This document shows positions 1-64,000 of a stretch of 64,000 bases of DNA, one piece after another. The position numbers and the translations under genes are program-made. Numbering within the stretch: position 1 is the stretch's first letter; each line of letters starts with the position of its first letter. The DNA comes from Trichoplax sp. H2 (lineage: Eukaryota): assembly GCA_003344405.1 (NCBI GenBank), contig NOWV01000131.1, positions 62,001-126,000 on the forward strand, in the 5' to 3' direction. The notes beneath the pieces are model-generated. The model saw only the letters and a program-made list of their open reading frames with translations, was not told the origin of the DNA and did not search any database.

Positions 1-363
1 ATACGTAGATTTAGTTAAATAAATGTCAATTAGGCTATCTCGAAATAAAAATAATTTGCTCAATTCTATCCAGTATCTACCTACAAGGTAGAATGGGCAA
101 AAGTATAGATACTTTCGACAGATTTATTTCATCGAGTAATTCATGATCGTATACTACGGTCCTTGCGCTATTTGTGGCATTGCCTATGGTCTACTAGACG
201 AAGATCTATATACACATATATAAATCGGTGCAAAGTGTATTATACTTGCACCATTTTCGCCATGCTATCGCATACAGAATATCGGTATAATATACTTTCG
301 ACAAATTATGGAGAAATGAAAACAAGGATTGTAAAGCAATAAGACTACAGATTCTTCACTTAC

Positions 364-543
364 CCCAAATAAGCTAACATCCAAATTGGTCAAGTATCGA
401 TCGCCTAAGAGTTTATTTTGCAATTGTGGAGTGGCTTGCGATGAATATTGCGTAGCAAATCCGAAATTAACGTTGGCAATGCAAGCAATTGATGTGACTA
501 GAATTTGTTGAGCTATTCCACGTGATAATTTCTCTTTACTCAT
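364..543 (-). CDS. GLUT8/Tret1-like sugar transporter paralog 1, first coding exon only (gene continues off the left edge)
   Basis: ATG at 543 gives MSKEKLSRG...IACIANVNFGFATQYSSQATPQL...SLFG, the TM1 motif shared with the other paralogs. It ends at a phase-0 GTAAGT donor (363-358), the same position as intron 1 in the five complete paralogs. Confidence 0.85.
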
Positions 544-863
544 AATTGATCTTCTGTAGGATGATATCTCTTCAATAAAATGATAATGGATTGCTAGAAA
601 TAAATTACTAGTGTTGGCTTTTATTCTTGATTTCTTTCGTAATCAGGATAGTGCCAGCAGAATCTGAAATGAAGCAAAAGAAAATGATAGGAAATTTTAA
701 ATATCCTATCCCATTTTCGGTGGTAATTTTTATCTACTTTCTCTACCCTATTCATTCACTATCACTTAAAATCAAATGATTTAGACGAGCAAAGGAGAAC
801 TACAAGTATCTTCATCACCCGTAGTTCCACATTTACAATATCAAGAAGAAAGTGTCGACAATA

Positions 864-1188
864 GATTGAATACTTTAAGGATTATATTCTTAAGTTACTA
901 GACATCATTACACAGTTAAAAGCAAGAGCAATTCATCCTTCTATTAGATATACCCAACTGCTAGAGGATAATCCCATTTACTGCACCTTTATCATGTCTT
1001 ATTTCATGCTACTACCACATAGATAATTTGATTGAATACTTTAACGATTACATTCTTCAATCACGAATAAAAATCAAAAGCAAAAGTAATTTGCTCTTTT
1101 CTATCAAATCTACCCGACTGCTAGAAGGGTATTTCTATTTGCATCTTACCTTATTGGGGCTACTACCAAATCAATAATTTGATAGATT
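864..1188. repeat. Degenerate direct duplication, 2 copies of about 165 bp
   Basis: GATTGAATACTTTAA..GATTA.ATTCTT...AAAAGCAA...TACCC.ACTGCTAGA...GCTACTACCA occurs at about 864 and about 1030. Confidence 0.7.
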
Positions 1189-1559
1189 AAAGCAGAGAAA
1201 GCTGAATGTATTTTGTTCAAAGTTTTGTTCCAAAATATCATACCAGACACTTATCTGAAGATATCGATTGAATATTTCTACAACGTTATTTTTAGCTACT
1301 TTAAATCTAGCCATCAATAGCTTAAGTTTACTCTAGGTATTATCATTGCTTTACATTTAAACCACTCATCAAGATCGTTATTGTATAACGAGAGAAAGGA
1401 ATGCTGCAGTTGAACTAGTAAACACTGATTTAGGTATGAGAAACTTGATTTAGCCTCAAGGTAAAGCACCTTATTCTAGAGTTTCTTACTGAATAATAGG
1501 AATAAAGAGTATGATGACGAAATAATCATGACTAAGCTAAATTGGCTTGTTAACTAAAA

Positions 1560-2140
1560 AGGCCATCTCCTAAACATGGTCATAGCGAGATGATATTGAG
1601 AATACTAAATAAGCTGAAGTCTTTCAGAACTTGGTCATGAAAATGATCATGTTCTACAATAATAATCAATTATTTACGATCTTTTAGAACATAGTCAGGA
1701 AGCGATCAAGTTGAAGAGTTATTTAATAGACCAAATGTTTTATGTAATGGATGGAAAAATTCTTTCAGAACATCATCATAAAACGATCATGATAAAAAAT
1801 GACTTAACAAGCCAAAAATATCCCGAGTAATAAATAAGAAAACTCTTTCATAACAATTGAAGAACCATTTAATAAGCCAAAATATCCTGCGTAATAAGTT
1901 AAAAAAAGTCTTTTTAACAGGACCATAAAATAATCATACTGAATAAATAGCTAGAATTCTTTGAACATGGTCACAAAACGACCATATTGAAGAATTATTT
2001 CAGCAAATATTCTGAAGAAAAATCTTTCAGAATAGGGTGCCCTATGTAATAAATAGGAAATTTTTCAGAATAGGGTCATGATAAAGGATCATCTAAATAG
2101 ACAAAATGCTCTATGTAATAAATAGGAAAATTTTTCAGAA
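1560..2140. repeat. Degenerate minisatellite with about 60-90 bp units
   Basis: Recurrent TTTCAGAA(C/T)ATGGTCAT..AA.GATCAT and TATGTAATAAATAGGAAA blocks. Confidence 0.65.
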
Positions 2141-2334
2141 TTGCGATCCTATCCCCCATTAGTCATAACCGAGAAAGAAACATCTTTCGTACATGTAGTA
2201 AAATATCTATTGATTTCTTTACCTAGAACCTATTGATGATTGCTGTATTATGATGCCTGCCCAAGTAACTAAAGCAACAAGGGAATATGATTACTTACAT
2301 AATCAATTTTAATTACAATTAATGCGAAAGGAAA

Positions 2335-3130
2335 AAAAAATTCTAAACCTTGCAAAGTACAGCATACTATTACGTTAATTTTAATTGAAAGCAATGCAGC
2401 AAGGACAAAAAACTTCTAAACCTTTTAAAATTATAGCAAAATATTACAGGATCATTCTTACTCACGTAGTAGACTAGTAGATTACACAATAAAGAGAGTA
2501 AAGAAGGACAAAAAACTGCTCTTATACCTTGCAAAGTGCAATATTACAACATTATTCTCACTCATGTAATAGACTAGAAGATTATCAGCGAAAGAAATAA
2601 AAAGGACAGAAACTACTTCTAAACCTTGCAAAGTATAGCCTAATATTACAGTACCATTCTCACTCATGTAATAGATTAGAAGATTATACAATAAAAGGAA
2701 TAAAGAATGACAGTAACCACTTCCAAACCTGTCAAAGACAGCATAATATCACGCCATCATTCTCACTTATGTAATAGACTAGCAGATTATAAAATAAAAG
2801 GAATAAAGAAGGCCAGAAACTACTTCTAAACCCTGCAAAGTACAGCATAGTATTACACCATCATTCTCACTCATATAATAGAGTAGAAGATTATACAATG
2901 AAAGGAATGAAGAAGAATAGAAGCTACTTCTACACTTTGCAAAATCAGCATAATGTTAAATGATCATTCTCATCCTGTAATAGATTAGAAGATTATACAA
3001 TAAAAGGAATAAAAGAAAGGGTAGAAAAATAGTAAACTACTTCTAAATCTTGCAAAGTACAACATATTATTACAGCATCATTCTCATCTACATAATTGAC
3101 TAGAAGATTATACAATATAAGGATTAACCA
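2335..3130. repeat. Tandem repeat, about 8 copies of a ~100 bp unit
   Basis: Unit approximates ACTACTTCTAAACCTTGCAAAGTACAGCATAATATTAC..CATTCTCACTCATGTAATAGACTAGAAGATTATACAATAAAAGGAATAAAGAAGGAC. Copies start near 2341, 2413, 2520, 2617, 2721, 2824, 2927 and 3041. Confidence 0.9.
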
Positions 3131-4159
3131 AAGGATAGGAAGATAGTAAACTAGCAAGCCTTAAGATTTCTATTCTATCTGGGGTTATGGTATGACAAAA
3201 AAGAGAAAAGAAAGAAGGTATGGGATTGTATCATAAAAATCAATGTAGATACATTTATCTAGTTTATGCCCACCTATTGATTTTTAAAAGAACAGAAAGC
3301 AAACAACTATTACGTTAAACAGCTGTATTTCTTCTTTATTGACTTAATGTCAATAACTTTTAGTCCAATTTCTGAATTGTATAATAACTCTCTCATGTCA
3401 AATTCATCCCTTAGTCTTCTTAAATCATCAACAAATACGCGTAAGAACGTATATTCAAATAGTCGAGTCTATCCATCGTCTAACTACAATTTAATCCGCC
3501 CAACGACAAGTTTACTACTTACGTTAGTAAATTAACCTACAATAGATAGTGTAAAACCAAGAAAATGATGAAAGTGATGTCATAGCGTTTCTTATTTACT
3601 CATCATTTAATTAATGTAGTGCCACTATTCGAGATAAGATCAAGACAAGAGATTGAGTCAATGACAATCGAAGGAGAGGATGATATCGATATATATGTAT
3701 TAAGAAAACCTTAATATGATCAAAGTAGATTGTCAATACGAAGTAAAACAGGTCAAAGAGACTCCAACTTTGATTTAAGAACGTCTTTGTTCAACACGAA
3801 ATAAAAATATACACATCAGTTCTGCGGGTTGTTATTATTTGAATGATAAAATTAATTCCTAATTAAAGCCAGTTAAAATATTATTTTATCCATTAGCAGT
3901 ACTAGACAGCGATCATATTAATCATGAGATAGAGTCTATCTTTAAGGATTCCAGGAAAGCTGCAGGACAGATGTCAAATGGAAGTAGTACTACTCAAGTA
4001 TAGTTTATGGCCATCATGAATTTGCATGAATCGTACTAAAGCTACAGGATGAGCAGGATATCCGTCAAAATGTCAGCTTGACAAGTATGCCAATGTAATT
4101 AGAGAAGATGAACGGGGCTAAATGATCAAGATGGAGCATAACAAGGTTATACGATGAGA

Positions 4160-4620
4160 GCTAGCGATGGATTCACGCTAAGAAGCTAGCTATGGAGTAA
4201 AGAAAACGCATTCGATATTCTATAGAGTTGAAATGACAGTCTTTGAGACATTCAGAATAGGAAAGCTAGCTTCCAGATGAGCAAGACCTTGTAAAATTAT
4301 GAAATTCGGTGTAGCGATGGATTCAGTATGAGAAGCTAGCCTCCAGACGAGCAAGATGTTATAAAATTATGAAATTCAATACAGCGATGCATTTAGTGAG
4401 AGAATTTAGTTATAAATGAGTAAGATGAAATAAATTGATGTAAGGACGACGAAAATTAAGTTAGAGCTAGCAACAAGATCAACATGATTACAATTCAGTG
4501 AAATTCAGTGCAGCGATGCATTCAATATGAAAAGTTACTTATAAGTAAGCAAGATGAAATATATTGATGCTAGGATGATGAAATTAGACTTGGTAATACG
4601 TTCAAGATAGGAAGTTAGGT
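4160..4620. repeat. Degenerate tandem repeat with about 65-130 bp units
   Basis: Recurrent AGCGATG(G/C)ATT(C/T)A..A(T/G)GAGAAG..AG....AGATGAGCAAGA and AAATTATGAAATTC. Confidence 0.65.
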
Positions 4621-7469
4621 ATAGCAGTAAGTTGATTCTCATGCCAAGGCTATAAATTGGACTATGAATTTAGAATAGGAAAGCTAGTAACATGAACAGC
4701 ATGGCTATAATAGTATCATAGAGTGCTAAAACTAGAGCTCATGATCGATCCAAGATCGAAAATGACAAGGTGAGCCAAATGCACTATATACAGTATATCA
4801 AACGGATATCTTGATCGGCCGATAGCGAAAGTGAATCATTTTTTTAATGATGGGAAACTACATTCACAACTAGACTGCAATAGAATTTTTTCAAAGTTAT
4901 ACCTTTAAACTTGATGATGCATTAAATAATATAGTAAAATGTAGTCATTGATGGTAACCTATACGTTTCAGAGCTACAATTGCTCTATGTAACGGATTAG
5001 TAACGAGAAAGTGCGACAAAATATTTAAGGTCAATGAAAAGGCATTTAAAATCGCTCCTATAAAATTGACAACACTTGCTGTTTCTACATGTGTTAAGAA
5101 TGAGATGATTACTAATAACGTCTAGGTGTTATGCATGTAAGAATACAGTAACTTGTTGTGCTGCACATAATGTGTTGTCATAAGATCAGGCAATGAATTG
5201 CTAATATAAGGCTCGTATAATATGTTATTACGGCTATACTATTTAAATTCAGTAAATCCTAAATAAAAAGAGATTTTTAGTAAGCTTACTAGGCGGAGTG
5301 TATTGAAGCCCTTCGTGACAACGTCAACGACTAAGAGTGGAAACACAACGTAGGTAATAAATAATTCTACTCTCTATTGCTCCAAGTAAGTCAGATAACA
5401 TAGACACTTTCAGTATGAAATAAAGGCTAAAATAAAAAACGTGTATAAAAATGTATTTATATTAGGATCAAGATTGATAAGGATGGCTATAATGTTATAA
5501 AACGCTATAAACATTAGTACGAGAGATGGCGACAGTTTTCTTGATATATTAAAAATTAAATGGATCGATATTGAATAAAAATCCATCAAGATGACCATTT
5601 CTATCTCCTACTGAAGCGATCTTCTGCATCACTTCTGTAAAAGTGGCTAATAACTATAACATTAAATGAGATATTCCTGAAATAACAATCCTTGAGGTAG
5701 AGCAAGGATAAGGGTCAGGAAATGAGAAAAGATTATGTTGTAGAATGTTGTTGTTTCCAATACAATATTAAATCGAACATGACGGAAATGACAGCCTCTA
5801 CTATACGCTATATCAGTAAGAAGTTGCTTGGGCTTAGAAGTATGAAATCAATGTCGTTAATACGTATTCGAAACGAGATTAAAAGACAACAAGATATCCC
5901 AGTAAAGAAGTCATTTGATGAGAAATACGAGGCATAAAGTGTGTAATTTAATACGTAGTTAATAGGTACTACTAAAGGATACAATATGAATATCTTGAAT
6001 TGATATCATAATATACTAATCTATATGAATAAAGTAGCAGGAGCAAGCGGAACAAGTAAAAAAGTACTCAGTTATAACGATAGAAGTAAAAAATTAGGAT
6101 GGTCGTAACGAAAATAACACTAGTTTACTTTGTTGGAAACTGAAAGAGATTGATAGCCAAGTTTGGGGCCATCTAACATCCATCTAAGATGCTCTAATGT
6201 CGTCAATTATGGCTATCACAAATACGTGTAGGAATGCTACTCAATGACTAAATCACTGATATAGGATAAGATTTACAACAAAATCAAGAACGGAACTTCG
6301 ATGTACTGTATCCGAAACTGTTTAAAACATAGCTGACGAAACATAATTGCAAATTCTATAACAGATGAGTGACTACTGTCATGACGGAGGAATTCTATTT
6401 CATTTTCTTGTCCAATAACAGCAAAATACGTCAATAAACTGTAGCTTAGCTCTCGTTCGAAAAATCAATTAGTCATTTACGCTATCCTTCAGTTATAACG
6501 GACATAATTGGTTGATTCTCAATTAATTAGTGTTACTAACCCTGACATGGACCAAGCAAGATTTTGATTTACGATGGCGAAAATGCCGTCAAGCCATCAT
6601 CAACCCTATTTATGCAGCCAATATTCATCACTTGGCCAATAATCGATATAGCTTTAAAAATTTAAAAGCACTGTCTGGATACTTTAATTAGACAAAAAGA
6701 TAGACAATAGCTATATACAAAATAGCTAACCCTGGATAGTGCTCCTAATCGACTGCTAGCCAATTAATCATTTCTACTTTACAATGTAACGATCACTTTA
6801 TTTAAGAACTAGTTAATGACTATTGCTTCCATCACTTTTATTCTGAACTAGTTACCTAACATTGACACAAATAGAAGAAAAGGCCTTATAACACAAAAAG
6901 AAATAATGACTGTATTATCTATGGTAACTATTGTTTATTAACAATCACCGTCGGTAGATAATAAAGTTCTTATCACCATATCTATCGATCGATAAACGAT
7001 AATGTAGAGAATACATGATGCTGTTATCTTAACAATAAACTGTTCATGCAAACGGAGCTACTATTTCAATGAATTAATAAACTGATTTTCCAAGGCTTTA
7101 GCTATCCTTCTACTGGGATGCAAACTCTGAGAAAATAGTGTCGTTTAATATGGAAATGATTGATCTAAAGTTTGAAAAAATATCTTACAGCATCGTATTC
7201 TTGTCATTAAAAGATTACCCTTTTAAATCAATGAGTATGAAATATTTATGATGATTGCGGGAAATAAGAGGGAGTAAGTAATTATCATGTGTCAAGATTG
7301 AATTTCATCGTAGCTATTGAAAGAATGAACGTCGTATTTTACTCGTATGAGTATGTAAAGTTGAAGCTGCAATAATGCTTTTTCGTCCATACTCCTTTCT
7401 AATCTTTTTTAATCTAATCTTTCATTAAATCTTGCATTTATAACATCAAGCATTTAATTGTGAACAACG

Positions 7470-7790
7470 CTGATTGCAACGATACCATCTGATCAGACAA
7501 AGGATTAATTATTCCTTGCTGTCCTGTAAATCATGTGCGAAGCGCGTTAAATGTTTACATAATTATATCGGAGAAAATATGAAAATCAATCACAACACAT
7601 GCACCCATACCCTCTGATCAGATAACGGATTAATTATTCCGCGTTGTGATATAAATCGTGTGCAAAGTGAGTAAATTTTCACACTATTACATCGGGAAAA
7701 TATTAAAATCAATCACAACTTATTGCACCGTTACCTTCTGATCAGACAGCGGATTAACTATTCCACGCTGTGCGGTAAATCATGTACAAA
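7470..7790. repeat. Tandem repeat, about 2.5 copies of ~125 bp
   Basis: TCTGATCAGA...GGATTAA.TATTCC...TAAATC.TGT starts at 7488, 7613 and 7737. Confidence 0.85.
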
Positions 7791-8675
7791 GGTTAATTTA
7801 GAAAGAAAAAATAGAAGAACTTGGCATTAATTGTACGAGCCATGAGCCATATGAAAAGGAATATCCATCACCGAGTCATATTAACACAGCAGTTGACAAT
7901 TTTCATTACTATTCTAGCATTATTGTTCAATCTACCTATCCAATATACTGTAAATAGAAGACATGTGAATCAGAAATAATACACTAAGAATGAGCTAGGA
8001 TTATTTACTATCATGGGTACATTCCTGCAACTTTTACTAAATAAATGTAGGATGTCTAGGAATTATTTATGAAGATTAGATAGAGCAATCTAATTTTTTT
8101 GGAGTCTAGTTTAGTTAATAGAATAATTATCTGAGAAAGACAGATGCAGCACTTATTTATAAAGGTGATCTATATTAAAATTAAATATTAAAGATTAGTA
8201 GGATGATATACACTGATTAAAAGTTGTACCAGGTATGCACATCATTGAGAATTTTTTAATCATTTATAGAATAATAATAAAACGAAAATATCAATAATCT
8301 CAGCGTGCTGTGCATCATGCACAGCAGATTCACCTCGTTGATAATAAAACGATATTAGCCTTACGATGTCAACTTTATACTAGTTAATGAAATAATTATA
8401 ACCAATAACTTCCAATTCCAGAAAAAATGAATACATCATACGTATCTGATATTTTCTGTAGTCGCATAAAAAACTAGACAAAAAATGCGCCAAATTTGCA
8501 ATAATTCGAGTTATAAAGGGTCCAGCAACTTGCTTCATTCAGAGTTATTAATACTTATCTTATAAAAATAATAGCTTTGTAATAAATTATTGTAGAAACA
8601 AATTTCATATTTTCATACATTTACAAACATTGTAAAGGACGCTATATTGTTCATTAATGTAATTCATATGCAAAA

Positions 8676-11600
8676 TTATCTATTAATTGACCAAGATTGA
8701 GATTTATCAAAAGCTCTCTGGCCACCAGTAAGATCGCTTCCATATGATAGATGAGGTTCTTCAATGGGTAAATCTGGATCGAATGATTGCTGTATTTGCT
8801 CTAGTGTTTTTCCTTTAGTCTCTGGCAAATAGTAATAGATGAAGAACTCGCTAGCGAGTGTACATCCTGCAAATAGCCAAAATCCACCTTGTTTAGTAAG
8901 ACCCTTTTCAATATCTATAAAAAAGAAGACAACTAAAAAGCCACTTGTCCAGTTTAAGCAAGCAATTAAACTACTGGCAATTCCTCGAGCTTTAGTTGGT
9001 AGCAATTCCGACATAAGCAACCAAGGTATAGCTGACCAGCCCAAAGCAAAAAACATCAAAAATAAAACAACGCTGACAATAGCTAGCCAATCCAATTTTA
9101 ATGGCGTACTTTCCTTTAATTGGAAGAAAAGACCGAAAAGACCACAGCTTATAACAATTCCAGCCCCTGATATCATGAGTAGTATTTTCCTACCAGCTCT
9201 ATCAATAAATGGGACGGCTAGTATAGTAGCAAATAATTGTACGGCATTGGCTATAAGGTTAACCTACACACGCATGAATAAATAGAATCAATCAAGAAAC
9301 TACCGTATTTATTTAACTACTAGATTATTTTATCAATCCTACCATTTGCAAATAGTATTCTATATTATAGTTAATTTAGCTACTTTACTGTAACCATTGG
9401 ATATGAAATAATTACTTACAATTAAGCTATCTTTGAATCCTGCTTGATTAAATATTGATGTACAGTAGTAGTAAATAGCATTAAATCCAGTAAATTGCTG
9501 GAACAACATACAAGCTATAGCTATCATAAATGGTTTAACTAATGGAGGTCTAAACAATTCACAGAGATCCATCGTTGGCGTATTCTTATGCATTTCTTCA
9601 ATTTCTGTTAGTTCAACATAGATATTGGCCTCATCACCATGTAGCCATCTGGTAAGATTTTAAAGTTAAACGAGATAAATTTAATATCCATTTTAATATT
9701 AACCGTACCTAACGATAGTGATTTCTCAGGTAGCTGTATTATAATAATGATATACTACTACTCTATGGTTATTATTATAGTTGTATTAATATATTTTTAT
9801 AAAGTTTTAAGTATGATGCCGCTTGATTGAGTGCGACAGATGTGCGAAAGTATATGGGCTAGAAGAGCATAGGGTGATAATTTTGTGACTTTCTGACAGT
9901 ATTGTAACCCCAAAAAATAGACTTTTGCAATATATCTCGTAAAACAATTCAAATTGACTCATCTATAAAAGTTCTAGCGTATAACATTAGTAAAATAGGA
10001 TATGAGAAGATTGGATAATTTTCTTAGTTTTATTTATCTGGAATATAGCGTATTCGTTACCAATCCTAATTGATATTATCACATAACTTTTCAAGAATAT
10101 CTGATTTATGTCATTGATAACACTGTTAAAACACAATCCGAGTCACAGTTATTGCTGATATTAAGATTATAAGCCCATAGTTGTAATCAATTTATATTTG
10201 AAGCTAACTCATTAAATTGCAGCTATTGTACAATTGAAGTCTGTACCATATTTCTATCGCATATTAGTAAATATAACATATGTAGGTTGAGTAAATTTAT
10301 TTAGGAGATCTTTCGATCCTCATTGCTACTGTTTCAATCGTATCGGATTGATTTTTTTAATATAATACAAACAGTGCGACCAATATTATTAGAAAGGTAA
10401 ATTCTCAATTGTATTCGGTTCATGTTCTAGTCTAACCGATACAAATCAAGTATACGCGTAAAACAGGTTATCTCTATTCTCCGATAGTAAAATAGGGTAT
10501 TCAATATAATATCTTGTTCTATTGCTAGGAATGTGAGAGTCTCCAAACTTACCTTAAACAGTCAATAGCTTCTTTTAGACGGCCTTGGCTGACTAGAAAA
10601 CGTGGACTTTCTGGTAGTAGGATCATACCGATAGCAAGTACTAATATTGGAATTCCTGCTATTACAGCTAAATATCTCCACTTGACCAATACGGATAGAG
10701 CGGCACAAGATAATGATCCAATGGCAATTAACAGAGAAGTTAGAAAAAGAAGACTTCCACGGATATCTGGGGTAGATATTTCTGCAAGGTAAATCTAAAA
10801 GTATTGATATGTATATCAGAGCAAATCTCGCAATATATGCTAATACAATACGAATTGTGATATAGAAAGTGTATGCGATAGTCAATATTAAAATGAAGAC
10901 AATTGATAGTTAATAACTAAATAACGAACGCCTTTATGATTAGAGATATCAAATCCATACTATATCTTACTGGAACTGCCAGAGACGATATTCCAACCCC
11001 TATTCCACATAGTGTTCGTCCAACCAGTAAATGCCATACTGCTGTCGCGTATGCAATTAACAGCCAGCCAGCCATTGAAGGTATTGAAGACAAAATCAAG
11101 GTCGAACGTCGACCAAGTTGATCACTAATTTTGCCGCCAATTAAGGCACCACCTGCTGCACCAATAGCTAATAAAGACTTTGCAAGAAACGAATAAGTAA
11201 TATCAATTATAATTCGTATCTCTAATTGTTGCAGAAACGAATTAAGAGAGTTCTACTGTTTCGTCAGTAATAGACTATTTTAGATTTATCTATGATTTGA
11301 ACCGTTTAATATTGTCGTTATTACATTATTAGTAGAAATTATAAATTAGAAAATAACGATCACGAAGATGAAATAAATGAGTTAAAATCCTAGCTTTCAG
11401 TAAATCTCAAAATTTCTCATGTTCGATTAATTCTATCGTAGTTTAAGTTGCGATTCAAAATTATCCTTAAATAACTACTTAATAGTTACGGAACAGGTTA
11501 GAATATATAGTAGCAGATTCAGTTGAAGCAATTCAACAAGGTTAAAATAACGACTCTAGTTGTAAGCATTTATGTCGAGTTGAAATCGTTATAGCATAAA

Positions 11601-11876
11601 CATAGATTTAGATCGATTTCATCTATACGCGTATATTGGGGTTATCAACTCACTAACCGCGAATAAAGAAGTATTTCCAGATGATAGATAGAGATTTCCA
11701 GCGCTCGGTATAGTCAACTGTGGTATGGTAGGAGAGGAATATTGCAAGCTATAACCTACTACAAAGGAGGCTATACAGGCGATAAAAGAAGCAAAATACA
11801 ATTTGATCGATCTACATAAATGTTTACCATTATTACTAGAGGATTTATAACTATATTCGTCCTCTAAAAGCGACAT
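8676..11876 (-). CDS. GLUT8/Tret1-like MFS sugar transporter paralog 2, about 494 aa, 5 coding exons
   Basis: Exons 11876-11658, 11177-10971, 10794-10553, 9648-9420, 9263-8676. All introns are GT-AG with phases 0,0,2,0, and the spliced frame is open (1485 nt). Motifs: LGRR, YLAEIS, PESPRFL, QQFTGFNAIYYY, GWSAIPWLLMSELLP, PETKGKTLEQI. Confidence 0.93.
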
Positions 11877-13959
11877 TACTGACAAAAGAAGAACAGTATT
11901 AATTCAGTTGTTAATGTTTGTTTCAATTTTCAAAACAGTATAGAGAATAGATGGTATTATTTATGGTCATTTAAAACAAGATTTGAACTTAAACTAAATC
12001 AGTGGTAAGAGTACGGTCTGTTATAGATTTTAATATGCTTTTACTATAGTATTGAATATTGAATAGGTCATATAGCATCGATTCAGTAACTCTGTATGAA
12101 GATATTACTTAACTTATCAATTGTGATGTAAGCTATTCTGTCCTATTCGATATTATATTTGGTTTATTTATTTTGATTGTTTTATTTATTGAATTTTGTT
12201 GTATATAGTATATCATCATTAAAGGTAAGTTGCTATTTTTATGCTCTTGCACCGATATTTACGTAACTATTGATGCAATCTACTATAGTATTTAGATATT
12301 TAGGTATAATTAATGTAAATACAATTTATAAAAAAGAGGCTTGCCCCTAATCTTCCCCCCCCCCTTGTAACCTTCATCTATTCAGTCCTTTTTATATCAC
12401 GGAGATTGAGAGCATAATGACGCATAAGTAGTTTATTTAATCAATTGGAAAATAAATTATTAAATAGTTGTTTTTATGGATTATAGTAAAGTTAGTACCC
12501 ATTCACGATACAGTTCTTAAATAAGTGAATTTAAAATAGATTAGGCCTGAAAATTAGTAATTATTGGGGTCTTTAATTTCTCGTAACAATTCATAATAAA
12601 GTAGAGTCGTGTCTTACTTGCGTTTAGCCTTTTCTTTTACTTTATTTAAATTACTGTCAGTACGATCACTAAAAATTAACAACGTGTCCGCAGAAGAGAA
12701 ATCGGTATCCGAACCGTGCGTAAAAGAGACTTCCTCTGTTATTGAGAACCATGCTGTACTGTTTCGCAGTCTATTCCATTATACCAATACTAAGATTGAT
12801 GATTACAATTATAATTAATTATCATAGGCTACATTAAACTGTGGCATGAACGGTATGTGAACAGCGATACAACATTATAGTGAGATAATACATATTACTA
12901 TTTCATTCTCGACAGTAATCATGTTACTCCAATTAGATATACGTTGAGATGATTTTTTTCATTCTATAGCAGCGTTCCGATACATATTTTACTCATTTAT
13001 TAATTGCCTTAGTTCTATTAAACTATTATATCCGTATGTAAGTTACAGGGTTGTTGTCATCATGTTATCGCTATTACTTTTATGCACACTTGATTAAAAC
13101 TCTTTCAAGATGATGCAACCGAGTATAAAGTTAATTAATATAGCATTATTCTGTATGAATCGAGTACTGTATCGTAATTTATTGCCCAATCCTATATTAG
13201 ACATGTTATTGATTTTACTAGTCATTCCTTTTTTAGCTACAACTAAAAGTGTATTCAAAAAGGAGGGGGGAAAGGGCCAGTAACATCTAGGACCATTTCT
13301 GCGGTGGTGATGCATGTGTAAAAGTTCAGAATCGCTGTTCTACTTGATTCCTCCTACCGATATCAGGGGTCAGTAAAATACCCTATGGCATGGTTATCAC
13401 ATTCTCTAATATCGAAGCTCGAGTATTTATCATACTAACTATACAGAATGGACATGACTGCAATAGCATAGCAATGATAGTGTGCAATGTATATTAGTTA
13501 GATGACTAGCAACTGCTCCGCTCGCTTAGCTTAGATCAGTAATCTTCTAAAATTGAAATTGCTTAATTGTTATAAAGTTACATTACATAATTGTACGCAC
13601 AGTATAAATATAGCCGACCCAAAGTTGAACGGTATTATTTTATTTTAGACATACTGTATAGATTAATATCCCACTACAGTACACCCGATCGAAAATTCTA
13701 GTATTACAGTACTGAAATATTCATTTTACGTCGATTTATACTTACGCATATAGTATGCTGTATACTGTATATCTTCTTTATACCTTACAAGTATTTGTAA
13801 ATTGAATACTACTGTATTACTTTACAAGAATTAATTCAAACTACTATGGTTAAGCTTGAATTACTACAATCTTACACTGGGATATTTATGAACAGTTGAT
13901 AGCTATTTCACTATGATAGGATGTAATGGCCTGTCTGTGTTCTGTACGTATATGTACGT

Positions 13960-14147
13960 CAGGGACTACTAAAAAAATACTGGAGAGGAACGGGACAACG
14001 AACGATCGCTGACGACTATACTAATAATTGAGAGGCTGATTCTTTTACTGGTCATTTCAACTGTATCGCATGTCTGTAAGACGGCAACTTCCAAATTGTC
14101 CTGATTGCCCGTTTGCTGTCTCCGTTTCCTTCTTTTTTCGTAGTCTG
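13960..14147. mobile_element. Possible MITE-like element with imperfect terminal inverted repeats
   Basis: Left end CAGGGACTACTAAAAAAA..GGAGAGGAACGGGACAA resembles the reverse complement of the right end, CAGACTACGAAAAAAG..GGAGACAGCAAACGGGCAA. No ORF. Confidence 0.4.
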
Positions 14148-14162
14148 TAATGTCCGTATACG

Positions 14163-14386
14163 AGTGTTACGGCCAACATCGGTAATCCCAGCGTTACCGG
14201 TAATGACGCCCGCGTTACTACGCCATTACCGGTAATGCTACCTTCTATTTCTTGGCCAATATCGGTAATGCTACTTTTGGTCTGGCCAGTATCGGTATTG
14301 GCCGCTGAATCTAACTGGCCATTACCGGTATTGGCCAGTTATTACTTGATCAATGTTGGTAATGCTACCTTTGGGCTGGCCATAAG
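14163..14386. repeat. GC-rich block of short direct and palindromic repeats (GGCCA.TA.CGGTAATGCTA / TTACCGGTAA)
   Basis: About 7 copies of CGGTA(A/T)T. Includes the near-perfect 30-bp palindrome TAACTGGCCATTACCGGTATTGGCCAGTTA. Confidence 0.7.
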
Positions 14387-15554
14387 CAAAGTCATTAGTC
14401 AATATCAGAACTATTCAGTAAACCTGAAGATGATCAGATCAATTTACTGTATTGCAGACTAGAGATTCTAGAAAGAGAGAGACTATTCAATAGTGTACAC
14501 TGCTAGTCGACAGTGTACTAGTCCATTTTTGTTGCTGTTACTGCAAAATACTGCTGTCGATTTCCTATATTTTGCATCGATTCAACTTGCTCCATGACAG
14601 TGAAAATGAAATTGCTCAACTTCTACAATACAATATCATCCAGCTTGTTGATAGGCTGAACATCACCTGATCGATTTACTATACATCACGCCATCTTTCT
14701 CTATCTGGCGTGAGCATTACCTACAGAGACGACTGTTTTAATGGTCAAAGGGTAAGCAAAAAAATCGCTTCGTAATGGTCTTATATTAGTCTGTGGTAGT
14801 AAAACCATGCTAAATAGACGCATGTAGTCAAAAATTGCATCGTAATGGTCCTTAATTAAATTAAATTAATCATTGGAGCTGGCGAGTGCGTACTACAGTA
14901 AGTATTGATTTGTGCACACTGCTCAGTAAAATAATCATTTTTGCAACTTGTACAGTAGATAGTATGTGTGTCCATTTTTAAGTTCATTGGGTCACAAAAT
15001 TTGTAGGGATTGCAATCCCTTAATTTTCAAATTGCCCTTCAAACTCAATCAGCTGCCATGTCCTCCATTTTGCACTTTTTTTACAGTACTGTACTGTACT
15101 GTAATGCGGTGTGCACTGTACACTGTACTGAACAGTATTCAAGTCTATTCTAGTCCAGTACGGTCCGTACCGGAACGGAACGTGACGCAACTTTCGTCAT
15201 CGTGATGCAAATTATGTAAACAAAGTGCATTTACTGTTCATACGAATTTCTTCTCTTCATGCAGTATAATGTGTACAGTATAGAGTCGGTAGTACCTTTC
15301 TGAACTGTACACTCAGTGTGGTGGCAACCCACGAATCATGTTGGCTGAAGACTCTGAAGAGCCTATTTAATTTGCAACCCCAACGCCGATTGATTCATTA
15401 GTCTCCAGTTCTCCACGACATTCATTGCAGGTAGATTATATATATCATTTACCTGATTACTTCGATTAAGGAGGAATCACAGCAAGAAATTAATCCGTGT
15501 TCCACCTTACCAAAGTTATACAACAACACTTGATTAACACTGACCTCAATCAAC

Positions 15555-16451
15555 ATGAAAAATATTCGCATTCATCAACTTGATGCATTCTCAGCTCAAT
15601 TATTTGGTGGCAATCCAGGAGCGGTTGTATTCGATGCCGATAATCTAACGGACAAAGATATGAAGAATATTGCTCGAGAAATGAATATTTCTGAGACTGG
15701 TTATGTTTTAACAAGTCAACGTGCCGATTTTCGCTTGCGTTATTTTACTCCTAGCGATGCAGAAATCACATTTTGTGGTCACGTAACTTTAGCGACATTG
15801 GCGATGATTGCTAGAGAGAAACGATTTGGTGCTGATCAGGGCATCGTTAAACAATACAACATTGAAATTAACGCTGGTTTATTCAAAGGTGAAATCGATT
15901 GGAGTGGTAATGAACCGATTATTTCTTTCTTTCCTCCCCCTATTAATCTTGATCCTGTACCTTTCAATCATGCACAACTTGCTGAAGCACTAGCAATTAA
16001 TTTAGATATTATCGATCAATCCAAACCAATCTTGATCGAAAGAACGAATCGCTATGTTTATTTTGCTATTAAATCATTACAAGAACTAAAAGAGTTAAAT
16101 GTCAATCAAGAGACTGCTAAAGCTTACGCCGAACAACATAATATTATACTTTATTGTGCATCAACACCTCATGGTGTAGATGAAAACAACCATGCACATA
16201 GTAGGGTGTTTGCACCTTTAGTAGGAATTGCAGAAGACCCAGTGACTGGATCATCTCAAGGTCCATTGACTGCTTATATGGTTCAAAATGGAATGGTTCC
16301 ACAATCATTAACCAAAGCTAACACAGAACAAGGGGATTTTGTAGGTAGACCTGGACGTGCAACTGTTTATATACTTGGAAGAGACCCTATAGAGGTCAAA
16401 GTTTCCGGCCCTGCATTCCATGTATTTTCTGCTGATATGCAGATACCTTAA
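15555..16451 (+). CDS. PhzF/PBLD-family (diaminopimelate epimerase-like fold) isomerase, 298 aa, intronless CDS
   Basis: Family motifs DAF...GGNPGAVV, IAREMNISETGY (catalytic Glu), LRYFTP..EITFCGHVTLA, RVFAP..GIAEDPVTGS and EQGDFVGRPG. Single ORF from ATG to TAA. Confidence 0.95.
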   Translation: MKNIRIHQLDAFSAQLFGGNPGAVVFDADNLTDKDMKNIAREMNISETGYVLTSQRADFRLRYFTPSDAEITFCGHVTLATLAMIAREKRFGADQGIVKQYNIEINAGLFKGEIDWSGNEPIISFFPPPINLDPVPFNHAQLAEALAINLDIIDQSKPILIERTNRYVYFAIKSLQELKELNVNQETAKAYAEQHNIILYCASTPHGVDENNHAHSRVFAPLVGIAEDPVTGSSQGPLTAYMVQNGMVPQSLTKANTEQGDFVGRPGRATVYILGRDPIEVKVSGPAFHVFSADMQIP

Positions 16452-18571
16452 ACTATTGTAGAACATACGACTATCTATCGAGAATGCATTTTGTAATTGG
16501 TAAGTCATTATTGAACGAGAAGAACTTATAACGTAATCTTTCTATATTTATTTATAAAAATAGCCGATAACGTCTTTACAATGCTATGTTTTATGTTAGG
16601 TGATAATCTGTCTTATTAATCTCTTCTTACTGTTATCTGAGATGAGTAGCAAGCATTTCTTCTCCTTCTTATGGTGTTCGTACTAACAAAAATGATACGA
16701 TGTAAATCATAATCTAATTTCAACTTTAATTACCAACGCATAAATTTCGATCTCACTAATCCATTAATCATGCTTCCAATCGGATGAAATTAAATCTACC
16801 GAATGTATTATCTAAACTGTTATGGATGTGAAATAACAATAATGTTAATAAAAAAGTAAATCCGTAAAAATGTGAGTATTATTATCGAAATTCGATACAT
16901 TGATTGGCGACAATAGGCAAATTTTAAAATATTCAGAATGATAAGAAAAATGCCCTTGATGATATATTTAGACGATATACTGTATAGAGTATGGCATCGG
17001 AGGGCTCAAGGTGGCCACAGGTCACTCAAATTCTAAATATTACTGGAGATATACATACTGTACAGTAAATAAAATGAAATACTAAGCGACATCTTTATAA
17101 TCTTCGTTCAATAATGTAAAACAGAAGTGCTTTCAGTAGTTATCACTTAAAGAATCTAGTACTGTAGTTAACTTAGTATACTGTTTGGCGATACATTACA
17201 AGAGTTGGCTCTTTAAACGCATCTGAAGACGCTACAAGTACGTCTTAAATGTTGTTACTGATATACTCGTATGATACATTTTACTGTACTGGCTTTCTAT
17301 TGCTTTAGTATGGCACACTCATCGTGTCTGATTGCAGCACTGAAACTCTCGATTTCTTTTTTACAATTATAAGATACTGATAAGAAGTTATAGCAAGATT
17401 ATAGTATATACGTAATGTCACAAAATACGTTGCTCTACGTCAATTCAATATGAATCAAATGTGATGATAACTTTTCGCTATAAGTTTAAAATTTCCCTGT
17501 AAACTTTAGTATTGGATGTCGGCAGTTTACGTAACGAATTGAATGTCAAATTGACAGGTTGTGCTGAGTTTTAGTTGTCTCATCACTAAAACATGCAGAT
17601 TAAAGTTTAGAATTTTCTTTAATGTGAACTATCACTGTTTGATAGTGTCCGAAAGAGTATTCTTAAGCTATCTGTCGATAGCTTAAGAATTAAATATTTA
17701 TACTTTTTATTTAATAGATAAAATCAAGATATAGTACACGTACCTTTTGAGCATTTATTATATTGATTACCATCCTTAACTTATGACATAAAACGAAACC
17801 AGAAAATTCCATTATATTTTTGTAGTAAATTTAGTAAGTTATGATTAGACGATTGATACCGTATCAAAATCAGCATATGATAAAATAGCTTAATTTTACA
17901 TTAGTAGAACGAAGAAATTATATGAATAGCTATCAATTCTGCTGAACTCTTGCATGGTTTTACCCGATGCTGCAAGTGCAGGTAGCCAAACTATAACTTT
18001 AAAGTCTTAAATAGCTAGCTATTCGATATCAGCTGTTTCTAACCCAATAGTCAAAAACTGACTACTATCTAAAACAGTTAATTTTGCCGAAATAATAATA
18101 CGGTACTTCACCAGACATAGTATAGTGGAGTCGTATATAGATACGTAAATATCGTGACACAGCAACCATATACTGTGTAATATAGAAAGAGAAAGCAGAT
18201 AATCGAAATAATTTAATTAACCCGACATAAATAACGTAGTAAATATGAATAATAAATTGTTTCAATTTTTCAAAACTCAACTTACTATATTAATATACAA
18301 TTTTAATCTTTTGTTGAAACATCATTTTTTAAATATTGCATAAGATTTCAAATTTCGACTACTAGCAATAATACTTGCCTTCAAATTATGGACGACTGTT
18401 GCAGTTGATATTGACAATTAGATAGCATGAAAATACCGAACTGAACATCGTACAGTATATAGAATTAAATCAGAATCGCTCTTATTTGACATCGGATATA
18501 CTATCACGTAAGTAGAGACTACTGTCCTAAAAAATTTGTCATCTCTAATATAAGCCAATGAATAAGAAGTA

Positions 18572-21500
18572 TCATACCTCAGTTGCTCGACTGACAGATT
18601 TGTTACTGTCAAAGAAAATTTCAATTTCTTCTAATGTCTTACCTTTGGTCTCAGGTACAAAATAATATACAAATATTGCGGCGAGAAAGTTAAATCCAGA
18701 AAATATCCAAAGTACACCTTGTATAGAAATTATTTCACCTATAGGTAGAAATCCATAGCTGACTAGAAATCCCCCAGTCCAACCAATTCCGGCGCAGATA
18801 CCGCCTACTTTACCGCGTACTCGTGATGGTAGGACTTCCGACATAACAAGATACGGTATTGAGCCCCATACACAATTAAAAGCCATAAAAAATGTAAATA
18901 CACTAACCAACGCCAGCCAACTAGGATTCAGAGATGCAGTATCAAGTAGGTGAAAGTAAAGCCCAAACGTAAAACTGCTCAACGACATCACTACGCTTCC
19001 ACATGACAATAAAACCACCCTACCGAATCGGGCAGCTAGAAAATACCCGATAATGCTAGAAACTAGCTGAGATGTAGCAGCAATAAGATTTACCTAGGTA
19101 ATTAGAGCAAGTCCATTATATGGAGTGATTAGTAAATATTACAGCATAAGTAAGGTAAATTTAACAAATGTTAAGAAAGGTAAGACGCTAAACGCATAAT
19201 GGTTACAATTGAAACAACACAAAATTTAGATAAAATGGTACATGAAAGTATAGTTTTAGATGTTTTCGGTACTTTATGAAGCAGTAGATTACGAGGGCAC
19301 TTAAACGTATATCTATCGATAACTACCTATAATCAGCTATATACACACTCTACATGTACATCATTTCTATAATATTAAAAGTCGTTAAATGGTACACTAA
19401 CCACATCACTATCTTTAAATCCAGCTCTTTCGAAAATATAAGTGCAAAAGAACATGACAGGATTTATACCAGTAGCCTGTTGGAAAATAGTTAATGCTAT
19501 ACTGATTAAAAAAGGCTTTCGAATACTAGGGGAAAAAAGTTCTGAGTAGCCAACATTTTTCGTATTTTTGACGAGTTTTATTTCCTCTAGTTCATAGTTA
19601 ATATTAGCATCCGGTCCTCGTAACCATCTAAGGGTATAAAGTATAAATAATGATATAATAAATAGGAAATAATAAGCTTATTCATTCAAAATTTAGAGGC
19701 GCAGCACTAAAAAATTGTAATAAATGAGTTCCATTTGATAGTTGATGTCAATCCATCGGAAAAAGAAGTGCTATTTATTTACCAAAATTGTTTACTCTAT
19801 CAGAGCAATAATTAGCTGTAACTATAGGTTTGCCATTAAGTCATGATTTAATTGCTATTCTATCTTATCAGAGCGGCATCATAGGCATACTAGTAATGAT
19901 GGCGCTAAGTCAATTGCAAGAAACCTAACCTTCGAAATGGAATATCAATTTCATCTTACGTGGTGAAGGTCTGATTTTATATAGATGATACCGTAGTGGT
20001 ATCTTTCATCTAAAAGCCGAAATGTATAGTATAGTACCTTAATGTGTCAGAAGCTAACTCTTCATAGCCGTTGGATATCAGCCAACGAGGAGTTTCTGGC
20101 ATAAACATCATGCTGAACGCCAGGATAGTAGCAATAATTTGACCTGCAACGGCTAAGAAATTCCAACTAACCAACATGCCTATAGCAGCACCAATGGTAG
20201 CACCAGCAGTCACTCCAACTTGAAGGAAAGCACCAAACATGCCACGTTTGGAAGCTGGTGCGATTTCAGAAAGATAAACCTAAGTTAATTGCCCCAAAAA
20301 TCGATTACTATCATTTATTACTAATAGTAGATAAAATTTACTTATTTCTTATCAATTCTTGTCAATGATTCCAATGTTTCGAAACGATATTTAATTTTAG
20401 ATATCTAATAAAATTTATCTTAAGTGACAGAAACTAACAGAGCATGCAATGGATGCTATGCCAACGGAAATGCCGGTGAGGATTCGACCAATGTACAACG
20501 ATGTGACACTCTGAGCGTACATGATTGCTACCCAACCTATCGATGAAGGTATGGATAAGAAAATTATAGCACTTTGTCGACCATAAATATCTACAAGATA
20601 GCCACCAAAGAAACTTCCTATTAGAGCTCCCAGTAGCGGTAAAGCCTAAATACATTATAATTATAATAATAATACAGAAATTGAAATATTTTCATGGTGT
20701 AGTAGTACAGCATGTTGGACGTCGTTATTGATAGGTTTCACTGTGTAAGCCGAGTGGCCAACTAAGAGTACTATGAAATGTAATTTTATTAAAAATAACT
20801 GTGATCCATAGCGCCTAAAAAACGCCAAAGTATTCTAACTTGTATTGCATTTTAGCATTCGCCACGACAATACATAGTGAATTAACAACAGTATCGTAGT
20901 GTGCAACTTTGTTTAGTTAACACCCTTCGACATTTACTCTATAATCAGCTGGAATACTTTACAATGAGTATTTTGTAAAATTTGTTTTCACTTTTATAGG
21001 TATTGTTGTAATTTGTGGATTTATGCCATTTATTCTCCCGTTGTAATCCTATTACTTTCGCTAAGGCTTTGATTTAATAAATAGTAATAGATTGGTGTAA
21101 GCTGCAGTAAAGTAAAGATAACTATGATTGCAATGATAATGATTCTACTTTACTGGCCCGTACCCGTACGTAAATTAATATTTGCAGCATCGTCGTGTCG
21201 ATAACTGTAGCAGAAATTTTAGCGTGCTTTACTCTATTTTTTTAAATAAGAAGATGAAAATATCACCCATCCAAAGATCACTCTTGTATTTCATCATTAA
21301 GTACAGTACAATCAGCACAATGGAGTATATGATACACCATCGTATAGACAATCATGCTCTATCATCATCAGGAGAACAATTTTAAAATACTGTACAGTCG
21401 ATTTAGAGTGATTGATAAATCATTTTTGGAAGGCATTCTCAAACATGGAATAGTAAATAAGACATAAGCAATCTCAGATCAACATGAATATTGATCCGTA

Positions 21501-22731
21501 ATTTCAATATTGTTAAACTTGATTATGGATTTATCTTTCTGATGGTAGATAACGATAGGAGAATTGTTACAAAGATGTACGCGTATGAAGAAGACGTAAG
21601 TGGTACAAAAGAACTTTTAATCTGACAGTGAATGATAAAAACGATTTAATCATCAAAACTACAACTGCCAGGATATTCTGTCAGTATTGCAAGTGATATT
21701 TTAAAGTCCACGATAGTAGTGCGATCCAGTAGTTTTCAATTACCATACACAAGTATGTCGATGAATCAAAATACTCATTGTTAATAAGCAATTCAAGAAA
21801 TAAACGACTATACAAACTATCAATAATGGAATAAGACATGTGTACAGTAGCCCTAACCATTTTGCATAAATTAACTTTGTACACTTGGTTTAATTAAGTT
21901 GTCCTACTGATACATTCATTACACATGGATTGATATTTCTGCCCCCCAAAAAAATGAAGAAATCATTCAATCTCACGCGGCGCAAATCCAATTTAGGGGG
22001 ATGATGCAGGACACCAATTTGATTTACGCCGCGTGAGATTGGACAAATCCAATTTACGGGGATGATGCATATTACTGTACATATGATCGCAGGACACAAA
22101 TTTGATTTGCACCGCGTGAGATTGGGCGATTTCTTGATTTTTTTTTCAGATGTGTCAATACATGTCTAATTTCAAAAATGATGTATCAGCAGGACAGTTT
22201 AATTAACAGTAAACCAAGTTTACAAAGTAATTTATGCAAAACGGTTGGGGATAGCGTACAGTACTGGAGTACTACTGTACAAGTACTCTGTACTTTTAGG
22301 GTTTTTCATTCAGTATGTAGCGATCTGAATTCTTACGATTAAAACAGGACGTATATTACTAGTACACGCTAGTCATTCAAAGTACAGCAAGCACAGAAAG
22401 TGAAATGTGTGAATATGTTACTTACACCAAATAATGAGGATGAATTCTCATCTAATCGCAGTGCACCCATGTGATTCGCCATCAATTGAGGAATAGCAGG
22501 AGCGGAATACTCAAACACAAATCCAAAATTGATCGTCCCTATCATTGCTATCAACGCTGCTAGAAATGTGTTCTTATTGGGCATCGTTACTTGTTGCTTT
22601 TCTAAACCGGCATGATCGTAACCAATGACGGTAATATTTCTCGATCGTGAAGTGGTAGAAGAATTGTGGCGAGCGCCTTCGCCATTTGCTTTCATTTTTT
22701 CAGTATAGAAGTGGTTGCTTTCTTGACCCAT
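18572..22731 (-). CDS. GLUT8/Tret1-like sugar transporter paralog 3, about 500 aa, 5 coding exons
   Basis: Exons 22731-22426, 20645-20439, 20279-20038, 19627-19402, 19093-18572. GT-AG introns, phases 0,0,2,0, 1503 nt open. Motifs: YLSEIAP, PETPRWL, QQATGINPV, PETKGKTLEEIE. C-terminus ATEV. Confidence 0.93.
21845..22256. mobile_element. Foldback MITE of about 412 bp, ~80-bp TIRs, TA-flanked (Tc1/mariner-like), in intron 1 of paralog 3
   Basis: Left TA|CAGTAGCCCTAACCATTTTGCATAAATTAACTTTGTACACTTGGTTTA...GTCCTACTGATACAT matches the reverse complement of the right end, TA|CGCTATCCCCAACCGTTTTGCATAAATTACTTTGTAAACTTGGTTTA...GTCCTGCTGATACAT. Internal inverted repeat CAATCTCACGCGGCGCAAATC / GATTT(A/G)C(G/A)CCGCGTGAGATTG. 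Confidence 0.8.
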
Positions 22732-23086
22732 TGTCCTCCACTCCAGTTCTCCAAATGAGTACTGTATCAAGACTATCGTTGAGTATCTTGCCCAATTCGA
22801 TTACAGTAATGTAGTATTCACTGTAGATCTGCAATGCAAGTTGCGATGTTGTTTTATCCAGGCTCTGGCTAAATTAGCCTATCGTAAAAGTTGAAATCAT
22901 CTTGATGATGTGGTGGAGTGAAATGGAATTCAATATTAAATATCGACAACATGCCACAGCAGCTAATACCTGGGTGTACCATACTGTACAGTGTACAGTG
23001 TACAGTACAGTACTCAACGACTTCGTACTGTACACTGTACGGCCCAGATTGACGGCAGAGGTTCGTTTCGATTTTGTCCTAATCCG

Positions 23087-23700
23087 GCAGTAGACAGCAA
23101 AAATATGGACATGGATATTAACGAAGAGAAACTTTTCTCAGGATCTACGCTTAACTGATCATGTATGAGTAACATCTGGAAAAATCCGGACTCTAGGATA
23201 TAAGTAATAATATTTGTACGTTCGGATTTTTCCGGACTATAGCAAGCCTAATAAGGGTTAACTTGAGTAGTCCACATACATTTAGTATAGCAGTAGACAG
23301 CAAATAGATTGACTTGGATATTAACAAAGAGAAACTTTTCTCAGGATCTAGCTAGGTGGCGTGATAAGATTTTAACTTGAGTAGTCCACATACATTGGTG
23401 TAGTGGTCCTTGTAGCTGTATAATAAGAACAGGAGTTGAGGTCCAACGTGGTAATAATGAATTAATTGATGAATTCAATTAATCCAAGGGTTGAAATAAT
23501 ATTATCATGTGTACAATACTGTATACTGCACAGGGACTGTACTCCTGAGAAAAGTTTCTCAGGATCTAGCTAGGTGGCATGATAAGATTTTAACTTGAGT
23601 AGTCCACATACATTGGTGTAGTGGTCCTTGTAGCTGTATAATAAGAACAGGAGTTGAGGTCCAACGTGGTAATAATGAATTAATCAATGAATTCAACTAA
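23087..23700. repeat. Nested local duplications: about 60 bp x2 and about 140 bp x2 near-identical
   Basis: GCAGTAGACAGCAAA...GAGAAACTTTTCTCAGGATCTA at 23087 and 23290. TTCTCAGGATCTAGCTAGGTGGC...GAATTCAA at 23338-23478 and 23556-23696. Confidence 0.9.
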
Positions 23701-24261
23701 AATAATATTATCATACGGGCTAATGTACACATTGTACAAGTGTGCGCCATATTCTAAATTCTTCAGATTTTTCAATGGCAAAGTAGAAAGAAATTAAATA
23801 TTGCTGTGTGCCTTAACACTATTCTTGCATAGATGATAGCAGTAGCTACTAGCTACTGACATGTTGGTGTAAAGTACGGTATTTTGGACCTTAGTTTTAG
23901 TCCTATTTTTTTCGCCATTTTCTCTATCTAAAGAAAAAATAAGCATGCTTGTATATTGTAGTTATATACTTGCACCTTCTTACTTTTGGCCACTTTCGCA
24001 ATTCTCTCTCTGCTCTGCTTATAACACAGTCCTGTAGCGGTCCATAATTAACTTGTAAACACAGATGATTACACACATCACCAACCCTCCCTCCCTCCAC
24101 TAATTATAATTAATCAAAACTTTACGGCCTGCTGGTATTTTTATATAGCCTGAGGGCTCAACAGCGGATTATACAATCGTAATAGAATTACTTTCAAATC
24201 TTTCAGTCGACTGTGGAAAGACCAGTCTTGCAAGGTACAAAAAGTTGTCGTGTACACTGTA

Positions 24262-24486
24262 CGCTAGGCCGAACCATTTTGCAAACAGTATATTACTTGG
24301 TACACTTCGTTCAAGCTGTCTCGCTGGTATATTAGACATGTATTGACATAGTTAAAAAAAAAACCAAGAAATCGCGCGGCACAAATCAAATTTGTGTCCT
24401 GCATCATCCCGTGACTACTAATGTATCAGCAGGAGAGGTTCAGCCAAGTATACAAAGTAATTTATGCAACATAGTTACGGCTAGAA
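24262..24486. mobile_element. Second, internally deleted copy (about 225 bp) of the 21845-22256 MITE, in inverted orientation
   Basis: TA|CGCTAGGCCGAACCATTTTGCA...TTAGACATGTATTGACA...CAAGAAATCGC...CAAATCAAATTTGTGTCCTGC matches the reverse complement of 22090-22256. Right end ...CAAAGTAATTTATGCAA...GGCTAGAA|TA. Confidence 0.75.
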
Positions 24487-25380
24487 TAGAGTAGAGCCAG
24501 AGTAAGAGCAGCAATGGATGAATGAATGAATTAAGGCAGAAGAGCTATGCACGGCACAGTTAAGAAAAATACTTTACACTGCAAATAAAAGTATGGTGCG
24601 GCGTTGAAGAAAATCTCAATGACTAAATCAAAATGGATTTTATCGTTGGCTAAACCAAGATCTTCTTTTAATAGTCCACGGCTAAACTAATGCACGCTCA
24701 GAAACGTCCAAATTGAAAATCATTTCAAACTGATTCCAAAAACTGTTCACTAATAGAACATGCAAAATAATCAGAATTAGACGACAGATCAATTCTCTCT
24801 AGCCTCCATTTTACTCCACAATCACGTCATCCACAGCATCGAAATATCGAAAATGAAGACGCAATATTGAATTCAATTTTAAACATCGAAACATGTAACA
24901 TGCGTATAACATTTTCAATCATGGATCCGCATATACTCTTTTACGTAGATAAAAGGTAGATTTACATCTGTTGAAAAATAAACCTTACAGTAAATTTAAT
25001 TTTTAATTAGAAATTGGATATGATTAATCTAATTATCCGATGGAAATATCCTCATTTAGTCTTTTTTGTTATTAGTCGAAAATTCAAGTACTTATTTGGC
25101 AGCACTTACCAATATATCAACTATAAATTACATCTTCATCCATTACAAATATAAAGATATAGAATGAGTACAAAGTTTCCTAACACCGTCAACATTTTCC
25201 CTTTTTAGTGATACAACATGAACGTTAGTAGTTGTAAATAAGATTTGATCCATAATAAAAATATATATATATAGTCAAATTCTATACACGTATAAATTCA
25301 AGGTATTTAATAAGACTCTAATGTAATCCATTCTCTCTATAAGTACGAGTATAATGTAATAGAGAGATATCTGTAATGTG

Positions 25381-28140
25381 CTAGACCATCGTTGTTTTAT
25401 CCATCCTCTTCTTTTTATCGAAAATTTTTTCAATATCCGAAAACTTTTTACCTTTGGTTTCTGGTACACAGTAAAAGACAATAATTGCAATTAATACGTT
25501 GAGGCCTGTATAAAACCATAAACTCCCTTGGACTGATATTGCCTGTGCCAGCGGTAAAAAAGCGTAACTAGCAGCAAATGCTGCTAAAAAACCAACGCTA
25601 GCAGATAGTCCAGATGCCACACCACGTGCCCTGAGAGGCAGTATTTCGCTCATTATAGCGTATGCTAATCCTCCCCATGAAATATTAAATCCCAACACAT
25701 ATCCACATGTACTAATGAAGCTTAACCAAAGTAGATTTAATGACATTGCTTCTAATAAATAAAAGTAAACTCCCAATAGAGCTCCAGAAACAGTCATCAG
25801 CGCGCTACAACTTAATAGCAGTTTCACTCTACTAAATCGACCAGCCAAAGCATAGCCGACGCCACTACCAACAAATTGTGATATCGCCATAATCAAAATA
25901 ATCTAAGGGTAGAAAAATATTCATTCAGAAAATATAAGTTATGCTGAAAGAGAGCAATAAGACAACTAGATGATACGTTAGCAATGTATGCGTAGGCTGC
26001 CATGGTAATAAGCGTTTTTAGTTAGAAAACACTTACAGCATTAGTATCATGGACTAAAGCTACTATATCTGGTACAACTTTAATTATTAAAGCTCAATCA
26101 ATAATTATCCTTACCAGGCGAAAATCTTGAAAACCTGCCATTCGAAGTATGTACGGACAAAAGAATAAAACGGAATGAAAACCTGTCCATTTTTGAGCTA
26201 TAAGTAAGAATAGACTGATCAAGAATGGTTTTCGAACTGAAGGAGACCATAACTCCGAATATTTAATTTGTTGGCGGTGTTTCAAACTCTCAATTTCTGT
26301 TAGTTCAAAGTTGATGTTTGCTTCAGGTCCTCGAAGTCGTCTGTAATAGATCAACAAGATCACTGGTCAATATTACAAGTAGAAATCAACAGTAACAACT
26401 GTAATAGCTATTCAGCTGTAAAATCGTTTGCTACCTTAACGTATCAATAGCTGTTTTACGATAGCCATTAGCAATTAGCCAATGTGGTGATTCAGGCATA
26501 AATACCATTCCTATCGCTAATATGGTTGCGATTGCTTGTCCCGCTATTGCTGAGTATCTCCAAGTAGTAATCATGCCAATGGAAGCATTAAGAATATATC
26601 CAGTTGAAATGGCAAATTGAATAGACCCTCCGAGTAAACCACGCATTGAGGCAGTGGATATTTCCGACATGTAGACCTAAATTAGGGATGAGCTATAGTT
26701 TATAACTCTTTCAATAACTATCTACAATAATATGTTATACTACAATGTCTGTATAACATAGTGTTAATCTTACCGAGTAAGATACAGATGACATCCCAAG
26801 AGAAATACCTGTTAATATTCGGCCAGCAAGTAATGCTGTAACTGTCTGAGCAGACACAATTATAAACCATCCAATAGTAGCTGGTATGGAGAGTGTGATG
26901 AGAGTACATTGCCTGCCGAAATGATCTATCATCCTGCCAGCTATGATACTTCCGATAAAGGCACCCAACATAATTAGAGACTATATAACAGAAAGGATTG
27001 ACTCAATTTCCTTAAACATTCAATTAATTGACTACTAATCGATAGAAAATAACATTCTATCTGAAAGATGGGATTTTTAGTAACTGAAATTTAGTCCGTC
27101 GTATGAATTAATCATTGCAGTCGATTATGATTAGATGAGCAATTAAGTATTGCAATAGAATCGCTCGTTAATATACGGGTTTTAAGATACTAAAGGGATA
27201 AAATGAATTTAATCCTGTCTTGAAAGATGCAATTTTCGGTGATTGGAATTGAGTCAGTCAAATGAATTAGTCATTGTAGCTGATTAAGAAAATAGTTAAA
27301 TAGTACAATCGACTCATTCATCAATATACTTGTACTGATATAAAATAGACAATTTCTAGATAAAATGATATATTATGGATACATGTACACATTTCAATTT
27401 TGACTGATTAAACGGATAAAGTGAAATTGATCCGTTTTAAATGAACACAAATGGGAAGATCGCAAAAAATTGACTAGCAAAAACGTTACCAAAATCAAAT
27501 TGTTAATGGTTAATTTAATCGTTAACTGCGGTAATAATTAACGGAAAAGGTAATTAGAACAGAAAACAAAAGCTTGGACGTATCGTTGCACTAAATCACT
27601 TTTAGGCTTGGTGAATAAGTATATGAACTTGGATTAACAAGCTGAGATGGATATACAGTTAAATACTGTACAAGTATATTTGCAACATCTTTGTATTCGC
27701 TTAAGTGCTGTATTGCCTTGGTGTGACAGTTGCTGATTAAATATCTTTAGCTAATAATGAATTGGCAATGTACTGAAAGCTATGGCTCAATATAATAACA
27801 GTAGAATATACTGTAGTTTGGCACTACGTATACTTACACCAAACCAAGCCACAGAATTTTCACTTAATTCTATTTGAGCTTCATCGGTCGTCAACTGGGG
27901 TATAGCCAGCGCGGTATATCCTAGCATGTATCCAAAACTAACTAAACTAAGGGAAGCTATAGCAGTGGCAATAAATGGTATCTTATTTGAGGTAACATGA
28001 TGTTGCTTTTCCAAGGATCTTTTGTCATAGCCAATAAACGTTTCAGTTTTAGACGATGATTCAGGAGTTTTTATGGGAAATTTACTTTGCAATTTAATTT
28101 CTTTCATTGTGAATTTATGTTCTGTATTTTGAACTGACAT
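25381..28140 (-). CDS. GLUT8/Tret1-like sugar transporter paralog 4 (most divergent), about 499 aa, 5 coding exons
   Basis: Exons 28140-27838, 26980-26774, 26676-26435, 26340-26115, 25902-25381. GT-AG introns, phases 0,0,2,0, 1500 nt open. Motifs: DHFGRQ, YMSEIST, PESPHWL, PETKGK. C-terminus TTMV. Confidence 0.92.
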
Positions 28141-30803
28141 TGACGGTACCAACTCGATTTGATGTAGTCGAGATTTAATCTACTATTGATGAATTTATTG
28201 TATAAGACTGCAATGATTGCCATTGAATTAAATTAACATTTTTACTCTACTTATTAAAGCTTACTAGAAATTGTAAACTATTACTGAAGTAATGCCTTTA
28301 CTTAATGTCAACATAAAAGTCTCTGATATTATTTAAACCTGAAAATAGTTACATATGAGAGAGCAAGGAACTACTAAAAGTTGTATCATTCGCTAAGCCA
28401 ATAAGAACAATGATATAACTATACTCGTAGTTTTTTGACACAGATCTATTAACACTAAGCAGTAGTACTATGCAGTGTACAGTGGAGTACAACACTATAG
28501 CAGGTTAAAGTTTCCTTTAAGACTAAAACTATTGCACTGTAGTCAACAAATTCTAAACAAAATAGAAAGATAGATAAATAAATCTCATTCTTGGAGTCTG
28601 TTAGTTCTATTTTAGGGGCCTATCTTGCGAGTTAGTGGATACTGGCCAAGTGCAATCTCAATCAACACGTTTGTACACTATAACTAGAACTGAAATTGAA
28701 GGCCAAAGTTCATATATTGTATGTAAATGTCGTAACTTCTACGGTATTAAGTTGTTTGTTTTATGCTAAGATTATTGCATAAAAAGACCTACAATACTAG
28801 GATGGCCGCTGATACTATCTCATTAGGCATTCCAAATTCTGTATGTATGCATATACACTATACAGTGTTATACTGTATAATACATAATAGTTGATGGAGC
28901 GTATAGGTAAAAATTTCTCACAAGAAAACTCTACTTACTACTGTATTAAATGAAGACTTAATGATTACAACTTCATCATCAAGGCTGTAGAACTAATCTA
29001 TCATGGTGCATTATTTCTATGAAAATAGATACAAAATAGACGACTATTTTTGATATATTTACTATAGATAGAATTAACATGGGTGGAATTCCGTGGTAGC
29101 TGATGGAATAATTAGTGGCTTAAACTAATGATTGAGGCCCATACAATGCATAGTATATTTAGCGTATAGTAGCCAGCGTTGTTCACAATTAAATGTTTAA
29201 TGTTATAATGACTCTTTACCGAGACTTTTGCATACAAAGATACATATATACTATATTATGCAGTCATCAGCAACTCTTTAATTTAGTTTTTTTCAAATAA
29301 CTGAACAGCAATCGATCGTCTAGCGTTTTTGATATCCATGCTTTGATATGTAGTAGGAATGACTTAATTTGCCATGCAATGCAATTATCCGATAGGATGA
29401 AATAATACCATTTCTCTCTATTAGATTAAAATGATACTGTTAAAATTTAATTTAAACAATTCAGTGACAGTACTTATAATGATATGGACACACAAATTGC
29501 TTAACTTATTATACAATGCAATTCTTTGATAATATAAGTTAATACCGTCACTCCTTAACTGATTTAGATTACAATACTTAGTTTCTAATAGTTCAACGAT
29601 AACATCAATAATGATGTGGACAATGAATTATGTTATTACATGGAAGTAGAGGTCAGTATTATATTATAATCATTGGCTATATAGATGTATTCGATGGGAT
29701 CATTGTAGTACTGCACGATATTGATAACCATTTATCCAGGGTTAGTAATTTTACTGATAACTCTTTGTGGTTACTAACTCAAATTTGATCGTATATGGTA
29801 TCCGACATTCTTGTCCATTTTATTATTGTAATATTATACATTGCAAAGACTTAATCCTTCAGAAAAAAAACTAAGATAGTTGATATTAAATAATGACATA
29901 ATAGGATTAAATACAATGTTTATCATAGTAGAATGATATCGTAAAATACATCCATTTATCACATAACGTTTTATGTTAACAAAATATTCCCTTATCAAGT
30001 TTTTTTGCCATATATATAGTTCAACATACGTGGTATATTGTTATATATGCGAATATATGCATAATATCAGTATACTAACGGTAAATAAATCATTTCAGTA
30101 CTCAACATAAGCATTCGATATGTTGTATCTCAATAATTCAATAATATAGTAATATAATATGATATGGTGGTTAAGTCGAGGAGCAATATTAAAAATGTAG
30201 TGAAAAATAACTAACTAGATATAAAGAATGGTTATTAGAAATAAATGATCCCACTAGATTAATATGTCACATCTCTCTGTATATATGCAAATATATAAAT
30301 ATATATTAAATTAATGAATTATAGTGATTAAATATCTGATACACCAACAAATTCAATATTATAATATTGAATGGAACAGAGAACAAAGTTGATGTAGAGA
30401 GCAGCCACTAGTGATGAAACATTTCCACTGTACTGTATGTATGTATATATGAGTATTTATAATATTCAATTTTAGAAAATAGGCCAATTAAAATTTTGGA
30501 TACCAGATGTATAGTAGTACTGTGTATTTCGCATTGCTAAAAGATTAGTAAAAGACCACAATGTAGAATTGTACCATTACCTTAAATTCTGGCATTATAT
30601 TGCTACACTAGGCTATGTTACATCGTTTGGAACGCCATGAAGTGATGAAGTTGTATCGTATAGCATGGGACCAACAATGATCAACTAATTATGCCATGCA
30701 CAATGTTATATTATTTGGTCATGAACTTCTACAGTTAGCGAAATTCAAAGTATTACGCTAATCAGAAATTTAACCAGCAGTTATCAAATTATTTAGGTAT
30801 AAA

Positions 30804-33800
30804 TTATACCTCAGTAACTCGCTTTCCCATAGTTTTTTTAGAGTTAAAAAAATATTCAATCTCTTCTAAAGTTTTACCCTTTGTTTCAGGCACAAAAAAG
30901 TAAACGAAAAGTGCTCCTAATAGATTTAATGCACTAAAAACCCAAAAAGCTCCTTGACTACTAATTGCATTACTTAACGGAATGAATACATAACTAACGC
31001 CAAATCCTACAGACCAACCAAAGCAGGTACATAGCCCTCCAGCAGCGCCACGGGCTCTCGATGGTAGTATCTCAGATATCACAAGCAATGGAAGGCTACC
31101 CCAGGCAGAATTAAAAGCCACAAAGTAGACAAAAATACTTATTAGAGCTAACCAATTAAGGTTTATATCGTATAAAGATGTCAGTTGGAAGTAGAGGCCA
31201 AATGCAAAACAAGTAATAGACATGGCTGCAGCTGCAAAGGTTAATAGTAAAACTCTACCAAGGCGATCGACAAAGAAGCTCACGGCGATACTAGTTACCA
31301 ACTGTGATAAACTGGCTATAAGATTAACCTATCAAAAGGGGAAAAGATTTATAAATATAGTGTTTCAATTATAACGTTCACTAAATATCTCGACTTCGTA
31401 AAGTTTAGCTAATGAGCCTATCAGTCTGATATGTGATGAAAGGCTGTACCTAGAAGTGGAAAATACGTACTAATTTATAATTTAGCTTTATTTTTATATG
31501 TTTGCAAACATATCCTGAATTATATAATATTTTTTAGAATGTTCACCTTTCGATGAGAAGGTCATAACATTAGTTTGCTGCGTTAATATTGCACTGATTA
31601 ACGCAAGACAGATATAGGTTAAGGTATACGTTTAGTAGGGGAATATAAAATATGGGTTTGATATAATTAAAATATACAAATGTTGTGAAACCTATATGAT
31701 TGCGCTATTCTACGTATACTTGAATTTTAATAAAAATTTCGCTTGACTGTTTCTAATATCCAGTTCTATAATTTTTTTAATAGGTATTGTTAACATACGC
31801 GTATTTACCATATTGCTATTGTCGAAGCCAGCTTGGTTAAAGATGTAAATACAAAAAGGTAAAACTGCATTGATCCCACAAAGTTGTTGAAATGATATTA
31901 AGCCTATACTAAGAAGAAACGGTTTCTTTAAACCTGTAGAAAATAATTCCAAATAGCTAAATGGTTCAATATTATCCAAGTGATCTTGGATTTCTGATAA
32001 TTCGTAGTTAATAGGGACATCTGTTCCTCGCAAACGCCTTGAAACATGAAATACAGTAATTGTCATTATTATCTTTTATAGATACAAGCACGATAGCTGA
32101 TACGATCTACAATTTAGTTATAGGTGTAGTTATTAAAGCGAAGATTGGCTTTGTAAATGTAGCTATTGAAAATTTCTGAAGAAAAATTATTAGTTTAATA
32201 CAAGAATGTAAATAGCCTGGCCGTTAAATTATGCAAGAATAATAGTACTTCTTAAGAAATAGCATATAAATTCGCTTACTGCAAAGAGTCAAGACCAGAT
32301 CGCTTATAACCTTGCGATAGCAGCCATCGAGGTGTCTCCGGCATAAACATCATACAAATTCCTAATAAGGTAGCAATTATCTGGCCTACCAAAGCCAAGT
32401 AATTCCAGTTTATACCTAAAGCTAATCCAGCACCGAGTACATATCCAATGGTGACTCCAATTTGAAAAAAGGAACCAAAAAATCCCCGTACTTGGGCAGT
32501 AGAAATTTCAGCGATATAAACCTAGGCATAATGTATGCCAATAAAGGTTTGAATTTACATTAATTATCATTAACTACAAAGTTGGAAAGATTGCTATATT
32601 AAGAATTTTGTATCACATAATTATTTAATAATCTGTACGAAAATATACCGGATATGCCATTGTGGCCATACCAACAGAAAGACCGGTTAAAACCCGACCG
32701 ATGTAAAGACTTTGTATCGATTGAGCGTACATAATACACAACCAACCAACAGAAGATGGCACAGATATCAGAATAATGGCAGATTGCCTGCCATAATTTT
32801 CCATGATATGACCACTAATTAAACCGCCAGCCAATGCGCCGATTAGTGCTAGAGACTTGGAATTGTGATAGGAGAAAGTACTATTAGAAGAGTAAATCTG
32901 ATTATGATGATATTATGTCTTTACAAGATGAAAATATAATTAAGATCAAGATCATCTAAGGCTTATGAAACAAACTCGATTGGACTTTGATAACATCCTT
33001 ATAATTTTCACTTATTAAACAATATGGCTAAACTTCATAGAGTATATACATAGTTCTGTAAGGCCTTTTAAGACATGAGTGTTTTATCCTTAGAGTTATG
33101 TCTTCCTTTCTGACGATGTTAAACGGTAATAAGGATCAACGCTTGCAATTTTAGGCTTGTCATATTAGACAAATGTAACTACTGTAAAATCAAATTTAAT
33201 TTATTACTATGTGAGTACGTTCGGTAATTCTATTTGATGGTTCTGTCCTCTTTACATGATTGGGATAAGCAACATCACTGATCCAGTTATCAGAGATGGT
33301 AGTAAGAATCTTAAGATGCTCATATACAGTAATATACTAAGCTATGAATCAAGTGTCTAACTTAGACTAACTTAGATAGTATTAGCGCTATAGAAGACAA
33401 ATACAGCTTTTATTTCTTTCATAGCACACTATATAATTATATGACAGTAGTTGTACATCCATTTTAAGTTAATGTAGCTTTCTAAAGCCAATAATGGTTA
33501 TCATGTGCCGTATCTAAAGCGAAATAAAGTAACAATAGTTTTCTTGTTACTGATGATCTAATAAGATTACAAGGGCATTCAATTGCATAGAAGTAGTAAT
33601 TTAGAACGTAGACTATATCTTCTAATTTTAAGTTTTATTTGATGCTATTAAAATAAATTCTTGCAATATTACAATTACTGAATAGCTTTGTTTTGTATTT
33701 CTGTATCACCACATGACTTCTAGTGAAAAATTAAAAACTCATGAGAGAAGCTATACAATTGCATGGTCGATTGCAAAATATGGACATGGCAGGGGGTAAT

Positions 33801-35430
33801 GGATGAAAAATAACGCTGGTACATACAGTTATATATTGTAAAACAACGATGGAAGAATTAGGTAAATCATATAAGACGAAGCATTACGCTAATTAAACTG
33901 CGAAAATAGCAATTGTTATAAAATTAACGGTACTGCATTAAAATTCTGATTTCGTGACAGCTAATATTGTTGAGTAAATTTATCCCTTTTTATGTTAATA
34001 CTAATGTCGGGTTAGAGACTTTGTTTCTCTCTTCAAACTTATGAATGAACGAGTTTGACGACGATATGCTTATCAAGTAACATAGTATTGACGATAGCAA
34101 AGGAATAGTTCTAAACTAAATTAGCTTTGAAAGAGCAGTAAATGCCTATAAACATGAAAATTTGTCTTGACACTTAAGTATCAGGATGGAATATCTTTTC
34201 TCGAATATTAAATCATGGTTAGCAACAATACATCTGTATGAATCTATTATTAAAAATGTTCTGAACTAAGCCATAATTAACGCAAAAGTGTATGTTTGAC
34301 AAATTGAGCCTAAGAGAACGATTGAAAAAATAACGGTAATTCTGCTCTATTCACTATAGTGAAGAAAACTCTCAGATGATACGTTGGTGAATATTCCTTG
34401 CTGTATTTGCAAACTTTTTACAACTAATTGGTGCTTATACAATCGAATCCAATCGGGCGGTCTTACTATAGCGATAGTAATTATTGAATTATTGTTTTTA
34501 CTGTCGTGTACTCGCCAAAATAAGTTTCTTTTACTGTTTTATCTTTTTGGAGCACTATGTTACAACAAGAATATGTCAGGATAGATACACGATAAAACCA
34601 TTAATTGTCGGGAAAAAGCCCCAAAATACTCAGTAAATAAATTCTAAAATTTGCTTGAAAGCCATTTAAGGAGTTATATTGCAGTAAATTGTCTTAGATA
34701 TAACGCTGTCTACATGAATGGATTGTGTTAATAAACTGAAAGTTTAAGAGAAGAAGCGAAGCTATAACACTTATGTAATCTGAAAATCTCATTGGCATAT
34801 AGCAATTCTTACTACAGTGATAACTTTAACACTTTATGTATAGGCGACTTTTAAAATCTTGAGTAGAACAGTTTCCGATATAATAGAAAGGTGGACAGAG
34901 ATACGAAATTGTTAGTGGACAGAAAAGTAGATATACTTTAAGTAAATATATACCATAGCATAATATTTCTGTAAATGAAGGAAAACGTTTACTAAAAAAT
35001 TCTTATCTGGTACGGCATTAGATTAATGATAGACTTTCTAATTCAATTTTTTTAGAATGGGAGTATTTTAAAGGCTTGCCAACATTTTGTGCTTCAATAT
35101 TCCCTATAATATAAAAAGTTTCCTTACCCCGAACCATGCTGATGAATCTTCATCCAAGCGCAAAATGCCCGCTGATGGGAGCATCAGTTGAGGTATAGCT
35201 GGAGCAGCATATTCCAAGACAAATCCAAAATTGATTACGCTTAAACCCCCTATGACAGCAGATATAAACATCAATTTATGCGATACTATGCCAGATTTTG
35301 GCTTTTTGTCTTCGTCTATTCCGATGGTAGTGACATGTTTGGATGCTGTTTTATTGTAATAAATCGTTTTACTTTTTTTCTTTTTAACGTTCTTCTCTTC
35401 GATACTAGAATTATCGTTAATTCGAGTCAT
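30804..35430 (-). CDS. GLUT8/Tret1-like sugar transporter paralog 5, about 501 aa, 5 coding exons
   Basis: Exons 35430-35128, 32855-32649, 32521-32280, 32037-31809, 31328-30804. GT-AG introns, phases 0,0,2,0, 1506 nt open. Motifs: YIAEIST, PETPRWL, QQLCGINAV, DRLGR, PETKGKTLEEIE. C-terminus VTEV. Confidence 0.93.
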
Positions 35431-37931
35431 CGTTGCCAGGCATTTAAATTAAATTTCTAATTTTATGTGTGCGATTTTCTACAAAGTGATCGAACGAATC
35501 CAATGTCTTAGACGATGCTATTATAGACGTAGATTTAGATACTGCTTGACAACTATTTTATCCAATTTTCTTGAGGTTGTTATTTCTCTTCTTAATACTA
35601 TAATTTCATAGCCAATCAGATAAAGATGGATCTTTCACTACTTATTTTGGCCTTAGACTGAAAGGACTATTACATTCATTCGTTTATAATATAAGAACAA
35701 AGCTGTATAGTGTGAATTAAATTACTAGAATAGCAAGTACAATGATGCAATATTCAATCTGAGAAAAGACATTGATGTTCAAGTTGGGTCAAGATTTTAA
35801 ATAGAATAGGTTACAATTTACTATGTTAACTTGTATATAGTCTTATACATTAAAGCAATTTAATATTATTAGCTTTATATGGAGTACTTAAAGCTTGCTT
35901 GTATTTATTGTTAGGATTATTAAAGAATATAGCGTAGGTCTTTATGGCAGTAATATGCAATCATTGTCTGGCATACTGTTATGAATTGTATTAGCATAAA
36001 TTATACTATAAATTAATTAGATGGATAACAATTCAATTGAAGTAGTGTAGCAAGCACAAGTTATGAAATTATAACTGGTATAGCAACGGCTATAGTAAAT
36101 CACATACAGTAGCTACAGGATAGCATGCAGTAATATGTTCGTTAATCATATTCTTGTGTATCTGATGTGAACAGTATAGATCAATATTGTTAGATTGAAA
36201 TTACATAAGCATGATGATGATATTCCTGGGATTATATTATTGCCATTACTAATGTTTTATGGAAGTTACAAATCAGCCCATGATACATGATTTGCATAAA
36301 ATGATGATAAGCTAGCGCTCAATATTTATTTACAAACGTCTTTGAGAATTTACTACTATACGAAAGGCTATACAATAAGTCATTTTAAAATGGCTTCTAG
36401 CCTAAAAAGAGATCTACACATGAGTAGCTTTTATGGTATAGAAATTTACAGCAATAAATCGTGCTACTGAGCTATATTTCTTTCCTTTGCAGGGTTAATC
36501 GTTTATATGAAGTTTAACTATTAATTTATGTTAATGTATGAGGTTACTTGGCTACTAATATTATGGTAATATGAGTTGTAGGCACTTTTACGTGATGCAA
36601 TTGTTAGTATTACTTGACGCTTTACGCTGTTTTATGGTCTTTAGAATTTCTGGCAGATACTATTAAAAAGTTACTGCCAATGTTTAGTATCTCATATACT
36701 TAGTACAATAAAAAAATGTATGGAAGGTCCTAGGCCGTGATTGCGATACAATCTGAAGTTACGATAAGTTTTCTACGATATTATACTAGTTGCTTTGCTT
36801 TATCGACTAAGAATTATTGCTAAATATAGTCGAAATTTTCTTTGTAATAGGTACCAGGTTTATAAAAAGTTTAAATAGAATGAGATGAAGTTCTAGCTAA
36901 TATTTGCTAACATTTATATTAATTAATTGAATGATAATATAGAATTAAGATGTGTATTCTTAAAATTTTCATAGCTTAATAAGGTATACATTTTTACCAG
37001 CTTATAAAAAACCTGGCAGCTTGAAAGGCATTAACTTTAATATTCTTCATTTGATATTTGCGTAAGTAATTCTATGAAGTATTAATATATCAATTACAGT
37101 ACATTTATCAATACTGACATGTTATCTGTAGTCTAGCTGTTAATCCTGTCAGTTGTTTACCGAAAGTGACAATCTTCGAGGCGTAGAATAATGTGTATGA
37201 CGTTGTGCTATATGTCTGTGTGTTTGGTAACGATTCTGAAAGTAGATCGGAATCATTTAAATTTGTTCCAGTATGTAAAAGTTTGATTTAAAATCATTGC
37301 TTATGGAAGCGCTATACAGAAATATAAGGAGCTCTCATATGACTAGAAGCATTGGAAGTTGAAATTTTATCAGATGATGAAATTTCAAATATTAGACATT
37401 ACTGATGAAATAACTGTTGACAGAGGACATGAATACCCTTTCAAGATAAATTTTATTTATGAAAGAAAATAAAGTGTACAGTACAGTATACATATATAAG
37501 TGAGCTGAGCACAGCTCCACAAAATCTACCATTGCTTAATATAGAAAACAATATAACAAGATTCGTTCAGCCTATGAATAAAATTATTGAAGTCTGTAGC
37601 AGATTGGCGTTCAGATTATTAAGTGGTAAAAATGTCTTTATTTTGTATACATTTGTAGATGAATTCCACAGTGTCCATAGTGTTCTTGATTACATTACTG
37701 AGAGGAATCTATTGTGGTAAACAACATCAACTATTGAAATTGTGGTGACTATGATGATGTTATCGATTAAAATTGCGCCTTATTCCTAATTGATGATTAT
37801 ATGCTGTTCTGTATAACGGAGAGATACGAAGCTTTCATCAAAGTGGATTCAATTTAGAAAAATTTAAACTTTTTACGTTTTATGCTCATTGATAGTGAAA
37901 TTAATCAAGGCATTTAACAAATGGCTAGAGG

Positions 37932-40307
37932 TTAGGATTCCTCCGTATTCATTTTCCTGTCAACGAACAATCGTTCTATTTCTTCAAGAGTTTTCCCTTT
38001 AGTTTCCGGTACACAAAAGAATACAAAAATTGCCGCTAATAGATTCCACGCAGCAAAAAACCAAAAAGTGCCATAATCTTTCATGGATTTTCTCATGTAA
38101 ATAAAAGAATAGGTGATCGTAAAAGCAGCAGTCCAATTGATGAGCGTAGCTATACCACTAGCTATTCCTCGAGCGCGAGCAGGAAAGAGTTCTGACATCA
38201 TTAACCAAGGAATAGCACCCCATCCCATGGAGAAAGCAACAAGGTACACGAAAAGACTAAGCATTGCTAGCCAATTTAAATTCGTTGTTGTCTTGGGTTG
38301 AATATAGTAATAGACACCAAATGTAGTACAAGAAATTGCCATAATCACAGCGGGCGTGATAAGTAAGACTCTTCTTCCAAGACGATCAACCAACATGACG
38401 CTTATTAGTGTAGCTCCAACTTGTACTGAAGTAGCTATTAAATTGACCTGATAACGTAAGAAAAGATTTGTAGTGAATATAGTATATTGAATAATAGTAG
38501 AATCAATGGTACAACAACATACCAGCTTGGGGTCTCCAAAGCCAGCTTCTTTAAAGATATATGTGCAAAAGAAAAGCACAGCATTTATTCCACTGAATTG
38601 TTGAAATATCATTAAACCAATTGAAATTAATAAGGGTTTAAATAGGACTGGATTTTTAAATTCGGAGAAATGCATTTTTTGTCCGTTATCTAAGTTATTT
38701 TCTATGTCGTATAGTTCTGTATTAATATCCGCATGTGATCCGCGTAACCATCTATCAAAATACCCATAAGTGTATCAGTTATAGAAGCATTGCTTTCAAT
38801 AATCTATTGAAGCGATTAGATATATTACGCTATCGTACTTTAACTGTTTTATAGCCATAGGGCGTTTTCCTTTAGCGAGAAGGTATCGTGGGGTCTCAGG
38901 CATGAACATTATTCCTAAAGCCATCAAAATTGGAAGAACCATACCAACGAGTGCTAAATAATTCCAGTTAATTCCAAGAGCCAGTACAGCTCCCAAAAGA
39001 AATCCTATAGTGACGGATAATTGATTCATCGAGCCAAGCATACCACGACTTTCAGCAGTTGAAATCTCTGCTATGTATATCTATTATGGAGATAAAATAT
39101 TATATTTATAGTACCAGTAACTCTTTATTATTTCATTTATAAAACTAATATTTAGACTGTTAATCCTACAAGGCTACATATACATATACAGTATAGTTTG
39201 TAGTAAGATTATGTAAAAGTAATAGTATAGTAAATAAACTGCCATCATCGAGTTACCGGGACTACCAGCGATGCCATACCAACACCTAACCCACATATCA
39301 AGCGTCCAATCAGTAGTGATACAACAGCTTCTGCGTATATGATTAAAAGCCAACCAGCGACAAAAGGCAATGAAATGACGATTAATGTAGACTGTCTACC
39401 AATAAAATCGATTAAAAAACCAGCCACGGGAGCGCCGATCAGTCCTCCAATTGCAATTAAAGACTGTTAGGAAAGTTAGATAAATGGAATAACCATTACA
39501 ATCGGTCATAGCTTAATCATAAGAATCAGTCATAAGATCATGGCATGACGAGGAGTCTATGACTTTGCTATTTATATGTGTCTATTTAGACGAAGAGTTT
39601 GTGACTAGCGGTAGGTATCTTGGTATGCAGATATTTTACTTTACAAGTCCATACTTACGTCTCGTAAAAAGCAATTACACTGTAATAACATATGTTTAAG
39701 GCAACTCGCTTGCTACAACTACAACGTATTACAGTATTCATTGATTCAAGCTAGGAGGAATTAACTTTAGACTTGGAACGAGTAATATTGAGTGACGAAT
39801 CATTTTAGTTGATGATTATTGAAACTCCTGGACGGTTACTTATAGTAATAGGGGGGGGGGTGTTATCTGGTAATAAAATATAGTAAATCAGTATTTTTTT
39901 GTGTAACTAACTACACTAATGAAGTTCTATCCAGTTCGCATTTACTGTATCCTCATTCAATTAAGTTTATTCGGCTACTAGGAAATTTCATGTTGGATAA
40001 TCGTTCAATCAATCCGTTCATAACTTACAGTAAACCAGGCAGATTGTGATCGGTTGAGTTGTAACTTTCCTGCCGAAGGTTCTTGCAGTTCCGGTAACGA
40101 AGGCGAAGCATACTCCAATGAGTATCCAAAGCTAACTGCACCTAGACAAGCTATTAATGCTGCCATATAAACTGAAAAGGATGTACCCATACTCTTAGTA
40201 TGATTGTTCCCATTGGTGATACTTTTTATATTATCGGCAGAATTGAGTTCTTCTGCGGATTGAGAAATCAACTTGTGATTGCTACTATCTTGTAAGTGAG
40301 ATTCCAT
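37932..40307 (-). CDS. GLUT8 (SLC2A8)/Tret1-like sugar transporter paralog 6 (most canonical), about 490 aa, 5 coding exons
   Basis: Exons 40307-40029, 39463-39257, 39080-38839, 38751-38523, 38447-37932. GT-AG introns, 1473 nt open. Canonical motifs: PIYIAEIS, RGMLGSMNQL, PETPRYL, QQFSGINAV, DRLGRR, GWGAIPWLMMSELFP, INWT, PETKGKTLEEIE. Confidence 0.95.
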
Positions 40308-40778
40308 TATAATTGATTACAACGCGTATAATAAAAAGGACGCTAATTTGGCTGAAGGTATGGAAAATAGAGAGCAATTTAAAGTTGGCCGCTAATCAAC
40401 ATCATCAGGCACCGTTTTCTGCCGACTGTACAGTATATTAAGTAATTTTTTAAAATCAATCAATAATCTATCTTGATTCTCGTATCTGGTACTAATAGGA
40501 TCGAATTTGGTAATATAGTACAGGAACTTTTGACGACCAACACAGTTTAGTTCTAATGACTGTACTGATGATAAATGTTACTGAACAACAAGAATAATTT
40601 TGCTATAGTAATCGTTACAGTTTTTGAGCCTAATCGACCGGATTGCGTCGTTATACCAGCATAAACACAGCATGTTGTACACTACATTACTATGCAGTCG
40701 AGCTCAGTCTAAGCCTACTGTATTCCTTTTCCACAGTGATGGGAGTCATGTGACTGGAAATCCTTGATGAGTACAACT

Positions 40779-41175
40779 CAGTACAGTACAGTACAGTACA
40801 GTAGTCGATGACAATACAGTGTACAGTGTACAGTACAAGTTTTTCTACCGCGTTACCAGCGGTCTCCTTTAATGTACAGTACAGTACAGTACTGTACTGT
40901 ACTGTATAGTACTGTACTGTACAGTACAGTACAATAAAAGGATACTGGAGACAGTACGGGAGTGAGTACGGTACTGTATGCAGAAATTCTTTTTTCACAA
41001 CTGCACAGATTCTGCGCTGTAAAGTTGTCCCTTTTGGGCCACCGTACAGTACAGTACAGTATGTCATACAGTACAGTACAGTATAACTCCTCTCAGGCTC
41101 TCACGTACTGTACAGTACAATACACTCACTGTACTGTACTGTACTGTACTGTACAGTACAGTACAGTACAGTATA
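40779..41175. repeat. (CAGTA)n/(TACTG)n pentanucleotide microsatellite with orientation switches
   Basis: Runs of AGTAC-AGTAC and ACTGT-ACTGT that abut head-to-head around ACAGTACTGT palindromes. Confidence 0.9.
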
Positions 41176-41176
41176 G

Positions 41177-41715
41177 GAAAAAGAGGCAGTGGACTCGGTG
41201 GAGAGTACAGTACTGTACAGTACTCTACTTTTCTTGTACTGTAGTAGTCCCCAGAGGAAGATCACACCTGAGGTCTGTCTGTATACTGTAAAATGTGCGT
41301 AAGAAAAAGAGACAGTGGACTCGGTGGAGAGTACTCTACTTTTCTTGTAGTAGTCCCCAGAGGAAGATCATACCTGAGGTCTGTCTGTAGGTCCCTACTG
41401 TACTGTACTGTACAGTGTACAGTACTGTAAAATGTGCGGGTACAGTACAGTATACTGTAGCTCTGTACTGTACAGTACTCTACTTTTCTTGTTGCAGTCC
41501 CCAGAGGAAGATCACACCTGAGGTCTGTCTGTACAGTACTGTAAAATGTGCGGGTACAGTACAGTATACTGTAGCTCTGTACAGTATAAAAAGAAAGAAA
41601 AAGAGACAGTGGACTCGGTGGAGAGTACTCTACTTTTCTTGTAGTACTGTAGTCCCCAGACGAAGATCATACCTGAGGTCTGTCTGTAGGTCCCTACTGT
41701 ACTGTAAAATGTGCG
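41177..41715. repeat. Tandem repeat, about 4 copies of a ~120 bp unit interleaved with CAGTA runs
   Basis: AAAAGAG(A/G)CAGTGGACTCGGTGGAGAGTAC..TCTACTTTTCTTG..AGTCCCCAGA(G/C)GAAGATCA(C/T)ACCTGAGGTCTGTCTGT..ACTGTAAAATGTGCG at about 41177, 41303, 41475 (partial) and 41598. Confidence 0.9.
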
Positions 41716-41970
41716 GGTATAGCTCTGTAGTAGTGGTTCATCAAATGCAGTACACCTAGCTGTGACTAGGACTACATCGCCGCGGTTCCTAATCGTTACA
41801 AATCATCCAATTTTTTTAGCATAATCCTATGACTGCACTTTTATTGGTATAGCTCTGTAGTGGTTCATCAAATGCAGTACACCTAGTTATGACTAGGACT
41901 ACATCGCCGCGGTTCCTAATCGTTACAAATCATCCAATTTTTTAGCATAATCCTATGACTGCACTTTTAT
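41716..41970. repeat. Near-perfect tandem duplication, 2 copies of about 127 bp, upstream of LIN37
   Basis: GGTATAGCTCTGTAG...ACTACATCGCCGCGGTTCCTAATCG...GACTGCACTTTTAT at 41716-41844 and 41846-41970. Confidence 0.92.
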
Positions 41971-42468
41971 TTCAATCTTTCATTTGAATCGTCCTGGTGT
42001 TGAATCATCTTTAACATTGTGGTGTAATACCATCCTCTTTTGGCGATTGTATCACTCGACGATACAGCAAACCTACTGTGTCATCGCCTTTAGTCGTAGC
42101 TGGTTGATTGGATACGATAAACGCGCACATACAGGACAGTACAATAGGAGTAAAGCCATTTTCTGTAGACTTTGTCTGCAGTTTAATAACTTGCTCATCA
42201 GAAAGACGTTACCAACATTGTGGTGCCTTTATTTGGATCAAGAAGTTGTGGAATGTTCACTTGGATAGTATAGCGTTGAAATCGGGCCGCGACAAAACAA
42301 CGGATGGTAGCGATTAGTTGCACCTTTTACAATACAGCAATCCTTTCTTTAGCCAGTCAGCTGTGGATACAATTATTACAGTAGTAATTATTGTAAATTA
42401 TTCAAGCAATCCAGTACAACAACTCTCAACAGATTACATCAACGCTCTACGGTAAATCGATTTAGAAT

Positions 42469-43281
42469 ATGTCTGAAAATAATAGAAGCAGATCGTCCTT
42501 ACATACGAATACCAGCAGCGCAGCCCACAATAGTTGTAATGAAGAATTGAACAATGCAAGAACAAAGTTCAACGATTTGTTACAAGATTTGGTTCGTCAT
42601 AATAAAGAAAGTGCATCGGAACAAGATTGCATAAATAGTTTACTAGAATTGCCTAATCAGCCTTTACTTCCTTCGAATTCCACTGGACCTGAGAAGCGTA
42701 GCCTAGCTCAAAGTAGATCGCCACGAAAGCGAAAAAAGAAAGATAGTGGAAACAACAGTAATGTCCATGATAACTCTAACACGATACCGAGCACACCTGA
42801 AGGTAATAAACCCCCTATACATGTTATCAAGCTATTCGATCGTAGCGTGGACTTAGCACAGTTTGACGAACGTACCTCGTTATATACACTTTGTCGGTCA
42901 TGGATGCATAATAATCCCAATGACGGTAGTGATAATGATGGATTTGCCAAATTAGATTTAGATGCAAATGAAAAAGCTAATAACGATGACACTAATGGTA
43001 GTAATCCAGCCATCGACGAATCAGGTAATGTTCATAGTTTACCAAAGCCATCTATTTTACAAAAGGAACGTTATACTGCTCTGACGCAAGCACCCAAACC
43101 GAAGCTGTGGGACACTAACCTAATCGGCAGTAATCAACAATCGATTGAAGAATTAAAGCGAGTTCATATCGCCAGATGGAAACTTATAAGAGCTAAATCA
43201 CGCGAAAGATTGAGTAGAATGCAAGAGCAATATAGCGAATCTAATCGAATTATTAATAAACTGTATCGACCAAGACATTAA
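42469..43281 (+). CDS. LIN37: LIN37 homolog (MuvB/DREAM complex subunit), 270 aa, single coding exon
   Basis: Signature HVIKLFDRSVDLAQFDERTSLYTLCRSWMHNNP, N-terminal AR..F..LL helix, basic NLS-like RKRKKK, and C-terminal H..RWK.IR...Y.ES..I motif. Confidence 0.92.
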   Translation: MSENNRSRSSLHTNTSSAAHNSCNEELNNARTKFNDLLQDLVRHNKESASEQDCINSLLELPNQPLLPSNSTGPEKRSLAQSRSPRKRKKKDSGNNSNVHDNSNTIPSTPEGNKPPIHVIKLFDRSVDLAQFDERTSLYTLCRSWMHNNPNDGSDNDGFAKLDLDANEKANNDDTNGSNPAIDESGNVHSLPKPSILQKERYTALTQAPKPKLWDTNLIGSNQQSIEELKRVHIARWKLIRAKSRERLSRMQEQYSESNRIINKLYRPRH

Positions 43282-46200
43282 CATTGTATTTATAATTCTT
43301 CGGAAGTCAACGTATACGGTACTGTACGAGTGTACGGTATACAGTAGCATATTAATGTGAATATAATTTTAATAAACCATATTTGACTCCTATTTTAAAC
43401 GAATTTGTATCATGACTCATAAAGCGTATCGGTGAATTGGTTTATTTCACCACTGTAGTGTATTAATAGTGTTTGCATTTTTTTATCGAATAATGATAAA
43501 TAGCACCCAAGAAGTTCATAATATGCTTTCGGTATTTCTGAAGGTATTATATATAATATTTCATAGGTTCAGCATAAGGATAACACGCTGTGTAATTACA
43601 ATTATATATCGTTTTTATCAATGCATTATGTATGAGCTGTATCGATATGTTTTATCTGTGCATTTTTTTTTATACTTCACAATTTATTACTGGATTTGCC
43701 CATACAGATATGGGCTATACGGCAATAATATACATTATATAATGTTCTCTACATATTTCATTATCATAAGTTTTTAGTATGTAAAAAAGTGGGCAGAGCT
43801 ATAGCCACTTACAGTATATTGCACTCGGTGATTCCACTGTATTCTACAAAATCTGGAAGACATTAGCTATTATGCATTTGGTTCTTTAAATTCTTTACTA
43901 ATTTCGTTACTTCTAGGACGTTAATGCAGTTACACGAATTGTATTTTGCCATATGACCACTTTTACATGTACTGAGTGGACAAACTTGCTGCTATATGAC
44001 ATCTATTCCGTTGATATCGTTATATTTGAGAAAAGAATTCGTATAGCTTGGTAACATTTTTATATAAATGAATGCAATAGCGATGCTCTTCTAAAATTCT
44101 TAAATATATTAATCAATCCATTTTGTCTATAATTTTCCTTGTAGAGTTATGCAGCATAAATATGTCAATGCATAGAATGATACTGTATTGTATATCTTAA
44201 TGCTAATAAGCGAATGTATCGAAGATTTGTTATCCTGGTAATAAAAATATCAGTTTATCGTAAAATTTGAACGAGTTCTATTGGTATTTATTTATAAGTG
44301 TAGTGTGGCTTATATTAATTGTTCCGATGTACAAACTCGGTGTGATCTACAATTACTCTGCCGTAAACTGATCACACTCAATGTGGATACTATGTAGCGA
44401 TTAATGGATTATTTGCAGGTTGGATATTTTAGGAGTTTCGATTACTGTATAAAATGTTGGTTTTTGACCTTTTCTAAAAACGTGCTTTGGGAAATCACGG
44501 TTATCTTTACCATTTTTTAGAATTGATATTAATTTATAACTTTATCGTCATTCATAAATAGAATTGAATGCGTTTTATATGTCAATGCTACTTGATTGTA
44601 GCAGTAATAGGTAAAGGAAATTACTATTTTGATAACAACTATCAGAACGTTCAGCATAAATCATTCTTTCTGCCGTTTTATGGTTTACCATAACGTATGC
44701 ACGGATGCAGTCTAGAATCAAATTCATTGGATGACATGGACTTAATTTCATCCTGATCTATAGTAATAAAAGTCTTAATGCTATCCTATAGCGAATCTAA
44801 ATTGCATCATTGTAATCACTCTACGGTATAAATACTAACAAATGCTTTTGCAGAATTCGTGGTCTGTCGCCAATGTAACTACGCGTATAATGATTATAGT
44901 AAGATTTTTGGTCTATTTCCATTATAATACTGCATCGCGCCGAAGAATTGATTGATTGATATCCATCTTCAAAGGTGTAGATATTTTATTACAGATTTAT
45001 GATAATTCATATCAGAAAATTCAAGATGAATCATGATTTATTAACTCAGGACATGAACTACTAGATGTAATTTAGTAGTCTGCGGTCAGGAGCATCACAG
45101 CCTCGGTAAATTCCTGTCGAATACTGATGAATTACGCGTATAATAATAAGCTAATCATGCACTACGCAGCCTGACAGTGCCATTAAATCATTTTATATCT
45201 ACCGTGTACAGATTTAGCAATCTTAAGTTAGAAAATAGTGCTAGCTTCCCGTTCATCGTGAACCAGTCTGGACAGCCAGCCAACTATATACTAGGAAATA
45301 GGAGAATTGAACCACTATACGGTACTACAGCCTTTACGATTGCAAAAGCATCAATGTCTCCTCATCAAGTTTTCAACATAGATAATTGTGAAATAGATAT
45401 ACTAGTATTGGATAAATATCATTCTTGATGATACTTTGCACTTCATGCACCATGCTACTACATACAGTAGGCCACATAGCTATAGCAATTATATAATTAT
45501 TGCTAGCAAACCTGTTACCTAGTTAATAGAGACCTTGTCTGTAATGGAATCTTTAATCCTACCATGCTACTATTAGTGCTACTGTACTGTATGACTGGCT
45601 CGAGAAATGCTGCTTTATGGTGGGCGTACCGTAGCACAGTACAGTACTGTACTACAGTAGTAAGCACTGCATCTCGTTACATACTGTACTGTACAGTACT
45701 GTAAGTACTGTACACTCTACACGTTAGTCATTAGATTTTTATTTTTTAAATTTTTGCGCGTAAAAATCATTACTGTATCTGTATCGTACAGTACTGTAAT
45801 CATTGACGCTATTACTACTGCACACTGACGCTCAGTACACTGCTGCACACTGTACAGTACAGTACAAAATGGTAGAAGTGTACAGTACAGTGTACTGTAC
45901 AGTACTGTACTGTAAGTTATTGTAATACTGTACAGTACAGTACAGTACAGTAAGTTACACTCATACTGTACTGTATGTTTGGCCAGCTGGCAAGAAGGTG
46001 GCTGGCTGTTACTTAGATTTAAAGCAACGAAAAGTTGGTCAAACTTTGCGTACCTACAACCGCTACAAGTGCATGTATTTTAAACTGAATACAGTATAGA
46101 GCTCTAAAATCCCAGATAAAACATACTGTAGATGACATTCTGACAATGATATAGTTACTTATATTCTGCACATCAATTATATTATTCCTTTCTTCAATGG

Positions 46201-46328
46201 GATCCAATTTGCAAATTGTAAATTACACCCAGAGTATAATAATAATAATAAAAATACAATACTCGTACACTCTTTTATCGATACTGTCAAACTAAAACAA
46301 CTGGGTTAGCAATTCTAGTTCACTGTCA

Positions 46329-47120
46329 ATGAAGCTACCTTCGCTGAATACACGTTCCGTGGATTCTAAGGACAACCAAGGCGCTCCGGTAAAATTGATC
46401 AGCTTACGATCGGTAGGAGTTGGCTCATTAGTAGGCTTTTGTACATTTCCTGCAACACTAGGAACTTTGCAAATAGTTCTGTTCAGCCCATTAAGATTAT
46501 CATGCTCAATTCCAGTGGTATCATCTGTTTTTGGCACACTAGCTGTTGCCACTTCGGTTACAGTTGCGTCAATCGCCTCTATATCTGCTTCATTATTTTA
46601 TCAACGACTGGAAAACTCCCTAGCAACAAAGAAAGATACCAGAAAAGAAATTAGTTTACGCTACTCATTTTCTCCCGTTGATTTAGGGTTCTATACTGTA
46701 GCAGCTGGCATTACTTTTAAAATTGCTGGGGGTCGGTTCAAATCTGTATTACCAAGTAGCTTTTTCAAAGCAGGAGCTTTTGCACATTCTTGTATACCTG
46801 CCAAGGGACAGATGTATGCCACAAAGAAAGAAAAATGGTTACTTACCTCGCTCGGGCGAAAATACGGATGCCATACCTGTGGAAGTAGAAGAAGTAAATT
46901 CTATTTTGGAGATCATATTCCTCCGAATACACTACTAAGGAAGGGAGAGCAACAAGTATTTTATCCTCAATGTAATCAATGTTCCAGTTTACAAGGTGGA
47001 TTACTTTCAGGAAATAAAAGTAACTTCAAATTAAAAACGCATGCCTTATCGTTAAGGCTATATCACTTGTATTTACCATTTCCATTTATTTTAATGGCTA
47101 TTCGTCAATTTGCTATATAG
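46329..47120 (+). CDS. Uncharacterised 263-aa protein: N-terminal hydrophobic (putative TM) segments plus C-terminal HNH-like Zn-binding domain; intronless
   Basis: Long ORF in AT-rich DNA. Hydrophobic stretches lie at about aa 25-90 and 120-135. C-terminal motif GAFAHSCIPAKG...YGCHTCG..x9..DHIPP..x13..YPQCNQCSSLQGG. Confidence 0.8.
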   Translation: MKLPSLNTRSVDSKDNQGAPVKLISLRSVGVGSLVGFCTFPATLGTLQIVLFSPLRLSCSIPVVSSVFGTLAVATSVTVASIASISASLFYQRLENSLATKKDTRKEISLRYSFSPVDLGFYTVAAGITFKIAGGRFKSVLPSSFFKAGAFAHSCIPAKGQMYATKKEKWLLTSLGRKYGCHTCGSRRSKFYFGDHIPPNTLLRKGEQQVFYPQCNQCSSLQGGLLSGNKSNFKLKTHALSLRLYHLYLPFPFILMAIRQFAI

Positions 47121-50100
47121 ACAGCATTGATATGTACCAATGTACGCGCATGTATAATATATTATACTGTATATATATAATAACTTAACGCAATCATTGT
47201 ATATTATTATTATAAATATAATTTGATCGGAATACTATAGAAATGTGTCTAAAAGTTTATCATTTTTACTACAGATACTGGACAATAGTCAGATAAAGCG
47301 TGTACAGTATAATTTGACTGTTTACTTCAATTAAATTGTCCAGTATCACAGTACAGTACAGTATTTCAGAAATAGGATTGGCGATGGCATACTGTATGTA
47401 ATCAGGAATGTCACAGTTCACCTCGATGCTCCAAAACTGTCGATATAAGATTTAATATACTGTAAATGTTTCTCCATTAACAGACATAGTATATGTCGAA
47501 GTTTACTTGATATGAAACTAACGTTGGTACAAATATAACGAATTTATAGAAATGACCAACTTCAATTACTGCTATTGGAGGGTGATATTGAATAGAGTAT
47601 CTATGAAAAGGAAAGCAAATTCAATAAATCGTTGTACATTTAGAACATGGATCAAAAAGTAGTTGTTAATTTGCGACGAGACTTTGAATCGTTGTGGTAA
47701 ATGTATCATGACTGAACTTTAAGTTAGCAGGTAGTGATTCAGGAAAATGATAAATTTGGATTAAGGTTCAGAATACAAGAATAAATTAATTTTTAAAATT
47801 ATAACCGTGCTATTCGTCTCAGACAGTTAACTTTGTAATAAATTTATTGCATTATTATGGATGATAATTCTATCTAATGGTACAACTTCGATTGGACTTT
47901 AGAATGTAACATCTACATAATAATTCAGCAAAGATTTCAACCCTGATTACGGTGTAGTGCATTATAAAACGCATATGATGTTCATATGCTTTACGCTGGT
48001 ATTGTACAGATGTAAAATTTTTAAAGTAGCGAGCATCGCATAGTGCGAAAAATTTTATTTCATGTTGTTATTATAACTAGGGTTTGTAGGGTGTGTCTCT
48101 TTACTTACAGGTTGATGTTTTGATAAAATACGCGTACATTATTTTTTCAACGCATATTCATGATATCTATCGTAACTACACAATTTATGATGCCATTATC
48201 CATTAAAATTACCTCATTTTACCATTATATGATGCTATTCTATAACCGCATTTTATCATCGCAATTGGAAACGCTTATACTCCTTTACATCATGCATATT
48301 CATACATGGGCGTTATTGAATATAAAATAATTTTACAAATTGCTAGAATGCACCAAAAGATGTTTTATTTTATTGATAAAGTTCTTCACAAGAATTCTAG
48401 CTTAATTAATAGAACATACAGTATATACGCGTATACAGTACTTAAAATTTTTAAATCTTGGCATGATATCAACGCGCATTCAACATTTCTTAAATTAGGC
48501 AATGGCAAGGCGTTAAAAAAGTGAAATTTTAGTCGAAATTATTTGGTTTAAGTGTATTTTTCTAATTTTACAATTTATATAATATAATAAATCTTAATAC
48601 TATCATTTTTATGAGGGCAACGCTTCTGAAGCTCTAGCCAATTACTGTTGTAAATCCCATTTCATCACGTAAAGTTTTTCTACAGTATTATAAAAATCAT
48701 ATATCTACAGAGCATCATGAAAGAAGATATCACGTAATTTTATGTTAGTTACGATAGCTACGATAGTAACTAACATCGCAAAAAGTTTGAAGTCATTTTT
48801 TAATCTTACGATAGGAAAAAAAAGTTTCGGTCGAATTTGATAAGAAGGGCATCGTGGTAGAATCACTTTATCAGGGACTACTCGCTGGAGCTATCATTAC
48901 CAAAATATTCCGTGATTGGAATATACTAATTGATTTATTTATTTTTACTTTATTTTATTATTCTATGCGGGAATACCACCGGCGTTGTTGGTAGTATCCG
49001 TTCACTAACCATCACAAACCCTAATGAAGGTAAAAAGATAAAAAATATCAATATGTTTTAATATACTCGTACTTAAAAATAGCAATACAAGCTCGGACAA
49101 GATACCCAATTTTGAATATAGACATTGATAATAATAAAATTGATAGAATTTAATAACCAAGTATTGAAAGTAAGCTCTATCGATTGAATGACTATTCTAC
49201 TGTCTAATGTCACTGTATACGCGTACTGACGTTTGCGTATATACAGTACAGCAGTATATGACTAGCGTCCCAATGCAACAAGTGAAGTCAAGGCACAGTC
49301 ACTGCAGCACGATTCAATCACGCACTGACGCATTGATGTCGTGGTGATTCTTTTGTTGCAGCGGCATGACAAAGAGGTTAAGTAGTGCATTAATTAAAGC
49401 GATGACAGAGTGGGTATGTAACCGCAGTATGGTATGGTAGAACTATGCTGTACCGGTGTATTTGAACAGTAGACTACACTTATTGTAGTGTTTTGAACAA
49501 CAGCCCACACATTGTAATGTACATTATACAGAATGAAGAGATAATTAGGTTTACACACCAAAAAATAAAATTTTCTTACGTAATTTTTCCTCACCAATTC
49601 TACTGTATAAATGATGCAAGGCTTTTTAAGCTCATGCTTTGCGAGATTGATTAACTTTCTATTGCAATTTACAGTCCAATTTATTAGAATGCATTTATCT
49701 GTATACTATACTGTATTCGTAAAACACTATCAAGGAGGACGCACTTGAGCTGCTATCCGTACAGTATACAGTACTCTACTGTACAGTGTACAGTGTACAG
49801 TAGATCGCTTAGAAAATAAATGGAACTTTTATGATTCCGAAATCGGCTTGAACCAATTCTTGTTTGTACTTTTTAAAATATTAGATCCGCTCTAAATTGA
49901 TCTAGGTAAAGTCAAATTCGTGATTTTTGTTCTTATTGTACTACGTAAACTGTTGCGGCAGTAACTTGTACTGTATAAGTGACATAGGTGCTGTACACAG
50001 ACTAAACAGTATGTACTAGGCAACGTGTGCAGATGGATTTTGAAACTTCACTTTACGTGAAAGTCAAGTGTTGTGGACTTGATGGGCACTTCAGGTGAAG

Positions 50101-50695
50101 TTCGCTAAGTGGACAGTATAGTGCTACTAGCAGAAACTTCTAAATTTACAGCAGGATCCAATTAAAAAAATAGTATCAAAACGCCAGATGAATCAACAAA
50201 TAATTACAGTACGTAAATATGTTACTACAATGTGATAAAATGGAAAAGAAATAAATATCGATCATGACCTTGGCATTGGTTACGACTGATTCAAGAAAAA
50301 TTGTCATGGTTTATACTTACTGTACTGTACACTGTACAGCACAGTAATCAGTAATCTGCAACTGATTATTATTATTATTACTACGGAGCTCAAAAAAGGC
50401 TGAGAAGACGTAATAATGTTGTGGCTAGATGACTACATACAGTATAGTTATCTACCTGTTCAATGTTTAAATTTATAGCACCATGTACACTTGTACAATA
50501 TATGGTAGATATGTTACATAAATAATAAATATTACAATTGCAGAAATCTGCACGTACACGATTATCGTACTAGAAGTTTTGGATCAAGTCGATTTTATAG
50601 GATCCGAAGTTTTAATATCTATGTGTACAGCACTGTTTAGTTGCAAGGCTTGTTCTCACGGTCGAATTTTGAAAGTAGTTATTGCAGAGCCTTAC

Positions 50696-51262
50696 CTTGC
50701 TTGAACGAGTGACGGCCGAGCCAGATCTCGGTCTTCGAGATCCCAATTCGTTGAAAGAATTCCATAAACCATCTTTTGGTGTAACAGACAGTTTGGAGAT
50801 GGAACTTTGTGAAAGCGACAGGCTGCCAAAATGACCCAATGGCTTACTTGGTAAATTTTCTATAATTAATAAAATAAGAATCCGATAAATCGACTGATAA
50901 TGGTTGTGTTGTCTGCACAGTACATACAGTATATGAACATAATTGCAGCTTTCAACATACAGTACTAACAAAAGTATAAATTGATTTGACAAAAATCATT
51001 AGGCAATAAAATAATGCAAACAGGATCATAATCAACGGTAATTAATCCTGCAAATTTTTTTGATTGCTGTGAGTCATTTTGATATGGCTGCGATCACTTT
51101 TAAAACATGAAAATACAAGCATCTACGGAAACATCAAATTGAAAAAGACGTACGTCCTTGATTAATAGGAAAGTTTTGGTCAAATAAACTTTCGGATCGG
51201 ACCCTATTCTCAACATGCTTCAGAGAGTGAACCGAGACGTAAGATGGAGCTAAATTGGCCAT
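50696..51262 (-). CDS. Uncharacterised small spliced gene: first two exons supported, 3' end uncertain (possibly exon 50104-50048)
   Basis: Exon 51262-51154 (ATG GCC AAT...GGA C|GTACGT, phase 1) joins in frame to exon 50859-50696 (TATAG|AA...AAG|GTAAGG). Product: MANLAPSYVSVHSLKHVENRVRSESLFDQNFPINQGQNLPSKPLGHFGSLSLSQSSISKLSVTPKDGLWNSFNELGSRRPRSGSAVTRSSK. No family recognised. Confidence 0.45.
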
Positions 51263-54200
51263 GGTTTCTCTTGATGCGATCTCAAGATGAATCAAAATTG
51301 TGATCCTTTATAAAGCACTGCGCTTGCCGGTACATCAACGTTTCAGAAAGAAGTAACAATGTGCACTTTGATAGCAGAAAAACAATCAAAAATGATTTGT
51401 CTTGCTTTTACCGCATTGCCAAGTAAGATATAGACACACTGTACAGTAGCAGAGTATGCTTGAACCCTAAGGGCTTGTCATGGGCTGTACCCATTCAAAG
51501 CTGATGAAACTGCTAACGCAATGCATTGTAAAATTGCGTAGTCTACAGTCTACTGTACTGTACTGTACAGTACAGTACAGTAAAATGACGCGGTAAAATG
51601 CAAAGGGTACAGTACTGTCAGTACAGTACAGTATTCAGTACTGTACTGTACTGCACAGTAGTTCTGACTACTACTCGGCCAACCGGCTTAACCAGTTATT
51701 ATCATGCTGAGATATATAATGTAATCATATAAATAAGAAGATAACCACTTTTAGACCCGAAGTGAACCGATTCACAGAGAAATCAGAGGATTAATAATAT
51801 AATTATTATAATTGTTTACATTATCGTCTCTATGGACGGAATTGAATATTTGGGCAGTTATTATTTTTATTCTTGCCCTTATGGGATATGCAATGCAATA
51901 CTGTATTTAGATGCATACTGTACTATAGAAAGTACTATAGTCGAGTAAATTGAAAACAATTTCTAATTTCAAAATACTGTATGCTTGTTGCTTATTACTC
52001 TCCATTTGGATTACATCAATCGATAATTATAATGATAAGTTATGTGGATCTACAAGGCTGTAACTCAGATTTACCATTACTTCAAGTATAACCCTGATAT
52101 TTCCTTTTGAAGATTGATATAATTAGTCGAATTTCCAAGATTCCCATCGGACGTAAACTCTGTATGTTTCCCATTTCTTTTATAGGGCTTGATCCGCCCC
52201 GTAATAAATACAAATACAGTATAATATATATCGACAGCAATGATTCCGGGTAATATATACTAAAGTGGTAATATCGACATATTCATGGGTGATTTATCAG
52301 TCCTTGGCAGTCGCATAACCTCATTTGAGTTGTAACATTTTTCAAACGGCATAATGTCAGAAGCGGCTTGCTTAAACGTTCAAACCTTCATCATAGGGGG
52401 CTTGTATCTCTTTCTCAATCTTATGTTGGCGGAACTTATTCACTGTCAATACTTCTCTGCGGTAGTCAAGAGGTACGGTACTTTTTCAAAGAAATCGTTA
52501 TATCGACGTAATTGCGGTCTAAGCCGCATTTAGATTCTAGTGCTACTCTACTATTCAATGTAAAATTGGCGTACTAGCCTACTTTTTACATGTACCTACA
52601 TTGTATTCACTTTTGATGATATATAATACAAGCGTGAATCAATGATGGTCATTATCATACCATTTAATTAGTTGTTTATGAATAATAAGAGAGCATGCAT
52701 CATCGCTATGACGTAAATAACATTTCTAATTAAATGAAATTGGTGTAGATCAAATAAATATCGCAAGTTGAATCGGTAATGATGGCTAAATGTTTATTCC
52801 TAGTTGTAGTCAACAAAGGAAGAATATACATATACGTGATACCATGATAGTACAGTATACCATACATTAAACGTTGTACAATGGTAAAGTAGACTGTGTG
52901 GATCAGGTCAAATCCAAAATTGATAACAACTACAGTATCAGTATATTGGCCATTTGGCGTCCACTAAAATGATTCAGTACTATACTAAAAGTTATAATGA
53001 AAACATTAAACAAACAAAACAGACAATAGTATTAATTGTTTTCCTATTCTACTTGAAGCCGGATCTATTAAAGTTTGCAGTAATTACCCTAGTTTTCTCA
53101 GAAATTATCTTCTATACTGTAACCAGCAGATAATAAACGTTTGAGTATACCAAAACTACATCAGTTATTATTTAGAGATTTTTTCATGTATTACGGCATG
53201 ATTTTATAAACTGGGTAGTACTATAGATATAAATTGACCGTTAAAATTTAGTGTGTCTATAAGCTTGGAAGAAGGTATTCTAGCATTAGATCGATTGACT
53301 TACATATGAGAAAATATCGAATTCATGCTATTTACTGTATACTACTGTATACGCGTATACACGAGTAAATATTACGAAAGCCAATGGACTTGTAGCAAAG
53401 TACAGTAGTGATTTCTAGTGATCCAATTTATACGTTGAACTTTGACATAGGCAGTAAAGTTGGCCATTCAGATAATACCCCTAAAGGCACTACGCTATCA
53501 TTAATCACCTTACAGATAATACTAATAATATAATTGAACGTTTATAGAGCAATTGTTCGTATACAAGCAACTCTTTCGAAATGATAAATTAACGAAGAAT
53601 CGATTAAAGAACCGTTAAACCAAATCCGGTTTGTGACCGGCATCCATTATACATGTCCGAAAGTTAATTAGCATCTGGGTAAATGTAATCGTCATATCAA
53701 ATATTGTTCTTTTAATGTCCAATGTTACTGGCTACCATCAATCCCTTTAGTGGCGTAAGTTTAATGTGGTTTTTAATCGAAGAAAACGATATTAGTAGGC
53801 AAGGAAAGTGAGTTCTACATAAAAATTTTGAATTAAAGATGTTGATATGATAACATTCACTATAAGTATGCTAGTATAAAGGCATTTGTATCGTTAATGA
53901 ATGAAGAAGTTCATCTATTATTGATTATCATGATTATTGTAGTCTTTCTGCTGTACTGTATTCTACAGTAACTGAATAATGAATGGCCCAATATTTATTT
54001 AACTTGAATTCAAAAGCATCGTATTACGACAAATTTTTAGACGGCGCCAATAACTGATGTTCCGCCTTCGGAGTAACAAAATATTATATTAGTATCGTAT
54101 CCTTAATATTCCTTATGTAAGCAAAATGTACTTGCATTATAACGCTATTCATTTTAGCCATATGCTAATCAATAATAAAAAATAATTAGGAAGTTTAGTT

Positions 54201-57200
54201 CACTGCTTGGCTTCACGAGAGTTTTGTTTTCAATTATTTTACTTCTTAGAAAATCTAATTAACAACAGGCCTATTCAAAGACATTAAGCTAAGAATGATA
54301 GCTTATTTTATAGCGGAAAACATTCTATTAATTAAAAAATCGTATCATGCTTTATATTGAAGTTATGGGATAGTTATTTAAATTACAGTAAGAGTTGATA
54401 TGTGTACGTCTGTGTCGCTGGATATAAATCATAGAAAGAAAACCTCCTGAAAGCAGAATTTAATTTATGAATAATTCGAAGGGTAAACTACGTATAACGA
54501 GTAAATTAATTTTTCAACATGTAATTATAGTGAACATATGGAAGATTTGCATAGCATTTAATAAAAAATATCATAATAACTTACTCAAATTTAAAAAATA
54601 TAATAATAAAAATCAAATTAAATATGGAATGAGATACGTATGCAATAATTTAATCATAAAAAATCAATATGACGAGTAACCATCGCATAATACGTATACA
54701 TAATTCTTAGTAAGCTGAGTTGTCTGATTATTTTGGAGATGTGTCATTTTTAAATAAAAAGACTTTATTTTACGATTTATTTTACATGAATTCAAAGATT
54801 AGATAATTAATTTTTTGATTTTTCTGTACGGTAATTATGGCAAGTGATCGTATAACAACAGATTTCAGTTCGAGTAAAAAGTTGAACCTTGGCACTAATT
54901 ATCCATAGAGGCTAAATTTATGGCACAGCTTTTCTGGTCATTATGATCATCATCTATCTGTCAACTTGCCAACAACATCGCGTAAATAAAATAATACTTA
55001 ATTAACAACAATATATATTACCGCACGTACAGCAAGGGTTTCGAACTTATTTTACGGTATTCCCCAGCTGTAACCTAACGACTATCTCTTTAAATCGACG
55101 TATGCCCATAATACAGCATGCAATACAATACCTGGCCACTATTTGATTATAATCTTTATAGGTAAATAGATCAAGATTAGAAAATAATCTACTTTTATAC
55201 TGTAAAGTGAAATGCCGTTATATTTACAAATAAAATGATAATTCTATTTACTAATTGTGGAGGTCACATATGCTTCAATGGGTTTACAAAGGCTTGACGT
55301 TTACATATATTTTATCGGAATTTTGTCGCTCACATCGTCTTTACCTATGTAAGCAAATCCATTATTACGCTAGAAAGTCGAAAGTTCGATTATGATATAC
55401 CAATCAGCTTATTTTTTGATTTCTGTAATGGAATTAAGTTTGAAGGAATAGGATTACGTAATGTTATGAAATGCCAGCGCAGCCATGTCGATACTGCATA
55501 ATGAAGTATTGATACACGCCACTAGTAGCTGGTAATGCACAGTGATCTAAGCTCATACACGATACAGTAATTTAAGATGCTTGCTTTTCGATTTACTATA
55601 CTCCTGTGCATCTACAGTTTATAATGTATGCGGTCGTACGATACGTATTTTTGTTCAAATTTTGCCATGAATAAATTACAAATGAGAGTTTAATGTATTT
55701 CACTAAACATAGTAATATTAAAATTGTAATAAAACTTGTTTCTCGAGTTTCTCTATAATTAAATTATAATTGTATATGATTCGGAATAAAACAGATTTTA
55801 TTATGAGTTCATTGTATTGGCTAACACTACTGTATAGCACCATAGTAAATAAAATATTTTTTTTTCTCATCGGTAGACCAACAATACTAACGATTATCCA
55901 TCTACTTTATACGAATAAGGATAGCGTAGCTATACTGGATGTGCAGAACTTCTAGCGTTATTCGCGCAATAGAGTTCATAATAAGAATAACATAATTGTT
56001 AGATATCGGTACGATACAATGATTCTTATTAAATACTTTTAAGGTAATATTAGTTGTCACCCCTGTAACATGTGATAAGACGAAATTCATCAGATGATAA
56101 GTAAGACAGAGTATGCAGTCTATAAATACCGGTAATTAATAATAAAGTGCTAGCTACAATTATATTCTCGGAGTAATCTCTTACTTTGTATAAGATTAAT
56201 TATGTTACCTATACATCGATATCTATGCTGTATATATAATTATTAATTCGGAAATTGAATATTATAGCTTAGTAAAAGGCCCTCTATGTCAGTACTATAT
56301 TTCTATATCTGTGTCTATGTTTACTATTAATTTCCACTGTAACTCAGTATTGTGGCATATTCATTGTAGTACTGATGTGTAGTACAATGTTGTAAAATAT
56401 ACCCCAGTGAAAAGATAAATGAATTGTGCATTGATCAATTTGATATTTCTAATGCTGATATATAGTATACTATAGTAAAATATACCCTACGAATGATATA
56501 CTGTATTAGGCAGTATTGAAATATTAGACCATCGCATAAGATTTATTATAAAGAGGATTCTCGCAAATTTCAAATTTTATCATCCTATGATTTGAAGATT
56601 GTAATTCGGAAATTGAATATTGTGGCTATAGACTTCAATTATTTAGACTTATTTCATGTCTAATTTTGCTTCAGTAGAATACATTTTGACGACAGTAATA
56701 ATAATTATATTATACATACAGATATAATTTACCTATTTTTTTTAGCGAATTCATTACAGAAATATAAGTATTATACTGTATGTTCTCGACATTACAGTAA
56801 ACAAGGTAATTAATAATATTTATGTACACTTGTACAGTATTTATACAATTAATAATTATAATATATACATGATATATATATATATATACAATTAGCGTTA
56901 TTGTATGCAGTCTGACATGAATTAAAGGTGCAGCAGTAATGTAAAAGCGATCATCAAAGATTGTTAAACGCCCTCGTTATACGCTGAGTAACAGTACTGC
57001 ATAAAAATCGAGGGATCTAATTCAATGCACATAATTGTAGTGTACAAGTGTACAGTTGATAGTTGGTAGTAAAGCCAGTAAATATACAAACCTAAAAGAG
57101 TATTTCCACAGTAGCCGATAAGATGCCATGATCCATTCTTTCTTTAGTATTCCCTGATTCAGTTCATAGAATTCTTTTTTATATCAACGGATCCACTCAT

Positions 57201-57750
57201 ACTCGTGTAGCTTCTTTTCGTAGAAGTGGAGTACCCCTTAAAAAAAGTGTGCAAAATAGATATCGCACAAATCTCTACGCTCTACTACAAACGCCGCATT
57301 ATTCTACGACAGTTGTTTTGTATAAGTGTAATATCAACAGTACAGTACAGTACATAATATCAATCAGTACAGTCATTGAAAGTCATGGATGGGAAGGGAC
57401 GTACAGATGGTATCCACCCGTCACCCATCAACTACGGTAGCAGATATACAGTACAGTACACAAGCATGTAACAAAACGACGAACGACTGGTTATTAAGCT
57501 CGGTGCAAGGAGCTGCTTGATCTTCGATGCATCTTATATCGATCTGTTTCAGGTCTTTGGTGAGCCCTTTACTAGTTTATAATGGCTTCATACAATATTG
57601 ATCAATTTTTGTATGCAATATTATAGGATGCATGCTGTCATATTGTTTATCTGCGTCAGACGATGAAGTAAATTTATTAGAATTATGGTATCAGTAAATA
57701 ACGCAACGTAGTCAACGTCTACATAGTCTAGTAGGAAGATTTTAGGCAAT

Positions 57751-60557
57751 ATGACAGACTCATTTAAGGTTTGGCTGCAAACAGTTTGCAAAGATTTTTC
57801 AGAATTAAAAAACGAAGAGAAAACTATCTGCTTGAAGGAATTGATAGAACTTTGTGGACCTTCTCAGTTATTTTCCCTTTGGCATCAATTTAGTCCAGTT
57901 CTACACTGCGATTTCTTGCAGTATTTACCGTTGGAAATAGTTTATAAAATCTTGCGTTATGTCCAAATCGAGCATGCCTTGCAATGCCGATTAGTAAGCA
58001 GAAAATGGAATCAAGTTATCTGTCGCTGTATTCCGTTATGGAAAAGTGCCTGTAGTGACGTTGGAGTTAATGTTGATAATGTTTTGTTCAAAAATAAGCA
58101 TTACAGCGCTTGGAGAAAATTATATCTGCAATGCAGGACGAAGCTTAAGGCGGTATCGAATACAAGCTGTTATGTTGAAACCAAACTAGCTGGTCATACA
58201 TTGCCTGTTAGAGCTGTAAAATATTACCAAACTTTACTAGCTACAGGTATGAATATTTGTCTGGGATCTAGAATTTATCAGTGGTAATCATACTTTGATG
58301 CATGACGTGTGACGATGTGAAAATATGTTCGATATCTTGTTATTGATGACTATGCTTAGGACAACGATTGTAGAATACAAAAACTGCATGTGTTATGATA
58401 TTATAGCTCTTGATCAAACGCGATTATTGTTACTGTCCTATACTGTACCATGGACTTCTAGATACTGTACCTAGAAGTCTACGCCTATATCTACCCTTTT
58501 ACGAGGTTACAATGAAGAATGCTATTATTCGATTTGTTTCTATCATTACTGTAGCAAAGTTATGACTAACACAGTATGTGTAAACTAAAATTTATAGCAT
58601 AATATTGAATTGATATACGTATTAATTCTCTATTCTACTGCATTATATACTATGTGTAGGTTCCGATGATAGGACTGTACGCATTTGGAGAAAAATAAAT
58701 GATCAGTTTCACTGCAATCATGTCCTTCAAACGCATTCATGTGCAGCTTTAAAGTTTGATGCAAATATTATTTTGACGGCTTCTTTCGATACATCGGCAG
58801 CCGCCTGGAATTGGCAAAGTGGCCAGCTAATCCAAAGATTTAAAGGACACACTGGAGCAGGTTAATTTACTGTATATGAAATTATGATTTATGCGAGCGC
58901 AGTGAGTAATAATATTGCATAATAACTCGTTTCGAAATCTAGTTGTCTATACAAATAATTTAAGAATTGTTTTACGTTCGTAATTGTTCTTCTGCTTGCA
59001 TTACAGTAATAGAAGTTATTTTCTGTACTGTTGATTATTGTATTATATGATATTGAAATCTCAAATGCAGTTCTTGATGAACTTGAAATTTATTGTAGAA
59101 TACTGTATACTGTACAGTATAATGACACATTTTGTCGTTTTTTAGTAGCTAGTCATGTCAACGAAATTAAAATTTAAAGGAGCTTAATTTACCTAATGTC
59201 AAATTTCTATTTCAGACTTATACGTGTATATATGTATGTTATGATCAGTGCATAATCCTCTTATCCATGGTTTATTAGGACTATATTTACAAATAAAACG
59301 TATCAGCCCAATACTATCCATAATAATCCATTCCTACCAACAATTGAATCTCATTGTTTCACCAGTTTCCTATTGCAATTTTAATTTTCTCTTAGTTGGG
59401 ATATTAAAACACTTCTATTATAATACGGTTAGAGATGTATGAGCAGATTTTAGAACCTTATGATTTGTTTTGTCTTTGCATCAAATTCTATTACTAGTAT
59501 ACTGCCTAGATTATGATCTAGACCAAGATTTACTTGTTACTGGCTCCACGGATAAGACAGTTAAAATATGGAAATTATCATCAGGAAGCCTACTAAAAAC
59601 TTTACGTCACGACGAGTGGATTCTAGAGGTAATAATGTATCTCAGATGTAACAAGTGATGCACTTAAATATTAGAGTAGCACATTCTAGACCTCAAAGAT
59701 TGGGCTAAAGTATGAATTTTCATATAGGTAAAACTAGCCAAATCTTTAGTTAATGGCGTGAAATTCGATAAGGAAGATCTGCTGCTAATTGTAAAAACGC
59801 GTCATATCCTTTCGGTGTGCGAGATATTATCTATTACGAAAGTTGAAAATATGCTGTATTCAATTTTATTTCTTTAACGATTGTATTACTGAAGTCTCAG
59901 TCAATACTTTTTCAAATAGATCTCAATTATTGCTGAATCGTTTCGCGAGAAGTTAATCTATCCACTCACAACTCTAAACAAGGACGACCAATTTTATCCT
60001 ACAATGCAATTCAACGGTCATGTGATTGCGTGTGCAGCAGCTAGTGGCTTATATTTTTGGAGTATATCCTCGCTATGCTGTATCAAGTACGTACTTCTTC
60101 AGCTTTCAAATTTATAGCTGAGACCCACGTATGCTGTACTGCAGTCTTTAACTACTGAAACAGTGCTGTACCCTAGCTAGTTCGTTACTATCTCATGTAC
60201 TGATATATGAATAAATATGTGGGATTTTACTTTAGATTTATTCCTTCAGAGGGAGATAAACGACTGGTCTCGTTTGGTAGCGCTTTGACAGTGATCCTTT
60301 ACAGAAGATTTGAGGGAGATATTTTGCGTATTATTGACACAAAGACTGGTTTAGAACGAGCTGCAATTTCTTTCAGTGATACTTTTGAAGTGATTGAACC
60401 TTGTACATTAAATTGGCTCGATGACATATCTATGATTCCGATGGATAACGAACCTCTGTTTGTGATGTCTCCAAGTGCAACGAGAAAACTAGATTTTAAT
60501 GTAATTATAGTGCAATGGAAAGACCTTAAAAAGGAACATGTAAGCGATTCTGTATGA
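57751..60557 (+). CDS. FBXW2: F-box/WD40 protein, FBXW2-like, about 467 aa, 6 coding exons
   Basis: Exons 57751-58246, 58660-58860, 59498-59628, 59728-59814, 59920-60086, 60236-60557, phase-consistent, 1404 nt. FBXW2-type N-terminus (F..WL..V...F..L...EK..CL..LI..CG..QL), F-box (DFLQYLPLEIVYKILRYV...CRLVSRKWN) and WD repeats (GSDDRTVRIW, ASFDTSAAAW, GSTDKTVKIW). Confidence 0.88.
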
Positions 60558-60794
60558 CAATTTGTTATAAGATAATTGATATTATATAGAAATTGAGAAT
60601 TATTTCTATTTTGTAAATAATATCGCAAAAGATAATAATTTATGTTAATGCAACAACAATATTGAACAATAAATAATTTGGTTATTTTATTGGCCAATAC
60701 AAATTTACTTTAAAGAAAAATTATGTTATTTATAAGTATATATACATATGCTCAAGTTAAATCAGCATTATATATAGAATGTTTTGTTGAAACA

Positions 60795-62808
60795 TTATAA
60801 AATGGCCGGTGAGGTTCCCAATGCAAAAAATGAAACTCCTTTATCACGAATTCTATAGTGAACGCATCTACTAAGTGGTGATAGTGAATGCAAATCATTT
60901 TGCTCTCTTCTCGTGAAAACCACCTTAAGCTAGGAGTTATTAGCAATGCAAAGAAAATTGAAATTCAGTATTTTTCCACAGTATAATACATACGAGGTAA
61001 TAAAGGAAATTCGATTAGAACTACAACTGCACTTTACACACATAGATATTTTATACTAGTATACGTTATAAAAGACCGACCTGACCGTGGACATCCTTAG
61101 ATCTCCCACTTTGTAAACCTTCTAACTCCAAAACTATGTCGGCAAAATGATGGAACCATCTACTTAAAAGATTACTTGACTGATCTTCAACGTCCGAATC
61201 ATTATGAATTAAAGATAGTATACAACCGTTGGTCTGTAAAGGAGAGAATTTGAATATGGTTAGGGTTAATAATTTTAAAAAAGCGCTATGCGTGCATTCT
61301 TTACAAGATAATATTGTTAAATTGATTGTATCAAGAAATAGTGATGATTGTATATAACCTTTTTACAGATGGTATGTTGACAGTAAGTTAGAAAGGTACA
61401 AATTTCTGTGTGTTGAAATCCAAGATATAACAATGTACTGATATCGTCTATAATCAATAAGGTCGGCAATGATTGATTTTCATTTGCAGAGATTGCCGAA
61501 TTTATGGCTTGATATAAGGAATGGAGAGATTTACAATTGCTGTAATAAATTTTTTAGGTAATCCAGGGTTAGATCGAGTAGATGTAGTTTACAACAGTTG
61601 AGTGGGTTTACAATAGATAGATTAAAGTAAAACGTATATAGTCGTTGCAGTTAAGCATTACGGTACTTTCACATACCTGGTATCCAAAAGTGGGTTTTCG
61701 ACGTCTCGATTAATAATTCCATCTAATGTATACTTCAGCCCGGGTAAAAAGACAAAAGTCTTATCGTCGCAGGCAGAATTTAGGTTTATACCCTAAAGGT
61801 AGATTTGTTCAATGACATGATGAGTGAGATGTAGAATGAGTTTTTTAATATAGCAGGTGATATTGACTGGATTTGCTTACTAGTTTCTGGGCAACTAAGC
61901 TGTAATGACTGAAAGACTGGGCAAAAGCAAGCATTACAACTTTTCCACCGCCTGAGATTGAATATGAGAATGATTATGTCATCATAACTATAACGAATTA
62001 ATGAATTCGATGGATTGCAATACATCAAAGAAGTCACACCATGTAATTGATACAAATGGATAATGTTTGATTCAAATTTAATTTATTGATAAGTTAAGAA
62101 AGTACCGGTTATTCTTATCGGTTGATTGTATGTCGTGTGCAGTCTACAAATTTACCTTGAATGTATAATGATATAAAGTGGTGCAATAAGAAACTTCCAT
62201 CTGTTTGAGAATCTATAATGACCAGCGATTTTCCCTACAATAAATAGCAATAGAACAAAATGGTTAGTAAGTAGCGTACATTAATTAATAAAACAACATT
62301 TTCGACGTTAAACTATTGTAAAGTACAGCATGCTAGTAGAGAACCATAGAGTGTACAAATCTGTTCTAATGGTGTCAGAGGCATACAGAATAGTTAGGTA
62401 GATCTTTTTTTTTACTTCTACGGGTATTGGAGTACAGTAATGCTATAGCAATGAATGAAATTTAGGCAACTTCATGTAACTTGCAATTTAGAAGCAGTAT
62501 GCTAGCAATACAGTAGAACATGTCGATTTACTTTATAGTAAAGCCTTTTCTGCGGTATACTTATGCAGCTAAACTAAAGTGCATCTCTAACTGTACATGT
62601 ACTTATGCATACAGTATTTAAAGTAGTCGATTTTGGGCATCGCAAGCGGTCTTTCGATGAACGAATAACAAATAATAAAGTAGACGAGAGCAGAACATGA
62701 TAGCCAATTTTAGCTAGGCTAATGCAGTACGAATGCCGTATTGTAAAGTATTACGTTGGGTAAATTCTTCTTGTTACATTCCAATAGAGAATTAAGTTCT
62801 GGAAACAT
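60795..62808 (-). CDS. ELP6: Elongator complex protein 6, about 262 aa, 7 exons (absent from the ORF track)
   Basis: Exons 62808-62755, 62234-62156, 61951-61881, 61792-61677, 61539-61359, 61233-61081, 60929-60795. GT-AG, phase-consistent, 789 nt. Translation MFPELNSLL...DGSFLLHHFISLY...QSFSHYSLVAQKLGINL...LIIDDISTLL...LEGLQSGRSKDVHGQL...YRIRDKGVSFFALGTSPAIL* matches ELP6 motifs. Confidence 0.92.
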
Positions 62809-64000
62809 CTTAGTAACGTGATTAAGACGATGTAGAAGGGCTCCTGAAGTGTTTAAATTTTCTTTCTCGACCTGCTAGCTGATGCTACCCTGCACGATGG
62901 AGCTCTAAGCTCAGAGACTTCGTCTGGAGATCGTCTCATAGGGGAATGTCTATGAGCATCTCGGACTCAAGTACTGTATACTGTACTGTCGTCTAGCCAG
63001 AACCAAGTATGCGACTTGGAACCGATATTAAACCCTAGTACCGGTACTCGTTCTGCATACTATATACTAGCGTTTAGCCGATAGGATGATACTGTACCCT
63101 CTCTACTATAGCAATCTTACAACTCGCCTAATATGAAGACGATGGATGTGCTTTGCAATTTTAAAAATAAGGCGGCTACTCTACATCTACTATGGCCAAC
63201 ATTGACAATGTATCAGTCCTTTTGACTTACGAGAGATCTCTTTCCTATACCATAGACATTCTTCTAGAGATTTTTGTCAACAATAATGTATAAAGTGCTT
63301 ATAGTAGACCCTTTCTACATAAGCTTATTCAGCATGGCAAGTTTACTGGCGCAAGGCATACATCTAAGGCAACGCATCCAATTTTCCTTGGTAAAGCTAC
63401 CCTACAGAAGTATCTGTAATCTCTATATAGGACAGTGGGAAAATCGTATCATATGAGAGGCTATCCTGTAGATCGAGATGAGGTGTAAATTTCCTTTGCA
63501 AAACAACCATGCATCCCGCGTATGTATCTAGACTGGTAATTAATATGCGGAATAGTTGAAGCAACATGGAAAATGGATGCACTGCAAGTTTAACCTTATT
63601 GTATTCAGGTAAAATATTGAATTATTTAATTTATGTATCGTTATTATGAGGAGATAAATTGGGATTTAGCCCATATTATAATAGAAAATATATCCATTAA
63701 TACATGTTATTTACTGTATTTGAGTGAATTTCATCCCCACCCTATGGATTTTTCGAACCTTCAACTTCTATACGAAGTCGTACAGAACATTGTCCATACT
63801 ATCACTGTATTCCTTAACATATGACTACTGTAATTAGCTAAAATTATTGACAGACATACTGTAAAAATGCTTAGTTTGTCTACAGTGTATCATGTAATCG
63901 TTGATGGTTATTTCTCAGCAAGGTACTTGAAAATGACTTCAATAGATGCCTCCCAATGCAGGACACATTAATTACTATCTATAATTGCACAAATAGTCGA

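Follow-up and report, generated by a model that had tools for sequence, protein, structure and literature searches.

A probable membrane-tethered HNH/EndoVII-type nuclease of Trichoplax related to the C-terminal tips of bacterial polymorphic toxins

Introduction

The NGO1392-like (Tox-SuFu-Nuc) clade of HNH nucleases, together with its transfer to eukaryotes, has been in print since 2011–2012 (PMC3113570, PMC3482391), and a database domain match was cited for NGO1392 itself by Jamet et al. in 2015. In the accessible portions of the two earlier papers, the clade is given the signature CxxC, DH, CxxC, Q (PMC3482391, Table 2), mycobacteriophage members and immunity proteins of the kinds Imm-SuFu, Imm13, Imm21, Imm33 and Imm38 (PMC3482391), and a eukaryotic range of metazoa, choanoflagellates, stramenopiles, apicomplexa and green plants (PMC3113570, PMC3482391). 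For the eukaryotic branch, Zhang et al. proposed a role in DNA repair (PMC3113570, PMC3482391) and, in 2011, argued from the conservation of the family against a role in conflict (PMC3113570). The same portions contain no mention of membrane helices or a C-terminal tail in the eukaryotic branch, and no group fitting the family was found in the accessible part of the His-Me finger classification of 2017 (PMC5714182). A search of the literature returned no assay, localisation or knockout for any family member.

T4 endonuclease VII (EndoVII) resolves DNA junctions as a soluble dimer, and EndoVII-like enzymes act on branched DNA. According to the part of PMC3417536 available, two animal proteins, DFF40/CAD (Tox-HNH-CIDE) and the teneurins (Tox-GHH), carry HNH/EndoVII domains recruited from bacterial polymorphic toxins, and the teneurins have lost the active-site residues. 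Here, we describe an open reading frame in a 64,000-nucleotide stretch of Trichoplax sp. H2 DNA (the window), which a sequence-only reading had interpreted as encoding a toxin-type nuclease that an animal genome took up and joined to a membrane anchor.

Results

A conserved single-exon gene

The listing of open reading frames gives an uninterrupted frame from ATG to stop (Table 1), the product of which matches the annotated protein TRIADDRAFT_61091 with 99% identity over 100% coverage, and to which 1251 cluster representatives are related at E ≤ 0.001; it is therefore not a chance frame. Contigs assembled from public runs are gapless and colinear over the ORF (for example a 1500-nt contig of X5 over 46310–47809, which extends 690 nt beyond the stop codon), in keeping with a single exon, and the single-exon, 263-residue frame proposed from the sequence was thus borne out. 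RNA-seq support, which the same reading had suggested looking for, was found in contigs of X16, the single run recorded as RNA (the nature of the others is a guess), which span 46291–46532 and 46627–46996 of the ORF region at a depth of 2.8–4.4. Elsewhere, the contigs of X5, X7 and X16 leave parts of the window uncovered, such as 44500–45550.

Table 1. Features of the ORF and its product, with positions in the window
Feature	Position	Strand	Basis or remark
Whole ORF, single exon	46329..47120	+	263 aa plus stop; corresponds to Trichoplax adhaerens TRIADDRAFT_61091
Poorly conserved, low-confidence N-terminus, aa 1–27	46329..46409	+	pLDDT 44–55 over first 20 residues
Two long hydrophobic helices, aa ~28–53 and ~57–91	46410..46601	+	Hydropathy, model, conservation, N-terminal profile
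Third helix, weakly hydrophobic, aa 116–132	46674..46724	+	Model helix 116–132; enters the putative catalytic domain
Probable NGO1392-like HNH/EndoVII-type domain, aa ~138–228	46740..47012	+	Homologous to bacterial polymorphic-toxin tips
First CxxC, C181 and C184, putative zinc ligands	46869..46880	+	Inside invariant GCHxCG
D195-H196, putative catalytic Asp-His	46911..46916	+	End of first beta strand (domain model strand 64–68)
Second CxxC, C215 and C218, then S219 and Q222 at helix start	46971..46994	+	A1 conservation
Eukaryote-specific C-terminal extension with hydrophobic tail, aa 236–263	47034..47117	+	Consensus THxxSLRLYHLxLP; hydropathy 1.41

A predicted membrane module surrounds the domain

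A crude Kyte-Doolittle profile (19-residue window) contains hydrophobic segments at residues ~28–53 and ~57–91 (maximum 1.83), a weaker one at residues ~116–134 (about 1.0) and a hydrophobic tail at residues ~239–258 (1.41), in agreement with the two to three segments and tail noted from the sequence. In the predicted model of the whole protein, helices 26–52 and 62–98 have a pLDDT of at least 92, with crude hydropathy maxima of 1.7–1.8. These helices are rich in small residues, and G36, F40, Q48 and G69 are kept in at least 90% of the 24 sequences of alignment A1; across the family, the module has FPxxLGxxQ in helix 1 and small-xxx-small repeats in helix 2. As modelled, the helix pair is probably a transmembrane hairpin. 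Membrane insertion of the third helix is unsure because its hydropathy is just about 1.0. The first 27 residues vary in length and sequence in A1, and the C-terminal extension is missing from the bacterial toxin tips described below, most of which stop roughly 8–16 residues from QGG, one being longer. With the protein entered twice, homodimer prediction gave a score of 0.00 (mark, 0.32), which is evidence neither for nor against a dimer.

When 38 other eukaryote-type N-termini were scored with a profile made from 30 animal-type N-terminal membrane regions, 31 came out higher than the top score (8.9 bits) among 76 reversed or shuffled controls. Against that control, the named oomycetes and diatoms were marginal at 7.9–12.5 bits, and N-terminal homology went undetected by this profile in Theileria (2–4 bits). 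Residues 1–135 gave no significant pairwise BLASTP match to one oomycete and one diatom relative, and the look-alike search of the atlas returned no usable match for the N-terminal part.

Motifs and conservation of the nuclease-like domain

The product contains GAFAHSCIPAKG, YATKKEK, YGCHTCG, DHIPP and YPQCNQCSSLQGG, followed by the hydrophobic C-terminal tail. The residues of the motif string read from the sequence, and its GCHTCG-x9-DH spacing, were correct; two gaps had to be amended, that between AKG and YAT being two residues (QM) instead of one and that between DHIPP and YPQC being twelve instead of 13. GCHxCG, DHxPP, FYPxCxxC and Q222 are invariant in the 24 diverse eukaryotic sequences of A1 (C215 and C218 among them), in which S219 is kept in at least 90%, and the Cys, Asp, His and Pro of the motifs are invariant across the 81 sequences of alignment A2. 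The first CxxC is invariant in A1, A2 and A4, the last comprising the window protein and 11 bacterial tips. D195-H196 is invariant in A1 and A2; in A4, the Asp is invariant, and 11 of 12 rows have the His. Barring one His and one Gln, the bacterial tips in A4 have all the C, D, H and Q motif residues in common, and one bacterial relative (L012) has DY where the others have DH. The domain is strongly basic, with 18 K/R against 3 D/E.

The product had no match among Pfam or NCBIfam models (0 Pfam families even at E ≤ 10), and none of the 81 relatives has a significant Pfam match, with 0/81 on HNH models and one weak NinG match (E 0.0067). The 10 bacterial tips searched against Pfam also gave 0 matches, with one trace of Endonuclease_7 (PF02945) at E 8. 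With the PF01844 and PF02945 profiles, the product, the 81 relatives and the 10 bacterial tips all missed the curated cut-off. The family is called “hypothetical” in genome annotation because it has no Pfam model.

The modelled domain resembles HNH/EndoVII nucleases

With the whole protein, Foldseek found nothing in the PDB at E ≤ 0.001, and VIA wide found generic helical membrane matches alone (Z 5.7 or less); because these searches were uninformative, the domain was modelled by itself. The resulting model (pLDDT 89.0, pTM 0.80) has a beta-beta-alpha core (strands 64–68 and 81–85, helix 87–97 in domain numbering), in which strand 1 carries DH and the helix begins at the second CxxC. In the VIA search with this model, 51 of 48161 chains reached Z ≥ 2, and 14 of the top 15 rows were HNH/EndoVII nucleases or proteins containing such a domain. 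The best match, Gme HNH (4h9d; Z 4.5, rmsd 3.4, 71 residues aligned), was followed by T4 EndoVII (Z 3.9, rmsd 3.4, 67 residues aligned, 19% identity), and McrA (6ghc; Z 3.8) and Cas9 HNH domains (Z 3.4) came further down, all these values lying in a range (Z under 8) that can reflect merely a common arrangement. Other top rows were GVE2 HNH, Cap5, TagI, IscB and ZRANB3. For the domain model, no Foldseek match reached E ≤ 0.001 (T4 EndoVII at rank 15, TM 0.44), and a PDB sequence search with the protein and an 81-sequence profile gave chance membrane-protein matches alone (E 0.9 and 8.8). The reading of CxxC...DH...CxxC as an HNH layout is thus upheld by the beta-beta-alpha model and by its nearest, low-Z structural neighbours. 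Of the searches that had been proposed to check it, Foldseek returned no match at E ≤ 0.001.

Bacterial relatives include toxin tips followed by immunity genes

Bacterial genomes were searched with the pattern YGCHTCGx[RK], taken from the 10-sequence alignment A3, and 17 of 36 matches were confirmed, in at least five phyla. The domain is 33–48% identical to the last ~90 residues of bacterial polymorphic toxins, and four of the 17 confirmed matches form the last ~90 residues of proteins longer than 1750 residues. A domain scan of two of these, L002 and L004, found RHS_repeat (E 9.1e-17 and 9e-79, respectively) and PT-HINT (E 3.7e-15 and 7.2e-28) ahead of the domain as the last ~90 residues; L009 and L010 have equally long ORFs. 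Independently, tblastn matched 7 plasmid records, one of which has a Burkholderia RHS core protein with an annotated Imm21 gene after it. Locus by locus, Imm21 comes after the domain in L001 (E 8.4e-24) and L018 (annotated), and in L004 SUFU lies two genes downstream (E 1.4e-8). DUF7003, which is outside the published immunity list, follows the domain in L004 and L011; a scan of 12 downstream ORFs assigned no Pfam family to 9 and DUF7003 to 2. Against phage records, tblastn gave no match at E ≤ 0.01 with the Trichoplax query, which may not reach the mycobacteriophage members. The resemblance to C-terminal tips of bacterial Rhs and polymorphic toxins, which the sequence-only reading had pointed out, is real.

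An old eukaryotic family

Among 1187 candidates, 66 relatives were found, the named ones coming from cnidarians, a sponge, echinoderms, amphioxus, oomycetes, diatoms and Theileria, and relative P0043 belongs to the choanoflagellate Salpingoeca helianthica. Across more than 80% of its length, the product shares 38–45% identity with cnidarian and sponge proteins, and the same architecture is seen in the choanoflagellate, oomycetes, diatoms and Theileria. Named vertebrates, insects, nematodes and fungi were missing from the lists of relatives. A word search with the A1 profile returned 49 proteins and no additional named groups. Look-alikes of the whole protein in the atlas were eukaryotic clusters, most commonly of Cnidaria, Chlorophyta and Bacillariophyta, and are leads only. 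A word-index search for longer fused forms with residues 138–228 gave 34 candidates, of which 0 scored, a result of little weight.

In a tree of 99 columns, 14 bacterial rows together with P0202 and P0210 split from the 161 other rows with an SH-aLRT of 93; the tree is unrooted, its bacteria were chosen by the pattern YGCHTCGx[RK], and it gives no direction of transfer. The phylogeny called for by the sequence-only reading accordingly puts the eukaryote-type sequences in one group apart from the bacterial ones, within those same bounds. Capture and fusion in an animal genome were not supported, because the architecture recurs outside animals (a choanoflagellate, oomycetes, diatoms and Theileria), the tree separates a single eukaryote-type group from the bacteria, and the animal-type N-terminal profile recognises most other eukaryote-type N-termini. 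Together, these three observations point to an old, widely inherited eukaryotic family. The possibility raised beforehand of an ordinary pan-eukaryotic zinc-finger family proved half right: the family is pan-eukaryotic, and its domain is of HNH type and not an ordinary zinc finger.

Comparison with described systems

The product shares the CxxC, DH, CxxC, Q signature with the NGO1392-like clade, its bacterial relatives occur, as members of that clade do, on polymorphic toxins of the Rhs/HINT kind accompanied by Imm-SuFu or Imm21 genes, and the published eukaryotic range agrees with the relatives found. It probably belongs to this clade, an assignment that draws on motifs, contexts and published range. 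With T4 EndoVII (1e7d, 2qnf; PF02945), it shares two CxxC pairs, zinc-holding in T4 EndoVII, that flank the DH strand, and a beta-beta-alpha core; it differs in having membrane segments and a conserved N-terminal element, PSxxxxxGAFxxxxxPA, and the family has no significant sequence match to T4 EndoVII. Classical HNH nucleases (4h9d, 6ghc, Cas9 HNH; PF01844) are the best structural neighbours and have the same order of CxxC, DH and CxxC, but no Pfam HNH model matches the family. DFF40/CAD and the teneurins likewise represent eukaryotic recruitment of a toxin HNH/EndoVII domain; both are restricted to metazoa, whereas this family ranges far wider in eukaryotes. DFF40 is soluble and caspase-activated, in contrast to the predicted membrane anchoring here, and the teneurin active site is lost, whereas this family keeps the signature residues. 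Ser219 and Gln222 occupy what we take to be the place of the final His/Asn of classical HNH nucleases, and a Ser presumably stands at the metal-binding Asn position of T4 EndoVII, so that catalysis is putative.

Discussion

We consider it likely that the gene encodes a eukaryotic NGO1392-like HNH/EndoVII nuclease that was joined once to a membrane module before animals and has been inherited since. Judged by alignments and models, the product is probably a domesticated, active, membrane-tethered nuclease, for which we infer activity, substrate, membrane identity and topology as follows. The NGO1392-like domain, which also forms the toxic C-terminal tip of Rhs- and MafB-type bacterial toxins, would have been joined a single time, long before animals, to the N-terminal hydrophobic helix pair and the C-terminal hydrophobic tail, and the joined architecture would then have been passed on with many losses. 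A structural zinc would be held by C181, C184, C215 and C218. The general base would be H196, which ends the first strand, and D195 with the helix residues S219/Q222 would position a catalytic divalent metal. The basic domain could bind nucleic acid, and the helical hairpin and tail could hold the enzyme at an internal membrane surface, with the domain most likely on the cytosolic, nucleoplasmic or matrix side by the positive-inside rule.

The bacterial toxin origin of the family is already published, so that little is added here on origin. The gene would be a clean example of a nuclease of interbacterial warfare that eukaryotes domesticated very early and kept almost unchanged in many lineages, early-branching animals included. 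More tentatively, and with some doubt on our part, the eukaryotic branch might represent an unrecognised class of integral-membrane nucleases, in which the conserved membrane module works with an active catalytic domain at the membrane surface. If so, the enzyme might cut DNA or RNA meeting the face of an organelle, the nuclear envelope or an endomembrane, with roles in organelle-genome turnover or the clearance of foreign nucleic acid; the class would have been present early in eukaryotes and lost in vertebrates, insects, nematodes and fungi, and the published suggestion of DNA repair would be incomplete.

A reading close to the sequence-only one, in which Trichoplax recently acquired a toxin-type nuclease as a toxin, defence or cell-death effector, is unlikely, even though the bacterial relatives are genuine toxin tips accompanied by immunity genes, the residues of the catalytic signature are all preserved and placozoans host bacterial endosymbionts. 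It would have to accommodate one architecture shared by animals, a choanoflagellate, stramenopiles and Theileria, a eukaryotic group apart from bacteria, and a similarity to cnidarian and sponge proteins that denotes slow change, unlike that of conflict proteins. Zhang et al. drew the same point from conservation in 2011 (PMC3113570). An old family may have a defence or cell-death role all the same. A soluble nuclear repair nuclease would suit the basic domain and an EndoVII-like action on branched DNA; this suggestion becomes improbable given the long hydrophobic helices and tail, which are family-wide and modelled with high confidence, and given the absence from named vertebrates, insects, nematodes and fungi, which would be odd for a core repair enzyme. 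It is, in the accessible text, the speculation of the authors who described the clade (PMC3113570, PMC3482391). The membrane and repair readings would both be satisfied by repair activity at the inner nuclear membrane or inside an organelle.

Loss of catalysis, with the domain now serving a membrane protein as a binding or structural unit stabilised by zinc, like teneurin Tox-GHH, might explain the Ser that presumably stands in place of the Asn/His metal ligand usual in the helix, the lack of a measured activity for any member in the literature, and the DY of L012. We nevertheless judge such a loss very unlikely, because D195, H196 and Q222 are invariant in 24 eukaryotic sequences, the Asp and His in 81, and most of the bacterial toxin tips aligned (11 in number) keep the signature residues, whereas the teneurins that supply the precedent lost their active-site residues (PMC3417536, in the part available). 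Bacterial relatives of the domain exist, as contamination or an assembly artefact would need, yet the chance of either is negligible, and contamination is excluded. The ORF has the G+C content of the remainder of the window (0.34), its stretch is present in runs from 8 studies, and its closest relatives are animal proteins. LIN37 (PF15306, E 1.1e-35) lies 3 kb upstream on the same contig and strand (42469–43278, +), and between the two stands the host-type CAGTA cluster (about 45557–45960), which is highly repeated (depth 24251 versus about 100 elsewhere in run X1). Both neighbours were as first described, and the argument made from them against contamination is strengthened by the host-like composition and the relatives in many animals. 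Within the ORF, three variants are listed, each of which changes an amino acid (F68S, A239S and A262V), a point against the reading favoured here.

The nuclease gene and its genomic neighborhood

The ORF listing of the window contains a single ATG-to-stop frame of 263 amino acids at the nuclease gene (see table), as the sequence-only reading had described. All motif strings quoted in that reading are present, but two of its spacings needed correction: AKG and YAT are separated by two residues (QM) rather than one, and DHIPP and YPQC by 12 rather than 13. Because the window is AT-rich throughout (G+C 0.30–0.41; 0.34 around the nuclease ORF), an open frame of 263 codons is not a chance occurrence. 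The annotated Trichoplax adhaerens protein TRIADDRAFT_61091 is 99% identical to the product over its full length, and a second contig on record carries exactly the same protein sequence.

LIN37 lies 3 kb upstream on the same strand and, like the nuclease gene, appears to be without introns across its frame. Between the two genes is a block of TACTGTACAGTA-like repeats; contigs often join or break at such blocks. In X1, a DNA-like public sequencing run, depth over these repeats was 1658–24251 compared with about 100 in the flanks, a peak of ~200-fold, and the block is therefore a genome-wide host repeat, of a short, dispersed kind sited between genes. The earlier argument against bacterial contamination, made from the LIN37 neighbor and the host-type repeat upstream, was thus sound, and contamination is excluded.

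Coordinates of features in the window and in bacterial loci encoding relatives of the nuclease domain
Feature	Position	Strand or place	Evidence
Nuclease ORF	46329-47120	+	ATG-to-stop frame, 263 aa
LIN37 frame	42469-43278	+	uninterrupted 270-aa frame; PF15306, E 1.1e-35
TACTGTACAGTA-like repeat block	45557-45960	between LIN37 and nuclease gene	sequence, run depth
Further dense TACTGTACAGTA-like repeat blocks	about 40690-41800 and 51467-51732		sequence, run depth
Region beyond nuclease stop codon	47121-47809		X5 and X7 contigs; no long ORF
Region of very high contig depth	48336-48924		X5, X7 and X16 contigs
60-aa frame	48705-48887	-	no Pfam match
Toxin domain and Imm21, one stop-to-stop frame	L001 (Archangium) 1780-2571	Imm21 in frame after toxin domain	Imm21, E 8.4e-24
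DUF7003	L004 (Thermoactinomycetaceae) 5342-6013	directly downstream of toxin tip	E 6e-47
DUF7003	L011 ('Bacterium HR15') 613-1569	directly downstream of toxin tip	E 8e-44

A eukaryote-wide family with a conserved putative active site

Neither the Pfam and NCBIfam models, even at E ≤ 10, nor a sequence search of solved structures gave a match to the nuclease protein. A word-index search identified 66 relatives among 1187 candidates, and an exhaustive search returned 1251 related cluster representatives at E ≤ 0.001, of which 342 passed 1e-10 and 42 passed 1e-30. The named animal relatives are from corals, Nematostella, the sponge Amphimedon, sea stars, a brittle star, sea urchins and amphioxus, and the named non-animal relatives are from the choanoflagellate Salpingoeca helianthica, the oomycetes Globisporangium and Peronosclerospora, the diatoms Thalassiosira and Cyclotella and three Theileria species. 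All are annotated as hypothetical, and no vertebrate, insect, nematode or fungus was among those named in the word-index and profile word searches. Sponge-type relatives (P0009, P0011, P0014 and P0025) carry an extra C-terminal extension of ~60–120 aa with a terminal hydrophobic segment, which the Trichoplax protein lacks.

In an alignment of 24 sequences drawn from all of these groups, the invariant positions are P142, S143, G149, F151, A158, A164 and G176 before the zinc site; G180, C181, H182, C184, G185, D195, H196, P198 and P199 in the first motif and DH; and F211, Y212, P213, C215, C218 and Q222 in the distal part. Within the hydrophobic N-terminal part, G36, F40, Q48 and G69 are kept in at least 90% of these sequences. 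Across 81 sequences, the first-pair cysteines, D, H and P are invariant and the second-pair cysteines at least 90% conserved. Judged from these alignments, the putative active site is under strong, deep purifying selection.

Relatives at the tips of bacterial toxins

We scanned bacteria, one genome per species, with the family's most conserved peptide. A relative is encoded in 17 of the 36 pattern matches (33–48% identity across domain residues about 15–100), which confirms the Rhs/polymorphic-toxin tip pattern put forward in the sequence-only reading. The hosts include Archangium, Polyangiaceae, Streptomyces, Thermoactinomycetaceae, several Rhizobiales, a Chloroflexota bin and Cellvibrio. Four of the 17 loci (L002, L004, L009 and L010) contain an ORF of at least 1754 aa that extends past the locus edge and has the domain as its final ~90 aa; in the two of these that were scanned (L002 and L004) the domain is directly preceded by RHS_repeat (E 9.1e-17 and 9e-79, respectively) and pretoxin HINT (3.7e-15 and 7.2e-28) domains. 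The remaining loci have stop-to-stop frames of 66–644 aa, two of them cut by contig ends, and the domain closes the frame in all of them but L001 and the truncated L016. An independent tblastn search of plasmids, free of the peptide-pattern bias, gave seven records. They include a very large Priestia protein and a Burkholderia "RHS repeat-associated core domain" protein, after which an Imm21 gene is annotated.

The frame shared by the toxin domain and Imm21 in L001 could mean that toxin and immunity protein are fused, that a start codon lies inside the frame, or that the sequence contains an error. The position of DUF7003 suggests that it is an immunity protein for the NGO1392-like nuclease clade (also Tox-SuFu-Nuc); it is absent from the immunity list in the 2012 table (PMC3482391). 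SUFU (E 1.4e-8) is encoded by the second gene downstream of the tip in L004. A Pfam scan of 12 ORFs downstream of toxin tips found no family in nine. These nine are mostly of ~120 aa, and those checked in Rhizobiales overlap the toxin stop codon, where an immunity gene usually lies.

When the nuclease domain was aligned with 11 bacterial tips, GCHTCG, D and P..C..C were invariant, and G20, P28, Y50, H67, P70, Q93 and G94 (domain numbering) nearly so. The element preceding the zinc site reads PGPYAxESxPA in bacteria and PGAFAxxxIPA in eukaryotes, and because residues are conserved there in the 12-row alignment, homology reaches this element. The tip of L012 (Nitratireductor arenosus) carries DY where the others keep the catalytic DH; in that of L017 (Hansschlegelia), S replaces the conserved Q and the Ser after the second CxxC is missing. 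By sequence, these two toxin cassettes may have been inactivated or have diverged.

Assignment to a published clade and origin in eukaryotes

The entry for the NGO1392-like clade in PMC3482391 gives an HNH/EndoVII fold; the motifs CxxC, DH, CXXC and Q; a range of many bacterial phyla together with apicomplexa, choanoflagellida, metazoa, stramenopiles and viridiplantae; the immunity proteins Imm-SuFu, Imm13, Imm21, Imm33 and Imm38; and the associated domains HINT and RHS. The nuclease family has the same motifs, fold, RHS/HINT carriers, Imm21 and SuFu neighbors and eukaryotic range, and on these published features the Trichoplax gene very likely belongs to this clade. A passage in Zhang, Iyer, and Aravind (2011; PMC3113570) judges from conservation that a toxin role in eukaryotes is unlikely, and the passage on NGO1392 in Jamet et al. 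(2015; PMC4287609) cites only a database domain match. We found no experimental work on any family member and no mention of TRIADDRAFT_61091 in the papers searched.

For the domain, a rapid maximum-likelihood tree (177 rows, 99 columns; unrooted and poorly resolved) was computed; its 219 starting slices had been filtered to remove any shorter than 85 aa, the eukaryote-type rows reduced at 70% identity, and the bacterial sample chosen by peptide pattern. One branch (SH-aLRT 93) separated 14 bacterial loci and the metagenome proteins P0202 and P0210, the latter with a YD-shell Pfam match, from all 161 other rows. This grouping of eukaryote-type rows apart from bacterial tips, the phylogenetic check proposed earlier, fits a single transfer between bacteria and eukaryotes; its direction is taken from the literature and from how widely carriers are distributed among bacteria, as the unrooted tree gives none. 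In its structural and evolutionary essentials the sequence-only reading stands, but its proposal of a toxin-type nuclease "captured in an animal genome" was wrong, and the finding is not new: the toxin-derived HNH family to which the Trichoplax gene belongs, as an ordinary member, is eukaryote-wide and already published.

Predicted fold and membrane module

The full-length model, although confident (pLDDT 86.9, pTM 0.83), was uninformative in fold searches, which were swamped by its long helices. A model of the domain only (aa 130–238, 81-row alignment; pLDDT 89.0, pTM 0.80) runs from a helix through two strands, the first ending in GDHI and the second reading VFYPQ, to a helix beginning at the second CxxC, which is the predicted beta-beta-alpha-metal order. 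Foldseek with this model, as suggested by the sequence-only reading, found nothing significant, T4 endonuclease VII standing at rank 15 with the list's best TM-score (0.44), but a search of 48161 representative chains gave an HNH-dominated list. Only 51 chains had Z ≥ 2, led by Gme HNH (Z 4.5, rmsd 3.4, 71 residues aligned), T4 EndoVII (Z 3.9), McrA (Z 3.8) and GVE2 HNH (Z 3.6), values that are low in absolute terms, as expected of a ~70-residue core, and alone prove little. HNH-type proteins fill 14 of the top 15 rows, the lower of which hold Cas9, Cap5, TagI, a retron nuclease, IscB, ZRANB3 HNH and HNH Cascade; the matched parts of Cas9, Cap5 and IscB are their HNH domains. Because the match list is consistent and the motif positions agree, we accept the HNH/EndoVII fold.

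Crude hydropathy and the model place two long hydrophobic helices at about aa 28–53 and 57–91, a short, weakly hydrophobic third helix at 116–132 and a hydrophobic C-terminal tail. Basic residues cluster in the N terminus (+5/−2), the loop after helix 2 (+6/−3) and the domain (+18/−3), the short loop joining helices 1 and 2 having +1. Under the positive-inside rule, this pattern would suggest a helical hairpin whose nuclease domain faces the cytosol, nucleoplasm or matrix. A profile of the N-terminal region from 30 animal-type members was run on 38 N termini from other eukaryote-type clades, and 31 of them, at up to 55 bits, outscored every one of 76 reversed or shuffled control sequences (highest 8.9 bits). 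Among the named members, the oomycetes and one diatom cleared that highest control only just (12.5, 11.9 and 10.4 bits), one diatom was below it (7.9 bits) and the three Theileria proteins were undetected (2–4 bits); pairwise BLASTP of the region against an oomycete and a diatom relative was not significant. The putative membrane module is thus old within the family, though perhaps not universal. We saw no discussion of conserved anchoring in the papers on the clade; the supplements of the two Zhang papers may show the eukaryotic architecture.

In our best reading, the protein would be an active, zinc-stabilized, membrane-tethered nuclease, which overall we consider likely; toward activity and tethering in themselves we lean less firmly. 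Part of the remaining value lies in the family's conserved putative membrane anchoring, which fits poorly with the published DNA-repair guess.

Transcription and variants

Contigs from four public runs were compared over 44500–49000; such contigs give no strand, ends or expression level. X1 had flat depth. X16, the sole run recorded as RNA, had contigs at 46291–46532 and 46627–46996 on the nuclease ORF (depth 2.8–4.4). In X5 and X7, guessed to be RNA, depth was uneven, at 0 upstream of 45550, about 10–13 over the nuclease gene and over 300 at 48400–48900, and their contigs cover the ORF colinearly, including a gap-free 1500-nt X5 contig at 46310–47809. The RNA-seq check proposed earlier thus gave modest support for a transcribed, unspliced gene. 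Three variants are listed within the ORF, all amino acid changes (F68S, A239S and A262V) outside the catalytic motifs and too few for reading selection.

Contigs of X5 and X7 extend ~690 nt beyond the nuclease stop codon; the extension is a long 3′ UTR or else part of a transcript that overlaps the gene. Farther downstream, contig depth rises to 314 (X5), 318 (X7) and 209 (X16) compared with ~10 over the nuclease gene; this region is probably an exon or UTR belonging to a highly expressed gene.
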